Source: Escherichia coli 042
GTDB taxonomy: Bacteria > Pseudomonadota > Gammaproteobacteria > Enterobacterales > Enterobacteriaceae
DNA: 64,000 bases
Strand: one strand, 5' to 3'
NCBI RefSeq assembly: GCF_000027125.1
Contig: NC_017626.1
Shown here: positions 1-64,000 of the stretch, piece by piece
How the letters are laid out: each line of letters opens with the position of its first letter
How positions within the stretch are numbered: position 1 is the stretch's first letter
Translations under genes and position numbers: made by a program
The notes under the pieces: generated by a model
Told to the model about the DNA's origin: nothing
Databases searched by the model: none
The model's input: only the letters and a program-made list of their open reading frames with translations

Positions 1-126
1 GTTGCCCAGGGCAATGTCCTGCCTGTTCTGTACGGTGAAATGCGCGTGGGGTCACGTGTGGCATCTCAGGAGATCAGCACGGCAGATGAAGGGGATGGTG
101 GTCAGGTTGTGGTAATTGGGCGGTAA
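1..126 (+). CDS. Phage tail assembly protein, C-terminal fragment (lambda gpI-like by position; 5-prime end lies outside window)
   Basis: Open frame 1 runs from window start to TAA at 124-126, directly upstream of the J homolog as in the lambda tail gene order K-I-J. Assignment by position only; sequence not verified. Confidence 0.4.
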   Translation, partial: VAQGNVLPVLYGEMRVGSRVASQEISTADEGDGGQVVVIGR

Positions 127-198
127 TATTATTTACTCATGTTCTAACTGATTTAATATTTATATCGAACACTGATAATTATTCTATTGGTTAGCTAT

Positions 199-537
199 AT
201 GAACAAAACGATTTTATTCTGCACGATTATTGCCTTAACAGGATGTAAATCTTTGGATTACGTAAAATCCGGAAAACCTGTAATGGAAGGTAATTCATTA
301 AAAAATATTGATGAATTGTCAGGCTGCATATCCAGACAATGGGCTGGTAATGGAACACCTATAACATCCCTTCCTATTGAGAATGGGGTAAGCCTTTTAG
401 TTCCACAGGCTATGGGGGGATATGATGTTGTGCTTGATATCAAAAAAGCAGGAAATGGCAGTAGTTTTACTCTTTATGAACGTGTACCAGCATTAACGCC
501 AAAAATTTTTGCTGATAGTGTTAATGCATGTAAATAA
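199..537 (+). CDS. Predicted outer-membrane lipoprotein, prophage moron between tail assembly gene and J
   Basis: ORF track 187..537 begins at TTG; first ATG is at 199 giving MNKTILFCTIIALTGC.. with basic n-region, hydrophobic core and lipobox LTG-C; residue after Cys is Lys (not Asp), so outer-membrane sorting is predicted. Visibly AT-rich compared with flanking tail genes; own terminator downstream. Confidence 0.6.
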   Translation: MNKTILFCTIIALTGCKSLDYVKSGKPVMEGNSLKNIDELSGCISRQWAGNGTPITSLPIENGVSLLVPQAMGGYDVVLDIKKAGNGSSFTLYERVPALTPKIFADSVNACK

Positions 538-560
538 TAGTTAATCCTGCTGTAACTCAT

Positions 561-590
561 GAGCCGCCTTTTGGGCGGCTTTGTTGTTTA
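561..590 (+). terminator. Rho-independent terminator after lipoprotein moron
   Basis: Hairpin agccgcc-tttt-ggcggct followed by ttgttgttt. Confidence 0.5.
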
Positions 591-603
591 TGGAGTGTGA
601 GGA

Positions 604-3600
604 ATGGGTAAAGGAAGCAGTAAGGGGCATACCCCGCGCGAAGCGAAGGACAACCTGAAATCCACGCAATTACTGAGTGTGATCGATGCCATCAGCGAAG
701 GGCCGATTGAAGGTCCGGTGGATGGATTAAAAAGCGTGCTGCTGAACAGTACACCGGTGCTGGACAGTGAGGGGAATACCAACATCTCCGGTGTCACGGT
801 GGTGTTCCGGGCAGGTGAGCAGGAGCAGACACCGCCGGAGGGATTTGAATCCTCCGGTTCCGAGACGGTGCTGGGTACGGAAGTGAAATACGACACGCCG
901 ATCACCCGGACCATCACGTCTGCAAACATCGACCGTCTGCGCTTTACCTTCGGTGTGCAGGCTCTGGTGGAAACCACCTCAAAGGGGGACCGGAATCCGT
1001 CGGAAGTCCGCCTGCTGGTTCAGATACAACGTAACGGTGGCTGGGTGACGGAAAAAGACATCACCATTAAGGGCAAAACCACCTCGCAGTATCTGGCCTC
1101 GGTGGTGGTGGGTAACCTGCCGCCGCGCCCGTTTAATATCCGGATGCGCAGAATGACGCCGGACAGCACCACAGACCAGCTGCAGAACAAAACGCTCTGG
1201 TCGTCATACACCGAAATCATCGATGTGAAACAGTGCTACCCGAACACGGCACTGGTCGGCGTGCAGGTGGATTCGGAGCAGTTCGGCAGCCAGCAGGTGA
1301 GCCGTAATTATCATCTGCGCGGGCGTATTCTGCAGGTGCCGTCGAATTATAACCCGCAGACGCGGCAATACAGCGGTATCTGGGACGGAACGTTTAAACC
1401 GGCATACAGCAACAACATGGCCTGGTGTCTGTGGGATATGCTGACCCATCCGCGCTACGGCATGGGGAAACGTCTTGGTGCGGCGGATGTGGATAAATGG
1501 GCGCTGTATGTCATCGGCCAGAATTGCGACCAGTCGGTGCCGGATGGCTTTGGTGGCACGGAGCCGCGTATTACCTGTAATGCGTACCTGACCACGCAGC
1601 GCAAGGCGTGGGATGTGCTCAGTGATTTCTGCTCGGCGATGCGCTGTATGCCGGTATGGAACGGGCAGACGCTGACGTTTGTGCAGGACCGGCCATCGGA
1701 TAAGGTGTGGACCTATAACCGCAGTAATGTGGTGATGCCGGATGATGGCGCGCCGTTCCGCTACAGCTTCAGCGCCCTGAAAGACCGCCATAATGCCGTT
1801 GAGGTGAACTGGATTGACCCGAACAACGGCTGGGAGACGGCGACAGAGCTTGTGGAGGATACGCAGGCCATTGCCCGTTACGGTCGTAACGTCACGAAGA
1901 TGGATGCTTTTGGCTGTACCAGCCGGGGGCAGGCACACCGCGCCGGGCTGTGGCTGATTAAAACAGAACTGCTGGAAACGCAGACCGTGGACTTCAGCGT
2001 GGGCGCAGAAGGGCTTCGCCATGTGCCGGGCGATGTCATTGAAATCTGTGATGATGACTATGCCGGTATCAGCACCGGCGGGCGCGTGCTGGCGGTAAAC
2101 AGCCAGACCCGGACGCTGACGCTCGACCGTGAAATCACGCTGCCATCCTCCGGCACCACGCTGATAAGCCTGGTTGACGGACAGGGGAATCCGGTCAGCG
2201 TGGAGGTCCAGTCCGTCACCGACGGCGTGAAGGTGAAAGTGAGCCGTGTTCCTGACGGCGTTGCCGAATACAGCGTGTGGGGGCTGAAGCTGCCGACGCT
2301 GCGCCAGCGCCTGTTCCGCTGCGTGAGTATCCGTGAAAACGATGACGGCACGTATGCCATCACCGCCGTGCAGCATGTACCGGAAAAAGAAGCCATCGTG
2401 GATAACGGGGCGCACTTTGACGGCGACCAGAGCGGCACGGTGAATGGTGTCACGCCGCCAGCGGTGCAGCACCTGACTGCCGAAGTCACCGCAGACAGCG
2501 GGGAGTATCAGGTACTGGCCCGCTGGGACACGCCGAAGGTGGTGAAGGGGGTGAGCTTTATGCTTCGCCTGACCGTGGCAGCGGATGACGGCAGTGAGCG
2601 GCTGGTCAGCACGGCCAGGACGACGGAAACCACATACCGCTTCACGCAACTGGCGCTGGGAAACTACAGGCTGACAGTCCGGGCGGCAAATGCCTGGGGG
2701 CAGCAGGGCGATCCGGCATCGGTATCGTTCCGGATTGCCGCACCGGCAGCGCCGTCGCGGATTGAGCTGACGCCGGGCTATTTTCAGATAACCGCCACGC
2801 CGTATCTTGCCGTTTATGATCCGACGGTACAGTTTGAGTTCTGGTTCTCAGAAAAGCGGATTGCGGATATCAGGCAGGTTGAAACCGCAGCCCGCTATCT
2901 TGGCTCGGCGCTGTACTGGATAGCTGCCAGTATCAATATCAAGCCGGGCCATGATTATTATTTTTATATCCGCAGTGTGAATACTGTTGGCAAATCGGCA
3001 TTCGTGGAGGCTGTCGGTCGGGCGAGCGATGATGCGGAAGGTTACCTGGATTTTTTCAAAGGAGAAATCGGGAAAACACATCTGGCCCAGGAGCTGTGGA
3101 CGCAGATTGATAACGGTCAGCTTGCGCCGGACCTGGCTGAAATCAGGACGTCCATTACGAATGTCAGCAATGAAATCACGCAGACCGTCAATAAAAAACT
3201 GGAAAATCAGAGTGCGGCAATCCAGCAGATACAGAAAGTTCAGGTTGATACAAATAATAACCTGAACAGCATGTGGGCCGTGAAACTGCAGCAGATGCAG
3301 GACGGACGCCTTTATATTGCGGGTATCGGTGCCGGTATTGAGAATACGCCAGCAGGAATGCAGAGTCAGGTGCTGCTGGCGGCAGACAGGATTGCGATGA
3401 TTAATCCTGCGAATGGCAACACAAAGCCGATGTTTGTTGGTCAGGGCGATCAGATATTTATGAATGAAGTGTTCCTGAAATATCTGACGGCTCCCACCAT
3501 TACCAGCGGCGGTAATCCTCCGGCATTTTCCCTGACACCGGACGGGCGGCTGACGGCGAAAAATGCCGATATCAGCGGTAACGTGAATGCGAACTCCGGG

Positions 3601-4083
3601 ACGCTCAACAACGTCACGATTAACGAGAACTGTCGGGTTCTGGGAAAATTGTCCGCGAACCAGATTGAAGGCGATCTCGTTAAAACAGTGGGCAAAGCTT
3701 TCCCCCGGGACTCCCGTGCACCGGAGCGGTGGCCATCAGGAACCATTACCGTCAGGGTTTATGACGATCAGCCGTTTGACCGGCAGATTGTTATTCCGGC
3801 GGTGGCATTCAGCGGCGCTAAACATGAGAAAGAGCATACTGATATTTACTCCTCATGCCGTCTGATAGTGCGGAAAAACGGTGCTGAAATTTATAACCGT
3901 ACCGCGCTGGATAATACGCTGATTTACAGTGGTGTTATTGATATGCCTGCCGGTCACGGTCACATGACACTGGAGTTTTCGGTGTCAGCATGGCTGGTAA
4001 ATAACTGGTATCCCACAGCAAGTATCAGCGATTTGCTGGTTGTGGTGATGAAGAAAGCCACTGCAGGCATCACGATTAGCTGA
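604..4083 (+). CDS. J: Host specificity protein J (central tail fibre / tip attachment protein)
   Basis: 1159 aa ORF; N-terminus [38 protein letters not shown] matches my recollection of lambda J; size and position before lom fit. SD-like gagg upstream of ATG. Confidence 0.95.
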
Positions 4084-4100
4084 ATTTTATAACCCAGATA

Positions 4101-4128
4101 CGGGCGCCAGAAATGGCGCCTTTTTTAT
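4101..4128 (+). terminator. Rho-independent terminator after J
   Basis: ggcgcc-agaaat-ggcgcc hairpin followed by tttttt. Confidence 0.5.
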
Positions 4129-4150
4129 TGCAGAAAAGCGAGAGGTAATT

Positions 4151-4750
4151 ATGCGTAAATTATGTGCTGTTATTTTGTCCGCAGTAGTCTGGCAGGTCGC
4201 CGCTGCTACGCCAGCGAGTGCAGCAGAACATCAGTCCACGCTGAGCGCGGGGTATCTCCATGCCTCGACGAACGTTCCCGGTAGTGATGATCTGAACGGG
4301 ATTAACGTGAAATACCGTTATGAGTTTACGGACGCGCTGGGGCTGATTACGTCCTTCAGTTATGCCAATGCTGAGGATGAGCAAAAAACGCGCTACAGCG
4401 ATACCCGCTGGCATGAAGATTCCGTGCGTAACCGCTGGTTCAGCGTGATGGCGGGGCCGTCTGTACGCGTGAATGAATGGTTCAGCGCGTATGCGATGGT
4501 GGGTGTGGCTTACAGCCGTGTGTCGACTTTCTCCGGGGATTATCTCCGCGTAACTGACAACAAGGGGAAAACGCACGATGTGCTGACCGGAAGTGATGAC
4601 GGTCGCCACAGCAACACGTCTCTGGCGTGGGGGGCTGGCGTGCAGTTTAATCCGACCGAATCCGTGACCATTGACCTTGCTTATGAAGGTTCCGGTAGTG
4701 GCGACTGGCGAACGGATGCATTTATTGTTGGTATCGGATACCGTTTCTGA
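4151..4750 (+). CDS. lom: Lom/Ail/PagC-family outer membrane beta-barrel protein
   Basis: 199 aa, signal peptide ending ASA-AE, C-terminal GYRF beta-barrel signature, position immediately after J as in lambda. Confidence 0.9.
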   Translation: MRKLCAVILSAVVWQVAAATPASAAEHQSTLSAGYLHASTNVPGSDDLNGINVKYRYEFTDALGLITSFSYANAEDEQKTRYSDTRWHEDSVRNRWFSVMAGPSVRVNEWFSAYAMVGVAYSRVSTFSGDYLRVTDNKGKTHDVLTGSDDGRHSNTSLAWGAGVQFNPTESVTIDLAYEGSGSGDWRTDAFIVGIGYRF

Positions 4751-4853
4751 CAACAGACGCCGATTTATCTTCTGTAAATATTGTTATGATACGCAGGTTC
4801 ATCCACCTTATGGGGTGAACTGCGTTTGAGGAAACGTAAAGTTACACTGTCCT

Positions 4854-4888
4854 GAAGCCCGTGGCGTCACTGCTGCGGGCTTTTTTTA
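4854..4888 (+). terminator. Rho-independent terminator after lom
   Basis: aagcccg..cgggctt stem followed by ttttttt. Confidence 0.5.
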
Positions 4889-4901
4889 TTGGTGGAAAAG
4901 T

Positions 4902-7900
4902 ATGACAGTAAAAATTTCTGGCGTGCTTAAAGATGGCACAGGAAAACCAGTACAGAACTGCACCATTGTGCTGAAGGCCAGACGAACCAGCAGCACGGTG
5001 GTGGTGAACACGGTGGCCTCTGAAAATCCGGATGAAGCCGGACGTTACAGCATGGATGTTGAGCATGGTCAGTACAGCGTCACCCTGCTGGTTGAAGGTT
5101 TTCCGCCTTCACATGCCGGGACCATTACCGTCTATGAAGGTTCCAGATCAGGTACGCTGAATGATTTTCTCGGTGCCATGACGGAGGATGATGTCCGACC
5201 GGAGGCACTGCGCCGCTTTGAGCAGATGGTGGAAGAGGTGTCACGTAACGCCTCCGCGGTTGCACAGAATACGGCAGCCGCGAAAAAATCAGCCAGCGAT
5301 GCCAGTGCATCAGCCAGCGAGGCGGCAACTCATGCAACCGATGCTGCAGCCTCAGCACGTGCCGCCAGCACGTCAGCCGGACAGGCCGCGTCGTCGGCTC
5401 AGTCAGCGTCTTCCAGCGCAGGAACGGCATCGACAAAGACCCGTGAAGCAGCAAAAAGTGCTGCTGCTGCAGAGTCATCAAAAAGCGCGGCAGCTACCAG
5501 CGCCAGTGCCGCGAAAACGTCAGAAACGAATGCCGCAGCATCACAAAAATCGGCAGCCACTTCTGCATCCACAGCGACCACGAAGGCGTCAGAAGCTGCC
5601 ACCTCGGCACGGGGTGCGGCGGCCTCAAAAGAGGCAGCGAAATCTTCAGAAACGAATGCATCATCAAGTGCCAGTAGTGCAGCTTCCTCGGCAACGGCGG
5701 CAGGAAATTCCGCGAAGGCGGCAAAAACGTCCGAGACGAACGCTAAGTCTTCTGAAACAGCAGCGGGACAGAGCGCCTCAGCTGCGGCAGGTTCAAAAAC
5801 AGCGGCTGCATTATCTGCCAGTGCCGCGTCAACAAGTGCCGGGCAGGCCTCAGCCAGTGCCACCGCCGCCGGAAAATCGGCAGAAAGCGCCGCATCATCC
5901 GCTTCAACAGCCACAACGAAGGCTGGCAAAGCCACTGAGCAAGCCACTGCAGCAGCGAGGTCTGCTTCTGCAGCAAAAACCTCTGAAACAAATGCAAAGA
6001 CTTCAGCAGACAATGCTGCTTCCTCTAAGGCGGCAGCCGCATCGTCAGCCAGTTCAGCGGCGTCATCGGCATCATCTGCGTCTGCTTCAAAAGATGAGGC
6101 GACCAGACAAGCGTCAGCAGCGAAAGGTAGTGCCACGACAGCAACAACGAAAGCATCAGAGGCGGCAGGCAGTGCGACGGCTGCATCTCAGAGCAAAGTT
6201 GCTGCTGAATCCGCGGCAACGCGCGCCGAGACAGCAGCAAAACGGGCAGAGGATATTGCATCCGCCGTGGCGCTGGAGGATGCGAGCACGACGAAAAAGG
6301 GGATAGTACAGCTCAGCAGTGCAACAAACAGCACCAGTGAAAAGCTGGCGGCAACGCCAAAGGCAGTTAAAACTGTTAAAGATAGTTCAGTTCAAAAAAC
6401 TGGCGACACAATGGGAGGGCAGTTAAAAATCAGCACGATAAATGCTCTTCGAATATTCAACCAAGCCTTTGGCCTTATTTTTAGGCGTTCCGAAGATCAT
6501 CTTCATCTTATTCCGACTAATGAAGGGGAGGGGGAAAATGGAGACATCGGTTCATTAAGACCATTCTCTATAAACTTAAGATCAGGGTTGGTGTCCATCG
6601 GTAATGGACTAAAAGTTGGTGGTAGTGTTACTGGTAATTTGACCGGAAACGCAGATACTGCGACCAAGATCAAGACAGCACGTAAGATTGGGGGCGTGGC
6701 ATTTGATGGATCGGCAGATATCAACTTGCCTGGAGTCAACGCTACCGGTAATCAAAACACTACAGGTAATGCTGCGACCGCCACGAAACTTCAGGCAGCC
6801 AGAACGATTAACGGTGTGTCATTTGATGGTAGTGCAAATATCACATTGACCCCTTCAAATATTGGGGCATTGGCATTAACTGGAGGGACTCTTTCAGGTG
6901 GTTTAACTGCTGCTGGTGAGGTTATTTCAAGGTCAGCAAATGGTCTGCGTATTGCCTATGGCAACTATGGATTCTTTATCCGAAATGATGGATCAAACAC
7001 ATATTTTATGTTGACAGATTCGGGTAACAGTCTTGGTACGCACAATAGCTTAAGGCCGTTTATAATTAGTAACCATACTGGCAATGTTACAATTGCAACT
7101 AAATTAAACGCGAGTGGTGGTATCACTGGATCTTTATCGGGTAATGCAAGCACAGCAACCAAATTGCAAACTGCAAGGACAATTAACGGCGTAAAATTTG
7201 ACGGCTCGGCAAATATTGAAGCGTTTCCGCCAGGTGTTCCGCTGCCGTGGCCATCAGATACACCACCTGCAGGTTATGCAATCATGCAGGGGCAGACGTT
7301 TGATAAGGCAGCATATCCGAAACTGGCTATTGCCTATCCTTCAGGTGTTATTCCAGATATGCGCGGCTGGACAATCAAGGGCAAACCCGCCAGTGGCCGG
7401 GCCGTATTGTCTCAGGAACAGGACGGCATTAAATCGCACACCCACAGCGCCAGCGCATCCAGTACGGATTTGGGGACGAAAAACACATCGTCGTTTGATT
7501 ACGGAACCAAATCCACGAATAACACCGGGGCGCATACCCATAGTATTAGCGGGACTGCAAATAGTGCCGGTGCGCACCAACACAAGAGTTCCGGTGCATT
7601 TGGTGGCACGAACACGAGCATTTTCCCTAATGGTTATACCGCGATTTCAAATCTAAGCGCGGGGATTATGAGCACAACAAGCGGTAGTGGCCTGACTCGT
7701 AATGCAGGGAAGACATCATCAGATGGTGCTCATACCCACTCGCTGTCCGGCACTGCTGCAAGCGCAGGCGCACATGCACATACTGTCGGTATTGGTGCTC
7801 ATACGCACTCCGTTGCGATTGGCTCACATGGACACACCATCACCGTTAACGCTGCTGGTAACGCGGAAAACACCGTCAAAAACATCGCATTTAACTATAT

Positions 7901-7916
7901 TGTGAGGCTTGCATAA
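4902..7916 (+). CDS. stf: Side tail fibre protein
   Basis: 1004 aa; N-terminus [22 protein letters not shown] and C-terminus ..[18 protein letters not shown] resemble lambda Stf from memory; long Ala/Ser/Thr-rich low-complexity shaft; three tandem ~38-aa repeats (TGNxxTATKxxTARxIxGVxFDGSAxI) at about 6600-7210; cluster of His-x-His motifs near the C-terminal tip. Confidence 0.92.
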
Positions 7917-8500
7917 TGGTATTCAGAATGAGTGAACAACCACGGACCATAACAATTTATAATCTGCTGGCCGGAACTAATGAATTTATTGGTGAAGGTG
8001 ATGCATATATTCCGCCTCATACAGGTCTGCCAGCAAACAGTACCGATATTGCACCGCCAGATATTCCGGCAGGCTTCGTGGCTGTTTTCAACAGTGATGA
8101 GGCATCGTGGCATCTCGTTGAAGATCATCGGGGTAAAACGGTTTATGACGTGGCTTCCGGCGACGCGTTATTTATTTCTGAACTCGGTCCGTTACCGGAA
8201 AATGTTACCTGGTTATCGCCGGAAGGGGAGTTTCAGAAGTGGAACGGCACAGCCTGGGTGAAGGATACGGAAGCAGAAAAACTGTTCCGGATCCGGGAGG
8301 CGGAAGAAACAAAAAACAACCTGATGCAGGTAGCCAGTGAGCATATTGCGCCGCTTCAGGATGCTGCAGATCTGGAAATTGCAACGGAGGAAGAAACCTC
8401 ATTGCTGGAAGCCTGGAAAAAGTATCGGGTGTTGCTGAACCGTGTTGATACATCAACTGCACCTGATATTGAGTGGCCTACGAACCCTGTCAGGGAGTAA
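7916..8500 (+). CDS. tfa: Tail fibre assembly protein (chaperone)
   Basis: 194 aa, start overlaps stf stop; sequence [54 protein letters not shown] matches recalled lambda Tfa almost residue for residue. Confidence 0.93.
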
Positions 8501-8550
8501 TCATTGGGATTATGCCGCAGCACGTCTTAAGCAAGAACGTGCTGCGGTTG
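8340..8550 (+). repeat. Direct repeat copy A (tfa 3-prime end plus downstream hairpin)
   Basis: About 210 bp, roughly 90 percent identical by eye to 9390..9600, including the post-stop sequence taatcattgggattatgccgcag. Confidence 0.8.
8513..8548. terminator. Hairpin between convergent tfa and methyltransferase genes (candidate bidirectional terminator)
   Basis: gccgcagcacgt / acgtgctgcgg arms (about 11-12 bp) around an 11-nt loop; T-run follows on the plus strand. Confidence 0.45.
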
Positions 8551-8554
8551 GATG

Positions 8555-9223
8555 CTATTTTTTCCCTGAAGCGGAAAACATTACTACAGTACCTTGAACC
8601 TTGGTTTTAACATTCTCGAAATGCTCTGAGAGTATATGTGTTAAGCCTTCTTCGGAATCTTTTGTGTTTGAAAAGATGCCTTTCTGATTGTAAATGCGCA
8701 TCAGTTTTTGACCGAAGCTATTGTGCACAACTCCATCGCCAAGAATTGTGGCTCCGTATAGAGTTCCATCGTCAGTTAAGGCCTGCGCCGCATTGCGTAT
8801 TACACAGCTTTTTGTAGATATATTTCCAGGCAGGCAGTGAAGAAGGTAAAACATGGAAATGGAATCAAATTGACCATGTAACGCCGCGGGATAAGGTTCA
8901 AAAACATCATGGCTAATTTTATGTTTAATTTTTGATTCCCCAGCCCTTGTAGATGCCGCGTTCAGGCTAGCTTCGTTCAAATCCATTAAAGATATCAGAC
9001 TACTCTCAGGTACGTGAGTAAGGTAAAACCCAGTTCCAACACCAATATCCAGATGGTTGTTACCTAAATGTTCCAGAAAGTGTGGAAGAAGGTGTTCCTT
9101 TGTAGGACATCCCCATGCAAGCCGATTTGATACTCCCAAAACCCACCAGTCATAAAGCTTTAGGGTAAGTGGTGTGTAAATTTTAGCCCCATCATCTGTG
9201 TTTTTTTTCATTAATTTCACCAT
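8555..9223 (-). CDS. Class I SAM-dependent methyltransferase (putative), prophage cargo gene
   Basis: 222 aa ORF. Motif I LDIGVGTG, acidic post-I ISLMDLN, motif II FDSISMFYLLHCLP, motif III LTDDGTLYGATIL in canonical order. Visibly AT-rich versus neighbours. Likely true start is the second Met (MKKNTDDG, about 9211) which has a GGTGA SD-like sequence upstream. Substrate unknown. Confidence 0.65.
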   Translation of the reverse strand: MVKLMKKNTDDGAKIYTPLTLKLYDWWVLGVSNRLAWGCPTKEHLLPHFLEHLGNNHLDIGVGTGFYLTHVPESSLISLMDLNEASLNAASTRAGESKIKHKISHDVFEPYPAALHGQFDSISMFYLLHCLPGNISTKSCVIRNAAQALTDDGTLYGATILGDGVVHNSFGQKLMRIYNQKGIFSNTKDSEEGLTHILSEHFENVKTKVQGTVVMFSASGKK

Positions 9224-9279
9224 GTTATAGTTTTATTTGTGAATTAAATCAATTATGGCGATGAATTACAAGGGGTTAA

Positions 9280-9549
9280 ATGCTGCCGCAGCATAGCGAT
9301 ATTGAAATAGCCTGGTATGCTTCGATACAGCAGGAGCCGAATGGCTGGAAGACCGTCACCACACAGTTCTACATCCAGGAATTCAGTGAGTATATTGCGC
9401 CACTGCAGGATGCTGTAGATCTGGAAATCGCAACGGAGGAAGAAAGATCGTTGCTGGAGGCATGGAATAAATATCGGGTATTGTTGAATCGTGTTGATAC
9501 ATCAACTGCACCTGATATTGAGTGGCCTGCAAATCCTGTCAGGGAGTAA
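9280..9549 (+). CDS. Truncated or divergent tail fibre assembly protein homolog (tfa-prime, 89 aa)
   Basis: C-terminal 52 aa nearly identical to Tfa ([51 protein letters not shown]); N-terminus unrelated and short; good SD aagggg 5 nt before ATG. Could be a functional mini-chaperone or a remnant. Confidence 0.5.
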
Positions 9550-9600
9550 TCATTGGGATTATGCCGCAGACACGTCGTATGCAGGAACGTGCTGCGGTTA
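9390..9600 (+). repeat. Direct repeat copy B (tfa-prime 3-prime end plus downstream hairpin)
   Basis: Partner of 8340..8550; hairpin arms are degenerate in this copy. Confidence 0.8.
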
Positions 9601-10135
9601 GTTTGTGAGCTTTCGATAGTGGTTGTTATTTTTGCCCTTATTTGTTCCGGAGGCCATGGTTCAATGGTCCGTCTGCCCCCTGTGGTGATGTCAGCAAAAT
9701 CAGCCACTGCGCGAACCACAATAGCCCGGGAAGATGCTGAAGATCACCAGGTAAAGCTGTCAGCGCAGAAACTGGAAGAACTGCTCGCATCAATGGTTAA
9801 GGATGAGGTTGATCGCAATGATGGGATTTATTGACGTCAGCGAGAGCAGAAGGAAGAACTGAATAACCTGAATGATTTACGCTCAATCAGAGCGATGATG
9901 ATTGGCAGTAATTAGCGGTCAATTTCGGTTTTTTTGGCTGTGCGCTCCCCGCCCAGCATTGCGCGTCAATTAGCCCCAAAAAAACGAAAAAGTTACAATC
10001 AAGTAAAAAATTCCTTCTGCAAAACTAAAAAAGATTTCAATAAAATCAGACAGTTAAAAGCATAAAAAAAGGTACAAAAAAAACATCTCAAAGTCTTGTT
10101 TTTTGCTTCAAATACAATTGGTTATTGTGTTTTTT

Positions 10136-10263
10136 GAAACCTACCAGTCTGGTACATGGATATCGATACCACCGCCAATTATAAGCTGGGCGGTGCACAG
10201 CAACACGATAGCGTACGCCTCGATCCGTGGGTGTTTATGTTCTCAGCAGGATATCGTTTTTAA
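10136..10263 (+). pseudogene. ompW: 3-prime fragment of ompW (last ~42 codons) at the prophage-chromosome junction
   Basis: In-frame translation ..WYMDIDTTANYKLGGAQQHDSVRLDPWVFMFSAGYRF-stop matches the OmpW C-terminus as recalled; an in-frame TGA lies just upstream (about 10133) and sequence 5-prime of it is phage-like and AT-rich; yciE follows as in K-12. Confidence 0.8.
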
Positions 10264-10270
10264 TTCCGCA

Positions 10271-10298
10271 CAAAAACGACCCCGTAATATACGGGGTC
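10271..10298 (-). terminator. Terminator hairpin between ompW remnant and yciE (serves yciGFE transcript)
   Basis: gaccccgta-atat-acggggtc hairpin with T-run on the minus-strand transcript. Confidence 0.55.
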
Positions 10299-10322
10299 AA
10301 TAAGGACATGGTATAAAGGGTA

Positions 10323-10829
10323 TTATTTCTTCGCTTCTACGCCATCAGTTTCAGAGCGAATTAAAAATTTCTCAGTTGTTTGCGGAATATGCTGAATCAG
10401 CCAGTCGGCCATTTCTTTTTCCTCATTTAAAATCGCTTCGATGGTTGGAATTGAAGCTGTATCACCGGCATTTTTTGCTGCTGCTAATAGTGAGGTGTAA
10501 CAGGCGATTTCAAATTGCTCGAAGACATATCCGCTAATAGAGCCTTTGACTATTTCATCAGAAGGGAATATACCACCGATTGACTGCCCAAGCGCAGCCA
10601 TTTTACTCATGGAATCTTTAATGACTGAACGTGAAATGTCATTACGATCAAGAATAGTTTCCAGTTGAACAATCTGGTTTTTGGTTTCACTAAGATGTTG
10701 TTCAATACGAGCGCGTAGTTCAGGATAATTATCTATACGACTAGCCATGGATTCAAGCATAGATTCGGCTTGCTTTTCCATTGCGTGGGCGTCACGTAAC
10801 CAGTCATGATAATGTTCAATACGATTCAT
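10323..10829 (-). CDS. yciE: YciE, ferritin-like stress protein (DUF892)
   Basis: 168 aa ORF; recognised sequence and K-12 synteny. Confidence 0.93.
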   Translation of the reverse strand: MNRIEHYHDWLRDAHAMEKQAESMLESMASRIDNYPELRARIEQHLSETKNQIVQLETILDRNDISRSVIKDSMSKMAALGQSIGGIFPSDEIVKGSISGYVFEQFEIACYTSLLAAAKNAGDTASIPTIEAILNEEKEMADWLIQHIPQTTEKFLIRSETDGVEAKK

Positions 10830-10874
10830 GAAAATGTCCTCTTTATAAAATGACTAAAAGTTAAAGTTCATATT

Positions 10875-11375
10875 TCAGGCTTTATTTTCGGCTTTCTTAT
10901 TTACGTTATTAAGTGCCAGATCAGTCAGTTTGATGTCGGTGGCCTTTTCTTCTTCCAGGGTTTCTTTCAGAAGCTTCGCTGCTTTACGATAACCTAATTG
11001 TTCAGCCAGCGTTGCTAAGGTCCCGTAACTGGCGATCTCATAGTGCTCGACCTTCTGTGCAGCGGCAATCAGTGCGGCATCACGCACTTCGTTTTTCTCG
11101 GTGCTTTCGATGACCTCATTAGCTTCATCAATTAGACCTTCCATTGCCACACATTTCATGCGCTTAATTTTCAGGTTCGATTCGGACTCCACAACTTGAT
11201 CAATACGTTCAATCTGTCCATGAGTTTCCTCGAGGTGCGCATGAAAAGCCTGACTTAATTTTTCGTTTGATGTTGCTCTTGCGAGTTTTGCCAGTGCCCG
11301 GGTTAATTGTTTTTCTGCGCTGTAGGTATCTGAAAGCAGGTGAATAAATACATCTTCAATGGTCTTCATATTCAT
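10875..11375 (-). CDS. yciF: YciF, ferritin-like stress protein (DUF892)
   Basis: ORF track gives 182 aa; K-12-like start MNMKTIEDVF gives 166 aa. Confidence 0.93.
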   Translation of the reverse strand: MNMKTIEDVFIHLLSDTYSAEKQLTRALAKLARATSNEKLSQAFHAHLEETHGQIERIDQVVESESNLKIKRMKCVAMEGLIDEANEVIESTEKNEVRDAALIAAAQKVEHYEIASYGTLATLAEQLGYRKAAKLLKETLEEEKATDIKLTDLALNNVNKKAENKA

Positions 11376-11460
11376 ATTTTTCTCCAGTGAAATCACTGCG
11401 AGCCATACGGCCCGCAGATGCAATTATCTTTATCAGCTGATATTAATAATTAACGGTGAA

Positions 11461-11640
11461 TCAGGATTTGCCTGATTTATTACCACCGCTTTGTTGACCG
11501 CCTTTTTTACCCGCTTCAGATGCGCGTTGCGGATCATTTTTAAAATTACCGCCGCTATGCTGACCGCCTTTACGGCCAGCGTCGGATGCCTTTTCACGGT
11601 CTTCGGCGAAATTTCCTGAACCACCACGATGTTCGGCCAT
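11461..11640 (-). CDS. yciG: YciG, KGG-repeat stress protein
   Basis: 59 aa from MAEHRGGSGNF.. with GGGAGA SD upstream; the ORF track's longer 78 aa frame extends upstream. Confidence 0.85.
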   Translation of the reverse strand: MAEHRGGSGNFAEDREKASDAGRKGGQHSGGNFKNDPQRASEAGKKGGQQSGGNKSGKS

Positions 11641-11984
11641 GTTATTTCTCCCGTTGCGTTGCATTGTTTCATTAATATGAGTGTTGTGTGTCGACACTCA
11701 TTAAAATTAGTCGCTAATGAAAATTAGTCAAATTAAGCGCAACGAGAAGAAAGAGGGAAAATATATTATGAGGAACATTCTGGATATATTAACAATTGCC
11801 TGAGGAATAAGTGACTTAGAGAAAATTATTTATTTTACTGGTGTTATGTTGCGGGATTAATTTGTTTGATTATATTACTGTTGGGCGGAAAAAAGACGTA
11901 AGTTGACGTTCGACAGGGGTAAGCGAAACGGTAAAAAGATAAATAATAAATGAATTTAGGATTTTTCCAGCTTCGTTAAAGAAA

Positions 11985-12016
11985 GTTAAAATGCCGCCAG
12001 CGGAACTGGCGGCTGT
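11985..12016 (-). terminator. trp operon terminator (trp t) downstream of trpA
   Basis: gccgccagcggaactggcggc hairpin immediately 3-prime of trpA on the minus strand. Confidence 0.6.
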
Positions 12017-12020
12017 GGGA

Positions 12021-12827
12021 TTAACTGCGCGTCGCCGCTTTCATCGGTTGTACAAAAGCTTTCAGTGCCGCCAGCATTTTCTCTGGCTCATTAATATGTT
12101 GCTCGATGATTTTAACGATGGCCGAACCAGAAATCGCGCCCGCAGCTCCTGCATCAATCGCTGCTTTTACCTGATCCGGGGCGGAAATACCAAAGCCCTG
12201 CAATGGAGGCGCAGCATTGTATTCTTTCAGCTTCGTGACCAGATGATTGAGGGGTAACGCGGCGCGGTTTTCTGCGCCGGTCACGCCCGCACGTGACAAT
12301 AAATAGGTGTATCCACGACCGTAGGAGGCTATCTGGCGCAGCAAATCATCGTCGGCATTCGGCGGGCAAATAAAGATAGGTGCGACATTATGACGCAACG
12401 CGGCCTGGCGGAAGGGAGCGGACTCTTCCACTGGCACATCGGCAACCAGCACCGAATCGACGCCGACTTTCTCGCACTGGGCATAAAACTCATCAATGCC
12501 TTTGTTAAACACCAGGTTGGCATACATCAAAAGGCCGATGGGAATGGTCGGGTGCTTCTGGCGAATCAGTGCCAGCATCTCAAAGCACTGTGCCGGGGTC
12601 ACACCTGCCGCAAAGGCACGCAGTGTGGCGTTTTGAATCGTCGGGCCATCCGCCAGTGGGTCGGAGAAGGGGATACCTAACTCCAGCGCGTCAGCACCGG
12701 CTTCAATTAGCGTGTCGATAATTTTCAGCGACTGCTCAATGCCCGGATCACCGAGCGTGACGAAAGGAACGAATGCGCCTTCTTTGCGCTCCTTCAACTG
12801 GGCAAACAGAGATTCGTAGCGTTCCAT
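12021..12827 (-). CDS. trpA: Tryptophan synthase alpha chain
   Basis: 268 aa; sequence [29 protein letters not shown] recognised; operon context. Confidence 0.97.
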
Positions 12828-14020
12828 CAGATTTCCCCTCGAGCTTTCAAAATATCGTGAACGGTGAAGATGTCTTTATCGCCGCGACCGGAAAGGTTAA
12901 CCACCAGTAGCTGCTCTTTTTCCGGGTTTTCGCGCATCATTTTCAGCGCATGGGCCAGGGCGTGGGAGGACTCCAGCGCCGGGATAATCCCTTCGTGCAG
13001 GCAGAGTGTTTTGAAGGCTTCCAGTGCTTCATCATCGGTAATTGACACATAATCAGCGCGCCCAGTGCTGTTGAGATACGCGTGTTGTGGGCCGACAGAC
13101 GGGAAATCCAGTCCGGCAGAAATGGAGTAAGATTCTTCAATCTGCCCGTCTTCGGTTTGCATCATCGGCGCTTTCATACCGAAATAGATGCCCACGCGAC
13201 CATGTTTTAACGGTGCGCCGTGCTCGCCGGTTTCGATACCGTGACCGCCAGGCTCCACACCAATCAGGCCGACGTCGGTTTCGTTGATGAAATCAGCAAA
13301 CATGCCGATGGCATTTGAACCGCCGCCAACACAAGCGATAACCGCATCCGGCAGGCGACCTTCTCTTTCCAGAATCTGTGCTTTGGTTTCTTCGCCAATC
13401 ATCCGCTGGAACTCACGGACAATGGTCGGATAAGGATGTGGGCCAGCTGCGGTGCCCAGCATATAGTGCGCGGTTTCATAACTGCCGGACCAGTCGCGCA
13501 GCGCCTCATTACAGGCATCTTTCAGCGTCGCGGAACCGCTATGCACCGGGATCACTTCCGCGCCCATTAAATGCATACGAAAAACGTTAGGCGACTGGCG
13601 TTCAACGTCTTTGGCACCCATATAAATACGGCATTTCAGGCCGAGCAGGGCGCTGGCAAGGGCCGACGCCACGCCATGCTGACCGGCACCGGTTTCGGCG
13701 ATGATTTCGGTTTTACCCATCCGCTTCGCCAGTAAAGCCTGACCGAGCACCTGGTTAGTTTTATGCGCGCCGCCGTGCAGCAAATCTTCGCGCTTGAGAT
13801 ACAGCGTGGTGTTAGTGCCAGCCGTGATGTTCTGGCATTTGGTGAGTGCGGTTGGACGCCCGGCATAGTTTTTCAGCAGGTCGTTGAACTGGGCCTGAAA
13901 TTCAGGATCTTTTTGCGCGCTGACAAAAGCTTCTTCCAGCTGGCGCAGAGCAGGCATCAGGATTTGTGGCACGTACATGCCGCCAAACTCACCAAAATAG
14001 GGGTTAAGTAATGTTGTCAT
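12827..14020 (-). CDS. trpB: Tryptophan synthase beta chain
   Basis: 397 aa; [25 protein letters not shown] recognised; stop overlaps trpA start. Confidence 0.97.
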
Positions 14021-14031
14021 TGTTCCTTTCC

Positions 14032-15393
14032 TTAATATGCGCGCAGCGTCTGGAAAACCGAGGCCAAAAGACGTGCGTCTTTGATGCCCGGTTGCGACTC
14101 TACAGCAGAATTAAAATCAAGTCCGGCGCAGCCGGTTTGTGCCGCTTCCACGCAGTTATCTGCGCCTAAGCCCCCCGCCAGCAGAACGTTGCCAAGCGAT
14201 TGACCGTTTAACAGTGACCAGTCGAAACGTTGCCCGCTTCCACCCTGGCCGTTGTCTAAAACATATTTATCAACGTGCTGAAGCTCGCGGGCGGGCAGGG
14301 TTTCACCGACGCTTAATGCTTTCCAGATGGCAATGTTTGCGGGCAGCGCGCCACGCAATGTGTCGATATATTGTTGATCTTCATTACCATGCAGTTGCAC
14401 TGCCGCAAGTGATAACACCTTAGCTTTGTCCACCACATCGGCAATATCGTGATTGCGGAACACGCCAACATACTGCAACGGTGCCGCAGCCATCACTTCC
14501 TGCGCCTGTTCAACGTTGACGCAACGCGGTGATGTCGCAACAAAAATCAACCCACCGTAAATCGCGCCCGCGTCATAAGCTGCTTTAGCATCTTGCCCAC
14601 GCGTCAGGCCACATACTTTATTCTCACCCAGCAACACCCGGCGCACGGCGGCGTTCAAATCGTCATGGGCCATCAACGCCGAACCAATCAGAAAACCGTT
14701 AGCGAAGTGGCTTAACTCGCGCACCTGAGCGTAAGTATTGATGCCGGATTCGCTGATTACCGTCACGTTGTGCCCCAGTTTCGGCGCAAGCTCGCGGGTA
14801 CGGTTGAGATCAATCGACAAATCACGCAGATCGCGGTTGTTGATGCCAACGACCTTTGCCCCCAATGCAATGGCACGCTCCAGTTCCTCTTCATTACTGA
14901 CTTCGGTCAGCACACCCATCTCCAGACTGTGGGCGACGGCAGCAAGCTGGCGATATTGTTCGTCATCCAGTACTGAAAGCATTAATAAGCAGGCATCGGC
15001 CTGGTAATAGCGCGCCAGATAGATCTGGTAAGGATCGATAATGAAGTCTTTACATAAAATCGGCTGCGGGGCGATTTGGCTGACGATGGGGAGGAAATCA
15101 AAGCTCCCCTGAAAATATTTCTCATCAGTCAGCACCGAAATTGCCGAAGCGTAATGTTTATAAATGGCGGCAATGCGTGCCGGATCGAAATCATCACGGA
15201 TCACGCCTTTTGACGGCGACGCTTTTTTGCACTCCAGAATAAACGACGTGCGTGCACCCTGAAGTGCATCATAAAAATGTCGCGTGCTCGGCTGAACCTC
15301 ATTCTGAAAACTGGCCAGCGGTTGCTGCTCTTTGCGGGTTTCTACCCAAATCGCCTTGTCTGCGACGATTTTCGCTAAAACGGTTTGCATCAT
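14032..15393 (-). CDS. trpC: Bifunctional indole-3-glycerol phosphate synthase / phosphoribosylanthranilate isomerase
   Basis: 453 aa; operon position and recognised sequence. Confidence 0.96.
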
Positions 15394-16989
15394 TTACCCT
15401 CGTGCCGCCAGTGCGGTGACTCTGTCGTAAGCGGAACCACTGCGCAGTACCTCAAGAACGGTTTGCGCATTGGCTTGCAGATCTTCATGGCCATGCAGGC
15501 GCATTAACATGGCGACATTCGCCGCGACGGCTGCTTCATGGGCGGCGTCGCCTTTACCTTGTAACAAGCGTGTTAAAATGTCACGGTTTTCTTCCGGTGT
15601 TCCGCCTGCCAGTTGCTCCTGGTGGTAGGGTGTCAGGCCAAAATCTTCTGCAGTTAGCTGATAGCTCTTAATTTCACCGTCATGCAGTTCGGCAACGATT
15701 GTCGGCGCGTGTAATGAAACTTCATCCATCCCGCCGCTGTGCACTACCGCAGCGCGTTGATACCCCAGCACGCGCAAGGTTTCGGCAATCGGCAGCACCA
15801 GTTCCGGACTATAAACACCAATTAGCGCCAGCGGCGGATGCGCCGGGTTAATCAATGGCCCCAGCACATTGAACAGGGTGCGGGTTTTCAGTTGCTGGCG
15901 AACCGGCATCGCGTGGCGGAATCCGGTGTGATATTTCGGCGCAAAGAGGAAACAGACGCCTAACTCATCCAGCGCCTGGCGCGATTTATCGGCGTTCATA
16001 TCAAGATTAATACCGAACGCCGCCAGCAGATCCGACGAGCCGGATTTACTGGAGACGCTACGGTTGCCGTGTTTCGCCACTTTCAGCCCACAGGCCGCGG
16101 CGACAAAAGCACTGGCGGTAGAAATATTGATACTGTTGCTGCCGTCACCACCGGTACCGACGATATCGGCAAACAGATAATCCGGGCGCGGGAACGGCGC
16201 GGCGTTTTCCAGTAGCGCGGTTGCTGCTCCGGCGATTTCGTTTGGGTGCTCGCCGCGAATTTTCATGCTTACCAGAGCCGCCGCGAGCTGTTCTGGCTTC
16301 AGCTCGCCATGCACCACTGCTGAAAACAGCTGGTGGCTTTCTTGCTGGCTAAGCGTCTGCGCCTGATACAGTTTTTCCAGAATCGGTTGCAGCGTGTTAG
16401 TCGGTTCCAGTTTCTGCTGCGCCCAGGCCAATGTTTGTTCCAGCAGGCGAGCGCCCTGGGTAGTAAGAATGGATTCCGGATGGAACTGGAATCCACAAAC
16501 GCGATCTGCATCGTGACGCACTGCCATCACCATGCCATTAAAATGGGCGTTGATGGTTAAACCGGCCGGAATGTTACTGCCAACCAGCGAGTGATAACGC
16601 GCCACTGGCAGCGGGTTTGTTAATCCGGCAAACATCGCCTGACCGTCGTGTTCAATGCTGGAGGCTTTACCGTGAAGAATTTCGCCCGCCTGACCGACAT
16701 ACCCCCCATAAGCTTCGACAATCGCCTGATGACCGAGGCAAATGCCAATAATAGCCAGCTTGCCGCGCAGGCGGGTGAGGAGTTCCGGCATACAACCGGC
16801 TTCGCTTGGCACTCCGGGGCCAGGAGAAAGCATCAGCACCGGATTGCTCATCGTCGCCAGGCGTTCAATTAAAGTCTGCGCCGGAATATGGTTGCGGTAA
16901 ATCACCACGTTATGACCATTGCTGCGCAACTGATCTGCCAGGTTGTAAGTAAAAGAGTCGATATTATCGAGCAGCAGAATGTCAGCCAT
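15394..16989 (-). CDS. trpD: Anthranilate synthase component II / anthranilate phosphoribosyltransferase
   Basis: 531 aa; glutamine amidotransferase N-domain plus PRTase domain. Confidence 0.96.
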
Positions 16990-18551
16990 CAGAAAGTCTC
17001 CTGTGCATGATGCGCGGTGGCAATAGCGCGCAGTACAGCGCGGGCTTTATTACGGGTTTCGTCGGCTTCCGACTGCGGAACAGAATCAAGTACCACGCCA
17101 GCACCGGCTTGCACGGTGGCGATACCGTTTTCCACCAGCGCCGAGCGGATCACAATGCAGGTGTCGAGATCGCCATGCGCGGTGAAATAACCTACCGCGC
17201 CGCCGTAGCTGCCGCGGCGACGACCTTCCGCCTCGGCAATTAACTGCATGGCGCGCACTTTCGGCGCACCGCTTAACGTGCCCATATTCATACAGGCGCG
17301 GTAAGCGTGCAGGGCGTCGAGATCGTGGCGCAGCTCACCGACCACGCGGGAGACCAGGTGCATCACATAAGAATAACGGTCAACTTTGGTGAGATCGGCG
17401 ACGTAGCGACTACCGGGAGTGCAAATACGCGCCAGGTCATTACGGGCGAGATCCACCAGCATCAGATGTTCAGAAAGCTCTTTATGATCGGTACGCATTT
17501 CCAGTTCGATGCGGCTGTCGAGGTCTCTGTCCAGCGAACCATCGGCACGACGACCGCGTGGACGTGTTCCGGCAATCGGGTAGATCTCAATCTGGCGGCT
17601 GGTGGCGTCATACTTGAGCGAGCTCTCCGGCGACGCGCCAAACAGGGTGAAATCATTATCCTGCATAAAAAACATATACGGGCTGGGATTACTCTTTTTC
17701 AGCACGTAATAGGCCGCCAGCGGTGACGGGCAGGGCAGAGAGAAACGGCGAGATGGCACCACCTGGAAAATTTCTCCGGCGCGAATCGCTTTTTGCAACA
17801 AACGCACTACGCCACCGAACTCTTCATCGCTCTGGTTACATTCACAATGCATATGCGGCACGGAAACCACCGGCAGCGGTGGCGCGGTTTCGGTCAGCTG
17901 CTGGCGAAGATCGTTCAGGCGAGCAGTGAGACGTTGTTTTTCTTCTTCATTCGGAGCAAAAAGACTGGCCTGAATGCGGGTGCTTTTTTTCTGATGGTCA
18001 ATCACCATCAGCGTTTCAGCGAGATAAAAACAGAAATCAGGACAGTTATTTTCCGCTGCCAGTTGTGGTAAATCTTCAAATCCCGCCACAAGGTCATAAG
18101 AGAACAGGCCGCCGAAGAACATGGCTTCTCGTTCTTCCTTCGGTACATTCAACAGATTCTGCAATAAGCGGAAAGCGTCAAAAACCGAAAGGGAGCATAA
18201 GCGGGCGTCTTCATCCAGCAGTGGACTGACAGGGGGGAAGCGCAGCACACGGCAGTTTGGTGATTGTTCACTTTCCACACCCGCAGGCAGGGCGTTATCC
18301 AGTAGTGCCAGCAGGGCTTCGCCATTGCCGGAAAGTGCCTGAATTGTGACAGTGTCACCTAATGCTGTAATGCGCAGCGCACTGTCTATCAGCAGCAGAC
18401 TTTTTAAATCATCTTTGCTGTCGATATCTGCGGATTCCAGCAGCAGCGTTGCTGGACGATGCCCACACAACTGGTGAAAAAGCGCAGTCGGGTTGTCGCG
18501 ATAAGCGCCTTCGCAGGTTAGCAGTTCGAGAGTCGGTTTTTGTGTTTGCAT
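16989..18551 (-). CDS. trpE: Anthranilate synthase component I
   Basis: 520 aa; [30 protein letters not shown] recognised. Confidence 0.97.
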
Positions 18552-18572
18552 TGTTATTCTCTAATTTTGTTC

Positions 18573-18600
18573 AAAAAAAGCCCGCTCATTAGGCGGGCTG
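18573..18600 (-). terminator. trp attenuator (leader terminator, 3:4 hairpin)
   Basis: Minus-strand cagcccgcctaatgagcgggc followed by a T-run, between trpL and trpE. Confidence 0.9.
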
Positions 18601-18641
18601 GGTATCTGATTGCTTTACGCATGGTGAATACACTGCCCGTT

Positions 18642-18686
18642 TCAGGAAGTGCGCCACCAACCTTTCAGTACGAAAATTGCTTTCAT
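18642..18686 (-). CDS. trpL: trp leader peptide [14 protein letters not shown] with tandem Trp codons
   Basis: Translated codon by codon from the minus strand; 14 aa plus TGA stop. Confidence 0.95.
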
Positions 18687-18713
18687 TGTCGATACCCTTT
18701 TTACGTGAACTTG

Positions 18714-18748
18714 CGTACTAGTTAACTAGTTCGATGATTAATTGTCAA
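18714..18748 (-). promoter_or_regulatory. trp promoter with TrpR operator
   Basis: Exact operator palindrome cgaactagttaactagtacg on the minus strand at 18714-18733; -35 TTGACA at 18743-18748. Confidence 0.9.
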
Positions 18749-18823
18749 CAGCTCATTTCAGAATATTTGCCAGAACCGTTATGATGTCGGCGCAAAAAAC
18801 ATTATCCAGAACGGGAGTGCGCC

Positions 18824-19705
18824 TTGAGCGACACGAATTACGCAGTGATTTACGACCTGCACAGCCATACCACAGCTTCCGATGGCTGCCTGACGCCAGA
18901 AGCATTGGTGCACCGTGCAGTCGAGATGCGCGTCGGCACCCTGGCGATCACCGACCATGACACCACAGCTGCAATCGCGCCAGCAAGAGAGGAAATTTCA
19001 CGTTCGGGACTGGCGCTGAATCTTATACCCGGCGTGGAAATTTCCACGGTCTGGGAAAATCATGAAATTCATATTGTCGGGCTGAATATTGATATTACTC
19101 ATCCGCTAATGTGTGAGTTCCTCGCGCAGCAGACAGAACGGCGCAATCAGCGGGCGCAGCTGATTGCCGAAAGACTTGAAAAAGCGCAGATACCAGGTGC
19201 GCTGGAAGGCGCGCAACGACTGGCGCAGGGCGGTGCGGTGACGCGCGGTCATTTTGCTCGTTTCCTTGTGGAGTGCGGCAAAGCCAGTTCAATGGCGGAT
19301 GTCTTTAAAAAATATCTGGCGCGCGGGAAAACCGGATACGTTCCGCCACAGTGGTGTACAATAGAACAAGCTATTGATGTCATTCATCATTCTGGCGGTA
19401 AGGCGGTGCTAGCTCATCCTGGGCGGTACAATCTTAGTGCTAAATGGCTGAAAAGATTGGTTGCGCATTTTGCTGAACACCACGGCGACGCGATGGAAGT
19501 CGCGCAGTGCCAGCAATCGCCCAATGAACGCACCCAGCTGGCGACACTTGCGCGTCAGCATCATTTATGGGCATCACAAGGATCTGATTTTCATCAGCCG
19601 TGCCCGTGGATTGAACTGGGTCGTAAACTCTGGCTGCCTGCAGGCGTTGAAGGCGTCTGGCAGCTATGGGAACAGCCGCAGAACACCACAGAGAGGGAAT
19701 TATGA
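18824..19705 (+). CDS. trpH: PHP-domain 5-prime to 3-prime exoribonuclease (TrpH/YciV, RNase AM)
   Basis: 293 aa; PHP motif DLHSHT; K-12 synteny. Confidence 0.93.
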   Translation: MSDTNYAVIYDLHSHTTASDGCLTPEALVHRAVEMRVGTLAITDHDTTAAIAPAREEISRSGLALNLIPGVEISTVWENHEIHIVGLNIDITHPLMCEFLAQQTERRNQRAQLIAERLEKAQIPGALEGAQRLAQGGAVTRGHFARFLVECGKASSMADVFKKYLARGKTGYVPPQWCTIEQAIDVIHHSGGKAVLAHPGRYNLSAKWLKRLVAHFAEHHGDAMEVAQCQQSPNERTQLATLARQHHLWASQGSDFHQPCPWIELGRKLWLPAGVEGVWQLWEQPQNTTEREL

Positions 19706-20322
19706 GCCAGTTTTTTTATATTCATCCTGATAACCCGCAGCAACGACTGATCAACCAGGCGGTGGAGATCGTGCGTAAAGGCGGGGTGATTGTTTATCCA
19801 ACTGATTCCGGCTATGCGCTCGGCTGTAAAATTGAAGATAAAAACGCCATGGAGCGTATTTGTCGAATTCGCCAGCTGCCGGACGGTCACAACTTTACCC
19901 TGATGTGTCGCGATCTTTCTGAGCTCTCGACCTATTCATTCGTGGATAACGTTGCGTTTCGTTTGATGAAAAACAACACGCCGGGCAACTATACCTTCAT
20001 CCTGAAGGGGACGAAGGAAGTGCCACGCCGTCTGTTGCAGGAAAAACGCAAAACAATCGGTATGCGTGTGCCTTCTAACCCGATTGCGCAGGCGTTGCTT
20101 GAAGCATTGGGCGAACCGATGCTTTCCACTTCGCTAATGCTGCCAGGCAGCGAATTTACCGAATCCGACCCGGAAGAAATTAAAGACCGTCTGGAAAAAC
20201 AGGTGGATTTGATTATTCACGGCGGCTATCTCGGGCAGAAACCAACAACGGTTATCGATCTTACTGATGATACGCCGGTCGTATTGCGTGAAGGCGTAGG
20301 TGATGTGAAGCCTTTCTTATAA
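19702..20322 (+). CDS. yciO: YciO, Sua5/YrdC/YciO-family protein
   Basis: 206 aa from MSQFFYIHPDNPQQ; ATGA overlap with trpH stop. Confidence 0.92.
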   Translation: MSQFFYIHPDNPQQRLINQAVEIVRKGGVIVYPTDSGYALGCKIEDKNAMERICRIRQLPDGHNFTLMCRDLSELSTYSFVDNVAFRLMKNNTPGNYTFILKGTKEVPRRLLQEKRKTIGMRVPSNPIAQALLEALGEPMLSTSLMLPGSEFTESDPEEIKDRLEKQVDLIIHGGYLGQKPTTVIDLTDDTPVVLREGVGDVKPFL

Positions 20323-20349
20323 CAAATTGCGTGCCACGGATGGAAGACT

Positions 20350-22251
20350 ATGGCAGGGAAGTTTCGCTGCATTTTGCTGTTGATAGCAGGGCTGTTTGTA
20401 TCATCTCTAAGTTATGCAGAAAACACGGAGATCCCTTCTTATGAAGAAGGGATCTCGCTCTTTGATGTTGAAGCCACTCTGCAACCGGACGGGGTGCTCG
20501 ACATCAAAGAGAACATTCATTTTCAGGCGCGAAATCAGCAGATTAAGCACGGATTTTATCGTGATTTACCACGACTATGGATGCAGCCTAATGGTGACGC
20601 TGCACTGCTGAACTATCATATTGTTGGCGTCACCCGTGATGGTGTTCCTGAACCCTGGCATCTTGACTGGCATATCGGTTTAATGAGTATTGTCGTGGGC
20701 GATAAACAACGTTTCTTGCCTCAAGGTGACTATCATTATCAAATTCATTATCAGGTTAAAAATGCTTTCCTGCGTGAGGGAGATTCTGATCTGTTAATCT
20801 GGAACGTGACCGGTAACAAGTGGCCGTTTGAAATCTATAAGACCCGATTTTCTCTCCAGTTCTCTAATATTGCGGGTAATCCATTTAGCGAAATCGATCT
20901 CTTTACCGGAGAAGAGGGCGACACATATCGAAATGGCCGCATCCTTGAGGACGGAAGAATTGAATCCCGCGATCCGTTTTATCGTGAAGACTTCACGGTC
21001 CTCTACCGCTGGCCTCACGCTTTACTTAGCAATGCCCCGGCTCTACAAACGACGAATATTTTCAGCCATCTTCTTTTACCCTCCACGTCATCGTTGTTAA
21101 TTTGGTTTCCGTGTCTGTTCCTGGTTTGTGGATGGTTATATCTCTGGAAGCGCAGGCCGCAATTTACGCCGGTAGATGTGATTGAAACCGATGTCATTCC
21201 GCCAGATTACACACCCGGCATGTTACGTCTCGATGCGAAGCTGGTTTACGACGATAAAGGTTTTTGTGCCGATATCGTAAATCTGATTGTGAAAGGCAAA
21301 ATTCATCTGGAAGATCAGTATGACAAGAACCAGCAAATCCTGATTCGTGTTAATGAAGGCGCGACCAGAAATAATGCGGTATTACTGCCCGCAGAGCAGT
21401 TATTACTGGAAGCGTTATTTCGTAAAGGCGATAAGGTCGTTCTTACGGGGAGACGCAACAGAGTCTTACGCAGGGCATTTTTACGGATGCAGAAATTTTA
21501 TCTGCCGCGTAAAAAGTCTTCGTTTTACCGATCTGATGCGTTTTTGCAATGGGGCGGAATGGCAATATTGGCGGTCATTCTCTACGGTAACCTGAGTCCC
21601 GTAGGCTGGGCAGGAATGAGTCTGGTAGGCGATATGTGTATTATGATCTGCTGGCTTCTTCCTTTTTTATTTTGTTCCCTTGAGCTTTTATTTGCCCGCG
21701 ATGATGACAAGCCTTGCGTTAATCGTGTAATCATCACTTTGTTTTTACCACTGATTTGTTCAGGCATGGCTATTTACTCTCTCTACATCAATGTCGGAGA
21801 TGTATTCTTTTACTGGTATATGCCAGCGGGTTATTTTAGCGCTGTTGTCCTGACCGGTTATCTCACTGGCATGGGGTATATTTTTCTGCCAAAGTTTACC
21901 CAAACTGGGCAGCAACGTTATGCCCACGGTGAAGCTATCGTTAACTATCTTGCGCGTAAAGAGGCAGCAACACACAGTGGGCGGCGGCGGAAAGGGGAAA
22001 CACGGAAACTGGATTACGCGTTGTTAGGTTGGGCGGTCTCGGCAAACCTTGGCAGAGAATGGGCAGCACGTATCACCCCATCACTCACAGCGGCTGTTCG
22101 CGCCCCGGAAATTGCCCGTAGTGGCGTTTTATTCTCATTACAGACGCACCTGAGTTGCGGGGCCTATACCAGTTTGTTGGGGCGGAGCTATTCCGGTGGT
22201 GGTTCTGGCGCTGGTGGCGGTGCGGGTGGCGGAGGCGGTGGTGGCTGGTAA
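20350..22251 (+). CDS. yciQ: YciQ, predicted inner membrane protein (DUF2207) with Gly-rich C-terminal tail
   Basis: 633 aa; signal sequence plus several hydrophobic segments; C-terminus GGGSGAGGGAGGGGGGGW. Confidence 0.88.
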   Translation: MAGKFRCILLLIAGLFVSSLSYAENTEIPSYEEGISLFDVEATLQPDGVLDIKENIHFQARNQQIKHGFYRDLPRLWMQPNGDAALLNYHIVGVTRDGVPEPWHLDWHIGLMSIVVGDKQRFLPQGDYHYQIHYQVKNAFLREGDSDLLIWNVTGNKWPFEIYKTRFSLQFSNIAGNPFSEIDLFTGEEGDTYRNGRILEDGRIESRDPFYREDFTVLYRWPHALLSNAPALQTTNIFSHLLLPSTSSLLIWFPCLFLVCGWLYLWKRRPQFTPVDVIETDVIPPDYTPGMLRLDAKLVYDDKGFCADIVNLIVKGKIHLEDQYDKNQQILIRVNEGATRNNAVLLPAEQLLLEALFRKGDKVVLTGRRNRVLRRAFLRMQKFYLPRKKSSFYRSDAFLQWGGMAILAVILYGNLSPVGWAGMSLVGDMCIMICWLLPFLFCSLELLFARDDDKPCVNRVIITLFLPLICSGMAIYSLYINVGDVFFYWYMPAGYFSAVVLTGYLTGMGYIFLPKFTQTGQQRYAHGEAIVNYLARKEAATHSGRRRKGETRKLDYALLGWAVSANLGREWAARITPSLTAAVRAPEIARSGVLFSLQTHLSCGAYTSLLGRSYSGGGSGAGGGAGGGGGGGW

Positions 22252-22463
22252 TCAAGCTGATGTTAATCGAAACAAGCTTTAACCATAAAGATAGTGTAGT
22301 ATGTTGCGCCTCAAAGCCAGGCCAGTTAAAACGTCGAGTCGTTTACTTAAGGCCTGAAGAGTTCAAACAGACTTTACTATCAGTGAGTCAGATGTAAGTT
22401 CTGACTCACTGTTGCACAAAAGCATATCAGACGCCTGGGAAGGCGACACCAAAAGGAAGCTCT

Positions 22464-23339
22464 ATGAGCGAAAAGCTACAGAAAGTGCTGGCGCGTGCCG
22501 GCCACGGTTCTCGCCGTGAAATCGAATCTATTATTGAAGCCGGTCGTGTGAGTGTTGATGGCAAAATTGCTAAACTCGGCGATCGTGTTGAAATTACCCC
22601 TGGATTGAAAATCCGTATCGATGGTCACCTGATTTCGGTACGTGAGTCCGCTGAACAAATTTGTCGCGTTCTGGCCTATTACAAACCGGAAGGTGAGTTG
22701 TGTACCCGTAACGATCCGGAAGGGCGTCCAACGGTATTTGACCGTCTGCCAAAGCTGCGTGGCGCACGCTGGATTGCCGTAGGTCGCCTGGACGTTAACA
22801 CCTGTGGTCTGCTGCTGTTCACCACCGACGGTGAACTGGCAAACCGTTTAATGCATCCAAGCCGTGAAGTTGAACGTGAATATGCCGTGCGTGTATTTGG
22901 TCAGGTTGACGACGCGAAACTGCGTGATTTGAGTCGTGGCGTGCAGCTGGAAGATGGTCCGGCAGCTTTTAAAACCATCAAGTTCAGCGGCGGCGAAGGG
23001 ATCAACCAGTGGTACAACGTTACTCTGACCGAAGGCCGTAACCGTGAAGTTCGTCGTCTTTGGGAAGCGGTTGGTGTGCAGGTAAGCCGCTTGATCCGTG
23101 TTCGTTACGGTGATATCCCACTGCCAAAAGGTCTGCCACGCGGTGGCTGGACGGAGCTGGACCTCGCCCAGACTAACTATCTGCGCGAACTGGTGGAGCT
23201 ACCGCCAGAAACCAGCTCTAAAGTCGCTGTAGAAAAAGACCGTCGTCGTATGAAGGCGAATCAGATTCGTCGTGCGGTTAAGCGTCACAGTCAGGTGAGC
23301 GGCGGTCGTCGCTCTGGTGGACGTAATAATAACGGTTAA
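22464..23339 (+). CDS. rluB: 23S rRNA pseudouridine synthase B
   Basis: 291 aa; S4-like N-terminal domain, RsuA-family core, Arg-rich C-tail. Confidence 0.94.
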
Positions 23340-23378
23340 TCAAAGTATGCCGGACGTCATATCCGGCATTTTTACAGA

Positions 23379-23969
23379 TTAGTAATCAATCCCTATCTGC
23401 GCTTTTACACCGGCATCAAACGCATGTTTGACGGGGCGTAATTCACTTACCGTATCCGCCAGTTCAAGAATATCCCGATGACAGCCCCGACCCGTAATAA
23501 TGACAGTTTGCTGATGTGGACGTTCATTTAACGCCTGCACCACTTCTTCCAGTGGCAAATAGTCATACGCCACCATATACGTCAGCTCATCGAGCAAAAC
23601 CATATCCAGTGAAGGATCGGCAAGCATCCGCTTTGCATGTTGCCAGACTTCGCGGCAGGCGGCGGTATCAGACTCGCGGTTTTGTGTATCCCAGGTAAAG
23701 CCCGTTGCCATTACCTGAAATTCAACGCCGTGTGGCTCCAGCAGATTGCGTTCGCCATTAGGCCAGGTGCCTTTAATAAACTGCACGACGCCCACTTTTT
23801 TTCCGTGACCAACTGCGCGTGTTGCCGTACCAAATGCCGCGGTGGTTTTGCCTTTTCCATTGCCGGTAAAGACGATGATAATACCGCGTTCATCCTGGGA
23901 CTGGGCCACACGGGCATCTACTTTTTCTTTCACTCGCTGCTGACGCTGTTGGTAGCGTTCATCACTCAT
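23379..23969 (-). CDS. cobA: Cob(I)yrinic acid a,c-diamide adenosyltransferase
   Basis: 196 aa; P-loop GNGKGKTTAAFG; K-12 synteny (btuR). Confidence 0.94.
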   Translation of the reverse strand: MSDERYQQRQQRVKEKVDARVAQSQDERGIIIVFTGNGKGKTTAAFGTATRAVGHGKKVGVVQFIKGTWPNGERNLLEPHGVEFQVMATGFTWDTQNRESDTAACREVWQHAKRMLADPSLDMVLLDELTYMVAYDYLPLEEVVQALNERPHQQTVIITGRGCHRDILELADTVSELRPVKHAFDAGVKAQIGIDY

Positions 23970-24724
23970 TGGGAAATTCCTGGTTTACGGCCCGGTTGGG
24001 CGTCAAAGGTCATGCCGGTTTTACGGCGGCTGTCATCACCCATCAGCCAGAGGTAGAGCGGCATGATATCAGCGGGTGTTTTAAGTTTCTGTGGATCTTC
24101 GGTCGGGAAGGCGCTGGCACGCATTGCGGTGCGCGTACCGCCTGGGTTAATACAGTTGACGCGCAGGCGCTGCTGATATTCATCGGCCAGTACCTGCATC
24201 ATCCCTTCGGTGGCAAATTTCGACGCTGCATATGCGCCCCAGTTTGCACGCCCCTGACGTCCAACGCTTGATGAAGTAAAGACCAGTGAACCCGCGTCCG
24301 ATTTGAGTAATAAAGGAAGCAGTGCCTGGGTGAGCATAAAGGTGGCATTAACGTTGACCTGCATAACGTCCTGCCAGACCTGCGGATTTTGTTCGCTCAT
24401 TGGGCAAACATCGCCGAGCAATCCGGCATTATGCAAAACACCATCCAGACGCGGATAATTAACGGCAATGCGCTGTGCCAGTTGTTGGCAATCTTCGGAC
24501 GTGCAGGTCAGCAAATCGAGAATAAACCACTGTGGCTGACGCCCTGTTTCTTCGTTGATGTGGCTGGCTACCTGACGTAATTTTTCTTCATTACGGCCCA
24601 ACAGAATCACTGTCGCACCATAGCGTGCATACGTTATCGCGGCTTCACGACCAATACCATCGCTGGCTCCTGTTACCAGGATAATGCGATCATTGAGTAA
24701 ATCTTGTTTTGGCTGGTAATGCAT
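23966..24724 (-). CDS. yciK: YciK, short-chain dehydrogenase/reductase
   Basis: 252 aa; Rossmann motif VTGASDGIG; overlaps cobA start by 4 nt. Confidence 0.93.
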   Translation of the reverse strand: MHYQPKQDLLNDRIILVTGASDGIGREAAITYARYGATVILLGRNEEKLRQVASHINEETGRQPQWFILDLLTCTSEDCQQLAQRIAVNYPRLDGVLHNAGLLGDVCPMSEQNPQVWQDVMQVNVNATFMLTQALLPLLLKSDAGSLVFTSSSVGRQGRANWGAYAASKFATEGMMQVLADEYQQRLRVNCINPGGTRTAMRASAFPTEDPQKLKTPADIMPLYLWLMGDDSRRKTGMTFDAQPGRKPGISQ

Positions 24725-24943
24725 GGCTACTCCTCAACGACGTTGTCTGTCGCGCTGCCAGTGTACTTTAAGACTTTGGGGCTTTATGCCTGAAACAGAA
24801 GGGCATTTCAATCAGCCTGGGGCGATAACACCGCAAAATGGATACTTTGTCATACTTTCGCTGCAATAACATCTCTGCGAGACGGCTTAACATGCCTGTT
24901 GTAAACTGTGAGCCAAAGCGTTGTTTAACCAAGGTGGGGACTC

Positions 24944-25993
24944 GTGGAATTGTTGTCTGAATATGGTTTGTTTTTGGCGAAAATCGTTACCGTTGTGCTA
25001 GCGATTGCGGCGATTGCCGCCATTATTGTCAATGTTGCTCAACGTAATAAACGCCAGCGTGGCGAGTTACGGGTCAACAATCTCAGCGAACAGTATAAGG
25101 AGATGAAAGAAGAACTGGCCGCGGCGCTGATGGACACTCATCAGCAAAAACAGTGGCATAAAGCGCAGAAGAAAAAGCACAAGCAAGAAGCGAAAGCAGC
25201 GAAAGCGAAAGCCAAACTGGGCGAGGTGGCAACTGACAGTAAACCTCGCGTCTGGGTGCTGGATTTTAAAGGCAGCATGGACGCCCATGAAGTGAACTCG
25301 CTACGTGAAGAGATAACGGCGATACTCGCAGCATTTAAACCGCAGGATCAGGTTGTGCTACGTCTGGAAAGCCCTGGTGGCATGGTGCATGGTTACGGGC
25401 TGGCGGCTTCGCAGCTGCAGCGTCTGCGTGATAAAAACATTCCTTTAACTGTTACGGTAGACAAAGTTGCTGCCAGTGGCGGTTACATGATGGCCTGTGT
25501 GGCAGACAAAATTGTTTCCGCACCGTTTGCTATTGTGGGTTCCATTGGCGTGGTGGCACAAATGCCCAACTTTAACCGCTTCCTGAAAAGCAAAGATATT
25601 GATATCGAACTGCACACCGCCGGGCAGTATAAGCGCACGCTGACCTTGCTGGGTGAAAACACCGAAGAAGGGCGGGAGAAATTCCGCGAAGAGCTGAACG
25701 AAACGCATCAGTTATTTAAAGATTTTGTGAAGCGTATGCGTCCGTCTCTGGATATTGAACAGGTGGCAACGGGTGAACACTGGTACGGACAACAGGCGGT
25801 AGAGAAAGGCCTGGTTGATGAAATCAACACCAGTGATGAAGTTATTCTTAGCCTGATGGAAGGCCGTGAAGTGGTCAATGTACGCTATATGCAGCGTAAA
25901 CGACTCATTGACCGATTCACCGGCAGCGCGGCAGAGAGCGCCGATCGATTGTTGCTACGCTGGTGGCAGCGGGGGCAAAAGCCATTGATGTAA
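24944..25993 (+). CDS. sohB: SohB, S49-family periplasmic protease
   Basis: 349 aa; N-terminal membrane anchor; K-12 synteny. Confidence 0.93.
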   Translation: MELLSEYGLFLAKIVTVVLAIAAIAAIIVNVAQRNKRQRGELRVNNLSEQYKEMKEELAAALMDTHQQKQWHKAQKKKHKQEAKAAKAKAKLGEVATDSKPRVWVLDFKGSMDAHEVNSLREEITAILAAFKPQDQVVLRLESPGGMVHGYGLAASQLQRLRDKNIPLTVTVDKVAASGGYMMACVADKIVSAPFAIVGSIGVVAQMPNFNRFLKSKDIDIELHTAGQYKRTLTLLGENTEEGREKFREELNETHQLFKDFVKRMRPSLDIEQVATGEHWYGQQAVEKGLVDEINTSDEVILSLMEGREVVNVRYMQRKRLIDRFTGSAAESADRLLLRWWQRGQKPLM

Positions 25994-26028
25994 AAGACAA
26001 ACGCGAGGGTAAGACCTCGCGTTTTGCT

Positions 26029-26280
26029 TTAATCAACCAGGTGATATTTTTCTGAAAGCACATGGGCCAGGTGTTTGAACATATTAAACACCGCAGTGCT
26101 TTTGGCTGTTGGCAATCCTTGTTCATCTAAAAAGTAGTCGCCGGTAAATACCAGCACGCCATTACGCTGCGTGACGCCGGTGGCTTCAATCCCTGCGAGC
26201 GTATCCTCATGCTCACGAATGATTTTATTGGCCTCTTTCAACAGCGTTTCGCGGTCGATGGGTTGTGTCTCTTTGTTCAT
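26029..26280 (-). CDS. yciN: YciN (DUF2498)
   Basis: 83 aa; K-12 synteny. Confidence 0.9.
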
Positions 26281-26659
26281 TATTTACTCCTTAAACAAGG
26301 ACATTAGTCTACGCCAGGCATGGCTTGCAGACAAATATACCACGCTGGTGGCAAGAGCGCCTTACTGGCAACTTTGGATTTTGCATGCTAATAAAGTTGC
26401 GTATCGGATTTTATCAGGTACAGTGTGACGCTTTCGTCAATCTGGCAATAGATTTGCTTGACATTCGACCAAAATTCCGTCGTGCTATAGCGCCTGTAGG
26501 CCAAGACCTGTTAACTCAGTCACCTGAATTTTCGTGAACAGAGTCACGACAAGGGGTTGATATCCGCAGAGAACGAGTCCATATCGGTAACTCGTTGCCA
26601 GTGGAAGGTTTATCAACGTGCGACGCATTCCTGGAAGAATCAAATTAGGTAAGGTGAAT

Positions 26660-29257
26660 ATGGGTAAAGCTCTTGTCATCGTTGAGTCCCCGGCAAAAGC
26701 CAAAACGATCAACAAGTATCTGGGTAGTGACTACGTGGTGAAATCCAGCGTCGGTCACATCCGCGATTTGCCGACCAGTGGCTCAGCTGCCAAAAAGAGT
26801 GCCGACTCTACCTCCACCAAGACGGCTAAAAAGCCTAAAAAGGATGAACGTGGCGCTCTCGTCAACCGTATGGGGGTTGACCCGTGGCACAATTGGGAGG
26901 CGCACTATGAAGTGTTGCCTGGTAAAGAGAAGGTCGTCTCTGAACTGAAACAACTGGCTGAAAAAGCAGACCACATCTATCTCGCAACCGACCTTGACCG
27001 CGAAGGGGAAGCCATTGCATGGCACCTGCGGGAAGTGATTGGTGGTGATGATGCGCGCTATAGCCGAGTGGTGTTTAACGAAATTACTAAAAACGCGATC
27101 CGCCAGGCATTTAACAAACCAGGTGAGCTGAATATTGATCGTGTTAATGCCCAGCAGGCGCGTCGTTTTATGGACCGCGTGGTGGGATATATGGTCTCTC
27201 CACTGCTGTGGAAAAAGATCGCCCGCGGTCTCTCTGCGGGAAGGGTACAGTCCGTTGCTGTTCGTCTGGTGGTGGAGCGTGAGCGTGAAATTAAAGCCTT
27301 CGTCCCGGAAGAATTCTGGGAAGTAGACGCTAATACCACGACGCCTTCTGGCGATGCACTGGCGTTGCAGGTGACTCATCAAAACGACAAACCTTTCCGC
27401 CCGGTTAATAAAGAACAGACTCAGGCGGCACTGAGTTTGCTGGAAAAAGCGCGTTACAGCGTTCTGGAACGCGAAGATAAACCTACCAGCAGCAAGCCTG
27501 GTGCGCCGTTTATCACTTCTACTTTGCAACAGGCAGCCAGCACACGTCTTGGTTTTGGCGTTAAAAAAACCATGATGATGGCGCAGCGTTTGTATGAAGC
27601 AGGCTATATCACTTACATGCGTACCGACTCCACCAACCTGAGTCAGGACGCGGTAAATATGGTTCGCGGTTATATCAGCGATAATTTTGGTAAGAAATAT
27701 CTGCCGGAAAGTCCGAATCAGTACGCCAGCAAAGAAAACTCACAGGAAGCGCACGAAGCGATTCGTCCTTCTGACGTCAATGTAATGGCGGAATCGCTGA
27801 AGGATATGGAAGCAGATGCGCAGAAACTGTACCAGTTAATCTGGCGTCAGTTCGTTGCCTGCCAGATGACCTCAGCGAAATATGACTCCACGACGCTGAC
27901 CGTTGGTGCGGGCGATTTCCGCCTGAAAGCACGCGGTCGTATTTTGCGCTTTGATGGCTGGACGAAAGTGATGCCTGCACTGCGTAAAGGCGATGAAGAT
28001 CGTATCTTACCGGCAGTCGATAAAGGCGATGCTTTGACACTCGTTGAACTGACACCAGCCCAGCACTTTACCAAGCCGCCAGCCCGTTTCAGTGAAGCAT
28101 CGCTGGTTAAAGAGCTGGAAAAACGCGGTATCGGTCGTCCGTCTACCTATGCGTCGATCATTTCGACCATTCAGGATCGTGGCTATGTGCGTGTAGAAAA
28201 CCGTCGTTTCTATGCGGAAAAAATGGGCGAAATCGTCACCGATCGCCTTGAAGAAAATTTCCGTGAGTTAATGAACTACGACTTCACCGCACAGATGGAA
28301 AACAGCCTCGACCAGGTGGCAAATCACGAAGCAGAGTGGAAAGCTGTACTGGATCACTTCTTCTCGGATTTCACCCAGCAGTTAGATAAAGCTGAAAAAG
28401 ATCCGGAAGAGGGTGGTATGCGCCCGAACCAGATGGTTCTGACCAGCATCGACTGCCCGACCTGTGGTCGCAAAATGGGTATTCGCACAGCGAGCACCGG
28501 GGTATTCCTTGGCTGTTCCGGCTACGCTCTGCCACCGAAAGAGCGTTGCAAAACCACCATCAACCTGGTGCCGGAAAACGAAGTGCTGAACGTGCTGGAA
28601 GGTGAAGACGCTGAAACCAACGCGCTGCGCGCAAAACGTCGTTGCCCGAAATGCGGCACGGCGATGGACAGCTATCTCATCGATCCGAAACGTAAGTTGC
28701 ATGTCTGTGGTAATAACCCAACCTGCGACGGTTACGAGATCGAAGAGGGCGAATTCCGCATTAAAGGTTATGACGGCCCGATCGTTGAGTGTGAAAAATG
28801 TGGATCTGAAATGCACCTGAAAATGGGGCGTTTCGGTAAATACATGGCCTGCACTAACGAAGAGTGTAAAAACACGCGTAAGATTTTACGTAACGGCGAA
28901 GTGGCACCACCGAAAGAAGATCCGGTGCCATTACCGGAGCTGCCGTGCGAAAAATCAGATGCTTATTTCGTGCTGCGTGACGGTGCTGCCGGTGTGTTCC
29001 TGGCGGCCAATACCTTCCCGAAATCGCGTGAAACACGTGCGCCACTGGTGGAAGAGCTTTATCGCTTCCGCGACCGTCTGCCGGAAAAACTGCGTTATCT
29101 GGCCGATGCGCCACAGCAGGATCCGGAAGGTAATAAGACCATGGTTCGCTTTAGCCGTAAAACCAAACAGCAATATGTCTCTTCGGAAAAAGACGGAAAG
29201 GCGACTGGCTGGTCAGCATTTTATGTTGATGGCAAATGGGTTGAAGGGAAAAAATAA
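26660..29257 (+). CDS. topA: DNA topoisomerase I
   Basis: 865 aa from [22 protein letters not shown] (ORF track start 26618 is upstream in frame); Toprim domain and C-terminal zinc ribbons CPTCGRKM. Confidence 0.97.
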
Positions 29258-29286
29258 CCTTTAATTCTGTCAGGTTTTTATAAACA

Positions 29287-29316
29287 AAGGGTCGCGAAAG
29301 CGGCCCTTTTTTATTG
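29287..29316 (+). terminator. Terminator after topA
   Basis: GC hairpin followed by tttttt. Confidence 0.5.
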
Positions 29317-29442
29317 CATATTATTTTTTCTTCACACCTATACACTAAGGCTATAAATGATATAGTGGTTATAGTTAGCACCTTTTTTATTATTAAATCG
29401 TATTAGTCACCCGCCAGGTGTGACGAAAAAACGATGTTCTGA

Positions 29443-30441
<999 letters not shown>

Positions 30442-30771
30442 TTTCTTGCGTTATTTCCGGCACCTTTTATGTAGAGAAGGTGCCGGAATATATTCTCTTT
30501 TGTTGCTTATTTGTATCCGCTGCACAATATTTTTATCCCTCATATTTATAGGGTAAATTACTTGTAAAGTAGTGTCTAATTACCCGCCTCGCAAACTCCA
30601 GTTTTCAAATATCTATTTCAGGTCAAAAGATTGAATTATTCACTGGAGACGATTCGTAAATTCGCTGGATTTTTGACTAAAGTTTCTTTAGGATTTGTCT
30701 CATCGTATGATTAATTACACCAATCGTTCAACGTCTTGCTGATAAGTGATGGCGATTATATGAGGTTAGCA

Positions 30772-30900
30772 ATGCCTTCTGGAAATCAGGAACCCCGCCG
30801 GGACCCTGAATTAAAACGCAAAGCCTGGCTGGCGGTATTTCTTGGTTCTGCACTTTTCTGGGTGGTTGTCGCACTGCTGATTTGGAAAGTGTGGGGATAA
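30772..30900 (+). CDS. ymiA: Small membrane protein YmiA (42 aa)
   Basis: MPSGNQEPRRDPELKRKAWLAVFLGSALFWVVVALLIWKVWG; single TM helix. Confidence 0.75.
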   Translation: MPSGNQEPRRDPELKRKAWLAVFLGSALFWVVVALLIWKVWG

Positions 30901-30902
30901 CT

Positions 30903-31070
30903 ATGGTCGGTCAGGAGCAACTGGAGTCGTCACCATTATGTCAGCATAGTGACAATGAACCAGAAACGAAACGGGAATGTTCCGTCGTTATTCCAGACGA
31001 CTGGCAACTAACAACGCAGCAGCAAGCCTTTATAGAACTGTTTGGTGAAGATGATCAGCCGAAACAATAA
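30903..31070 (+). CDS. yciX: Small protein YciX (55 aa)
   Basis: ATG 2 nt after ymiA stop; MVGQEQLESSPLCQHSDNEPETKRE.. Confidence 0.75.
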   Translation: MVGQEQLESSPLCQHSDNEPETKRECSVVIPDDWQLTTQQQAFIELFGEDDQPKQ

Positions 31071-31442
31071 TTATCATCATTCTTATTACCCATTTTTAAT
31101 CAATTAAAGGGCTTTTAATACACCGCAGCAATAACAGGTTGAGTTATCTCAACACAAAGTAATAACCGTTAAGGGTGTAGCCTATGATCAACACAAATAT
31201 GAAATATTGGTCCTGGATGGGCGCATTTTCTCTGTCGATGCTCTTCTGGGCCGAACTCCTCTGGATCATTACTCACTGATCCCTGACCCCGCTGCGGCGG
31301 GGTTTTCATTTGCTTTGCCACAAGGTTTCTCCTCTTTTATCAATTTGGGTTGTTATCAAATCGTTACGCGATGTTTGTGTTATCTTTAATATTCACCCTG
31401 AAGAGAATCAGGGCTTCGCAACCCTGTCATTAAGGAGGAGCT

Positions 31443-34118
31443 ATGTCGTCAACCCTACGAGAAGCCAGTAAGGACACGTTGCAGGCCAAAGATAAAACTT
31501 ACCACTACTACAGCCTGCCGCTTGCTGCCAAATCACTGGGCGATATCACCCGTCTGCCTAAGTCACTCAAAGTTTTGCTCGAAAACCTGCTGCGCTGGCA
31601 GGATGGTAACTCGGTTACCGAAGAGGATATCCACGCGCTGGTGGGATGGCTGAAAAATGCTCATGCTGTCCGTGAAATTGCCTACCGCCCGGCAAGGGTG
31701 TTGATGCAGGACTTTACCGGCGTACCTGCCGTTGTTGATCTGGCGGCAATGCGCGAAGCGGTTAAACGCCTCGGCGGCGATACTGCAAAGGTTAACCCGC
31801 TCTCACCGGTCGACCTGGTCATTGACCACTCGGTGACCGTCGATCGTTTTGGTGATGATGAGGCATTTGAAGAAAACGTGCGCCTGGAAATGGAGCGCAA
31901 CCACGAACGTTATGTGTTCCTGAAATGGGGAAAGCAGGCGTTCAGTCGTTTTAGCGTCGTGCCGCCAGGCACAGGCATTTGCCATCAGGTTAACCTCGAA
32001 TATCTCGGCAAAGCAGTGTGGAGCGAATTGCAGGACGGTGAATGGATTGCTTATCCGGATACACTCGTTGGTACTGACTCGCACACCACCATGATCAACG
32101 GCCTTGGCGTGCTGGGGTGGGGCGTTGGTGGGATCGAAGCCGAAGCCGCAATGTTAGGCCAGCCGGTTTCCATGCTTATCCCGGACGTAGTGGGCTTTAA
32201 ACTCACCGGAAAATTACGTGAAGGTATTACCGCCACAGACCTGGTTCTCACCGTTACCCAAATGCTGCGCAAACATGGCGTGGTGGGGAAATTCGTCGAA
32301 TTTTATGGTGATGGGCTGGATTCACTACCGCTGGCGGATCGCGCCACCATTGCCAATATGTCGCCAGAATATGGTGCCACCTGTGGCTTCTTCCCAATCG
32401 ATGCTGTCACCCTCGATTACATGCGTTTAAGCGGGCGCAGTGAAGATCAGGTTGAGTTGGTCGAAATATATGCCAAAGCGCAGGGCATGTGGCGTAACCC
32501 GGGCGATGAACCGATTTTTACCAGTACGTTAGAACTGGATATGAATGACGTTGAAGCGAGCCTGGCAGGGCCAAAACGCCCACAGGATCGCGTTGCACTG
32601 CCCGATGTACCAAAAGCATTTGCCGCCAGTAACGAACTGGAAGTGAATGCCACGCATAAAGATCGCCAGCCGGTCGATTATGTTATGAACGGACATCAGT
32701 ATCAGTTACCTGATGGCGCGGTGGTCATTGCTGCGATAACGTCGTGCACCAACACCTCTAACCCAAGTGTGCTGATGGCCGCAGGTTTGCTGGCGAAAAA
32801 AGCTGTAACTCTGGGCCTCAAGCGGCAACCGTGGGTCAAAGCGTCGCTGGCACCAGGCTCGAAAGTCGTTTCTGATTATCTGGCAAAAGCGAAACTGACA
32901 CCGTATCTCGATGAACTGGGATTTAACCTTGTGGGATACGGTTGTACCACCTGTATTGGTAACTCTGGTCCATTGCCCGATCCTATCGAAACGGCAATCA
33001 AAAAAGGCGATTTAACCGTCGGTGCGGTGCTGTCCGGCAACCGTAACTTTGAAGGCCGTATCCATCCGCTGGTTAAAACTAACTGGCTGGCCTCGCCGCC
33101 GCTGGTGGTTGCCTATGCGCTGGCGGGAAATATGAATATTAACCTCGCTTCTGAGCCTATTGGTCACGATCGTAAAGGCGACCCGGTATATCTGAAAGAT
33201 ATCTGGCCCTCGGCACAAGAAATTGCCCGTGCGGTAGAACAAGTCTCCACAGAAATGTTCCGCAAAGAGTACGCAGAAGTTTTTGAAGGCACAGCAGAGT
33301 GGAAGGAAATTAACGTCGCACGATCCGATACCTACGGTTGGCAGGAAGATTCAACCTATATTCGCTTATCGCCTTTCTTTGATGAAATGCAGGCAACACC
33401 AGCACCTGTGGAAGATATTCACGGTGCGCGGATCCTCGCAATGCTGGGGGATTCAGTCACCACTGACCATATCTCTCCGGCGGGCAGTATTAAGCCCGAC
33501 AGCCCGGCGGGTCGATATCTACAAGGTCGGGGTGTTGAGCGCAAAGACTTTAACTCCTACGGTTCGCGGCGTGGTAACCATGAAGTGATGATGCGCGGCA
33601 CCTTCGCCAATATTCGCATCCGTAATGAAATGGTGCCTGGCGTTGAAGGGGGGATGACGCGGCATTTACCTGACAGCGAGGTCATCTCTATTTATGATGC
33701 CGCGATGCGCTATAAGCAGGAGCAAACGCCGCTGGCGGTGATTGCCGGGAAAGAGTATGGATCAGGCTCCAGCCGTGACTGGGCGGCAAAAGGTCCGCGT
33801 CTGCTTGGTATTCGTGTTGTGATTGCCGAATCGTTTGAACGAATTCACCGCTCGAATTTAATTGGCATGGGCATCCTGCCGCTGGAATTTCCGCAAGGCG
33901 TGACGCGTAAAACGTTAGAGCTAACCGGGGAAGAGAAGATTGATATTGTCGATCTGCAAAATCTACAACCCGGCGCGACGGTTCCGGTGACGTTTACGCG
34001 CGCGGATGGTAGCCAGGAAGTCGTACCCTGCCGTTGTCGTATCGACACCGCGACGGAGTTGACCTACTACCAGAACGACGGCATTTTGCATTATGTCATT
34101 CGTAATATGTTGAAGTAA
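31443..34118 (+). CDS. acnA: Aconitate hydratase A
   Basis: 891 aa; [35 protein letters not shown]. Confidence 0.97.
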
Positions 34119-34181
34119 CGAGTATTTGCTTGCCGGTTATTTTGCTTCCGGCAAGCAAATGAATTACACAATGCAAGAGGG

Positions 34182-34772
34182 TTATTTGTTCAGCAAATGA
34201 CCCATTTTCTCGGCTTTGGTATCGAGATAATGTTCGTTATTGGGGTTACGACCTACAATCAACGGTACGCGTTCAACAATATTAATCCCTGCTTCGGTCA
34301 GAATTTCGACTTTTTTCGGGTTGTTGGTTAACAAGCGGACTTCATTGACGCCAAGGAGTTTGAACATATCAGCGCAAAGAGTGAAGTCGCGCTCATCAGC
34401 GGCGAAGCCTAACTGGTGGTTAGCCTCTACAGTATCGTAACCTTGATCCTGCAGTGCATAAGCGCGGATTTTATTCAGCAGACCAATGTTACGACCTTCC
34501 TGACGGTGATACAGCAAAATACCACGGCCTTCTTCGGCAATTTGCGTCAGTGCCGCTTCGAGCTGGAAGCCACAATCGCAGCGCAAGCTGAACAGGGCGT
34601 CACCGGTCAGACATTCGGAATGGACGCGCGCAAGTACCGGGGTATGCCCGGAAATATCGCCATAGACTAGCGCGACATGATCGTGTCCGGTTGCCAGTTC
34701 TTCAAATCCCACCATCAGGAAATCGCCCCATGGGGTTGGCAGTTTGGCTTCTGCCACACGTTTAAGCTGCAT
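34182..34772 (-). CDS. ribA: GTP cyclohydrolase II
   Basis: 196 aa from [18 protein letters not shown]; zinc motif CxxGxxxxxxxCDCG. Confidence 0.96.
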
Positions 34773-34941
34773 GAAATTCTCCAGATAATGCTGGTTCTGT
34801 ATTGGCTTATTTTGCCATAACGAGAAGGGGTTCACCTAATCACGACGCGTCGATCGTTCACGGAATGGCACAAATCTGTCAATTTTTCCTGGAACTGGCA
34901 TTTTCAGTTATGATTGTGGGACTTATCAAAAAGGAGAGGCC

Positions 34942-35706
34942 ATGCGTTCGATTGCCAGACGTACCGCAGTGGGAGCTGCACTATTGCTTGTTATGCCAGT
35001 AGCCGTATGGATTTCTGGCTGGCGTTGGCAACCTGGAGAACAAAGTTGGCTACTAAAAGCGGCTTTTTGGGTTACTGAAACTGTCACCCAGCCCTGGGGC
35101 GTCATTACACATTTGATTTTATTCGGTTGGTTTCTCTGGTGTCTGCGTTTTCGCATTAAGGCTGCCATTATGTTATTTGCCATTCTGGCGGCGGCAATCC
35201 TTGTGGGACAAGGCGTTAAATCCTGGATCAAAGACAAAGTCCAGGAACCACGACCTTTTGTTATCTGGCTGGAAAAAACACATCATATTCCGGTTGATGA
35301 GTTCTACACTTTAAAGCGAGCAGAACGCGGAAATTTAGTGAAAGAACAGTTGGCTGAAGAGAATAATATCCCACAATATTTGCGTTCACACTGGCAGAAA
35401 GAGACGGGGTTTGCCTTTCCTTCCGGTCACACGATGTTTGCTGCCAGTTGGGCGCTGCTGGCCGTTGGTTTGCTGTGGCCGCGTCGGCGAACGTTAACTA
35501 TTGCTATCTTGCTGGTCTGGGCAACCGGAGTCATGGGAAGCCGCCTGCTGCTCGGGATGCATTGGCCACGCGATCTGGTGGTAGCTACGTTAATTTCGTG
35601 GGCGCTGGTGGCGGTGGCAACGTGGCTTGCGCAACGAGTTTGTGGGCCATTAACACCACCTGCGGAAGAAAATCGCGAAATTGCACAACGAGAACAAGAA
35701 AGTTAA
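34942..35706 (+). CDS. pgpB: Phosphatidylglycerophosphatase B (PAP2 family)
   Basis: 254 aa; multi-TM; PAP2 motifs PSGH and HWPRD. Confidence 0.95.
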   Translation: MRSIARRTAVGAALLLVMPVAVWISGWRWQPGEQSWLLKAAFWVTETVTQPWGVITHLILFGWFLWCLRFRIKAAIMLFAILAAAILVGQGVKSWIKDKVQEPRPFVIWLEKTHHIPVDEFYTLKRAERGNLVKEQLAEENNIPQYLRSHWQKETGFAFPSGHTMFAASWALLAVGLLWPRRRTLTIAILLVWATGVMGSRLLLGMHWPRDLVVATLISWALVAVATWLAQRVCGPLTPPAEENREIAQREQES

Positions 35707-35854
35707 CGCTGGTTGATTTTCCGAATTTAGCCCTTAAATCATCAACAATGCGCGTGGATGCCATTTCGCAGACGGCGCGAAAATGGTACTTTAAAGGGCT
35801 ATTGCGGTAAGTTGACCATAATTTATTCGCTCTAACCACATAACGGGAAGTAAT

Positions 35855-36163
35855 GTGAAATATTTACTCATTTTCTTACTGGTGTTAGCGATCTTCGTGA
35901 TTTCGGTCACGTTGGGTGCGCAGAACGATCAACAGGTGACGTTTAATTATCTGTTAGCGCAAGGGGAGTACCGTATTTCCACATTGCTGGCGGTATTGTT
36001 TGCTGCGGGGTTTGCTATCGGTTGGCTGATTTGCGGCCTGTTCTGGCTGCGAGTTCGTGTTTCCCTGGCGCGCGCTGAACGTAAAATAAAGCGACTGGAA
36101 AACCAGCTTTCACCCGCGACTGACGTGGCTGTAGCGCCGCATTCGTCAGCGGCGAAGGAATAA
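35855..36163 (+). CDS. lapA: LPS assembly protein LapA (YciS)
   Basis: 102 aa; two TM segments. Confidence 0.92.
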   Translation: MKYLLIFLLVLAIFVISVTLGAQNDQQVTFNYLLAQGEYRISTLLAVLFAAGFAIGWLICGLFWLRVRVSLARAERKIKRLENQLSPATDVAVAPHSSAAKE

Positions 36164-36169
36164 CTTTCT

Positions 36170-37339
36170 ATGCTGGAGTTGTTGTTTCTGCTTTTGCCTG
36201 TAGCCGCTGCTTATGGCTGGTATATGGGCCGCAGAAGTGCGCAACAAAACAAGCAAGATGAAGCCAACCGCTTGTCGCGTGATTACGTAGCGGGGGTTAA
36301 CTTCCTGCTTAGTAATCAACAGGATAAAGCGGTAGACCTGTTTCTCGATATGCTTAAAGAGGATACGGGTACCGTTGAAGCCCACCTTACGCTCGGAAAC
36401 CTGTTCCGTTCGCGTGGCGAAGTTGATCGCGCTATTCGCATCCATCAGACCCTAATGGAAAGCGCCTCGCTGACCTATGAACAGCGTCTGTTGGCGATTC
36501 AACAACTGGGGCGTGATTACATGGCCGCCGGGTTATACGACCGCGCGGAAGACATGTTCAATCAACTGACCGATGAAACTGACTTCCGCATTGGCGCGCT
36601 GCAACAGTTGCTACAAATCTACCAGGCTACCAGCGAGTGGCAGAAAGCAATTGATGTTGCCGAACGCCTGGTGAAGCTGGGTAAAGATAAGCAGCGCGTC
36701 GAAATTGCTCATTTCTACTGCGAGTTAGCCCTACAGCATATGGCCAGCGACGATCTCGATCGTGCCATGGCCTTGTTAAAAAAAGGTGCGGCGGCAGATA
36801 AAAACAGCGCCCGCGTATCCATCATGATGGGACGCGTATTTATGGCGAAAGGAGAATACGCCAAAGCCGTCGAAAGTTTGCAACGCGTGATATCCCAGGA
36901 CAGAGAACTGGTCAGCGAAACGCTGGAAATGCTGCAAACCTGCTACCAGCAGTTGGGTAAAACTGCCGAATGGGCAGAATTCCTGCAGCGCGCGGTGGAA
37001 GAGAACACCGGTGCCGATGCTGAACTAATGCTTGCGGACATCATCGAAGCGCGCGACGGTAGTGAGGCCGCACAGGTCTATATTACGCGTCAGCTTCAGC
37101 GTCATCCGACCATGCGTGTGTTCCATAAGCTAATGGATTACCACTTAAATGAAGCGGAAGAAGGGCGTGCCAAAGAGAGTCTGATGGTGCTGCGGGACAT
37201 GGTTGGCGAGAAGGTGCGTAGTAAGCCTCGTTATCGCTGCCAGAAATGTGGTTTTACCGCATATACCCTCTACTGGCATTGTCCGTCTTGTCGGGCCTGG
37301 TCAACCATTAAACCGATTCGCGGTCTTGATGGCCTGTAA
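36170..37339 (+). CDS. lapB: LPS assembly protein LapB (YciM), TPR protein with rubredoxin-like C-terminus
   Basis: 389 aa; C-terminal CQKCGFTAYTLYWHCPSCRAW. Confidence 0.95.
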   Translation: MLELLFLLLPVAAAYGWYMGRRSAQQNKQDEANRLSRDYVAGVNFLLSNQQDKAVDLFLDMLKEDTGTVEAHLTLGNLFRSRGEVDRAIRIHQTLMESASLTYEQRLLAIQQLGRDYMAAGLYDRAEDMFNQLTDETDFRIGALQQLLQIYQATSEWQKAIDVAERLVKLGKDKQRVEIAHFYCELALQHMASDDLDRAMALLKKGAAADKNSARVSIMMGRVFMAKGEYAKAVESLQRVISQDRELVSETLEMLQTCYQQLGKTAEWAEFLQRAVEENTGADAELMLADIIEARDGSEAAQVYITRQLQRHPTMRVFHKLMDYHLNEAEEGRAKESLMVLRDMVGEKVRSKPRYRCQKCGFTAYTLYWHCPSCRAWSTIKPIRGLDGL

Positions 37340-37530
37340 TTTTTAAAAAAATCCGACTTTAGTTACAACATACTAATTATTGATGTTCCATTGTGCTCCG
37401 GTAACTCGGGCGCAGAAAAGCCTGCCAGGGGAGAAATCGCAACTGTTAATTTTTTATTTCCACGGGTAGAATGCTCGCCGTTTACCTGTTTCGCGCCACT
37501 TCCGGTGCCCATCATCAAGAAGGTCTGGTC

Positions 37531-38268
37531 ATGACGTTAACTGCTTCATCTTCTTCCCGCGCTGTTACGAATTCTCCTGTGGTTGTTGCCCTTGATTATC
37601 ATAATCGTGATGCCGCGCTGGCCTTTGTCGACAAGATCGACCCACGCGATTGTCGTCTGAAAGTCGGCAAAGAGATGTTTACGCTGTTTGGACCTCAATT
37701 TGTACGCGAACTTCAACAGCGTGGTTTTGATATCTTCCTCGACCTGAAATTTCACGATATTCCCAACACTGCAGCGCACGCTGTCGCTGCTGCAGCTGAC
37801 TTAGGCGTGTGGATGGTGAATGTTCACGCCTCCGGTGGGGCGCGTATGATGACCGCAGCGCGTGAGGCACTGGTTCCGTTTGGCAAAGATGCACCGCTTT
37901 TGATTGCTGTGACAGTATTGACCAGCATGGAAGCCAGCGACCTGGCCGATCTTGGCGTGACACTGTCACCTGCAGATTATGCAGAACGTCTGGCAGCACT
38001 GACGCAAAAATGTGGCCTTGATGGTGTGGTGTGTTCTGCTCAGGAAGCTGTGCGCTTTAAACAGGTATTTGGTCAGGAGTTCAAACTGGTTACACCGGGC
38101 ATTCGTCCGCAGGGGAGTGAAGCTGGTGACCAGCGCCGCATTATGACGCCAGAACAGGCGTTGGCGGCTGGTGTTGATTATATGGTGATTGGTCGCCCGG
38201 TAACGCAATCGGTAGATCCAGCGCAGACGCTGAAAGCGATCAACGCCTCTTTACAGCGGAGTGCATGA
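37531..38268 (+). CDS. pyrF: Orotidine-5-phosphate decarboxylase
   Basis: 245 aa from [25 protein letters not shown] (ORF track start 37471 is upstream in frame). Confidence 0.96.
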
Positions 38269-38594
38269 TGAGTGATTCCAACAGCCGTCTGGTCTACTCA
38301 ACGGAAACCGGACGTATTGATGAGCCAAAAGCGGCCCCTGTACGCCCTAAAGGCGACGGTGTGGTGCGTATTCAGCGTCAGACCAGTGGACGTAAAGGTA
38401 AGGGCGTTTGCTTGATTACCGGTGTCGATCTCGATGATGCCGAACTGACAAAACTGGCAGCGGAACTGAAGAAAAAATGCGGCTGCGGCGGAGCAGTTAA
38501 AGATGGAGTTATTGAAATCCAGGGCGATAAGCGTGATTTATTAAAATCACTGCTTGAAGCGAAAGGGATGAAGGTAAAACTCGCAGGCGGTTAA
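38265..38594 (+). CDS. yciH: YciH, SUI1/eIF1-family translation factor
   Basis: 108-109 aa; start is ATG at 38265 or 38268, overlapping pyrF stop. Confidence 0.93.
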
Positions 38595-38719
38595 CATAAA
38601 AAGCCACGGATATATCCGTGGCTTTCGAATATTTTACTGTGTGTATTATTCAGTTATTTCGTACTGAACAGAATCAAGCGTATTATAATTGCGAGTCGAT
38701 AATCGACATTTATTTACGA

Positions 38720-38938
38720 TTATTTACCGACCTGGTGACCAATAACACCACCGACAGCTGCGCCACCTAATGTACCCAGCGTACTGCCATCGGTCAGTAC
38801 TGCACCGCCTAATGCACCTGCACCCGCGCCAATTGCGGTGTTACGGTCTCGTTTAGACCAGTTAGAACAGGCACTCAGAGACATTGCCAGGGTAATTGCC
38901 AGAACAGCTGCGGTCATTTTTTTGCTCGTTACAAACAT
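38720..38938 (-). CDS. osmB: Osmotically inducible lipoprotein B
   Basis: 72 aa; lipobox LSAC; Gly-rich mature region. Confidence 0.95.
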   Translation of the reverse strand: MFVTSKKMTAAVLAITLAMSLSACSNWSKRDRNTAIGAGAGALGGAVLTDGSTLGTLGGAAVGGVIGHQVGK

Positions 38939-39206
38939 AATACTCTCTCCTGAATTTATGATTCACGGAAGTAAGCTCTCTATAACTATAATAGCTAAGA
39001 ATAAGCCGGGTGAAATTATTCCGTGAAATCCGCTCGCGCGCAGGGTTATATCACGCAGGTGATAATGACTTCCTGTTATATCGCTGATAATAATTTTATA
39101 TCTTGAGAGTGTTAATAACAGGTAAATAGTCTTAATTATCAACCAGGAATCATCTTAGAGCGGATGATTTGCCAAAGTGCAAATCATCCATAGAGAAGGG
39201 AAATGG

Positions 39207-39956
39207 TTAAATGTCAACGACGTGAACGGTGAGTTTACTGTGCTCAAGATGCATCAGATCGCTGGCGCGTATTTTCGAATCGGTAATCACGCGATTGAAT
39301 CGCTCAACGGGGCCGATGGAGTATGAATGTACAGCACCAAATTTCGAGCTGTCAGTCAGGACTATCGCTTCGCACTCTTTTTCCAGCACGGCATTGACCA
39401 CATCGGTACGCATCATATCGCGACCGGTAAACCCAGTTTCAGGTTGCCAGCCATCAATACCAATAAATGCTTTGCTGAAATGCACCTGTTGGATGCACTG
39501 GCGTGTCAAAGGGCCAACCATACTTTCGCTTTTTTTCTGGTACACGCCACCGAGCAAAATAACTTCACAAGGCGCGTCTTTCAGCAAATGCGCGATGTAG
39601 CTGCTGACCGTGATGATAGTGACATTTTTCTTCTGCTCGCCCAGAGTCCGGGCGAGCAGGGCATTGCTGCTGCCATTTTCGATAAAGATGGTTTCGCCCG
39701 GTTGAACCAGTGACGCGGCAAACTCGGCGAGTTCACGCTTCAGCGTATAGTTGCTCATCATACGAGTTTCGACGTCATCACTATCAAGCGATACTGCAAA
39801 GCCATGTGCACGGCGGAGGTAACTCAGTTTTTCGAGGGTGTTGAGATCCTGGCGAATGGTAACTTCAGAAACTCCAGTGGCTTTTGCCAGATCGGTTACG
39901 CTAACCTGACCCTGGTCAATGACCATCTGTAGAATAGTTTGTTGTCGGGAATTCAT
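39207..39956 (-). CDS. yciT: DeoR-family transcriptional regulator YciT
   Basis: 249 aa; N-terminal HTH, DeoR C-domain. Confidence 0.92.
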
Positions 39957-40045
39957 CGCTGTAATTCTTATAACGTTATAATACTAAATAAAAAAATACT
40001 GACGCGCCGGGCATCCTCAAATAGGAAAACCTGAAGGCACGATTG

Positions 40046-40219
40046 TTAAATCTCCCACGGTGCCTTCGGGATGTCTGGCGTAGATTCAGCAACCTGGCGC
40101 AAGAGTTCTGCTTTAAGTATCTCGAGATTATGGATCGCAGAGTGGTAATCGCCTGCCACAAGGATATCTAACACAATATCAATACGTTCGGCAACGCGCT
40201 GGGCATCAAATTCAGACAT
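40046..40219 (-). CDS. yciZ: YciZ small protein (57 aa)
   Basis: [20 protein letters not shown]..; ORF track frame 60 aa. Confidence 0.85.
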
Positions 40220-40366
40220 CAAGGACATCCTTATAGCAAAAGGGGGAAAATGAATAATGCAAAAATTGCCGCTAAAAGAGAAGTGTTTAACAGCAACGGC
40301 TAATTATCATCCGGGAATACGATATATAATTACGGAATATATCGCTAAGTATATATATTCATCTAC

Positions 40367-42352
40367 TTATGCGCGCTTCAGATAGCGTTTATACCAACGT
40401 TCGAAGGCGACGGCGGGCATCGGTTTGGCAAACAAAAATCCTTGCCGCTCATTGATCCCGTTCTTGGTTAAAAAAGCATCTTCCTTTTTACTCTCCACTC
40501 CTTCAGCGATCACCTGAAGATTCAATGCCTGGGCCACAGCGACGATCGCCCGGACCAGCGACTGCGATACAGGTTGTTTGTGAATATCTCGAACAAAAAC
40601 CTGGTCAAGTTTAATCGCATCGATCGGAAAGCGCGCCAGTTGCGAAAGTGAAGAGTAGCCGGTACCAAAATCGTCCAGATGCACTTGCGCACCTAGTTGG
40701 CTAAATTGTTGAATAACAGAAAGTGCCAGTTCATCATTCTCAATCAGGCAGCTCTCCGTCAGTTCAACATCAATAGGGCAGTATTCAAAATTGAGTTCCT
40801 GGAGAACCTGTTTCAGGGCGGTGAAAATGGTTTGATCGGCGAGCTGACGTGCAGAAATGTTTACCGCCACTCGCAGGTTAATACCTTTATCCCGCCACTT
40901 TGCCACCTGGCGTACGACATCGAGAATCACCCAACGGCCTAAAGGCACAATTAGCCCTGACTCTTCGGCGTAGGAAATGAAGTCCAACGGTGGAATCAAC
41001 CCACGTTCAGGTGACTGCCAACGTACTAGTGCTTCCAGACTGCGCACTTCGCCACGCCAGGTGATTTTCGGTTGATAGTGAATAACCAACTGATCGTTTT
41101 CCAGTGCTTTACGCAAGTTGGTATCCAGCCAGAGATATTCAAATACCCGCTGATTCATTTCTGGAGTAAAAACGCAAAATTGTCCTCGTCCGCCTTCCTT
41201 CGCTGTGTACATTGCTGTGTCGGCGTGACGAATAATAGCCGCGCTGTCCGAACCATGTTCGGGAGAGAGTGAAATACCCACTGAACAGCTGGTATAAACT
41301 TCAATTAAACCAATGCGGAAGGGGAGTCGTAAGCGGGTCAAAATTCGTGATGCCATTGCTTCCAGCGCGCTTTGTGAGGTATTGGATGCCAGTACCAGAA
41401 ACTCATCGCCACCTGGACGCGCCAACACCTGATCATGTTCGAGACAGCTTAAAATGGCCAATGACACGTCGCGTAATAGCTGGTCACCAAACAAATGCCC
41501 ATAGGCGTCGTTGACCTTTTTAAAATTATCCAAATCAAGATACACAACCCCAACTTTATTGTTATCTGCCTGATTAATAGCGTGATCGATTAACTCCTGC
41601 ATTGCGTTACGATTCGGCAGTCCGGTGATACTGTCGGTATTTGCCAGAATGCGCAGTCGCTCCTGAGCGCGGCGCTCTTCGGTAATGTCGGTGCCGGAAC
41701 AGATTAAAAAAATCTCGTTTTTGCCACTGCCGCTGTGGACAAATTTATTGCGAAACAGAAACAGCCGCTGGCCTTTACGTGTTGGTATCCACAGTTCGAC
41801 TTCATATGCATTGCCGCTTCGAAAAAATACACGGTTATTGCGCCTGGATGCCGCAGCTTCACGACGGCTCATAAACAGTTTAAACACGCTTTGCCCAATG
41901 ACGTCGTGTTCTTTCAACCCTGTGTAATCTTCACATAACCGATTGAAGCGCTGGATATTCCCCCGACTGTCGAGAATCACTATTGCGGAATGTGCTTCAG
42001 AAACTACCTGCTCAGCAAAGGAAAGCCCGTGTGATAAATCACGAGCAACCGCCGGTGTGTCATGCCATGCCGACGCGTTGCCAGCCCATTCCCGTTTATT
42101 GATTTTTCGTCCTACCAGATGCACAGAAAGATCGCTTTCATCGACGGTCAGACTCATCATCAGACTGGAAGTGATGACTGTCATTTCCCTGATGCGAGCA
42201 GCCTGTTCGGCAGATAACTGCAACGTACGTTCAGGTTCTGTGGTTTCGGTGGTAGAAAAGCGCAAAACATCGCTGCTTTCCGTTAACCGCCAGTATGGAT
42301 TGTGCGATCCGAGAAAGTTGTACAACGTTGTGGACTCCCTAACGGTTTTCAT
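40367..42352 (-). CDS. pdeR: c-di-GMP phosphodiesterase PdeR (Gmr/YciR), PAS-GGDEF-EAL
   Basis: 661 aa; EAL motif and degenerate GGDEF region visible in translation. Confidence 0.94.
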   Translation of the reverse strand: MKTVRESTTLYNFLGSHNPYWRLTESSDVLRFSTTETTEPERTLQLSAEQAARIREMTVITSSLMMSLTVDESDLSVHLVGRKINKREWAGNASAWHDTPAVARDLSHGLSFAEQVVSEAHSAIVILDSRGNIQRFNRLCEDYTGLKEHDVIGQSVFKLFMSRREAAASRRNNRVFFRSGNAYEVELWIPTRKGQRLFLFRNKFVHSGSGKNEIFLICSGTDITEERRAQERLRILANTDSITGLPNRNAMQELIDHAINQADNNKVGVVYLDLDNFKKVNDAYGHLFGDQLLRDVSLAILSCLEHDQVLARPGGDEFLVLASNTSQSALEAMASRILTRLRLPFRIGLIEVYTSCSVGISLSPEHGSDSAAIIRHADTAMYTAKEGGRGQFCVFTPEMNQRVFEYLWLDTNLRKALENDQLVIHYQPKITWRGEVRSLEALVRWQSPERGLIPPLDFISYAEESGLIVPLGRWVILDVVRQVAKWRDKGINLRVAVNISARQLADQTIFTALKQVLQELNFEYCPIDVELTESCLIENDELALSVIQQFSQLGAQVHLDDFGTGYSSLSQLARFPIDAIKLDQVFVRDIHKQPVSQSLVRAIVAVAQALNLQVIAEGVESKKEDAFLTKNGINERQGFLFAKPMPAVAFERWYKRYLKRA

Positions 42353-42586
42353 GATGCATATCCTCCGGTTAACAGCGGAGTCCGCGGTTAAATAAAAGGA
42401 ACAACATGACTTACATGAAATTAACGGCGGCTAAACGCATTGTTTTTTTTATATATTTATTTGTAATCCAGTTTTGGAAAAACGCCAGTTTTCAAACGAA
42501 AGTCAGTTAAAAATCTGCCGGGATATGACGAAGGTGGAGCGGGGAAATAAACGGCCCATTCATGAGGAATGGGCCGTGAAAGGAGA

Positions 42587-44521
42587 TTACGCGACCGGGC
42601 GCGCAATAATGCTGCGGGTTTCCATGCGGACTTCGGCAATGGTGACGTCAATAACGTCAGTCACTTTGTAAGCCGTTTCACCTTTAATTTGTACAGTGCC
42701 GTTTTCCTGGCTGCAAACCAGTTCATCGCGCACAGCGTGTAAGAAAGGTGCCGGAATAAAGGCGATAGCGCCGTTATCAACCAAACGCACACGCATGCCG
42801 CCACGGCTGATATCGACAATTTCCGCCGCGAAACGGGTGTCGGTCCCGGCTTTGTCTTTCAGGAAGCGTGCGTATAACCAGTCGCCAACATCACGTTCTG
42901 CCATTCGGTTGAGACGGCGACGCTCGGCCATTTGGACAGTGATTTCATCCTGCGGACGCGTCGCAGTTTCGCCTTTGATAACCGCTTTCAGCAGACGGTG
43001 GTTGATCATGTCGCCATATTTACGGATCGGCGAAGTCCAGGTGGCGTATGCCTCCAGACCGAGGCCAAAGTGAGGACCGGGTTCAGTGCTAATTTCAGCA
43101 AATGACTGGAAGCGACGAATGCGGCTGTCGAGGAAACCAGTTGGTTGCGCATCCAGTTCACGACGCAGTTTGCAGAAACCGTCCAGCGTGAGCACTTCTT
43201 CGGCATCGACATGCAGACCGTGGGTTTTCAGCAACGCTGCCAGCGCGTCGGCATTCGCCGGATCAAAGCCCATATGCACGTTATAGATGCCAAAACCGAG
43301 CTTATCGCGCAGTACGCGGGCCGCACAAATGTTAGCGGCAATCATCGCTTCTTCGACGATACGGTTGGCAATGCGACGAGGCTCGGCGACGATATCCAGC
43401 ACTTCACCTTTTTCACCGAGAATAAAGCGGTAATCCGGGCGATCTTTAAATACTAGTGCGTGGTTATGACGCCACTCGCCACGGCGTTGGCAAATTTGCG
43501 CTAACAAACGGACTTGTTCGGCAATTGCTTCACTTTCAGGCTGCCAGTCACCGGTATTTTCCAGCCAGTCAGAAACCTGGTCATACACCAGCTTCGCTTT
43601 GGATTCGATGGTGGCGGCAAAGAATTCGATATTATCTTCAATGGTACCATCAGCGGAGAGCGTCATGCGGCATGCCAGTACCGGGCGGACTTCATTGGCG
43701 CGCAGTGAGCAGAGATCGTCAGAAAGCTCGCGAGGAAGCATAGGGATGTTGAAGCCAGGCAGATAGTTGGTGAATGCGCGAATTTTCGCGGCTTTGTCCA
43801 GCTTGCTGCCTTCAGCAATCCACGCGGTTGGATCGGCAATCGCCACAATCAGCTGAAGTTTGTCATCCGGCAACGCCTTAGCGAAAAGGGCGTCATCCAT
43901 ATCTTCTGTGCTGGCACTGTCGATGGTGACAAAATCCAGCGCGGTCAGATCTTCACGAACCAGACCTTCATCGAGCATTTCGGTAGCGACGCCGTCTGGT
44001 GCTTCTTTTTCCAGATTATGGCGCGCAAGGGTAACCCACCACGGTACAAAGTGATCGTCACCAAAAGTGATGTATTGTGTCAGTTCAGCATAGAAAGAAC
44101 GATCGCCTTTCAGCGGATGACGGCGCATTTCGGCAACCGCCCAGTCGCCTTCTTTAAACTCGTGGTTCAGGCCACGGGCTGCGCGGCAAGGAATGGCGTC
44201 TTTTAAGAGTGGATGATCAGGAACGATGGCCAGACGGTCATTTTTGCCCTGAACTTTACCCACGAAACGAGTCAGAAACGGTTCAACCAGTTCTTCTGGC
44301 TCTGCGGATTCACGTTCTTTTTCACTGTGGATAACCGCGATAATTCGGTCGCCATGCATGACTTTTTTCATCTGCGGCGGCGGAATGAAATAACTTTTTT
44401 GCGCGTCGACTTCCAGGAAGCCAAAGCCTTTTTCTGTGGCTTTTACCACCCCTTCAGCGCGTGGCGTCTGGGAATGCAGTTGCTGTTTAAGCTGCGCTAG
44501 CAGCGGGTTGTCCTGAAACAT
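42587..44521 (-). CDS. rnb: Exoribonuclease II
   Basis: 644 aa; [39 protein letters not shown]. Confidence 0.97.
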
Positions 44522-44588
44522 AATTGTCTATTTTGGTGGCCATTAGAGCGGCTGACAGTTTTACGCGAATCTGTCTGACGCGGCAAGG

Positions 44589-45716
44589 TTAATATGTCTC
44601 ACCCAACGCGATTTTTAAGCGATTTATCCAGCCACACAGCCCGCTCCATACCAGCAGATTAATAATCTGCGTTGATGATTTTTCGTGTTCGAGTAATGGG
44701 CTGAACTGGGCGGCGCTAAAGCGATCGGGTGCTCGGGTCAGCCATTGTATCGCCTGAACGGTAGCGCGCTCAACAGAATGACGGTCAGCCCATTGGTTAA
44801 TTTCATTTTCGCCCTTGCGCAGAAGGGCGCTGATTTTTTTATATTCATTTGATGAATCCATACAGATGGCAAAACAAGCAGGACTGCCATTTATCCGCGC
44901 GCATAACAACGCCGCAAGCTGATTATCCGGCTGTGTATTGACCCGTGTGCTGTTTAGCAACTTTTCGAGAAGGGAAAGTGAAATAGGGTGGAGAGAGAGT
45001 GTTTCGGCCAGTTGGCAAAGTTCTGCAGTTGAACTTTTTGTGTGCTCTTCAGGTAGTTTTTCCACCTCATAGCTGCTTCGCCAGCGTATTGACTCATCAG
45101 CAAACAGTGACGCGTCGGCATAGTTTTGTATCTCCAGACCGGGTAACCAGCGTACCGGATGCCCGAGATAAGCCTGAAATGTCGCAATGGTCCGCGCCTG
45201 AAAGCCAATAAAACCAATGATTTGATTAATGATCACACAGTCCCAGACAGTAAGACCGACGTCATTCAGATGCTGGCGCGATCGGTTGTCGATAATAGAA
45301 GGCGAGCTAGCCAGTTGGCGGGCATATTGCGTGATTTGTGCTAACCGATGATTACTTTCCCTGGAGGAATCAGGCCCGGGGAGCGGCGTAAGTCGCGCCG
45401 AATAGTAGTTACATAACCGCTGGACGCCGCAAACCTGAGCAACCGTCAGGGCCGTCGACAAGCGTTCATAAGCGGTGAAGGTCTGTGAACGGGTCACGGT
45501 AAGCTGGTCAGGGAACAACTCCACTGCAAGAACGCGCGCAGGGACCAGCCATGAAAGGAAGGGTGACAGCGTTTCTTCATCAAGGATCACGTCGAGCAGA
45601 AAGGGATCGCTGACCTTTGCGGCTTCCGGGACCAGAGGCAGAACGTCATATTCCGCAGTACTGGATTGCGTTTCATGATACCAGTGGCTTTTGCCGGTGA
45701 TGTGGCGTTGTTCCAT
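44589..45716 (-). CDS. yciW: YciW, carboxymuconolactone-decarboxylase / AhpD-like family protein
   Basis: 375 aa from [15 protein letters not shown] (ORF track frame extends to 45794). Confidence 0.88.
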
Positions 45717-45859
45717 GGGCGCTCCTTGGTCGTAAAGGAAATCGTTATCCTGACGCAAGGCGGGAAGGGGAGAAAGACGGATCGGCGATAACAAATATCA
45801 GAAAGGTATAACAGAGATAACGGGCGGCAGAACGCCGCCCGTCTTGACCAACAGAACGA

Positions 45860-46648
45860 TTATTTCAGTTCGAGTTCGTTCATTGCAGCGATGCTGAAAC
45901 CGCCGTCAACGTGGACCACTTCACCGGAGATACCGGCAGAGAGATCGGAGCACAGGAATGCCGCAGAGTTACCCACATCTTCAATGGTAACGGTACGGCG
46001 AATCGGGGTAACGGCTTCGCAATGAGCCAGCATTTTGCGGAAGTCTTTGATACCGGAAGCCGCCAGAGTACGGATCGGACCCGCAGAGATGGCGTTAACA
46101 CGCACACCTTCCGGACCCATCGCGTTCGCCATATAGCGCACGTTTGCTTCCAGAGACGCTTTTGCCAGACCCATAACGTTGTAGTTCGGGATAGCGCGCT
46201 CAGCGCCAAGGTAGGAAAGGGTCAGCAGGGCAGAACCCGGATTCAGCATGGAGCGGCAAGCTTTTGCCATTGCAACGAAGCTGTAGGAGCTGATGTCGTG
46301 GGCAATTTTGAAGCCTTCACGGGTAACGGCGTTAACATAGTCACCATCCAGCTGATCGCCAGGTGCAAAACCAATAGAGTGTACGAAACCGTCAAATTTC
46401 GGCCAAACTTTCCCCAGTTCAGCGAACATGGTGTCGATGCTGGCATCTTCTGCAACATCGCACTGCAGAACGATGTCAGAACCCAATTGAGCGGCAAATT
46501 CTTCTACGCGGCCTTTCAGTTTGTCGTTCTGGTAGGTGAATGCCAGTTCAGCTCCTTCGCGGTGCATCGCCTGAGCGATACCGTAGGCGATGGACAGTTT
46601 GCTGGCAACACCGGTTACCAGAATGCGCTTACCGGAAAGAAAACCCAT
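45860..46648 (-). CDS. fabI: Enoyl-ACP reductase (NADH)
   Basis: 262 aa; [40 protein letters not shown]. Confidence 0.97.
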
Positions 46649-46813
46649 AGCTTTAATCCTTATTGTTGATGCTTGTTGTGCCTGAAAATCAGGCGATTCG
46701 TCGTTTTAGTAAACAGTACGAACAGATAAACGGTTATTATAATCAACCTGGCTGTGAGTGGCTATAGTTGCCAGGTCCGACCGGAGCAGGGTGCGGGCAG
46801 GGTGGGCGCTTTT

Positions 46814-47060
46814 CCCCTCACCCTAACCCTCTCCCCAGAGGGGCGAGGGGACCGTATTGTGCAAATATTGTCACCCCAGCAACAAACAGGCTTATACAGC
46901 CCCCTAACCCTTTCAGGGCGATGGCTGGGGTGAGAGTGAATGGTGGTTCAGACCTTGCCGAATATTCTTCATCATCCGCCTCCATGTTTTCACCACAACA
47001 GCTATTCGGCTCGGTCGGCCCCCTCGCCCTTTCAGGGAGAGGGTTGGGGTGAGGGTGACA
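46814..47060. repeat. Cluster of three GC-rich 40-52 bp extragenic repeat units in alternating orientation (REP/BIME-class)
   Basis: Unit 1 at 46814-46851; unit 2 at 46900-46950 and unit 3 at 47009-47060 are direct copies (about 85 percent by eye); unit 1 is the inverted complement of the unit 3 core; unit 3 overlaps the 3-prime end of ycjD. Confidence 0.75.
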
Positions 47061-47394
47061 GGCGGTTCAGTTCCTGCAGAATAATCTCCAGCACCGCCTC
47101 CTCATTACAATCAATCTCGTTATTCCAGAAACGCAGCACGGTCCAGCCCTGCGACTCAAGCCAGCTAGTGCGCCTGGAATCATAGGCAACTGCCAAATCA
47201 TGCTGCCCACCATCCAGCTCAACTACTACACGCGCCGAGCAGCAAGCAAAATCGAGAATGTAGCTCCCCACCGGATGTTGACGGCGAAATTTGAAATCAC
47301 CAAAACGTCGGCTGCGAAGATATCGCCAGAGCTTTCGTTCCTGCGAAGTGAGATTGCGTCTTAAATCACGCGCATTTGATTTTATTTTATCCAT
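47032..47394 (-). CDS. ycjD: YcjD, DUF559 (Vsr-like endonuclease fold) protein
   Basis: About 120 aa; ORF track start is GTG at 47397, ATG at 47394; last codons (SPSPQPSP) lie inside repeat unit 3. Confidence 0.88.
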   Translation of the reverse strand: MDKIKSNARDLRRNLTSQERKLWRYLRSRRFGDFKFRRQHPVGSYILDFACCSARVVVELDGGQHDLAVAYDSRRTSWLESQGWTVLRFWNNEIDCNEEAVLEIILQELNRLSPSPQPSP

Positions 47395-47464
47395 CACCTC
47401 ATTCTGACAAGATTTAATCTCTTGTCAGAATGAGGTGAATAATCTGGAAGGAGGATTCAGAAAA

Positions 47465-48271
47465 TTAACGATCTTTACGCCACGCATCCGCCGTCAATGC
47501 CTCGCCAAAATGACCGGCAATAAGCCGTTTGGTGAGTTCATGCAGCGGCGATGCCAGCACATCGGCGGTGCTGCCTCGCTCGACAACCTCGCCCTGATGC
47601 ATCACCAGCACCTGGTCGCTAATGTGCTTCATCATTCCGATATGCTGGGTAACATAAATATACGAAATGCCCTGTTTTTCCTGTAACTCAAGCATCAGAT
47701 TAATCAACTGCGAACGCATCGACATATCCAGTGAGGCGAGGGCTTCATCGGCAATAATGACTTTTGGGCGCAATATCAGCGCGCGTGCCAGACCCAGACG
47801 CTGTTTTTGCCCGGGTGCCAACATATGCGGATAGTAACTGACGTGATCCGGTAGCAGCCCAACCATACGCATCGTTTCAATAATCTGTTTGCGACGCTGT
47901 TCCGGTTCCAGGTCGGTGTTCAGACGCAGTGGAAAATCCAGAATTTGCGAGATACGTTGACGGGGATTCAACGAGGTCGAAGGATCCTGAAAAATCATGC
48001 GAATACGCTGACTGCGGAAGGAATAATCGCCAAAATGCAGCGGATGATCGTCAATCAATAACTCGCCGCTGGTAGGTTCTATCATTCCCGCCAGCATTTT
48101 TGCCAGCGTGGATTTACCCGAACCATTCTCGCCAATAATCGCCAGTGTCTGGCCTTCACGTAGCGTAAAGCTCAAGGGTTTTACCGCTTCTACGGTCTGA
48201 CGACGAAACCAGCCGGTTCGATAGCGGAACGTTTTACTTAAATTACGCACTTCAAGCAGCGTTTCGATCAT
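47465..48271 (-). CDS. sapF: Peptide/putrescine ABC transporter ATPase SapF
   Basis: 268 aa; Walker A GENGSGKST. Confidence 0.95.
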   Translation of the reverse strand: MIETLLEVRNLSKTFRYRTGWFRRQTVEAVKPLSFTLREGQTLAIIGENGSGKSTLAKMLAGMIEPTSGELLIDDHPLHFGDYSFRSQRIRMIFQDPSTSLNPRQRISQILDFPLRLNTDLEPEQRRKQIIETMRMVGLLPDHVSYYPHMLAPGQKQRLGLARALILRPKVIIADEALASLDMSMRSQLINLMLELQEKQGISYIYVTQHIGMMKHISDQVLVMHQGEVVERGSTADVLASPLHELTKRLIAGHFGEALTADAWRKDR

Positions 48272-48272
48272 C

Positions 48273-49265
48273 TCACTCTTTCTCCATGTTCAGCGGGAAA
48301 TGACAGGCATAGAGATGATTTTTCGCCCCCGTCAAACGTGGCGTCACAATGCATTCTCGTTGTGCATACGGGCAACGCGGCCCCAGACGACACCCAATCG
48401 GTAACTGTTCCAGCAGTGGGATAGCGCCGGGCAGCGTATTGAGGCGACTTTTATGCGGCATCGCGCTGCCGAAGTCTGGTATCGCGCGGATCAGCGCCTG
48501 GGTATAAGGATGATGTGGCATCGTCACCAACTCCTTACTTGGCGCGGTTTCCACCGTTTGACCGCAGTAAAGCACGTTAATTTTATCCGCCCATTGGCTA
48601 AGCATTTGTAAGTCATGGCTGATAAGCAAAATAGTGGTATTGCTGTTTTGGTTGAGACGCGTCAGCAGGCGAAAGATTTGCGCCTGGGTTGTTGGCTCCA
48701 TTGAGTTTGTCGGTTCGTCAGCAATCAGCAGACGCGGTTGATTCGCCAGTGCAATGGCTATCATCACTTTCTGACATTCACCTTCGGTCAACTCATAGGG
48801 AAAACTGCGCATTGCATCTTTGTGATCTTTAATCCCCACGCGGTGCAGCAGTTCAATGGCACGGCGTTTGCGCCAGCCAAAACGCTGCCACCAACGGCCT
48901 TTATAGGTCCAGGCTGGGATGTTTTGCATCAACTGGCGACCCACACGTTCTGAAGGGTCAAGACACGACTGCGGTTCCTGGAAAATCATCGACACGTTGT
49001 GACCAACCAGCTTGCGCCGTTCGCGTGCGGAGAGACGCAGCAAATCGATATCATCAAAACGCATACGATCAGCTGTAACACGCCAGTTATCTTTATTCAC
49101 CCCACAAATTGCTTTCGCAATCAAACTTTTGCCGGAACCGGATTCGCCAACAAGACCGCGGATTTCACCTTCGGTTAAGGTCATACTTACGCGGTCGACG
49201 GCTTTAACCCACTCATCACCGGTTTTAAATTCAATGGTCAGGTTACGAATATCGAGTAATGGCAT
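48273..49265 (-). CDS. sapD: ABC transporter ATPase SapD
   Basis: 330 aa; Walker A GESGSGKS. Confidence 0.95.
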
Positions 49266-50155
49266 TATTCCACCCCCGCAATAATTGCACGACGGACACC
49301 GTCGCCAAGGAGGTTAACCAACAGCACGCTAATCATAATTGCCGCACCTGGCAGCATGACAGTCCACGGGGCGACATAAATCAGTTCCAGCGCATCACCG
49401 AGCATCGCTCCCCATTCAGGCGAGGGGAGTTGTGCGCCGAGATCGAGAAAGCCCAGCGCGGCGATATCGAGAATTGCCATCGACAGTGCGCGGGTGATCT
49501 CGGTGACCAGCCCGGCGGTGATGTTTGGCATCACAGCAAACCAGAGAATATTCAGCGTTGATGCGCCATCCAGACGGGCGGCGATAACGTACTCTTTTTC
49601 CAGTTCGTCATGCACCATGCTGTAAATCGAACGTACCATACGCGGCAGTAGCGCCAGCCAGACGGCAAACATGGCGTGAGACAAACTCGGTCCGGCAAAC
49701 GCTACAACGATAATTGCCAGCAGCAGGGAAGGGATCGCCAGTAAGGTATCCAGAATATGGTTAAGCACCGCTGAGCGTAGGCCGTGCGTCGCCCCGGCGA
49801 AGGTGCCCAGTACCAGGCCACAGATCGTCGCGGCAAGCGTCACCACAAATGCGCCGCCTACGGTTGGCGCAGCTCCGCTCAGTAAACGGCTTAAAACATC
49901 GCGTCCGAGGTCGTCAGTCCCAAGGAAGAAAGAAACTTCGCCATAGCGCGACCATGACGGCGGCAATAATTGATAACCGAGAAATTGCTGATCGATGCCG
50001 TAAGGCGCAAACCAGCCGCCAAAAATACACAGTACAGCCAGCCCCGCGCAGCCGTACAGGCCGACCATCGCAGAGGCGTCACTATAAAATTTGCGCCAGG
50101 CGGTACGCAGCGTGCCCGGCGGGCGCTTTTCGCTGTATACGCTATCGTAAGGCAT
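49265..50155 (-). CDS. sapC: ABC transporter permease SapC
   Basis: 296 aa; multi-TM. Confidence 0.95.
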
Positions 50156-51107
50156 ACCATTCCTTATTTTTCAGAGGGTTAGCCATGGCACCCAAAATAT
50201 CAGAAATCACGTTAACAATAATGACCAGTGAACCACACACCATCACTCCGGCGGAAATGGCTGCGTAATCCTGCTGGCGGATGGCGTTAATTAACCAGCG
50301 GCCTAAACCCGGCCAGCTAAAAACCATTTCGGTGATCATCGCCAGCGTCAGCATGGTAGAAAACTGTAAGCCCAGGCGAGGAATAACCGGAGGTAACGCG
50401 TTATGCAGAACGTGGCGACGCAAAATAGTAAAGCGCGACAAACCGCGGGTCGCCGCTGCTTTAACATAGTTCTGGTCATACACTTCGATAGTGCTGATAC
50501 GCATCAGTCGGATCACTTCAGTTGTTGGCGCAACCGACAGGGTGATCACGGGCAATATCATATGGCGGATTGCGCTCATGATCATTTCATCCCGCCATGA
50601 TGAGTCCGAAAGCCAGGCATCAATCAACGCAAAACCGGTAATCGGTTTCACTTCGTAGAGCAGATCGAAACGCCCTGAAACGGGCAACCAACCTAGCGTG
50701 AGTGAACAAAACAGCGTCAACAGAAGCGCCAGCCAGAACACCGGGATTGAAAAGCCCAGTAAGGCGATGGCGTTGATCAAGTTATCCTGCCACTTATGGC
50801 GCGTAATCCCGGCAATCATCCCCACGGGGATGCCAACAATCAGCGCAAAACCGAAGGCGAGGATGCACAGTTCCATCGTTGCCGGGAAGACCTCTTTTAA
50901 CTGTTCGGCAATCGGTTGACCGTTAATGCTGGAAACACCAAAATCCCAGTGGATCAGGCCATTAAACCAGAACACCCAGGCATTCCACAGTGACGCGCCT
51001 TGTAACGGCGCATGTGGGGTGAAATAGCTCAAGCTGAAGCCAACGAAGGTCAGCAGGAACAAGGTGACAATCAATAACAAAATGCGGCGTAAGGTGAAGA
51101 TAATCAT
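50142..51107 (-). CDS. sapB: ABC transporter permease SapB
   Basis: 321 aa; multi-TM. Confidence 0.95.
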
Positions 51108-52747
51108 GGTTTTTTCACCTCATCCTGTTTCTCGCGATACACCCCAGCAAAGGAGGCGTTACCGAACGGGCTAAGTACCAGACCTTTGATATCGTACCGA
51201 TAGGCCTGCAAGCGCAATGACGAGGCCAGCGGCAATATTGGTAATTCCTGCGCCAGAATACTTTGCGCTTCGTCATAGGCTTCAATACGCGCCGCCAGCT
51301 GCTGCGAGGAGAGCGCCTTACGCAACACGCTGTCGAATTTCGGATCGCACCAGTGGGCGAGGTTGGTCTGCGAATGAATTGCTGCGCAGCTCAGTAACGG
51401 ACGGAAGAAACTGTCCGGGTCGTTACTGTCCGTCGCCCAACCGGATAACGTCAGATCATGGCTCATATCCATCAACCGCGCCTCCTGAAAACGACCTTCT
51501 ACCGGCACAATCACCACTTTTACGCCAACCTGCGCCATATCCGCCTGAATCAGTTCGGCGGTTTTCAGTGGACTGGGGTTCCACGCCTGCGAACGTGTTG
51601 GCACCCACAGTTTGAGCGTTAAGTTTTCCAGCCCCAACGCCTTTAACTGTTCGCGCGATTTCGCCGGATTGTATTCAGTAATTTTAGCCTCGTTGTCATA
51701 GGCCCACGAGGCGCGCGGTAAAATAGAGGCTGCCGTTTCAGCCGTACCATAATAGATGGATTGCATCAGACGCTGGTTATTGATCGCCAGTGCCAGCGCA
51801 TGGCGGACAGCGGGATTATTTAGCGGCGGTTTAGCGGTGTTAAATGCCAGATAGGCGACATTCATCCCTGGACGCAGCGTTAAACGCAAGCGTGGGTCGT
51901 CACGCAAAATGGATAGCTGACTGGCAGCAGGCCAGGCCAGAACGTCGCACTCCCCGGTCAGGAGTTTCGACAGACGTCCGGTACCGCCGGAGCCTAAATC
52001 CACCACCACCTGCGGCATTAACGGTTTGCCGCGCCAGAAGTCATCATGACGTTGTAGGCGAATAAATTGCCCGGCGCGGTATTCCGACAACTGATACGGT
52101 CCAGTGCCGACCGGCTGACGGTCGAGTTGTTCCTGACGATCTTCTTTCTCTAACTTCCGGGCATATTCTGCCGACATGACCGATGCATAATGGGTCGCCA
52201 GGTGCCACAAAAAAGAAGCATCCGGCTGGGCGAGTCGGAACTCAACGGTATGATTATCCAGTTTGCGGACGCTTTTCACGTTATCGGCAAATTGCAGGCT
52301 GTCGAAGTAGGGGAAGTTGCTGCCGTTGACGTTATGCCACGGGTTGTTGCGGTCAAAAATTCGCTGGAAGGTAAACACCACATCGTCGGCATTCATTTTA
52401 CGAGTGGGAGTAAACCAGTCGGTTTTTTGAAACGGAACATCGCGACGCAGGTGGAAGCGATAGGTCGCGCCGTTATCGAGAACTTCCCAGCTTTCGGCAA
52501 GTTCCGGCATCAGGCGATAGGTATAGGGATCGACATCCAGCAGTCGATCATAAAACTGGGCGGCAAGGGTATCGACAATTAACCCACTGCTCGCTTTGGA
52601 TGGGTTAAAGGTGTTGACTTGCCCGCTGACGCAATAGACAAAACCGCTGTCGCGGATATCAGCATGCGGGGGGGATTCAGGCGCGGCGATTGCCTGACCA
52701 CTCACAAGTCCAGCAATCACCAAAAGAGACGATAATACCTGGCGCAT
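51104..52747 (-). CDS. sapA: Periplasmic substrate-binding protein SapA
   Basis: 547 aa; signal peptide; family 5 SBP. Confidence 0.95.
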
Positions 52748-52994
52748 AATATTAATGGATTTTATGTAAAGAGGCTATCTTACTAATATTTAATGACATT
52801 TGCCATTACCGTTTGTGTTCAGGGGTCGTAATGAGGGCCGTGTGGTTGGTCGTTGAACAGGTGACGTCGCCATCTGTTCAACATTCGTACCCGTGATTTC
52901 TCTATAACTATAACTCACAGAACAACTTAGCGAGGAGCAGAGCGGTACGATCGTGAGAACCCCATTAAAGCACGCTGCAGTGCGTGTCATTTTT

Positions 52995-53025
52995 AGCCGG
53001 ATGCGGCGTGAACGCTTTATCCGGG
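52995..53025. repeat. REP (repetitive extragenic palindrome) element
   Basis: gccggatgcggcgtgaacgctttatccgggc matches the REP consensus. Confidence 0.8.
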
Positions 53026-53059
53026 CAACGATACTGACCGAGCGTCTGCAATGAAATAA

Positions 53060-53305
53060 TTACTCATTACCCCATTGATTCAAAAACTCTGCGATCTCAT
53101 CAATGCGTACGGGATTAATCCCCGCTTCAGCAGCCATTTCATGTTGGGCTTCTTCGCTGATCTCTTCATTGTTCATCAAACGGGTGAGCAGTAACTGGAA
53201 GTAGTGGGCCAGCGGTGTGCGTTCAGCGTCTGCGACAGGCTCTGCGCATTCGGTCGCGTACTCATCGGCAATATCAAAATATTTTAGCGGGATATCGTGG
53301 TTCAT
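53060..53305 (-). CDS. ymjA: YmjA (DUF2543)
   Basis: 81 aa; K-12 synteny. Confidence 0.88.
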
Positions 53306-53438
53306 TATTTGCCCCTGGGGTTAATGCGCTAAGCATAAGGGCGGATGATAGCACTCGTGATCCGGGTCATACATCTTTTTATAGTTAATGGCGCGGTGCA
53401 TTACCCTCAGGCAGGATAATGCGCCGCGCATCCGACTA

Positions 53439-54824
53439 TTACGTTTCGCTCACCGGCGTTCTGTCACCATCATACAACGGCACTTTGCGATAGCGGCGGA
53501 TCAGATACCACAAATATGCGCCGCCTAACGAAGCCCATACCAGACCGAGTGTCAGTGACGTTGACTCGAGGTTAACCCACAGCACACCCACCGTCAGCGC
53601 GCCAACCAGCGGCATCAGCAAATAGTGGAAGTGATCCTTCCAGCTTTTATTCATTCCTTTACGCCGCCAGAAATGATTAAACACCGACAGATTTACGAAG
53701 GTAAATGCCACCAGAGCACCGAAGTTAATCAATGCTGTCGCGGTGACTAAATCAAAGAACAGCGCTGACAACGCGACAATCCCGACCATAATGACGTTCA
53801 GTGCCGGAGTCCGCCATTTCGGGTGCACATAGCCAAACACGCGCTCCGGAAACACATTGTCACGCCCCATCACATACAGCAGACGCGACACGCTGGCGTG
53901 CGACGCCAGGCCAGACGCTAACGTGTTCACAAACGTGGTACAGAGGAAAATCGACTGGAAGAGCTTGCCGCCGACGTATAGCGCAATTTCAGGCAGTGCG
54001 GCGTCCGGGTCTTTAAAGCGGCTGATATCGGGAAAGAACAGCTGCATAAAGAACGACGCAGCGATAAAGATAACGCCGCCGTATACCGCCGTCAGGAAGA
54101 TGGCTTTCGGGATCACGCGTGCGGCGTCCGGCGTCTCTTCCGAAAGCGTGGTCACCGCATCGAAACCGAGGAAGGAGAAACAGACAATCGTCGCCCCGGT
54201 AATAATCGGGATCAGGTGCGCGTTCTCGCTGATAAACGGCTGAAGTGACCAGACGGTGCCAACGCCTTCTCCTTTATGCAGTCCCTGAACCACCAGGAAG
54301 ATAAACACCACCATGATGGAGATTTGCACCAGTACAAACAGGGTATTGAAGTTAGCAACCAGGTTGACGCTCTTCAGATTCGCGGCGGTTAAAATGGCGA
54401 CGAAGGTTACCACCCACACCCACGGCGGCACTTCCGGGAAGAGGGCGGAGAGATAGATTTTCGCCAATAAAACGTTGATCATTGGCAAAAAGAGATAATC
54501 CAGCAGTGATGACCATCCGACCATAAATCCGACGTGCGGGTTAATCGACTTTTGCGCGTAGGTATAGGCCGAACCGGCTTCCGGAAACTGGCGAACCAGT
54601 TTGCCGTAGCTGATAGCGGTAAACAGCACGCCCGCCAGCGCCAGCAAATAGGACGCCGGAACGTGACCGTCGCTAATGCCGGAGACAATACCAAAAGTAT
54701 CAAATACGGTCATCGGCGTGAGATAGGCCAGACCCATCATCACCACCTGCCACAATTTCAGTGATTTTCGCAGACGGGTTTTGCCAGATTGCGCAGCAAT
54801 AGTCAGTGGTGAATTAATAGCCAT
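53439..54824 (-). CDS. puuP: Putrescine importer (APC family)
   Basis: 461 aa from [14 protein letters not shown]; about 12 TM segments. Confidence 0.94.
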
Positions 54825-55126
54825 AATTGCTGCCTCCCCTGCGTAATAAGGTTTGCGGTCGTGTCGACCTGAAATCAAACCTGTTTAGCAAGGGAAGCAA
54901 AGGGGGCAGAGTCCAGTCAGTCGCAGGAGGGGCGCATACGCAGCCTCCCTCGCCATGCGGGGATTTAATCATCGGCATCATCTCATTTCCTCGTCACAGT
55001 CTTAATCGTTAACGGAAGCCCGTTGCCGCCTGCGCTCCATAACGCGACATCCGGAAAATGTCTGGATTACCAGCAAATGTCAGGCCTGGCTCCGCTCAGG
55101 CCGATGAAACAACCCCGCAAGGGGTA

Positions 55127-56545
55127 TTACGCGTTTTTCAACATCCACTCAATTTCTGTTTCTGTGATGAGGCGCTCAAACTGCAACAGCTCATCATTTT
55201 TACAGGCGTGATAGACATGGCAGAAGCGTTCGCCTAAATAGCGGCGCAGGTGATCATTCTCGATAAACTCACCCAGGGCATCGCTCTGACGAATCGGGAA
55301 GGGTAAGCCTTCCTGTTCCAGCCCGTTACCTTCGACTTCTTCCTGTAATGGCAGTTCGTTATCAAGGCCATGCAAAATACCGGCAAAAATCGCCGCCATC
55401 ACCAGATACGGGTTGGCATCGGCACCCGCCACGCGATATTCCACGCGGTGATTATGGCGATCGCCGCACGGAATACGCAGGGCGACGGTGCGGTTGTTAT
55501 GGCCCCACGACGCCTGCGTCGGTACATACATACCTGGCTGGAAGCGGCGATACGAGTTCACGTTTGGTGCCAGCAACGCCATTGATGACGGCATCAGGTC
55601 AATCATCCCGGCAAGCATCTTTTTCAGCAGCGGCGAATCTTCGCCTTCCGCGTCAGAAAGCACGTTCTCGCCACGGTTATTTTGCATACTGATATGGATA
55701 TGCATCCCGCTGCCCGCGTGCTCTTCATACGGCTTCGCCATAAAAGTGGCGTGCATCTTATGCTTTTCTGCCATCAGACGCACCAGGCGTTTTAGTGCCA
55801 GCGCATCATCGCAAGCTTCCAGCACGTTATCAGTATGGTAAAGATTGATTTCAAACTGACCTGGCGAGGCCTCGGCGACCGCGCCATCTGCCGGAATCAG
55901 CTGTAACTGCGCCAGCTCATCAATATCATTAAGCACGTCGGCGAAGTGGTTGAGGTTATCAACGGAGTAAACCTGGCTTTGTGTATTGCGGTCATCGGTG
56001 CCGGGCGCGCAGGGCGGTTGCAGATATCCTTCAGCGTCGCGCTGGCGATCCAGTAAATAGAACTCCAGCTCTACCGCTACGACCGGGAACAATCCGCGCT
56101 GGCGCAGCTGCTGCCACAGGCGGTTAAGAACGTTCCGCGGCTCAACGTCAAAGGGAGCGCCATCTTCATCGACCATGGTCAGGAGCATCTGACCGATAAA
56201 CTCTGGATCGGCGGCAGAAGGGGTTAAGGAACCGAGAACAGGAACACAGGTACGATCCGGCTCGCCCATTTCCTGACCCAGGCCCGCTTCTTCTACTACA
56301 TTACCCAGAATATCCATTGCAAACACCGAGGCCGGGAAATAACACCCTTTCTCGAGCTTCTTCAGGCTTGAAACAGGAATACGTTTTCCACGGAAGCAAC
56401 CATTCAAATCGGTAAGTAAAACATCAACATATTGCGTATTCGGGTAGCGCTCCAGGTAGCGTTTCACTTCCTGCGTAAAGGCGCTACCCCGCCTCTCTTC
56501 TGACTGCTGAACAAAGTTCTCTACTTCAACGATATTGGTTTCCAT
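55127..56545 (-). CDS. puuA: Gamma-glutamylputrescine synthetase
   Basis: 472 aa from METNIVEVENFVQQ; glutamine synthetase fold. Confidence 0.95.
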   Translation of the reverse strand: METNIVEVENFVQQSEERRGSAFTQEVKRYLERYPNTQYVDVLLTDLNGCFRGKRIPVSSLKKLEKGCYFPASVFAMDILGNVVEEAGLGQEMGEPDRTCVPVLGSLTPSAADPEFIGQMLLTMVDEDGAPFDVEPRNVLNRLWQQLRQRGLFPVVAVELEFYLLDRQRDAEGYLQPPCAPGTDDRNTQSQVYSVDNLNHFADVLNDIDELAQLQLIPADGAVAEASPGQFEINLYHTDNVLEACDDALALKRLVRLMAEKHKMHATFMAKPYEEHAGSGMHIHISMQNNRGENVLSDAEGEDSPLLKKMLAGMIDLMPSSMALLAPNVNSYRRFQPGMYVPTQASWGHNNRTVALRIPCGDRHNHRVEYRVAGADANPYLVMAAIFAGILHGLDNELPLQEEVEGNGLEQEGLPFPIRQSDALGEFIENDHLRRYLGERFCHVYHACKNDELLQFERLITETEIEWMLKNA

Positions 56546-56756
56546 GATTCTTCGCCTTTGGTTTGTTTTCCGCTCGTTATCAAAGCGTAAAATATAATGA
56601 CCACCATTCGAATCTGTATGCAAACTAAATGTTTGTCAAATGTTAAATTGAGTTTGCAAAAATGAAAACCCACTGCTAGATTGAAAAAATATTGAACATA
56701 AAGGTCATTTAAAGCGCAGTAATGGCGATAATTTAGTCCACTTTGTGAGATTGAGC

Positions 56757-57521
56757 ATGGAAAATATAATGAACAATCCGGTTATCGGTGTCGTAATGTG
56801 CAGGAACAGGCTTAAGGGTCATGCGACCCAGACTCTGCAAGAAAAGTACCTGAATGCCATCATCCACGCAGGCGGCTTGCCAATTGCGCTGCCACATGCG
56901 CTGGCGGAACCGTCATTACTTGAACAACTTTTGCCGAAACTCGATGGCATTTATCTTCCTGGTAGTCCCAGCAATGTGCAGCCGCACCTATATGGTGAAA
57001 ACGGCGATGAGCCTGACGCCGATCCCGGGCGTGATCTTCTGAGCATGGCGTTAATTAATGCCGCACTCGAAAGGCGCATCCCCATTTTCGCCATCTGCCG
57101 GGGTTTACAGGAACTGGTGGTGGCAACCGGTGGTTCGTTGCATCGCAAGCTGTGCGAACAGCCTGAATTGCTGGAACATCGGGAAGATCCCGAACTGCCG
57201 GTGGAGCAGCAATATGCGCCGTCGCATGAAGTTCAGGTTGACGAGGGGGGATTACTGTCTGCGTTGTTACCTGAATGTAGCAACTTTTGGGTAAACTCTC
57301 TGCATGGACAAGGGGCGAAGGTCGTTAGCCCACGGTTGCGTGTTGAAGCTCGCTCGCCGGATGGCTTAGTTGAGGCGGTTAGCGTCATCAATCATCCTTT
57401 TGCGCTGGGCGTACAGTGGCACCCGGAATGGAACAGTAGCGAGTACGCGCTTTCGCGTATATTGTTCGAGGGCTTTATCACCGCTTGTCAGCACCATATC
57501 GCTGAAAAACAGCGACTCTGA
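56757..57521 (+). CDS. puuD: Gamma-glutamyl-GABA hydrolase
   Basis: 254 aa from MENIMNNPVIGVVMC; class I glutamine amidotransferase-like. Confidence 0.94.
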   Translation: MENIMNNPVIGVVMCRNRLKGHATQTLQEKYLNAIIHAGGLPIALPHALAEPSLLEQLLPKLDGIYLPGSPSNVQPHLYGENGDEPDADPGRDLLSMALINAALERRIPIFAICRGLQELVVATGGSLHRKLCEQPELLEHREDPELPVEQQYAPSHEVQVDEGGLLSALLPECSNFWVNSLHGQGAKVVSPRLRVEARSPDGLVEAVSVINHPFALGVQWHPEWNSSEYALSRILFEGFITACQHHIAEKQRL

Positions 57522-57547
57522 CCACTACAGTTTAAGGAAATGCAAAT

Positions 57548-58105
57548 ATGAGTGATGAGGGACTGGCGCCAGGAAAACGCTTGTCGGAAATCCGCCAGCA
57601 GCAGGGGCTTTCACAACGTCGTGCCGCCGAACTCTCCGGGCTGACTCACAGTGCTATCAGTACGATAGAACAAGATAAAGTCAGCCCTGCCATCAGTACG
57701 CTGCAAAAGCTGCTGAAGGTGTATGGTCTGTCACTCTCGGAATTCTTTTCCGAGCCGGAAAAACCTGATGAGCCGCAGGTCGTCATTAATCAGGACGACT
57801 TAATTGAGATGGGCAGTCAGGGTGTGTCAATGAAGCTGGTTCATAACGGTAACCCGAATCGCACGCTGGCGATGATCTTTGAAACGTACCAGCCGGGCAC
57901 AACCACTGGGGAAAGAATTAAGCATCAGGGTGAGGAAATAGGCACTGTACTGGAAGGTGAAATTGTTCTGACGATTAATGGTCAGGATTACCACCTCGTC
58001 GCGGGGCAAAGTTATGCCATTAATACCGGCATCCCGCACAGTTTCAGTAATACGTCGGCAGGTATTTGCCGAATTATCAGCGCCCATACGCCCACCACGT
58101 TTTAA
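57548..58105 (+). CDS. puuR: Puu operon repressor (HTH-XRE plus cupin)
   Basis: 185 aa. Confidence 0.94.
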   Translation: MSDEGLAPGKRLSEIRQQQGLSQRRAAELSGLTHSAISTIEQDKVSPAISTLQKLLKVYGLSLSEFFSEPEKPDEPQVVINQDDLIEMGSQGVSMKLVHNGNPNRTLAMIFETYQPGTTTGERIKHQGEEIGTVLEGEIVLTINGQDYHLVAGQSYAINTGIPHSFSNTSAGICRIISAHTPTTF

Positions 58106-58254
58106 TCTTTTTGTTCTGTAAGCCGGGTAAGCGCAATGCGCCCGGCAATCTATAAAGAATGTCGCCAGAAATAAACGGGCATACGGCCCGGGGATCTCTG
58201 CGCCCTGACGTTCACAAACTGCATATATCTGATAGACGTGAAACAGGAGTCATA

Positions 58255-59742
58255 ATGAATTTTCATCATCTGGCTTACTGGCAGGATAAAGCGTTAAGTC
58301 TCGCCATTGAAACCCGCTTATTTATTAACGGTGAATATACTGCTGCGGCGGAAAATGAAACTTTTGAAACCGTTGATCCGGTCACCCAGGCACCGCTGGC
58401 GAAAATTGCCCGCGGCAAGAGCGTCGATATCGACCGTGCAGTGAGCGCAGCACGCGGCGTATTTGAACGCGGCGACTGGTCACTCTCTTCTCCGGCTAAA
58501 CGTAAAGCGGTACTGAATAAACTCGCCGATTTAATGGAAGCCAACGCCGAAGAGTTGGCACTGCTGGAAACGCTCGACACCGGCAAACCGATTCGTCACA
58601 GTCTGCGTGATGATATTCCCGGCGCGGCGCGCGCCATTCGCTGGTACGCCGAAGCGATCGACAAAGTGTATGGCGAAGTGGCGACCACCAGTAGCCATGA
58701 GCTGGCGATGATCGTGCGTGAACCGGTCGGCGTGATTGCCGCCATCGTGCCGTGGAACTTCCCGCTGCTGCTGACTTGCTGGAAACTCGGCCCGGCGCTG
58801 GCGGCGGGAAACAGCGTGATTCTAAAACCGTCTGAAAAATCACCGCTTAGTGCGATTCGTCTCGCGGGGCTGGCGAAAGAAGCAGGTCTGCCGGATGGCG
58901 TGTTGAACGTGGTGACGGGTTTTGGTCATGAAGCGGGGCAGGCGCTGTCGCGTCATAACGATATCGATGCCATCGCCTTTACCGGTTCGACCCGTACCGG
59001 GAAACAGCTGCTGAAAGATGCAGGCGACAGCAACATGAAACGCGTCTGGCTGGAAGCGGGCGGCAAAAGCGCCAACATCGTTTTCGCCGACTGTCCGGAT
59101 TTACAACAGGCAGCAAGCGCCACCGCAGCAGGCATCTTCTACAACCAGGGGCAGGTGTGTATCGCCGGAACGCGCCTGTTGCTGGAAGAGAGCATCGCCG
59201 ATGAATTCTTAGACCTGTTAAAACAGCAGGCGCAAAACTGGCAGCCGGGCCATCCACTTGATCCCGCAACCACCATGGGCACCTTAATCGACTGCGCCCA
59301 CGCCGACTCGGTCCATAGCTTTATTCGGGAAGGCGAAAGCAAAGGGCAACTGCTGCTGGATGGCCGTAACGCCGAGCTGGCTGCCGCCATCGGCCCGACC
59401 ATCTTTGTGGAGGTAGATCCGAATGCGTCCTTAAGCCGCGAAGAGATTTTCGGTCCGGTGCTGGTGGTCACGCGTTTCACATCAGAAGAACAGGCGCTAC
59501 AGCTTGCCAACGACAGCCAGTACGGACTTGGCGCGGCGGTATGGACGCGCGACCTCTCCCGCGCGCACCGCATGAGTCGCCGCCTGAAAGCCGGCTCCGT
59601 CTTCGTCAATAACTACAACGACGGCGATATGACCGTGCCGTTTGGCGGCTATAAGCAGAGCGGCAACGGGCGCGACAAATCCCTGCATGCCCTTGAAAAA
59701 TTCACCGAACTGAAAACCATCTGGATAAGCCTGGAGGCCTGA
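58255..59742 (+). CDS. puuC: Gamma-glutamyl-gamma-aminobutyraldehyde dehydrogenase
   Basis: 495 aa from MNFHHLAYWQDKALS; aldehyde dehydrogenase family. Confidence 0.94.
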   Translation: MNFHHLAYWQDKALSLAIETRLFINGEYTAAAENETFETVDPVTQAPLAKIARGKSVDIDRAVSAARGVFERGDWSLSSPAKRKAVLNKLADLMEANAEELALLETLDTGKPIRHSLRDDIPGAARAIRWYAEAIDKVYGEVATTSSHELAMIVREPVGVIAAIVPWNFPLLLTCWKLGPALAAGNSVILKPSEKSPLSAIRLAGLAKEAGLPDGVLNVVTGFGHEAGQALSRHNDIDAIAFTGSTRTGKQLLKDAGDSNMKRVWLEAGGKSANIVFADCPDLQQAASATAAGIFYNQGQVCIAGTRLLLEESIADEFLDLLKQQAQNWQPGHPLDPATTMGTLIDCAHADSVHSFIREGESKGQLLLDGRNAELAAAIGPTIFVEVDPNASLSREEIFGPVLVVTRFTSEEQALQLANDSQYGLGAAVWTRDLSRAHRMSRRLKAGSVFVNNYNDGDMTVPFGGYKQSGNGRDKSLHALEKFTELKTIWISLEA

Positions 59743-59743
59743 A

Positions 59744-61024
59744 ATGACCGAACATACCAGCAGTTACTACGCCGCCAGTGCGAATAAATACGCGCCATTC
59801 GACACGCTGAATGAGTCGATTTCCTGCGACGTTTGCGTGGTCGGTGGCGGCTATACCGGGCTGTCTTCCGCGCTGCATCTGGCGGAAGCGGGCTTTGACG
59901 TGGTGGTTCTTGAAGCCTCACGCATCGGCTTCGGCGCAAGCGGACGCAACGGCGGGCAGCTTGTGAACTCCTACAGCCGCGACATCGACGTCATTGAAAA
60001 AAGCTACGGCATGGACACCGCCCGTATGCTCGGCAGCATGATGTTCGAAGGTGGCGAGATCATCCGCGAACGTATCAAACGTTATCAGATTGACTGCGAC
60101 TACCGCCCCGGCGGCCTGTTTGTGGCGATGAATGATAAACAGCTCGCGACTCTGGAAGAGCAGAAAGAGAACTGGGAACGCTACGGCAATAAACAGCTGG
60201 AATTGCTGGACGCCAACGCCATTCGCCGCGAGGTCGCCAGCGATCGCTACACTGGTGCGCTGCTGGATCACAGCGGTGGGCATATTCACCCGCTAAACCT
60301 CGCCATTGGTGAAGCCGATGCCATCCGCCTGAACGGCGGGCGCGTGTATGAGCTTTCCGCCGTGACGCAGATCCAGCACACCACGCCAGCCGTGGTGCGG
60401 ACTGCCAATGGTCAGGTGACGGCGAAGTATGTGATTGTCGCCGGGAATGCGTATCTGGGCGATAAAGTAGAGCCGGAACTAGCGAAACGCAGCATGCCGT
60501 GCGGCACGCAGGTGATCACCACCGAACGGCTGTCGGAAGATTTAGCCCGTTCGCTGATCCCGAAAAACTACTGCGTTGAAGACTGTAACTATCTGCTTGA
60601 TTACTACCGTCTTACCGCCGATAACCGCCTGCTGTACGGCGGCGGCGTGGTCTACGGCGCGCGCGACCCGGATGACGTTGAGCGCCTTGTGGTGCCGAAA
60701 CTGCTGAAAACCTTCCCGCAGCTGAAGGGCGTGAAAATTGATTACCGCTGGACGGGCAACTTCCTGCTGACCTTGTCGCGCATGCCGCAGTTCGGTCGCC
60801 TTGATACCAACATCTATTACATGCAGGGTTACAGCGGCCACGGCGTCACCTGTACCCATCTTGCCGGGCGTTTGATTGCCGAACTGCTGCGCGGCGACGC
60901 CGAACGTTTCGATGCCTTCGCCAATCTGCCGCATTACCCGTTCCCCGGCGGGCGCACGCTGCGCGTGCCATTTACCGCGATGGGCGCGGCTTATTACAGC
61001 CTGCGCGATCGTCTGGGCGTTTAA
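59744..61024 (+). CDS. puuB: Gamma-glutamylputrescine oxidase (FAD)
   Basis: 426 aa; FAD motif VVGGGYTG. Confidence 0.95.
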   Translation: MTEHTSSYYAASANKYAPFDTLNESISCDVCVVGGGYTGLSSALHLAEAGFDVVVLEASRIGFGASGRNGGQLVNSYSRDIDVIEKSYGMDTARMLGSMMFEGGEIIRERIKRYQIDCDYRPGGLFVAMNDKQLATLEEQKENWERYGNKQLELLDANAIRREVASDRYTGALLDHSGGHIHPLNLAIGEADAIRLNGGRVYELSAVTQIQHTTPAVVRTANGQVTAKYVIVAGNAYLGDKVEPELAKRSMPCGTQVITTERLSEDLARSLIPKNYCVEDCNYLLDYYRLTADNRLLYGGGVVYGARDPDDVERLVVPKLLKTFPQLKGVKIDYRWTGNFLLTLSRMPQFGRLDTNIYYMQGYSGHGVTCTHLAGRLIAELLRGDAERFDAFANLPHYPFPGGRTLRVPFTAMGAAYYSLRDRLGV

Positions 61025-61061
61025 TTTCCGATTAACAGTGAAGAGTCAAAAGGTGTGAAAC

Positions 61062-62327
61062 ATGAGCAACAATGAATTCCATCAGCGTCGTCTTTCTGCT
61101 ACCCCACGCGGGGTTGGCGTGATGTGTAACTTCTTCGCCCAGTCGGCAGAAAACGCTACGCTGAAGGACGTAGAGGGCAACGAATACATCGATTTCGCCG
61201 CAGGCATTGCGGTGCTGAATACCGGGCATCGCCACCCTGATCTGGTCGCGGCGGTGGAGCAGCAATTGCAACAGTTTACCCACACGGCGTATCAGATTGT
61301 GCCGTACGAAAGCTACGTCACCCTGGCGGAGAAAATTAACGCCCTTGCCCCGGTGAGCGGGCAGGCTAAAACTGCGTTCTTCACCACCGGTGCGGAAGCG
61401 GTTGAGAACGCGGTGAAAATCGCCCGCGCCCATACCGGACGCCCTGGCGTGATTGCGTTTAGCGGCGGCTTCCACGGTCGTACATATATGACCATGGCGC
61501 TGACCGGAAAGGTCGCGCCATACAAAATCGGCTTCGGCCCGTTCCCCGGTTCGGTATATCACGTACCTTATCCGTCAGATTTACATGGCGTTTCAACGCA
61601 GGACTCTCTCGACGCCATCGAACGCTTGTTTAAATCGGACATTGAAGCGAAGCAGGTGGCGGCGATTATTTTCGAACCGGTGCAGGGCGAAGGCGGTTTC
61701 AACGTTGCACCAAAAGAGCTGGTTGCCGCCATTCGCCGCCTGTGCGACGAGCACGGCATTGTGATGATTGCCGATGAAGTGCAAAGCGGCTTTGCGCGTA
61801 CCGGTAAACTGTTTGCCATGGATCACTACGCCGATAAGCCGGACTTAATGACGATGGCGAAAAGCCTCGCAGGCGGCATGCCGCTTTCGGGCGTGGTCGG
61901 TAACGCGAATATTATGGACGCGCCCGCGCCGGGCGGGTTGGGTGGTACTTACGCCGGGAACCCGCTGGCGGTGGCTGCCGCGCACGCTGTGCTCAACATT
62001 ATCGACAAAGAATCACTCTGTGAACGCGCGAATCAACTGGGCCAGCGCCTGACAAACACGTTGATTGATGCCAAAGAAAGCGTTCCGGCCATCGCGGCGG
62101 TACGCGGTCTGGGGTCTATGATTGCGGCAGAGTTTAACGATCCGCAAACGGGCGAGCCGTCAGCGGCGATTGCACAGAAAATCCAGCAACGCGCGCTGGC
62201 GCAGGGGCTGCTTCTGCTGACCTGTGGCGCATACGGCAACGTGATTCGTTTCCTGTATCCGCTGACCATCCCGGATGCGCAATTCGATGCGGCAATGAAA
62301 ATTTTGCAGGATGCGCTGAACGATTAA
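61062..62327 (+). CDS. puuE: 4-aminobutyrate aminotransferase
   Basis: 421 aa; class III PLP aminotransferase. Confidence 0.95.
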   Translation: MSNNEFHQRRLSATPRGVGVMCNFFAQSAENATLKDVEGNEYIDFAAGIAVLNTGHRHPDLVAAVEQQLQQFTHTAYQIVPYESYVTLAEKINALAPVSGQAKTAFFTTGAEAVENAVKIARAHTGRPGVIAFSGGFHGRTYMTMALTGKVAPYKIGFGPFPGSVYHVPYPSDLHGVSTQDSLDAIERLFKSDIEAKQVAAIIFEPVQGEGGFNVAPKELVAAIRRLCDEHGIVMIADEVQSGFARTGKLFAMDHYADKPDLMTMAKSLAGGMPLSGVVGNANIMDAPAPGGLGGTYAGNPLAVAAAHAVLNIIDKESLCERANQLGQRLTNTLIDAKESVPAIAAVRGLGSMIAAEFNDPQTGEPSAAIAQKIQQRALAQGLLLLTCGAYGNVIRFLYPLTIPDAQFDAAMKILQDALND

Positions 62328-62446
62328 TAGCCCAACGCAATAATGTCTGATGCGCTGCGCTTATCAGGCCTGCAAACGACGTATTGATTATGTATGCCGG
62401 ACAAAGCATTCACGCCGCATCCGGCAAGTTGTATTGCCCAACTTCG

Positions 62447-63424
62447 CTAAATCTGGTGCTTTTTCAACAACGCGCGGAACTGATGATAGGTTAACCCCAG
62501 TAATTCAGCCGCGCGCTTCTGGTTATATTTCCCTTGTTGCAAACTGAGTTGCAGCAACTCTTTTTCCTGCTGCATCTGAAACTCACGTAAATCCAGCGGC
62601 AGTGTTGGAAGCGAGGTGGTTTCTGAAACGGCGATAGCGTCTTCAGGCGGACGCCGTTTAAAGGGATCAATAATAATGTCATCAAGCGGATAATCGCTGG
62701 TGCCGTGGCGATATACTGAACGTTCCACCACGTTTTTCAATTCACGAATATTTCCCGGCCAGCGATAATTCAGCAATGTTTCTCTGGCGCGCTCCGTAAA
62801 CCCCGGGAACAGAGGCAGCTTGATTTCCCGACACATCTGAATGGCAAAGTGTTCTGCCATCAGCATAATGTCGCTTTCGCGCTCGCGCAGGGGCGGCAGT
62901 TGCACTACATCGAAAGCCAGCCGGTCGAGCAGGTCAGCGCGAAAATTACCTTCATTGACCATCGCCGGGAGATCGGCATTCGTCGCGCATACCAACCGCA
63001 CATTCACCTGCAATGGCTGGCTGCCGCCAACGCGCTCCAGTTCACCGTACTCAATCACACGCAATAATTTCTCCTGCACCATCATCGGTGCCGTAGCGAG
63101 TTCATCAAGAAATAGCGTACCGCCGTCGGCACGTTCAAATCTCCCTGGATGACGTTTTTGCGCACCGGTAAACGCGCCCGCTTCGTGACCAAACAGTTCG
63201 GAATCCAGCAGATTTTCATTTAACGCCGCGCAGTTAAGGGAAATAAACGGCCCCTGCCAACGGGAGGAGAGATAATGCAGACGGCTGGCAATCAGCTCTT
63301 TACCTGTGCCGCGCTCGCCGATGATGAGCACCGGTTTGTCCAGCGGTGCGAGATGCGAAACCTGTTCCAGCACTTCGAGAAAGCTGTTCGCCTCACCGAG
63401 TAAATTATCTTTGTATTCTGCCAT
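62447..63424 (-). CDS. pspF: Phage shock protein operon activator (sigma54 enhancer-binding protein)
   Basis: 325 aa; AAA+ GAFTGA motif; C-terminal HTH. Confidence 0.96.
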   Translation of the reverse strand: MAEYKDNLLGEANSFLEVLEQVSHLAPLDKPVLIIGERGTGKELIASRLHYLSSRWQGPFISLNCAALNENLLDSELFGHEAGAFTGAQKRHPGRFERADGGTLFLDELATAPMMVQEKLLRVIEYGELERVGGSQPLQVNVRLVCATNADLPAMVNEGNFRADLLDRLAFDVVQLPPLRERESDIMLMAEHFAIQMCREIKLPLFPGFTERARETLLNYRWPGNIRELKNVVERSVYRHGTSDYPLDDIIIDPFKRRPPEDAIAVSETTSLPTLPLDLREFQMQQEKELLQLSLQQGKYNQKRAAELLGLTYHQFRALLKKHQI

Positions 63425-63518
63425 GATGAAATTCGCTACTTGTTAGTGTAATTCGCTAACTCATCCTGGCATGTTGCTGTTGATTCTTCAATCAGATCTT
63501 TATAAATCAAAAAGATAA

Positions 63519-64000
<482 letters not shown>

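Follow-up and report, generated by a model that had tools for sequence, protein, structure and literature searches.

A transcribed hairpin in the rluB leader of Escherichia coli is probably the remnant of a genomic-island arm

The palindrome in the yciQ-rluB spacer

We analyzed a stretch of 64,000 nucleotides from Escherichia coli 042 (the window), which carries the genes rnm(trpH)-yciO-yciQ-rluB-cobO-yciK-sohB in this order. An earlier note, made from the letters of the window alone, had pointed out a perfect 12-bp inverted repeat with a 7-nt loop at 22381-22411, between yciQ and rluB. The repeat is as described: its arms are complementary at 12 of 12 positions, and the distance to the rluB start codon, which had been put at about 50 nt, is 52 nt to the ATG (Table 1). 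From the yciQ stop codon to the hairpin is 130 nt, on the same strand. The remark that the repeat is not a canonical intrinsic terminator also stands for this copy. The stem-loop is stable as RNA (-20.1 kcal/mol, z = -4.2 against shuffled sequences), but the bases 3' of the stem are TTGCACAA (UUGCAC in the RNA) and not a T-run, no 3' end has been mapped there, and a scan of the site for terminators and sigma-70 consensus promoters made no call.

Table 1. Features of the yciQ-rluB region and their positions in the window
Feature	Position	Strand	Remarks
Whole inserted segment, 2107 bp	20323..22429	.	Window compared with L001/L002
yciQ (DUF2207)	20350..22251	+	Surviving cargo gene of decayed island; Pfam
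Decayed tyrosine-integrase 5' end	22263..22375	-	Reads ..GATYYTIFMVKACFD and stop, vs ..MIRGRTYYTNFRLNDS.. in intact copies (L084, L086, L039, L053)
-10 hexamer TAGTAT, rluB promoter carried by island remnant	22297..22302	+	7 nt upstream of mapped start
rluB 5' untranslated leader, 154 nt	22310..22463	+	SMRT-Cappable-seq start, mapped via K-12 sequence
Hairpin left arm	22381..22392	+	CAGTGAGTCAGA; aligned with homologues
Hairpin loop TGTAAGT	22393..22399	+	Length and sequence vary among homologues
Hairpin right arm	22400..22411	+	TCTGACTCACTG
Spacer, hairpin to attachment core	22412..22429	+	TTGCACAAAAGCATATCA; homologues show TTTTTGAAAGTATACCA here
16-bp attachment core GACGCCTGGGAAGGCG	22430..22445	.	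Direct repeat flanking H15, A17 and BA92 islands
rluB coding sequence	22464..23339	+	Gene served by leader

Perfect inverted repeats with arms of at least 12 bp and loops of 3-10 nt are rare; 0.05 are expected per 64-kb window, and only 3.5% of Markov simulations gave any. Despite this expectation, the window holds four. One of the others has 13-bp arms (GAGATCCCTTCTT-ATG-AAGAAGGGATCTC, 20428-20456) and lies within the yciQ coding sequence, about 80 nt past its start; the remaining two are at 30455-30488 and 47400-47432. The palindrome studied here occurs in a single copy per genome (a median of one place in E. coli genomes), and neither a covariance model nor a similarity search found other members of a family. 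Because it is single-copy, we rejected its identification as a repeated extragenic palindrome (REP/BIME or MITE). An Rfam scan of this region of the window and of one intact island arm (see below) returned nothing relevant. One arm resembles a stretch of 23S rRNA at 8 of 9 bases, which we take to be a chance match.

Presence and absence of the yciQ segment

The palindrome belongs to a larger segment that stands in place of the 66-bp native yciO-rluB spacer of yciQ-less E. coli. Among 5426 complete E. coli genomes, 3976 (about 73%) contain the yciQ-rluB spacer, and about 940 match only its rluB-proximal 45-51 bp. In two of the latter, which were examined directly, yciO is followed by 100 bp and then rluB; both yciQ and the palindrome are missing. 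To look beyond the species, we compared the rluB loci (L numbers) of 80 GTDB species-representative Enterobacterales genomes, of which one is labelled E. coli (L005). At this locus, yciQ is absent from all the remaining 79 representatives; the L005 sequence, which reaches only 189 nt upstream of rluB, is not part of that count. Other species carry different genes between yciO and rluB, e.g., those for Hcp, an MlrA-like regulator, a PRD regulator, a glycosyltransferase or an integrase. The G+C content is about 45% in yciQ, vs 52-55% in the flanks. In its presence/absence polymorphism and its atypical composition, the segment thus has the properties of a genomic-island remnant. The earlier note had proposed to look for conservation across Enterobacteriaceae: the segment is present in about 73% of E. 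coli, and homologous hairpins accompany integrase islands or their remnants in other genera, but the yciQ segment itself is absent from the other species sampled.

The native yciO-rluB spacer (L001 2960-2990, L004-L023) contains a TATACT-acGCGGCC block that is conserved, and downstream of it a GC-rich hairpin. The sequence of this native hairpin covaries between genera, and in Enterobacter and Lelliottia it has a T-run. It may serve both as the yciO terminator and as part of the native rluB leader.

Transcription of rluB through the palindrome

K-12 MG1655 (NC_000913.3) is identical to the window at the promoter and start region and at the hairpin; its rluB ATG is at 1,326,852 and its palindrome at 1,326,769-1,326,799. 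In SMRT-Cappable-seq data from K-12, 37 reads share a capped transcript start at 1,326,700, and 18 of these end at the rluB terminator at 1,327,761; the transcript covers b1269 (rluB) only, and no transcript end point falls in 1,326,7xx-8xx, i.e., none is near the hairpin (Yan et al. 2018, PMC6131387). A second rluB start, at 1,326,297 (+), lies inside yciQ (PMC6131387). Term-seq also places the rluB 3' end at 1,327,761 and none at the hairpin (Adams et al. 2021, PMC7815308).

The start at 1,326,700, whose position comes from one transcription-start data set, corresponds to 22310 of the window and is 71 nt upstream of the palindrome. Since transcription begins there and reads extend to the rluB terminator, the palindrome is inside the leader, at +72 to +102 of the messenger (on the sense strand, between the mapped start and the ATG), and it is read through. 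Start-site mapping, which had been suggested as a check, therefore puts the start upstream of the palindrome. Of the two roles offered for the palindrome in the earlier note, a structure in the rluB 5' untranslated region gains support from the upstream start, from the reads reaching the rluB terminator and from the strand-specific covariation described below. The other, a regulator-binding site, is disfavored by compensating changes in the arms, a variable loop, one-strand G·U pairs and the lack of other half-sites in the window. In our judgment, the palindrome is likely to be an RNA stem-loop of the untranslated rluB leader and not a regulator-binding site.

When the full leader is folded, it forms separate hairpins that leave the ribosome-binding site free, and in this predicted structure the palindrome does not obviously mask translation signals. 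We also folded the 60 nt preceding a conserved box that begins at 22430 (see below). In most species, and for any leader type, this region folds better than shuffled sequences (median z = -2.0; 51% below -2), with the end of the stem usually 5-20 nt short of the box. A stem-loop therefore seems to recur at this position in rluB leaders.

Published K-12 data contain further transcript features in this neighborhood. Transcripts of yciV-yciO mostly stop before yciQ, a bicyclomycin-sensitive 3' end lies inside yciQ at 1,325,258 (+), and there is an antisense feature at 1,326,939 (-) within rluB.

An integrase remnant carries the rluB promoter

In several species, the gene immediately upstream of rluB, on the minus strand, encodes a tyrosine recombinase of about 555 aa (PF00589), and a distant search found the same integrase gene in a few E. 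coli. In the window, the minus strand of 22263-22375 is a degenerate copy of the first ~35 codons of this integrase. The K-12 rluB promoter sits in this leftover integrase 5' end, on the opposite strand. Similar integrase remnants occur in many genera, including Leclercia, Kosakonia, Pseudocitrobacter, Kluyvera, Cedecea, Mangrovibacter, Pluralibacter and Yersinia. These remnants break off at different points, yet all keep the TAnnAT block. The block containing the -10 element, gtgTAnnATgtgcggcc, is shared by intact islands and the remnants of many genera, and all remnants keep one block of about 35 bp (aaaattcgtgTAnnATgtgcggccacgaa). Searching with nhmmer located the block at 26 loci, on the plus strand in every case and 22-113 nt before the attachment core. 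TAGTAT-gt-GCGGCC of the island block corresponds in position to TATACT-ac-GCGGCC in the native spacer of strains without yciQ. This similarity suggests that the island brings a functional stand-in for the promoter that it would displace.

A third type of leader (L017, L032-L035, L045, L047, L054, L055, and also L063, L065-L067, L075, L078, L080, L081 and L083) combines a near-consensus promoter, TTACA-N17-TATAAT, about 75 nt upstream of the core, with TAAnnnnTTGATTTT, which follows this promoter at a fixed 17-19 nt; a conserved hairpin is absent. The other strand of TAAnnnnTTGATTTT is a perfect match to the IHF consensus.

Intact islands and their attachment core

Islands that retain an integrase gene reveal the likely source of the segment. 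E. coli H15 (L084) has an 8.3-kb island at 13390-21743, between yciO and rluB, which is flanked by a perfect direct repeat, GACGCCTGTGAAGGCG, at 13390 and 21728. A related 9.1-kb island with the same repeats is found in E. coli A17 (L086, 12578-21711). On the left side of the H15 island, the native spacer continues unbroken to the repeat. On the right side come, in order, the integrase 5' end, CAGT(G/T)AGTTAAG-loop-GCTAACTCGTTG, TTTTTGAAAGTATACCA, the repeat and rluB. From the repeats and this order, it follows that the 16-mer is the attachment core and that the hairpin is part of the integrase-proximal arm of the island. The core consensus in the islands is GACGCCTG(G/T)GAAGGCG, also given as GACGCCTGKGAAGGCG.

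E. coli BA92 (L090, 4120-17460) is particularly informative. Here, yciQ is followed by a K-12-type spacer with the same palindrome, then by GACGCCTGGGAAGGCG, and then by a 13-kb island that encodes a 557-aa integrase, has a hairpin of its own (CAGTGAGTTAGC...TAACTCGTTG TTTTGG) and ends at the same 16-mer, followed by rluB. This stacking implies that the core next to the palindrome is a live attachment site and that each island brings its own hairpin. Indeed, a homologous hairpin lies between the integrase gene and the repeat in each of the H15, A17 and BA92 islands. Their cargo differs: DUF4238, a serine recombinase and YagK/YfjJ in H15; in A17, a RelA/SpoT-domain protein that matches the PADLOC candidate defence family PDC-S33 (E = 4e-81); and a helicase and phage-like genes in BA92.

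The window segment is thus homologous to integrase-bearing, repeat-flanked elements at the same site. That 20323-22429 is a decayed genomic island, with the palindrome originating from an island arm, is well supported, as is its transcriptional context. A view of the sequence alone missed the 2.1-kb insertion absent from other species, the descent from an island arm and the T-run in homologues.

The core is the beginning of a box, GACGCCTG(G/T)GAAGGCGACA (22430-22449), that is invariant in all 80 sampled Enterobacterales species and sits 14 nt 5' of the rluB ribosome-binding site. The box folds as a small hairpin, CGCCU-GGGA-AGGCG, and has no Rfam match. Its role for rluB is possibly that of a translational operator.

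Relatives of the integrase were also sought in other collections. There was no close relative in a phage collection and only one in a plasmid collection, with 59% identity and annotated as DUF3258. Viral and metagenome contigs gave no match to the exact pattern of the circular attachment junction, which is weak as negative evidence, and a metagenome scan for variant arms gave two matches, both unrelated and due to chance. In the searchable literature, we found no description of an integration site in the rluB leader or of this island family; the lone preprint that names yciO uses it as a marker locus.

Two further observations concern the islands. Repeats of GTGTGACAG are present in both island arms (L084 13468-13487 and 21608-21627; L090 4375-4392), and those in the right arm overlap the codons for SHKLSH of the long integrase reading frame; these repeats are candidate arm-type binding sites for the integrase. 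The integrase start in RefSeq is the short form in H15 and A17 and the long form in BA92.

Evolution of the stem

We aligned 22 homologous arms, comprising the window, two other E. coli-type alleles, intact islands and remnants. The RNAalifold consensus stem has 9 bp, and 5 of these 9 pairs show double-sided changes. Paired cells make up 93.9% of the alignment, vs 88.3 +/- 0.8% when shuffled (0 of 500 shuffles reached the observed value) and 26-57% with the partners slid. Pairing is also strand-specific, at 93.9% on the plus strand vs 79.8% on the minus strand, and there are 29 G·U or U·G cells vs one C·A. In considering these numbers, it is important to note that the aligned arms are related by descent and that 16 of the 29 G·U cells come from one column. 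In relatives, the plus strand folds far more stably than the minus strand (e.g., -18.1 vs -6.3 and -17.5 vs -5.2 kcal/mol), and the loop varies from 7 to about 15 nt. Covariation and strand bias fit an RNA hairpin on the rluB-sense strand and not a duplex-DNA site recognized by a dimeric protein.

Identity over 64 bp is seen in 2634 of 3975 E. coli genomes; the non-identical class has 1342 genomes. To this class belong JJ1886 and APEC E18006, whose right arm is TCTGACTCATTG; their C-to-T change converts a G-C pair to G·U on the plus strand and is the sole arm polymorphism among the E. coli alleles aligned. One further E. coli allele has the loop TGTCAGT. The divergent allele of L005, CAGTGGGGCAGg...tCTGCCCCACTG, has two compensated double changes with every pair kept; 8 of the 31 hairpin positions are changed, and the flanks are almost unchanged. 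This allele could have arisen by recombination with another island arm rather than by selection in place. Because the whole leader is nearly invariant within E. coli, selection on the hairpin is inseparable from recent common descent.

Many relatives have what the window copy lacks. At least four T within 6 nt after the stem are found in 13 of the 22 homologues, typically as TTTTTGAA, and the copy of Kosakonia quasisacchari is scored as terminator-like by the scan. The T-run is absent from the E. coli and Yersinia remnants.

A minus-strand, promoter-like TGaTATGCT adjoins the core. We rejected it as a promoter, given that no K-12 reverse-strand start is listed there and that the G·U bias argues against a minus-strand RNA.

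Proposed history of the leader

The explanation that we favor, with a probability of roughly 0.7, is that the palindrome is both a leader stem-loop and a fossil of a mobile element whose remnant promoter drives rluB. Small genomic islands with a tyrosine integrase of about 555 aa would insert at the 16-bp box upstream of the rluB ribosome-binding site, and such an insertion would separate rluB from its native promoter. The integrase-proximal end would supply, on the strand opposite the integrase and within its first codons, a -10 element (TAnnAT) with a GC-rich stretch, and downstream of this a hairpin, usually with a T-run, about 18 nt upstream of the box. Decay in most E. coli would have reduced the island to yciQ and an end of about 170 bp; the leftover promoter would now drive rluB, and the hairpin would have ended up in the resulting leader.

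For the outward transcript of intact islands, the hairpin and its U-run could serve as an intrinsic terminator or as an attenuator. Termination would limit read-out into rluB and end an RNA of about 110 nt that is antisense to the start of the integrase. However, efficient termination in relatives would leave rluB without an evident promoter, so termination would have to be partial or regulated. In the E. coli copy, which has lost the U-run, the hairpin would not terminate and would be at most a structural element of the leader, e.g., in pausing or stability; its present function in rluB expression is something that we infer from sequence.

A more specific proposal is that the hairpin ends the ~110-nt RNA from the outward promoter in order to lower integrase expression from the antisense strand, with read-through producing the rluB messenger. 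We offer this as a speculation that is unlikely to hold. If it were true, one promoter-hairpin unit would couple the stability of the island to the expression of the host gene that it interrupts, and upon decay of the island, selection for rluB expression would keep precisely this unit. Such selection would explain why the same integrase fragment is found upstream of rluB in many enterobacterial genera, including E. coli K-12.

Alternative explanations

The hairpin might instead have mattered for the island only, either by terminating the antisense RNA or by slowing transcription across the attachment site, and persist merely as a neutral remnant that is still young. We consider this doubtful, though it may hold for present-day E. 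coli. The window has lost both the integrase gene and the T-run, the near-invariance within E. coli covers the whole leader and not the stem alone, and two loci (L038 and L040) keep the remnant promoter block and rluB while the hairpin is lost. Against neutrality, L005 has changed its hairpin heavily with all pairs kept and flanks barely changed, the only arm polymorphism in the aligned E. coli alleles is the G-C to G·U change, and most rluB leaders, of unrelated sequence, have a stable hairpin 5-20 nt before the box.

It is less probable that the sequence is an element of the attachment arm that functions as DNA, i.e., a site for IHF, excisionase or the integrase, with an incidental palindromic form. 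A distance of 18 nt separates the palindrome from the attachment core. On the minus strand, the right arm and T-run of many relatives amount to an A-tract with WATCAANNNNTTR, which fits the IHF consensus; sites matching this consensus lie at a similar distance in the other island arm, and TAAnnnnTTGATTTT is conserved without a hairpin in another leader type. However, the IHF consensus is broken in the window copy, and neither the one-strand G·U bias nor the compensated changes would be expected for recognition of duplex DNA. Moreover, integration has occurred beside two different upstream contexts, which indicates that the palindrome is not required in the target. A DNA-level role of the hairpin arm in intact islands may nonetheless exist.

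Two other readings are very unlikely. An operator for a dimeric transcription factor controlling rluB would account for perfect dyad symmetry near the promoter region, but the palindrome is 71-101 nt downstream of the mapped start, and its arms covary instead of being conserved, with an arm spacing that ranges from 7 to about 15 nt. Half-sites are no more frequent in the window than chance allows (6 vs 3.25 expected), there is one copy per genome, and the whole element is missing from the native leader of related species. Equally hard to accept is a terminator or 3'-end-protecting hairpin of the yciQ (yciVOQ) transcript. The position, 130 nt past the yciQ stop and on the same strand, and the stable stem would suit such a role. 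On the other side, there is no T-run, neither Term-seq nor SMRT-Cappable-seq has a 3' end there, the hairpin is downstream of the rluB start, and the homologous hairpin travels with integrases and unrelated cargo, not with yciQ.

Finally, the 12-bp arms and 7-bp spacer recall the core-type crossover sites of tyrosine recombinases such as loxP or FRT, and there are integrase genes nearby in relatives, but the island junctions contradict this reading: what is duplicated at both ends is the 16-mer, and the palindrome is at one end only.

Comparison with known systems

Like intrinsic terminators and leader attenuators, the palindrome forms a stable stem-loop in the sense RNA, in a leader between promoter and start codon. 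The resemblance to intrinsic terminators extends to the 4-6 U directly after the stem in 13 of 22 homologues, one of which passes a simple terminator scan. The window copy differs in having UUGCAC after the stem and no mapped 3' end, and in being read through. Unlike for leader attenuators, no alternative antiterminator pairing or sensing mechanism was identified for the hairpin. REP/BIME elements are also intergenic perfect palindromes able to form RNA hairpins, whereas the rluB-leader palindrome is single-copy, is not GC-rich and has no family members that we could find.

Islands and phages that rebuild the gene into which they insert, such as those targeting tRNA genes, resemble the rluB islands in their site-specific tyrosine integrase, in a short core that is identical at the two ends and in a conserved host target. 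In both cases the element supplies a replacement for displaced host sequence, which at tRNA genes is a copy of the tRNA 3' end. By contrast, the rluB islands target the 5' leader of a protein-coding gene, what is replaced is a promoter and leader, and the replacement promoter lies within the first codons of the integrase itself, on the opposite strand. The system is mostly an ordinary tyrosine-integrase island, and is unusual in these two respects, its target and the location of its promoter. The outward promoters of insertion sequences, e.g., pOUT/RNA-OUT of IS10, are similar in that a promoter at the end of the element reads outward, antisense to the 5' end of the recombinase gene, and produces a transcript with a stem-loop. 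Unlike IS10, the rluB element is an integrase island in which antisense control of int would be an extrapolation from the arrangement of the parts. Unlike the outward promoters of insertion sequences, that of the rluB island became the normal promoter of a host gene in K-12.

These results offer an explanation for a K-12 intergenic region that is without annotation: its rluB promoter and leader are probably parts of a mobile element that have been domesticated. What follows in practice for the palindrome is modest, in that it is probably a transcribed leader hairpin and neither an operator nor a terminator. The 16-bp box in the rluB leader constitutes a previously undescribed integration hot spot that is conserved across Enterobacterales, and the islands show a way for an element to separate a gene from its promoter by insertion and yet leave the gene expressed. 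The gene yciQ, a locus widely used for 'neutral' integration, is island cargo beside a still-active attachment site. The downstream side of rluB is variable too: in E. coli W13-16 (L087 3857-5197), two additional hypothetical genes lie between rluB and cobO.

Follow-up and report, generated by a model that had tools for sequence, protein, structure and literature searches.

The reading frame at positions 31184-31279 on the plus strand of the window (the 64,000-nt stretch of Escherichia coli 042 DNA that was analysed) is ymiC, a genuine protein-coding gene that has already been catalogued. It runs from an ATG at 31184 to a TGA at 31277-31279, i.e. 31 codons plus the stop, as taken both from the list of open reading frames and from direct reading of the sequence, and its 31-aa product is MINTNMKYWSWMGAFSLSMLFWAELLWIITH. 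The ATG, the length and the extent of the frame are exactly as the first-pass annotation had described them, and the suspicion voiced there that the product might be a small protein already on record was well founded, the sequence being the same as that of WP_001310756.1 and as that given in PMC6001520. An exact-sequence look-up of the 31-aa peptide returns Protein YmiC (UniProt YMIC_ECOLI), and between that entry and the copy in the window there is no difference in the 31-aa sequence, in the position between yciX and acnA, or in strand, start or stop. RefSeq likewise has a CDS at the identical position, for the small inner-membrane protein YmiC. With identity and anatomy taken jointly (the gene, its operon, its translation start, the single helix of its product and the terminator that follows it), the reading set out here is very probably correct.

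Against Pfam PF23694, YmiC-like (cut-off 27), the peptide reaches 87.5 bits, with residues 1-31 of its 31 covered, and against the NCBIfam equivalog NF041484 (cut-off 42) it reaches 66.3 bits. Megablast of 30700-31500 located the region in 5421 of 5426 complete E. coli genomes, with ymiC at a median of 1 place per genome, and among the matches listed the features beneath it were always ymiA, yciX, 'ymiC: small membrane protein YmiC' and acnA. In E. coli 118UI, to which the surrounding 801 nt are 100% identical, and in one K-12 strain, the ymiC CDS (WP_001310756.1) falls at exactly the coordinates of the present frame; the 801 nt are 98.3% identical to K-12. In an exhaustive HMMER search of 1.8 billion representative proteins only 10 relatives emerged at E <= 0.001, which marks the family out as small and narrow; sequence similarity outside the YmiC family was not found among those proteins, nor did a PDB sequence search with YmiC yield relatives.

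The published record is substantial. VanOrsdel 2018 (PMC6001520) placed ymiC between yciX and acnA at K-12 1335572-1335667, with the same 31-aa sequence, and detected YmiC by immunoblot of a chromosomal SPA-tag; the authors note that ymiC had also come up positive in a tetracycline ribosome-profiling screen. The preprint PMC11429745, in which initiation was profiled by Ribo-RET, has YmiC as one of 17 small proteins induced by Mg2+ limitation. In its reporter fusions, DNA from upstream of the ymiA-yciX-ymiC operon was active in a PhoQ-dependent manner and DNA from directly before ymiC was active to a negligible extent; GFP-YmiC was seen at the cell periphery, and under low Mg2+ neither deletion nor overexpression of ymiC affected growth or morphology. 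The first-pass annotation had proposed ribosome profiling, epitope tagging and frame conservation as checks, and would have counted the absence of a footprint at the start codon against the frame. The start signal is in fact present in both the Ribo-RET and the tetracycline data, and the tagging had already been done, with a positive outcome in the chromosomal SPA-tag immunoblot of VanOrsdel 2018. The comparative results given below complete the set, the frame being kept in 16 enterobacterial loci with a synonymous-site pattern that supports coding.

With frames this short, chance has to be weighed, and the possibility that ymiC is a biologically meaningless open frame can draw on its length. 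The list of open reading frames holds 69 of at least 20 aa in 4 kb, so such lengths are common; the yciX-acnA spacer contains several further ORFs of 24-60 aa in frames other than that of ymiC, and the +2 frame is open across 66 codons in E. coli. By itself, the length of the ymiC ORF does not exceed chance. What lifts the frame above chance is the comparative data, namely that over a 26-codon core it is stop-free in all 16 sequences compared and has a pN/pS of 0.27. Its annotation, its detection by experiment, the family models and the purifying selection specific to this frame over seven genera together mean that the chance reading is already refuted, and its probability is as good as nil.

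The comparison set consisted of 16 loci obtained by a pattern scan, with one genome per species, from seven genera (Escherichia, Citrobacter, Lelliottia, Enterobacter, Kosakonia, Dryocola and Yokenella) together with an Enterobacteriaceae MAG. The scan pattern was [MH]KYWSW[ML], from which a Salmonella-type KYWSWI would escape. An exact record look-up with the Salmonella-like peptide translated from the Rfam consensus gave no match, and Salmonella is therefore represented solely via that consensus. One scanned locus, L003, is a 454-bp contig of coverage 1.3 (NZ_JAHZMP010000227.1) in an assembly of Terrisporobacter mayombei, a member of the Clostridia. It carries ymiC, with a product identical to the E. 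coli protein, and has almost certainly entered that assembly as an E. coli contaminant.

Over the 26-codon core, from a conserved internal Met to the stop, there are no indels and the stop position is the same in all sequences; alone among the six frames, that of ymiC has no internal stop across this core in 16 of 16 sequences. Third codon positions are the most variable (21 of 26, against 16 first and 13 second positions). Pooled pN/pS is 0.27 in the ymiC frame (codon bootstrap 95% interval 0.16-0.38, with no replicate at or above 1), and the Jukes-Cantor dN/dS is ~0.12. Four other frames give a pN/pS of ~1.0-2.1, and the antisense frame that has its third positions in common with ymiC gives 0.46. 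The synonymous-site pattern thus strongly supports ymiC as coding. K7, Y8, W9, S10, W11, F15, S18 and W22 are invariant in the compared loci, and position 24 is Glu or Gln in their alignment. As to synteny, the gene order cysB-ymiA-(yciX)-ymiC-acnA is kept at all complete loci, and ymiC lies between yciX and acnA on the same strand in the window and in the 14 orthologous loci that have downstream flank. An aberrant copy occurs in Escherichia sp. MOD1-EC7003 (L005, 2501-2673), with a GTG start and the changes E24K and L25R within the helix; after its stop the sequence no longer follows that of the terminator, and 77 nt on the contig ends. This ymiC may be a decaying copy or lie at a rearrangement breakpoint.

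In composition, the description of the product as Trp-rich holds (4 Trp in 31 residues, or 12.9%), as does that of a single predicted transmembrane segment. By hydropathy the hydrophobic stretch covers roughly residues 9-30, the most hydrophobic 19-residue windows spanning residues 11-30 at a Kyte-Doolittle value of ~1.5, and AlphaFold2 gives one helix over residues 3-30 with a mean pLDDT of 86.7.

As to where translation starts, the Shine-Dalgarno-like AAGGG at 31171-31175 (plus strand) has an anti-SD duplex energy of -5.1 kcal/mol. The first-pass annotation had pointed to this element and its placement upstream of the ATG stands; the 7-nt spacing given there does not, as 8 nt are counted from the last G to the A of the ATG. 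Between five and eight residues precede the conserved internal Met, which is Met6 in the present copy (ATG 31199), and both their number and their sequence vary, so that ATG 31199 has to be considered as a possible true start. In an anti-SD duplex scan, however, ~14 of 16 orthologous loci have an SD-like element before the upstream ATG, in nearly every genus at a distance of 4-9 nt and with sequences such as GGGTG, GAGG or GGT; before the internal Met codon such an element is absent in every genus. This distribution across genera argues against ATG 31199. The Ribo-RET window of PMC11429745, 4-20 nt from the annotated start, agrees with the upstream ATG. In Escherichia whittamii (L007, 2444-2520) a 16-nt deletion takes out the ymiC SD and leaves the ORF and the terminator intact. 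Loss of the SD with retention of the ORF counts against the best explanation offered here.

Upstream on the plus strand, directly adjoining as the first-pass annotation had it, are ymiA (30760-30900), the first gene of the operon, and yciX (30903-31070), its middle gene. The product of ymiA is a 46-aa putative membrane protein, with a RefSeq entry and matches to NCBIfam NF000536 and Pfam PF22868, and ymiA is syntenic at all loci compared. With yciX, 55 aa and also in RefSeq, the case is different: it has no Pfam or NCBIfam match, its identity between genera is 32-48% whereas ymiA and ymiC are mostly more conserved, and at the Enterobacteriaceae MAG locus no match to it was found. From such sequence comparisons, yciX looks less secure as a conserved protein than ymiA and ymiC do.

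Operon membership of ymiA-yciX-ymiC and its PhoQP dependence come from PMC11429745. A sigma-70 scan of 30400-31500 found no plus-strand promoter, leaving an independent ymiC promoter unsupported, in agreement with the negligible reporter activity in PMC11429745. A degenerate PhoP-box scan gave 182 matches where ~129 would be expected, and upstream of ymiA only sites with 3 mismatches. Further upstream, 14 nt past the cysB stop, is a strong 14-bp hairpin with a T-rich tail (30455-30488), likely, as judged by its form and place, the cysB terminator that parts cysB from the ymiA operon.

An intrinsic terminator is predicted on the plus strand at 31285-31313, beginning 5 nt past the ymiC stop. It consists of a hairpin, GACCCCGC-TGCG-GCGGGGTT (31285-31304), that folds at -16.4 kcal/mol by terminator scan and folding, followed by a U-rich tail, TTCATTTGC. 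Across 11 sequences from 7 genera, 91% of its cells are paired, and 3 pairs are changed on both sides, including one that is split between U-A in 5 and C-G in 4. In three Citrobacter loci (L008, L010 and L011, ~2597-2930) palindromic, REP-like insertions, e.g. GCCTGATGACGCTACGCTTATCAGGC, lengthen the spacer from the ymiC stop to acnA by 40-170 nt relative to E. coli. In the first of them the terminator hairpin motif is found ~55 nt further downstream; in the other two no terminator was located in the 70 nt read. The Term-seq data obtained in LB, in the available part of the PMC7815308 supplements, list no plus-strand 3′ end between K-12 1333823 and 1335835, a result that low ymiC expression in LB may explain. 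To the extent of that part of the source, use of the predicted terminator in vivo is undocumented in LB.

The terminator is also the 3′ boundary of a match, at 31111-31313 on the plus strand, to the Rfam family RF02079 (STnc180), which takes in the region 5′ of ymiC, its CDS and the terminator. On this match rests the alternative that the region is a non-coding regulatory sRNA in which the ORF is incidental. At 202.7 bits, with a gathering threshold of 50, the score is high, and the model matches every orthologous locus scanned (14 of 14). STnc180 was a candidate sRNA of Salmonella, with cDNAs recovered in the Hfq study of Sittka 2008; it has its locus and its ~200-nt span in common with ymiC, and Rfam types it 'Gene; sRNA', where the ymiC segment is protein-coding mRNA. 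Sittka 2008, however, did not see a discrete sRNA: the probe revealed species of 500-2000 nt, and these were called likely processed mRNA. The consensus of RF02079, when translated, contains an intact 31-codon YmiC-like ORF, which makes the family look mis-typed.

Substitution pattern and structure also tell against this alternative. Variation is at third positions, with the pN/pS already given, the fold of the region is not more stable than that of shuffled sequence (z = -1.24), and of the modelled helices the terminator alone has covariation support. A stem of the Rfam and minimum-free-energy structure that would sequester the SD (31119-31124 with 31174-31179) was considered and rejected, as only 58% of its cells are paired, with no compensatory change. 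Since the terminator is the sole supported helix, the substitutions are protein-like and the consensus carries the ORF, STnc180 is best taken as the ymiC segment of an mRNA and not as a non-coding RNA. With the protein itself detected experimentally (PMC6001520), the sRNA reading is already largely refuted and very improbable.

Within the yciX-ymiC spacer there is a further conserved element, on the plus strand at 31113-31153, comprising the non-coding block TTTTAATACACCGCAGCAATAA (31113-31134) and the hairpin GTTGAG-TTAT-CTCAAC (31138-31153). The block is near-invariant across seven genera. At the equivalent place in other genera the hairpin has a genus-specific sequence with the palindrome kept, e.g. 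arms GGGG/CCCC in Lelliottia, AATTGAGTA/CTCAGTT in Kosakonia and CTGATT/AATCAG in Dryocola; by pair counting on the MAFFT register it is 64% paired. No match to a sigma-70 promoter was found in 31113-31153, and the element may be a site of processing or of binding. Slightly upstream, at 31063-31090 and overlapping the yciX stop, are Fur-box-like overlapping hexamer repeats that, on either strand, agree with GATAATGATAATCATTATC in 14 of 19 positions. These make up one of the three best-scoring clusters of the 64-kb window and are kept in Escherichia and Citrobacter only.

Downstream, acnA (31443-34118) begins 163 nt after ymiC, and the relation between the two merits care. The proximal acnA promoter region on the plus strand (31372-31393) includes the PhoP box TGTTTGTGTTATCTTTA, reported upstream of acnA in Salmonella and E. 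coli (PMC10294627) and located here at 31372-31388, and the transcription start of P2. PMC2760140, citing Cunningham 1997, gives the latter as -50, i.e. 31393 in the window, and an acnA template in PMC5737558 with a U-then-C start is consistent with it. The P2 start and the PhoP box are downstream of the ymiC terminator, so ymiC is outside the main acnA leader. The earlier description of the frame as part of the acnA leader region is accordingly right in part only, as it does not hold for the leader of the main P2 transcript. A distal acnA promoter, P1, of the sigma-S type and ~407 nt upstream, was reportedly described by Cunningham, Gruer and Guest in 1997. Only for transcripts from that distal promoter, or for read-through from the ymiA promoter, would ymiC be in an acnA leader.

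Such transcripts are where another alternative would apply, in which ymiC is a cis-acting uORF or leader peptide whose translation controls read-through past 31285-31313 into acnA, the peptide being incidental. Adams 2021 (PMC7815308) counts ymiC-acnA as a uORF candidate, one of those with a 3′ end no more than 200 nt away, the arrangement of ymiC, terminator and acnA is kept in all genera, and both the ymiA operon and acnA are reported to be PhoP-activated (PMC11429745, PMC10294627). The distance from stop codon to hairpin cuts both ways: at 4-14 nt among the loci it is short, as such control would have it, and it is inconstant. Against incidental status for the peptide are the strong purifying selection on its amino acids along the whole helix, and the fact that YmiC accumulates and inserts in the membrane; neither would be expected if the leader acted purely in cis. 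The main acnA promoter lies 3′ of the terminator, no conserved antiterminator pairing was found, and the stem that would pair with the SD is unsupported.

As for the 3′ end itself, the PMC7815308 supplements put the one paired with ymiC at K-12 1335835, in acnA codon 2 and not at the ymiC hairpin, and score it as not Rho-dependent. It may reflect structure, CsrA binding or processing in the acnA leader, unrelated to ymiC. A stem-loop, CAGGGCTTCGCAACCCTG, is present at 31409-31426, just 5′ of the acnA Shine-Dalgarno, and the CsrA-acnA paper makes no mention of ymiC. Overall, the cis-acting alternative is unlikely, and it gains no support from the measurements made here. Decidedly unlikely is a composite in which the 31113-31134 block, the hairpin, ymiC and the terminator form a post-transcriptional gate, additional to the role of YmiC in the membrane: processing, or binding of a protein or sRNA, at the 5′ block would set ymiC translation, and ribosomes reaching the ymiC stop would set PhoP- or sigma-S-driven read-through into acnA. 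If true, the stress aconitase would thereby be tied to Mg2+ or stationary-phase signals.

The preferred reading, that of ymiC as a gene selected for its protein, leads to the following course of events. As the last cistron of the ymiA-yciX-ymiC transcription unit situated between cysB and acnA, ymiC is transcribed at a higher level on Mg2+ limitation, through the action of PhoQ/PhoP at the promoter upstream of ymiA. Translation begins at ATG 31184 by means of the AAGGG Shine-Dalgarno, and transcription would stop mostly at the conserved terminator 5 nt beyond the ymiC stop, before the main acnA promoter. The product forms one transmembrane helix in the inner membrane, its N-terminus, with Lys7, being probably cytoplasmic. 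By analogy with MgrB, MgtS and PmrR, small membrane proteins likewise induced at low Mg2+, it would there bind a larger membrane protein helix-to-helix and modulate it. This last, partner-modulation part is tentative, with a chance a little short of even; since neither deletion nor overexpression has given a phenotype, the modulator step is put forward conditionally. Conservation suggests an invariant face of K7-Y8-W9-S10-W11, F15, S18 and W22, with the buried polar E/Q24, as the candidate contact residues.

A short, hydrophobic peptide with a single TM helix also has the look of a type I toxin, and YmiC as a membrane-damaging peptide of that type is a further alternative. A Shigella preprint (bioRxiv 10.1101/2025.06.29.662172) puts ymiC with hokD and ortT as 'TA module components', though the evidence for this is not given. 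Overexpression of YmiC barely affects growth, unlike that of DinQ in PMC11429745, and the opposite strand has neither an annotated nor an Rfam-found antisense or overlapping sRNA gene. The site is a conserved, syntenic chromosomal one, neither mobile nor duplicated, ymiC having the single place per genome noted above. A toxin role is extremely improbable.

Already in RefSeq, UniProt, Pfam and NCBIfam, and previously tagged, profiled and localised, ymiC is not new, and in one respect its recovery bears on method, a first-stage reader having been able to find a genuine 31-codon gene from raw sequence. Three points are mildly new. The STnc180 'sRNA' evolves as protein-coding ymiC mRNA; ymiC is upstream of the main acnA promoter and outside its leader; and a near-invariant untranslated block with a hairpin is present at 31113-31153. 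For experiments, the comparative data nominate K7-W11, F15, S18, W22 and E/Q24, and the conserved untranslated element upstream.

Two known systems offer instructive parallels. The first, mdtU-mdtJI, a uORF termination element of Adams 2021, resembles ymiC-acnA in that a small ORF precedes a larger gene and an RNA 3′ end is close by. The resemblance does not go far: with ymiC the 3′ end is inside acnA and not Rho-dependent, the main acnA promoter intervenes, and the peptide is a stable, conserved membrane protein. The second is the group comprising MgrB, MgtS and PmrR, whose partners are known (in PMC11429745, MgrB is a regulator of PhoQ and PmrR inhibits LpxT), whereas YmiC is without a known partner or phenotype. 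No sequence likeness to them was found either, yet YmiC resembles them in length (at most 50 aa), in its one TM helix, in its inner-membrane location and in its induction through PhoQ/PhoP at low Mg2+.

Follow-up and report, generated by a model that had tools for sequence, protein, structure and literature searches.

Comparison of the repeats beside ycjD in Escherichia coli 042 with published elements and with related nuclease loci suggests that the last of three GC-rich units at this site, unit 3, is the conserved repeat at the 3′ end of a small ycjD nuclease cassette that recurs across many phyla, and that its coding overlap with ycjD is probably no accident. By sequence comparison, the three units, which lie in a 64-kb stretch of DNA (hereafter, the window), are boxC/PIT/TMECO elements. 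By analogy, gene and repeats would form a selfish system of nuclease plus repeats, similar to REPIN/RAYT or to homing endonucleases, and to the explanation as a whole (boxC units, unit 3 as the cassette end, and the selfish system) we give slightly better than even credence. The boxC/PIT/TMECO elements have been known since 1992, when they were first described from this locus, and lack a known origin, partner protein or mechanism of spread, and ycjD is an E. coli K-12 gene without an assigned function. The link between the two, if true, would provide a testable role for each, in a partnership comparable to that of RAYT and REPIN with a different chemistry, and may explain where orphan boxC repeats come from. 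The literature searched contained no paper that connects this nuclease with the repeats.

Table 1. Features of the ycjD locus, in positions of the window.
Feature	Position	Strand	Description
Haplotype-specific segment	46772..47455	.	boxC cluster and ycjD; replaced by the ~8-kb eefRABCD island in ~2100/5426 genomes
Unit 1	46814..46849	-	full boxC/TMECO core of type A, CCCTCGCCCCTCTGGGGAGAGGGTTAGGGTGAGGGG; opposite in orientation to units 2 and 3
Duplication copy A	46865..46983	.	spacer, unit 2 and relic of the ycjD 3′ end
Unit 2	46902..46937	+	degenerate TMECO-like, CCCTAACCC TTTCA GGGCGATGG CTG GGGTGAGAG T; within duplication copy A
Relic of ycjD 3′ coding end	46938..46985	-	in copy A; homologous by alignment to the ycjD codons for ~EEAVLEIILQELNRL
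Duplication copy B	46984..47102	.	spacer, unit 3 and functional ycjD 3′ end
Unit 3	47021..47056	+	perfect TMECO consensus, CCCTCGCCC TTTCA GGGAGAGGG TTG GGGTGAGGG T; complement encodes the YcjD tail SPSPQPSP
ycjD	47032..47397	-	ORF for a 121-aa DUF559 (Vsr-like PD-(D/E)XK) endonuclease-family protein
Hairpin, perfect 18-bp stem	47395..47437	-	contains the ycjD GTG/ATG start and a GAGG Shine-Dalgarno-like motif; between the sapF stop and ycjD

Reading of the sequence between fabI and ycjD identified three related GC-rich units (Table 1). The original prediction of two direct copies and one inverted copy, all of a single repeat family, agrees with the alignment of units 1–3, which has a mean column identity of 79%, and with a degenerate 33-nt pattern that has exactly three matches in the window, namely the three units (three mismatches in unit 2, none in unit 3), and none in 100 shuffles. 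Unit 1 is identical to TMECO #9 (1,351,239-1,351,204, antisense; Table 1 of PMC4666352), its sequence being that of the K-12 copies #9, #16, #19 and #22 of the published list. Unit 3 fits the published consensus of three blocks and two loops, CCCTCNCCC-N3-6-GGGNGAGGG-N3-GGGNGAGGG, 34-37 nt in length (PMC4666352), with 0 mismatches; its geometry is that of type B, with TTG as loop 2, but the published type B loop is CCG. Unit 2 is degenerate and does not satisfy the strict TMECO consensus. ViennaRNA folding, which covers only the hairpin part of the units and not the triplex, gave -12.4 kcal/mol (z = -2.85) for unit 1 and a fold no better than random for unit 2 (z = -0.46). Unit 1 is conserved in K-12 and in an unduplicated allele (L086), the K-12 unit 2 has an additional 13-nt deletion, and the K-12 unit 3 is missing from the published TMECO list only because of a 12-nt deletion.

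Of the families proposed at the outset as possible matches (boxC, RIP and REP), boxC thus fits and REP does not, and the suggestion of an ordinary REP/BIME-class element has to be dropped: no REP core, GCC(G/T)GATGNCG(G/A)CG..., is present at 46790-47060 with up to 2 mismatches. REP/BIME (PU) elements resemble the units in being short, extragenic, GC-rich E. coli repeats that are often clustered between convergent genes, but they are unrelated in sequence. The boxC family is dispersed and multi-copy; a 771-nt query from the locus matches each genome at a median of 4 sites, such as one beside tkt/ypfG, and four further boxC loci were read in K-12. The literature on boxC/PIT/TMECO includes Bergler et al. 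(1992), Bachellier et al. (1999), Hoyne et al. (2000) and Holder et al. (2015; PMC4666352), the last of which credits the 1992 envM (= fabI) paper as the source of BoxC. Type A and type B TMECO oligonucleotides form an intrastrand purine-motif triplex in vitro, as seen by CD and NMR, and the elements have been associated with local genomic instability (PMC4666352), which the ycjD locus also displays. Holder et al. (2015; PMC4666352) further described TMECO as "always intergenic" and as lacking an associated gene or mobile element. Of the units here, 1 and 2 do lie in intergenic DNA, whereas unit 3 is partly coding, which bears on that generalisation and not on membership of the family by sequence; moreover, the family is tied here to DUF559 genes across phyla.

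Units 2 and 3 sit in a 119-bp tandem duplication, at a spacing of 119; in the repeat search the copies are 73% identical without gaps, and their pairwise alignment has a mean column identity of 83%. About 50 nt of the 3′ coding end of ycjD is duplicated along with the repeat. In this lineage, unit 2 arose through that duplication of gene end plus repeat. The 134-aa allele (L086) has a single copy, duplication copy A being absent. In some E. coli strains (P0001, P0002 and P0004) read-through yields a tail ...KNIRQGLNHHSLSPQPSP from the copy A relic, and in two recombinant alleles (P0015 and P0016) ycjD is fused to that relic.

The ycjD reading frame is annotated by RefSeq as an identical CDS in strain 118UI, which is 100% identical. 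As had been predicted, the third repeat encodes the last residues of YcjD: the final eight codons (SPSPQPSP), which are the complement of the two G-blocks of unit 3, and the TGA stop (47032-47034), which lies within loop 1, are all contained in the unit. The protein matches Pfam DUF559 with E = 1e-48 over residues 4-111, so that the final 10 residues fall outside the domain, and it has no other Pfam domain; the same Pfam search found no transposase domain. YcjD also matches NCBIfam PRK09767 and PDB 3HRL (1e-27), whereas its PHROG matches are weak and none of the PADLOC defence families match it. In the family alignment E60, D62 and H66 are invariant, and dN/dS among E. coli alleles is 0.17-0.35.

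Comparison of ycjD 3′ ends across 5426 complete E. coli genomes bore out the expectation that the YcjD C-terminus varies between strains. The 121-aa form found here occurs in 178 of them, and a 117-aa, K-12-type form with a 12-nt deletion inside the repeat occurs in 3132, while rarer forms have 134, 144, 147/148 or 159/160 aa. In ~2100 genomes ycjD and its repeats are wholly absent (the eefRABCD haplotype), an alternative that had already been published (PMC12817139). The same eefRABCD study described the 12-nt length difference as an insertion in ST69 and ST182 (PMC12817139); a deletion by slippage, in phylogroups A, B1 and C, seems more likely. The two G-blocks of one TMECO are direct repeats with GAGGG cores, and slippage between these cores would remove 12 nt, turn 121 into 117 aa and produce the common K-12-type allele. 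The rarer longer tails could result from exchange between the duplicated copies or from loss of the stop codon in the loop. Because the junction of gene and repeat is conserved, variability of the C-terminus would be a side effect of repeat slippage.

With respect to this junction, we studied 80 YcjD-like DUF559 loci with 6-kb flanks, many of them on MAG contigs and together spanning many phyla; they were found with domain-only patterns and are the best-scoring relatives, with at least 45% identity. At least one correctly oriented TMECO-like flanking element, at the 3′ and/or 5′ edge, was detected in 71 of the 80 (nhmmer E<=1), as against 4 of 281 shifted control windows. Both flanking elements, arranged as inverted terminal repeats, were present in 46/80 loci and in 0/281 controls at the same threshold. 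A regular-expression search of these loci located 29 elements 0-30 nt past the end of the domain and 30 inverted ones just upstream of the gene, with a background of ~35 elements in ~400 kb of far flanks. The junction element has the form CCCTCACCC-loop-CCCTCTCCC-loop-GGGAGAGGG, the complement of TMECO, with the hairpin on the outer side. In most loci the DUF559 gene is thus bracketed by terminal inverted repeats of ~36-40 bp, of which the 5′ copy lies just upstream of the start codon; they are 35/35 identical in one cassette (L035) and ~37 bp long in another (L033). Furthermore, the inverted repeats co-vary, with an identity of 0.77 within a locus and 0.54 between loci, a value reached in 0/10,000 permutations, and dispersed copies match the repeat variant of their own locus modestly better than those of other loci (0.88 vs 0.82). 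Upstream of enterobacterial ycjD genes, including that of E. coli, no 5′ TMECO was found, the only inverted repeats there being short and unrelated. What E. coli retains is the 3′ side alone, in the order ycjD, the unit with the TTG loop 2, a spacer and the inverted type A unit.

An accidental overlap is improbable because the same junction, in a fixed orientation, is found in 71/80 loci vs 4/281 controls; nor is it a local mishap of an ordinary repeat, given that the same element closes or adjoins the genes of YcjD homologues from other genera and phyla. The corresponding alternative, that a REP/BIME or boxC repeat was inserted at the end of ycjD and extended the frame by chance, is consistent with the location of boxC units in many other E. 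coli intergenic regions (PMC4666352), with the position of the tail outside the Pfam domain, and with its shortening in most strains to no obvious harm; however, the missing REP core and, above all, the recurrence of the junction with an inverted partner upstream largely refute it, and we consider it quite improbable.

The protein tails themselves bear on a further alternative, namely that selection acts at the protein level on the Pro/Ser-rich tail (PSPxPSP) as a functional peptide, its likeness to boxC DNA being secondary. Of 120 close homologues, which come from more than 10 genera of enterobacteria and share only 55-69% identity, almost all have tails ending in PSP(R/Q)PSP, and the near-invariance of PSPRPSP or PSPQPSP in this group would fit such selection. 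Among 150 representatives of 50% identity clusters, however, the tails represent the element read in three frames (PSPQPSPxxGEG, PHPNPLPxGERG and LTPTLSxxGRG), so that other lineages use two other frames or carry the same DNA after the stop: of the 80 loci, 10 have their stop codon ahead of the element, 9 within it and 30 beyond it. Moreover, the four tail residues missing from the K-12-type form are lost in ~94% of ycjD+ E. coli genomes. A functional peptide is contradicted by the three-frame and post-stop occurrences, and we assign it a very small probability. Pro/Ser/Gly-rich tails on DUF559 proteins are repeat-encoded, which calls for caution from annotators.

Several cassettes sit in-frame inside other genes, namely hrpA, priA, hsdM and a ygiQ-like gene, names that were assigned by eye from the flanking protein sequences and not by a family search. 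The hrpA insertion occurs in Nitrosomonadales, among others, and the HrpA protein of E. coli runs uninterrupted across that position. No intron or intein features were seen at these cassettes, and no convincing target-site duplication was found at the in-gene insertions, only an imperfect "AP" codon repeat at the hrpA site. TMECO repeats are nearly free of stop codons, and therefore the cassettes can reside in-frame within host genes. The link, if true, thus points to a class of nuclease cassettes in-frame inside conserved genes. In addition to filled cassettes, there are gene-less arrangements of the same repeats: four K-12 boxC pairs are tail-to-tail with spacers of 17-28 nt, and 6 kb of a candidate-division FCPU426 contig contain three empty doublets besides one filled cassette. 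From their sequence arrangement, the E. coli boxC doublets look like empty cassettes.

These observations can be accommodated by a scheme in which YcjD-like DUF559 proteins would be the Vsr-like nicking nucleases of a selfish cassette and would recognise or process its terminal repeats, structured as hairpin or triplex. boxC units that stand alone or in tail-to-tail doublets would be gene-less derivatives or former cassette ends, maintained or propagated in trans in the way that RAYT transposases act on REPINs; alternatively, boxC could be copied by nuclease-initiated gene conversion, as with homing endonucleases. In its strongest form, which we put forward tentatively and at somewhat below even confidence, the YcjD-like DUF559 proteins would be the dedicated nucleases of a widespread selfish element of ~420-450 bp with triplex-forming inverted repeats, which can live in-frame, with neither intron nor intein, in genes that are conserved or essential (hrpA, priA, hsdM) and of which boxC/PIT/TMECO would be the non-autonomous, REPIN-like derivatives. 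Several points count against a selfish system. We know of no transposition chemistry for a lone ~110-aa nuclease, and the proposed link between YcjD and boxC comes from comparing sequences. Holder et al. could not associate the repeats with any known mobile element (PMC4666352). Further points against are the one-sided repeats of the enterobacterial loci, the lack of a clear target-site duplication, the TMECOs of E. coli lineages without ycjD at this locus, the modest own-locus match of dispersed copies and a low recent mobility.

Causality could also run in the opposite direction, with TMECO spreading independently and a homing-type DUF559 gene landing between the halves of existing doublets, so that the repeats are its target and not its product. 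Filled cassettes and empty tail-to-tail doublets have the same geometry, the DUF559 profile matches the homing endonuclease I-Bth0305I, and different lineages have cassettes at the same positions in hrpA and the ygiQ-like gene, all of which speak for such a course. In two pairs of loci (L035 vs L063 and L026 vs L054) the host genes are 79-94% identical and the DUF559 parts 69-77%, which fits either vertical inheritance or repeated homing. Also in its favour, E. coli lineages without ycjD at this locus still possess 6-15 TMECOs. Published TMECO counts are 13-30 in phylogroups A, B1 and C, 0-2 in B2, 6-7 in F and 11 in E, with the strains placed in the phylogroups to which we take them to belong. 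Set beside the ycjD/eef distribution (PMC12817139), the counts seem to follow ycjD carriage, a trend that is confounded by phylogeny. The proposed link, if true, would explain this ~20-fold difference in boxC number. The reverse course is harder to reconcile with TMECO numbers that are lowest where ycjD is absent, with repeat variants that co-vary with the resident gene locus, and with enterobacterial genes that have the repeat on one side only, and it leaves the multiplication of the doublets unexplained; we consider it unlikely. Recent mobility is low, because most E. coli boxC loci are at conserved positions (62 loci common to 56 strains) and three Xanthomonadaceae cassettes share one common genomic context.

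A close parallel to the selfish system that we favour is offered by REPIN-RAYT. Both combine short, GC-rich, structured repeats, found singly or as inverted doublets, with a single- or low-copy gene between inverted copies (at ycjD in E. coli the repeats are confined to the 3′ side); in both, repeat variant and gene co-vary, and abundance differs sharply between related lineages. In contrast, RAYTs are HUH/Y1 (IS200/IS605-like) transposases that act with simple palindromes, whereas here a ~110-aa Vsr-like PD-(D/E)XK (DUF559) nuclease accompanies triplex-type repeats of three blocks. By analogy, the YcjD system may work like REPIN-RAYT, but is not a member of it. IS elements and MITEs share the terminal inverted repeats of the cassettes (as in L035 and L033); they are also expected to have a target-site duplication and a recognised transposase, and Pfam detects no transposase domain in YcjD. 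Rickettsia palindromic elements (RPE), which Ogata and colleagues are said to have described in 2000, are reportedly in-frame insertions in protein-coding genes. Like the cassettes, RPE and other MITEs are stop-free palindromic repeats tolerated in-frame in coding genes; RPE encode no protein, whereas the cassettes carry their own nuclease ORF. Finally, the Vsr-like "EDxHD" homing endonuclease I-Bth0305I (PDB 3R3P; PMC3239194) is probably of the same nuclease superfamily, the YcjD family profile matching 3R3P with E = 0.012 over 54 positions, and both genes look selfish and are inserted in conserved genes, recA in the one case and hrpA, priA and hsdM in the other. I-Bth0305I is found within a group I intron and carries DNA-binding domains of the NUMOD type (PMC3239194), whereas the YcjD-like proteins are bare catalytic domains, bounded by inverted repeats with no intron or intein and translated through inside genes.

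A regulatory role has likewise to be weighed, in which the element would be an RNA or DNA signal for the gene (acting as a terminator, as a 3′ hairpin that stabilises the mRNA, or on translation), conserved for that purpose, and its spread elsewhere would be unrelated. Consistent with such a role, the outer part of the element is a stable GC hairpin, the stop codon lies in the hairpin loop in Enterobacteriaceae, and a second hairpin sequesters the start of ycjD (Table 1), its 13-bp part folding at -12.3 kcal/mol (z = -6.1). An intrinsic terminator scan, however, found none at the units, with no T-run after them, and PIT elements, in the account of Hoyne and Maher (2002) given in PMC4666352, have no promoter, terminator or conjugation effect. 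A terminator would also leave unexplained the mirror-image upstream copy, the third block and the in-frame residence in hrpA and priA, and we regard a regulatory signal as having little probability. An Rfam search returned only sub-threshold miRNA-like matches, on the ycjD 5′ hairpin, which we take to be chance. In other Enterobacteriaceae, short inverted repeats related to this hairpin lie ahead of the ycjD homologues.

Between fabI and ycjD, a degenerate 33-nt pattern derived from the initial description of the repeats finds exactly three sites in the 64 kb of the window, and none in 100 shuffles. The original observation of three related units, two direct and one inverted, is confirmed; they align with a mean column identity of 79%. 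The window, which is E. coli DNA, is 100% identical across the region to strain 118UI, in which RefSeq gives the same ycjD coding sequence, extending into the third unit. On the plus strand unit 3 reads CCCTCGCCC-TTTCA-GGGAGAGGG-TTG-GGGTGAGGG-T; TCA in its first loop gives, as its complement, the stop codon of ycjD, and the final eight codons (SPSPQPSP) are the complement of its two G-blocks, so that the last residues of YcjD are indeed repeat-encoded, as had been noted. Since the DUF559 match (Pfam) spans residues 4-111 of the 121-aa protein, this tail lies outside the domain. Moreover, units 2 and 3 belong to a tandem duplication whose copies, A and B, share 83% column identity. Each copy consists of a spacer, a unit and ~50 nt, which in copy B encode the C-terminal helix of YcjD; in copy A they are therefore a relic of the 3' end of ycjD, and unit 2 derives from duplication of the gene end together with its repeat.

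Coordinates of the features (in the window unless another sequence is named)
Feature	Sequence	Position	Strand or orientation	Remark
fabI	window	45860-46648	-	
Promoter-like site of fabI (-35/-10)	window	46764-46736		
boxC cluster plus ycjD	window	46772-47455		haplotype segment; eef junctions at ~46771 and ~47456
Unit 1	window	46814-46849	inverted	pattern match
Copy A	window	46865-46983		119-bp tandem duplication; contains unit 2
Unit 2	window	46902-46937	+	pattern match, degenerate
Copy B	window	46984-47102		119-bp tandem duplication; contains unit 3
Unit 3	window	47021-47056	+	pattern match, perfect consensus fit
ycjD	window	47032-47397	-	366-nt CDS
TCA of unit 3 loop 1	window	47032-47034		complement of ycjD stop codon
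Segment deleted in K-12 unit 3	window	47044-47055		12 nt
Start hairpin of ycjD	window	47395-47437	-	perfect, 18 bp
sapF	window	47465-48271	-	
eefRABCD island	L003 (O157)	600-8620		
IS421 transposase gene	L005 (strain PSS-16)	335-2068		
Empty doublets	L058 (FCPU426)	830-970, 4180-4320, 5720-5860		

With respect to the identity of the repeats, the suggestion of an ordinary REP/BIME-class element had to be abandoned, as the repeat region has no REP core; Rfam returned nothing relevant for it. The envM gene is fabI, which makes this very locus the one at which boxC was first seen. The source of BoxC according to Holder et al. (2015, PMC4666352) is the envM gene paper of Bergler et al. (1992). Matching the units to catalogued families shows the cluster to be boxC, also published as PIT and TMECO: unit 1 is letter-for-letter K-12 TMECO #9 (antisense, 1,351,239-1,351,204), and the published consensus, CCCTCNCCC-N3-6-GGGNGAGGG-N3-GGGNGAGGG, fits unit 3 perfectly, unit 2 being degenerate (PMC4666352). 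Holder et al. demonstrated triplexes in vitro and, around TMECO sites, an excess of sequence variability; they found no function and described the motif as "always located intergenically" and unassociated with mobile elements (PMC4666352).

YcjD itself consists of the DUF559 domain alone (Pfam), and its family has been placed in the PD-(D/E)XK superfamily, with a YcjD profile detecting Vsr (PMC1189080). Its best solved relative is an "endonuclease-like protein" (PDB 3HRL, E = 1e-27), the only other PDB match of the family profile being 3R3P (E = 0.012); defence-system models gave no match to YcjD. The hairpin at the start of the gene encloses the start codon and a Shine-Dalgarno-like GAGG, an arrangement consistent with tight translational control of a nuclease.

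The junction of gene and repeat extends far beyond E. coli. Nearly all of the best 120 YcjD homologues (from Enterobacter, Kluyvera, Klebsiella, Phytobacter, Lelliottia, Scandinavium, Franconibacter and others; 55-69% identity) end in PSPRPSP or PSPQPSP, or continue to xGRG or KGEG. When the tail was removed from the query, the domain alone yielded 24,939 hits among representatives clustered at 50% identity, and many of the best 150 of these carry a repeat-translating tail a few residues past the domain. These tails are the same DNA in three frames (PSPQPSPxxGEG, PHPNPLPxGERG and LTPTLSxxGRG); hence what is conserved is the DNA and not the peptide.

We sampled loci from one-genome-per-species contigs with two patterns confined to the domain ([IV]ELDGGQH and G[WFY][RTH]V[LIR]RFWN). 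The resulting 80 loci span Enterobacteriaceae, Xanthomonadaceae, Burkholderiales, Nitrosomonadales, Gallionellales, Legionella, Alphaproteobacteria, Chloroflexi, Melainabacteria, Pirellula, Nitrospira, Elusimicrobia and cyanobacteria. Right after the domain end the DNA almost always reads CCCTCACCC-N2-4-CCCTCTCCC-N4-6-GGGAGAGGG or a lineage variant thereof. A strict regular expression finds 29 elements starting 0-30 nt past the domain end and 30 in opposite orientation just upstream of the gene, against some 35 across ~400 kb of distant flanking sequence. With nhmmer (E<=1), at least one correctly oriented flanking element is present at 71 of the 80 loci (4 of 281 shifted control windows) and both are present at 46 (none of the 281). 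The stop codon falls before the downstream element at 10, inside it at 9 and after it at 30 of the 49 loci with E<=0.05. These comparisons show unit 3 to be the conserved terminal repeat on the 3' side of a DUF559 cassette.

Upstream and downstream elements are mirror images of each other, with the hairpin outermost and the third block toward the gene. The two repeats are identical (35/35) at L035, one of the loci inside hrpA, and form ~37-bp inverted repeats at the xanthomonad locus L033; over 19 loci, repeat identity is 0.77 within loci, a value reached in none of 10,000 permutations, and 0.54 between loci. Enterobacterial ycjD homologues (L006-L015, L042) occupy at least five different genomic contexts; in the 170 nt upstream of their DUF559 start they share a ~70-nt 5' leader in which two short inverted repeats (ctgaa...ttcag and ttctgnc...gncagag) take the place of TMECO. 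In three genera of Xanthomonadaceae (L033, L040, L075), a repeat-flanked cassette lies directly upstream of one common gene, which resembles biotin carboxylase and begins MF(S/D)KILIANRGEIACR; this common site argues for long vertical persistence at one position.

In at least eight of the 80 loci, a long host ORF on either side is continuous in frame with both repeats and with the DUF559 ORF between them, which is possible because the repeats contain almost no stop codons. The hosts, named by eye from the flanking protein sequence, are hrpA (L035, L063), a ygiQ-like radical-SAM gene (L026, L054), priA (L029), hsdM (L053) and DNA methylase-like genes (L061, L079); elsewhere the ORF is fused upstream of ispE or murB, likewise named by eye. 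E. coli HrpA is uninterrupted at the insertion point (...RHFNNAPIIEVSGRTYP), where ~150 residues are interposed in L035. Between L035 and L063 the host flanks are 92-94% and the insert 77% identical, which is compatible with either inheritance or repeated homing and does not distinguish between them.

The cassette geometry also occurs minus the gene. Of the five inverted TMECO pairs in K-12 (Table 1 of PMC4666352), four lie tail-to-tail with spacers of 17-28 nt, the arrangement of a cassette that lacks its gene. Furthermore, a contig of the candidate division FCPU426 (L058) bears a filled ~420-bp cassette, with ATG directly after the left repeat, and three empty doublets within 6 kb. Every doublet pairs a TAG-loop with a CCG-loop unit, paralleling the E. 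coli rule that "type A always pairs with type B" (Holder et al., PMC4666352). The L058 units are almost identical in sequence to those of E. coli despite the phylogenetic distance. A dispersed copy on a Nitrospira contig comprises ~20 nt of the gene 3' end plus the repeat, much as copy A of the window does.

From such sequence comparisons, we consider it somewhat more probable than otherwise that nuclease and repeats form one selfish system, of which the solitary boxC units and doublets would represent gene-less derivatives that the nuclease would help to maintain or copy. The main rival explanation reverses the arrow, the gene homing into pre-existing doublets. Dispersed copies are slightly closer to the repeat of the DUF559 gene in their own locus than to the repeats of the remaining loci (0.88 vs 0.82; median rank 7 of 57). 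Against a selfish system speak the lack of a 5' repeat at the enterobacterial genes, the largely fixed positions of boxC loci, the lack of a clear target-site duplication at the in-gene insertions and, to our knowledge, the absence of any transposition chemistry for a lone small nuclease. With the named strains placed in the phylogroups to which we presume they belong, TMECO copies number 13-30 in A, B1 and C, where ycjD is present at the locus, and, where it is absent, 0-2 in B2, 6-7 in F and 11 in E (O157), a trend that fits a selfish system though it is confounded by phylogeny. The copy numbers are published counts, combined with the ycjD/eef distribution by phylogroup (PMC12817139). A selfish DUF559 system would work like a REPIN/RAYT or homing-endonuclease element, from which it would differ in its nuclease and in the triplex type of its repeat.

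Within E. coli, the repeats make the YcjD C-terminus variable between strains, as originally predicted: forms of 121 and 117 aa are found among 5426 complete genomes, rarer lengths also occur, and the variation arises from slippage and exchange within the repeats. K-12 has lost 12 nt within unit 3 and 13 nt within unit 2, so that its YcjD has 117 aa and ends RRSPSP. The segment lost from unit 3 begins with GAGGG and is followed by GAGGG, pointing to slippage between two direct repeats, the G-blocks. The ycjD 3' segment is present in 3325 genomes: in 178 of these unit 3 is intact, with identity to the window of at least 99%, and in 3132 the 12-nt deletion shows as a match of 80-90% over 114 nt. 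Rarer forms of 159/160 aa read through into copy A and end ...KNIRQGLNHHSLSPQPSP, those of 147/148 aa are copy A/copy B exchange fusions ending ...PLAPLGRGLG, a translation of unit 1, and others have 134 or 144 aa. The divergent 134-aa allele (L086), in unchanged sapF-ycjD-fabI context, is free of the 119-bp duplication: ycjD is followed by one TMECO (complement), 52 nt and a type A TMECO, the layout also of Enterobacter and relatives. The length difference at the ycjD 3' end has been reported as a "12-nt insertion" in ST69 and ST182, the repeats being unmentioned (PMC12817139). That phylogroups A, B1 and C underwent a deletion by slippage is more likely, since the repeat consensus, the E. ruysiae homologue and the unduplicated L086 all agree with the longer form.

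The gene is not decaying, with dN/dS of 0.17-0.35 among E. coli alleles. Between the window strain and L086, dS is 0.41 for ycjD, 0.07 for fabI and 0.23 for sapF, which suggests an old or imported allele. In strain PSS-16 an IS421 transposase gene directly adjoins the boxC side of ycjD, there an annotated pseudogene with an internal stop, and plasmid-classed records account for five of the 3325 matches to the segment that comprises the 3' end of ycjD and unit 3. The boxC cluster and ycjD together constitute one of two fabI-sapF haplotypes: the about 2100 genomes that lack both have the ~8-kb eefRABCD efflux island instead, an alternative already published with the repeats unmentioned (PMC12817139). 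The left junction is directly upstream of the promoter-like site of fabI, and a diverged form of the start-hairpin stem (CCTCATCCTGA...TCAGGATGAGG) adjoins sapF in eef-haplotype strains.

Earlier papers already cover boxC at this locus, the instability of the locus, the alternation of ycjD with eefRABCD and the 12-nt polymorphism. In the literature searched, outside which most subscription journals lie, no account was found of a partnership between DUF559 and TMECO, of the inverted-repeat architecture, of the reading of doublets as empty or of the in-frame insertions. Beyond this species, the strict E. coli TMECO consensus has been recorded in Azospirillum, Azotobacter, Bradyrhizobium, Caulobacter, Arthrospira, Chlorobium and others, with counts of up to 70-143 copies in Enterobacter (PMC4666352 Supplementary Table S1), a patchy spread that is hard to explain by vertical descent alone.

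Follow-up and report, generated by a model that had tools for sequence, protein, structure and literature searches.

A long palindrome between sapF and ycjD of Escherichia coli that most likely contains the promoter of ycjD

In the elements IS10 and IS50, transcripts that are initiated externally fold and are left untranslated, and the shorter transcript which the element makes for itself is translated. This fold-back inhibition in IS10/Tn10 and IS50/Tn5 was reportedly described by Davis, Simons and Kleckner in 1985, by Krebs and Reznikoff in 1986 and by Schulz and Reznikoff in 1991. The lambda cI mRNA made from PRM and the Tn1721 tetR mRNA are leaderless, with promoters lying 7 nt upstream of the ATG. 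The left end of IS200 has a two-layer design, in which a small terminator-like hairpin is combined with a larger hairpin over the translation start (PMC4513863).

The present analysis concerns a palindrome that covers the start of ycjD in the window, by which is meant the whole stretch of 64,000 nucleotides of Escherichia coli 042 DNA that was analysed. The window shows 97.7% identity with K-12 and, over the query, 100% with strain 118UI, and its positions are converted to those of MG1655 (NC_000913.3) by an offset of +1304363. The palindrome most likely contains ycjD's own sigma-70 promoter.

The sapF-ycjD palindrome and the ycjD start codon

The genes sapF (47465..48271), ycjD (47032..47397) and then fabI follow each other on the minus strand, and the junction of the first two carries the following features.

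47465..47467, minus strand: stop codon TAA of sapF, 26 nt upstream of the hairpin
47443..47461, minus strand: small hairpin with imperfect pairing, TCTGAA-TCCTCC-TTCCAGA, close behind the sapF stop
47420..47438, minus strand: 5' arm of the long hairpin in RNA of the sap/ycjD sense, TCACCTCATTCTGACAAGA, upstream of the predicted ycjD transcription start site (TSS)
47413..47419, minus strand: loop of 7 nt, sense sequence GATTAAA, inside the promoter spacer
47394..47412, minus strand: 3' arm of the long hairpin, TCTTGTCAGAATGAGGTGA, whose last base is the A of the ycjD ATG
47395..47397, minus strand: GTG annotated by RefSeq as the ycjD start, inside the stem, specific to E. coli and not conserved
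47392..47394, minus strand: conserved ycjD ATG; the A at 47394, seventh base past the -10 hexamer, is the predicted TSS
47032..47394, minus strand: ycjD coding sequence from the ATG, for a DUF559 / Vsr-like protein of the PD-(D/E)XK endonuclease fold

The original prediction was of a perfect 18-bp inverted repeat, which is indeed present at this place with its 7-nt loop, but the arms (47394-47412 and 47420-47438) are 19 nt each and 100% complementary. No other perfect short-range inverted repeat of the 64-kb window exceeds 13 bp, and about 4e-6 perfect 19-bp repeats would be expected by chance in 64 kb by our own arithmetic (64000 x 18 / 4^19), with loops of 3-20 nt allowed. A second copy of the arm was not found in the window with up to 3 mismatches allowed, and each of 3377 E. 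coli genomes has the palindrome at a single locus, because of which a dispersed palindromic repeat (REP/BIME, ERIC or BoxC) was rejected as its identity.

RNA folding, which had been proposed as a check, gave -33.5 kcal/mol for a 60-nt RNA against -10.6 +/- 2.8 kcal/mol for shuffled sequences (z -8.3), and the palindrome folds at -21 kcal/mol as DNA (z -8.7). The duplex of 19 bp with 3-4 flanking pairs is of adequate length for an RNase III substrate. The stem is flanked at its 3' side by UGGAUAAAAUAAAA on the sense strand and by AUAAUCUGGAAGG on the antisense strand, and the predicted lack of a clear U-tract holds for either strand; an intrinsic (Rho-independent) terminator was rejected for the hairpin of ycjD-bearing genomes for want of this tract, and a terminator scan calls none. 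In a scan of positions 46500-48500 no Rfam family reaches its gathering threshold, the sub-threshold matches being to eukaryotic miRNA hairpin models alone (at most 27 bits against thresholds of 70-100).

The ATG, described earlier as abutting the arm, was correctly placed at 47394-47392, but its A is itself the last base of the arm. It is kept in 26 of the 27 homologous regions compared below, the exception being K-12 (ATA), and a GTG start codon is seen in E. coli proper alone among them. The Pfam model PF04480 (DUF559) is matched over positions 2-109 from residue 3 of YcjD (E-value 1e-48), which leaves no room for a start downstream of the ATG; an equivalog match to NF007294 and a match to PDB 3HRL (E-value 1e-27) were also obtained. 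The conserved start of ycjD appears from these comparisons to be the ATG, with its A as the last paired base of the stem, and the RefSeq GTG start is probably wrong in strains with the ATG allele. The domain search gave DUF559 (PF04480) and found no transposase domain in YcjD, and PADLOC gave no matches that would place the protein in a defence system.

The SD-like GAGGTG does lie inside the stem, as had been pointed out. Its GAGG is situated 2 nt from the ATG in E. coli, a spacing too short for a Shine-Dalgarno sequence by established rules; in Enterobacter a GGGG adjoins the ATG, and Kluyvera has GCACGA or GCCTGA at the position. Owing to this spacing and to the lack of conservation in other genera, GAGG is unlikely to serve as a Shine-Dalgarno sequence, and no conserved usable Shine-Dalgarno sequence was found across the ycjD regions. 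A mini-ORF ATG-AGG-TGA overlapping the start (TGATG coupling) was rejected, as it lacks conservation even among Escherichia sequences.

Identity over 63 nt to the perfect 19-bp form was observed in 759 genomes. The K-12 form, found in 1421 of the 3377 genomes with ycjD, combines the change of ATG to ATA with a G-to-A change in the 5' arm, which gives an A.C mismatch near the loop. An 18-bp stem is present in the RM13322 allele, and in the four intermediate matches sampled the stem is likewise of 18 bp, the outermost T being replaced by C. The N96 form occurs in 6 genomes, and the outer stem is imperfect in N96, E1V33 and E69. The K-12 reference allele, with its ATA start and mismatched stem, is probably a degraded version, which bears on the reading of K-12 ycjD expression data, and its frequency suggests relaxed constraint in a large lineage.

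Promoter-like elements and conservation upstream of ycjD

On each strand of the palindrome a consensus scan detected CTGACA, a 16-nt spacer and CAGAAT with a TG ahead of it, at the following positions.

47423..47428, minus strand: -35-like hexamer CTGACA (from the consensus scan, PMC3946193 and conservation in 27 regions)
47401..47409, minus strand: extended -10 element TGtCAGAAT (TG at 47409-47408, hexamer at 47406-47401)
47404..47431, plus strand: mirror promoter-like site CTGACA-16-TGtCAGAAT, with a predicted TSS at about 47438, antisense into sapF

The hairpin had been noticed earlier, but the -35 and the extended -10 of a conserved promoter, which lie in its arms, had been overlooked. CTGACA agrees with the consensus at 5 of 6 positions at 16-nt spacing, the -10 on the ycjD strand ends 6 nt before the ATG, which puts the A of the ATG at the canonical position for a TSS, and the dyad spans -44 to +1 of the predicted ycjD promoter. 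The -10 hexamer, CAGAAT or CAGAGT, is weak (3-4 of 6 consensus positions) and has a conserved non-consensus C at -12. According to the tabulated data of Shimada et al. 2014, genomic SELEX with the RpoD holoenzyme alone places a binding site in the 67-bp ycjD-sapF spacer of K-12 W3110, and CTGACA-16-CAGAAT is assigned there to ycjD, with the hexamers chosen in silico (PMC3946193).

A protein-guided scan of species-representative genomes gave 24 enterobacterial and 4 alphaproteobacterial ycjD loci, and 27 upstream regions from Escherichia, Enterobacter, Kluyvera, Phytobacter, Klebsiella and others (58-94% amino-acid identity) were compared. These come from at least 4 chromosomal contexts (sapF, hemW, an sbp-like gene and others). 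The gene sapF lies upstream of ycjD at only the two Escherichia loci, as judged by tblastn; ycjD immediately follows hemW in the Enterobacter, Pluralibacter and Pseudenterobacter group (hereafter the Enterobacter group), lies beside a divergent sbp-like gene in Kluyvera, K. spallanzanii and MGYG110, and has a divergent periplasmic-protein gene upstream in Phytobacter and Pseudocitrobacter. About 75 nt upstream of ycjD are homologous in all contexts and share an order of elements: a small hairpin (CTGGAAG..CTTCCAG with a T-run), TTCTGaCa, 16-17 nt, TGgCAGAGT, 6 nt and ATGGA.

The sole invariant upstream columns of the alignment (A2) are G-32, G-14, A-11 and T-7 (27/27), and they are invariant also in the lineages lacking the hairpin. 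These are the positions that sigma-70 reads most stringently. C-12 is found in 26, T-33 in 25 and T-15 in 21 of the 27 regions, the TCTG of the -35 is near-invariant, and most other upstream columns carry less than 0.5 bit. The distance from the -10 to the ATG is 6 nt in 25 of the 27, and Phytobacter lacks the -35 and keeps the extended -10. We conclude from this pattern that the conserved core is probably an extended -10 promoter with its TSS at or within 1 nt of the ATG. In Kluyvera, Phytobacter and Pseudocitrobacter the gene upstream is divergently oriented, and ycjD therefore needs a promoter of its own in these contexts. A sigma-54 reading of TGGCA was rejected on inspection of the alignment, the -12 element being absent, and LexA and PhoB boxes were rejected on inspection because their spacing and sequence do not fit.

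The ycjD mRNA is predicted from the position of these elements to be leaderless, to lack the 5' arm and to begin at or within 1 nt of the ATG. This predicted mRNA folds with its first 20 nt unpaired (z +0.7), and the 5' end of the coding sequence is A-rich. The K-12 table of Kim 2012, which holds TSSs upstream of annotated starts only and none inside ORFs, and which refers to the ATA allele, has no TSS at the leaderless ycjD site; weak TSSs inside sapF (3-4 reads) are assigned there to ycjD.

The small imperfect hairpin at 47443..47461 is homologous to the terminator-like hairpin with T-run upstream of every ycjD homologue. Its interpretation as the sapF terminator was rejected, since sapF is upstream at the two Escherichia loci only, and it seems to belong to the ycjD unit, whatever the neighbouring gene. 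On the plus strand the mirror -10 is CAGAAC in the Enterobacter group, where T-7 is lost, and the mirror site is not conserved outside Escherichia; it is probably a by-product of the symmetry in Escherichia. The -35 on the ycjD strand is CTGCCA or CTGCTG in the Enterobacter group, sequences that would suit pairing better than promoter strength.

Folding of the sense RNA, the proposed mechanism and its alternatives

The hairpin is lineage-specific and not family-wide, and RNAalifold predicts no common structure for all 27 sequences. In the register of E. coli, 71% of the alignment cells pair, against 38-46% with slid partners, and the covariation score of 0.241 compares with at most 0.171 in the controls and was reached by none of 500 shuffles. 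The compensated pairs include 22-41 (CG 8 / AU 7) and 25-38 (GC 12 / AU 6), and within Escherichia an inner A-T pair is replaced by G-C in strain N96. For the 11 sequences of the hemW context the folding energy lies between -24 and -34 kcal/mol in the sense RNA and between -5 and -24 kcal/mol in the antisense RNA, the advantage of sense over antisense in these relatives being 4-20 kcal/mol, with stems rich in G.U pairs. The AUG is paired in the sense minimum free energy fold of all 11, and the A of the AUG is paired in that of the window. Every pair of the E. coli stem is Watson-Crick; outside Escherichia, in the Enterobacter group, the DNA dyad has only 9-10 Watson-Crick bp, the remainder being G.U. 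These results point to selection that acts on the sense-strand RNA rather than on the duplex DNA.

Where the upstream gene is co-directional (sapF or hemW) and ends no more than about 70 nt away, each of the 17 sequences gives a fold of -24 kcal/mol or stronger; where the upstream gene is divergent, none of the 10 sequences folds better than -14 kcal/mol. The 27 sequences represent about 4-5 independent contexts, because of which neither the covariation nor this correlation is a strong statistic, and the dependence of hairpin strength on the orientation of the upstream gene is no more than suggestive.

The repeat, the promoter-like anatomy with its conservation, the sense-RNA bias and the link with upstream orientation are brought together in a composite model, to which we give an even chance, of ycjD as a self-insulated gene with its own promoter in the hairpin, a leaderless mRNA and fold-back of the RNA that reads through from sapF. 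The palindrome would amount to a folded-back ycjD promoter, with the -35 CTGACA in the arm next to sapF and, in the other arm, the extended -10 TGtCAGAAT, a G-rich discriminator and, as last base, the A of the ATG. Initiation by RNA polymerase at this promoter would produce a leaderless ycjD mRNA with its 5' end at or within 1 nt of the AUG, which would be translatable, the 5' arm being absent and the 5' end unstructured and A-rich. Read-through RNA from sapABCDF would hold both arms, and a hairpin of -33 kcal/mol would bury the start region; as the 5' arm lies upstream of the predicted TSS, only transcripts entering from the upstream gene would form the stem, and ycjD translation would thereby be uncoupled from sap transcription. 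The same hairpin would provide the sap read-through RNA with a stable 3'-proximal stem-loop, and the small terminator-like hairpin upstream may act as a first barrier to sap transcription. The exact TSS, the leaderless translation and the insulating effect are what we infer within this model. Occlusion of the ycjD start, which had been suggested earlier, would accordingly concern transcripts that start upstream of the hairpin and no others. The related suggestion of a sequestered ribosome-binding site fits the paired start region and the paired AUG of the relatives but not its choice of GAGG, the unlikely Shine-Dalgarno sequence.

If the composite model is true, one 45-bp sequence serves as the promoter of a leaderless gene, as a lock on translation from read-through RNA and as the 3' stem-loop of the upstream operon. 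The logic of fold-back protection in IS10, IS50 and IS200 would then extend to an ordinary-looking chromosomal gene, and a clean, conserved leaderless gene would be added to the short list for E. coli.

An explanation at the RNA level only, in which ycjD is expressed from sapF read-through or upstream starts, the hairpin blocks GAGG, GTG and ATG and there is no internal promoter, draws on the coverage of GAGG, GTG and the A of the ATG by the stem, on the sense-RNA bias and AUG pairing in the relatives and on the weak sapF-internal TSSs assigned to ycjD in the data of Kim 2012. We consider it improbable, since it leaves unexplained the invariance of G-32, G-14, A-11 and T-7, which includes the hairpin-less lineages, the expression of ycjD where the upstream gene is divergent and the binding of the holoenzyme in the spacer that is tabulated for SELEX (PMC3946193), and since a 19-bp stem of -33 kcal/mol would be closed at physiological temperature and the gene permanently silent.

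The hairpin may instead be mainly a 3' structure of the sap operon, which terminates transcription or holds up 3' exonucleases, and may overlap the ycjD start only incidentally. The evidence for this comes from strains in which the eefRABCD operon replaces ycjD, in phylogroups B2, D, E, F and others (PMC12817139). In the 2040 genomes of this eef type, which are without ycjD, the sapF stop is followed by GCACCTCATCCTGA-loop-TCAGGATGAGGTG, by the U-rich TTCATTACTTTTG and by the stop codon of a convergent MFS gene. This hairpin matches the outermost 13 bp of the palindrome except for one compensated pair, T-A in the ycjD type and C-G here. Its G/C-rich loop is variable and the promoter spacing is destroyed; when the ycjD and eef types are taken together, a sapF-adjacent hairpin is present in 5417 of 5426 genomes. 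Retention of the stem where the promoter spacing is destroyed implies that the stem has, or had, a role independent of ycjD. The eef-type stem either serves the 3' end of the sap mRNA or is the remnant of a recombination breakpoint. Stabilisation of the sap mRNA, as once proposed, is thus plausible in view of these 2040 genomes, but the ycjD-type stem has no U-tract on either strand. Moreover, the hairpins of other genera follow hemW and travel with ycjD, the interval from sapF to the palindrome already contains another, small terminator-like hairpin, and the eef-type hairpin may reflect short divergence or a recombination breakpoint. A primary role as a sap 3' structure therefore has a small chance of being right.

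A more far-reaching reading, which is speculative and rather improbable, takes ycjD as a relocatable self-protecting cassette with BoxC repeats, in which the DUF559 nuclease would spread or maintain BoxC as RAYT does for REP. The parts of the cassette in this reading would be the terminator-like hairpin, the hairpin-embedded leaderless promoter, the DUF559 gene and GC-rich BoxC-type repeats, which would encode the C-terminus of YcjD and also lie after ycjD.

Quasi-palindrome template switching, associated with Ripley and the Lovett laboratory, is an established mutational route in E. coli and gives rise to apparent compensatory changes. The perfection of the palindrome could on this account be functionless, a quasi-palindrome formed by the complementary -35 and extended -10 having been perfected by template-switch repair. 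CTGACA and TGTCAG are complementary by construction, the E. coli alleles vary in stem perfection (19 bp, 18 bp, mismatched) with an imperfect outer stem in N96, E1V33 and E69, and apparent compensatory changes are what this known route would leave. The account is nevertheless quite unlikely, as Escherichia and the hemW group built long hairpins independently with different sequences, hairpin strength tracks the orientation of the upstream gene, and template switching in DNA would not yield a sense-strand bias based on G.U pairs.

A function in duplex DNA, with the palindrome as operator of a dimeric regulator (possibly YcjD itself) over the promoter or as a supercoil-driven cruciform that switches it, is very unlikely in spite of the perfect dyad over -44 to +1, the half-sites TCTGnCA..TGnCAGA conserved in Escherichia and the Enterobacter group, the AT-rich centre and the DNA hairpin of -21 kcal/mol. 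The dyad is reduced to 9-10 bp outside Escherichia and G.U pairs are meaningless in duplex DNA, the lineages with divergent contexts keep the promoter without the dyad, the genome holds no second copy, and no report of a transcription factor binding at the palindrome was found in the literature. A conserved operator dyad was rejected on the 9-10 Watson-Crick bp of the Enterobacter group and on antisense folding that is 4-20 kcal/mol worse. The protein-binding palindrome of the original prediction likewise finds no support in the relatives, whose hairpins need G.U pairs and sense-RNA folding; for E. coli, where the stem is all Watson-Crick, it keeps a small probability.

A symmetric bidirectional promoter selected for an RNA antisense to the 3' end of sapF, or an RNase III site for the processing of sapF-ycjD RNA, is hardly tenable: the promoter-like site on the plus strand is identical, antisense TSS, term-seq and ribosome-profiling signals are described without coordinates near the ycjD 5' end in K-12 in the Eef paper (PMC12817139) and the stem of about 19-22 bp is close to RNase III substrate length, but the mirror -10 outside Escherichia (CAGAAC) is without T-7.

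Comparison with described systems

The composite model of a promoter embedded in its own hairpin shares features with several described systems. As in Rho-independent terminators and 3' stabilising stem-loops, a stable stem-loop is found 26 nt after the sapF stop, and the eef-type form has a U-rich tail; unlike typical terminators, the ycjD-type hairpin has no U-tract, and its stem is far longer and more AT-rich.

The predicted ycjD promoter resembles those of lambda cI and tetR in the 6 nt that separate its -10 from the ATG, in the probable want of a usable Shine-Dalgarno sequence and in the A-rich, unstructured start of the coding sequence. They differ in that the TSS of ycjD is a predicted one and that K-12 has ATA. 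The constitutive RpoD promoter tabulated as 'ycjD' by Shimada et al. 2014 has the same hexamers and spacer as the elements described here; the table gives the hexamers, with no mention there of the palindrome, of the coincidence of TSS and ATG or of an RNA hairpin (PMC3946193).

With the left end of IS200 the ycjD unit shares a two-layer arrangement, which is conserved wherever the unit sits, but the second stem-loop of IS200 lies inside its own 5' UTR, whereas the ycjD hairpin straddles the predicted TSS (PMC4513863). Because of this position, ycjD's own mRNA would escape the hairpin.

There is a likeness in logic to IS10 and IS50, where a segment upstream of the element's own TSS is complementary to the translation-initiation region. 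At ycjD, too, a segment upstream of the predicted TSS pairs with the translation start, and strong hairpins accompany the co-directional upstream genes (17/17) and weak or absent ones the divergent genes (10/10). The ycjD unit encodes no transposase, yet occupies at least 4 loci across genera, and as a DUF559 Vsr-like gene it is not a member of the IS10, IS50 or IS200 families. In contrast to IS10 and IS50, the protected gene is one of the DUF559 endonuclease fold and not a transposase gene, its own transcript is predicted to be leaderless, and the arms coincide with the -35 and -10 elements themselves in a perfect 19-bp palindrome.

Repeats accompanying ycjD

The interval between ycjD and fabI in the window was found to contain three GC-rich, BoxC-like repeats, and the YcjD C-terminus (..SPSPQPSP) together with its stop codon lies within the first of these. 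A C-terminal repeat of this kind is common to every enterobacterial YcjD homologue and is followed by one to seven further copies, and the whole ycjD-BoxC unit occupies at least four different chromosomal sites. The shared C-terminal repeat, the downstream copies and the multiple locations of the unit hint at an association between DUF559 proteins and BoxC.

BoxC-like repeats and upstream hairpin
~47010-47058, minus strand, first BoxC-like repeat
~46900-46940, minus strand, BoxC-like repeat
~46809-46863, minus strand, BoxC-like repeat
~1835-2440 in homologous loci L009-L029, BoxC-like repeats
47443-47461, minus strand, small imperfect hairpin directly 3' of the sapF stop

Upstream of every ycjD homologue, independently of the adjoining gene, stands a terminator-like hairpin with a T-run, to which the small hairpin of the window is homologous; in Enterobacter, the loop of this structure contains the hemW stop codon. 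One contig labelled Chryseobacterium sp. 18061 (L018, CACSKA010000005.1) carries five BoxC-like copies with 78-bp spacing at 2005-2341, and probably represents contamination or a mislabel, since its hemW-ycjD arrangement is enterobacterial.

Allelic variation at the palindrome

The conserved ycjD ATG is replaced by ATA in the K-12 allele, which also carries a stem mismatch in the palindrome; the K-12 63-mer is present in 1421 of the 3377 ycjD-type genomes. K-12 may therefore serve poorly as a reference when ycjD expression is considered, and the GTG start given in the annotation is doubtful. In strains where eefRABCD replaces ycjD, part of the sapF-ycjD palindrome is kept as a hairpin of 13 bp between the stop codons of the convergent sapF and MFS-transporter genes, with a G/C loop whose length differs among lineages.

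Start codon and eef-type hairpin
47392-47394, ycjD ATG; ATA at 1756-1758 of the MG1655 locus L006 (MG1655 1351755-1351757)
1457-1492 of the APEC O18 locus L001, 13-bp hairpin; also in L002 and L040-L042

Features of the opposite strand

Plus-strand features around ycjD and sapF
47055-47082, plus strand, promoter-like site GTGACA-16-CAGAAT at the ycjD 3' end
47355-47372, plus strand, weak terminator-like hairpin with T-run near the ycjD 5' end
47435-47686, plus strand, 83-aa ORF antisense to sapF

The promoter-like site and the terminator-like hairpin could together define an antisense RNA of ~290 nt across ycjD, and the antisense signals mentioned in PMC12817139 may correspond to it. The 83-aa ORF has as its start codon the GTG that the palindrome's symmetry creates on this strand, with a strong AAGGAGG motif further downstream (47448-47454). 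This ORF is probably spurious, but it could be a source of plus-strand ribosome-profiling signal.

Alphaproteobacterial homologues

Hairpins of the GGGAGAGG type are located within about 90 nt upstream of alphaproteobacterial DUF559 homologue genes (L030, ~1417-1437; L031, ~214-236), and look similar to the BoxC core.
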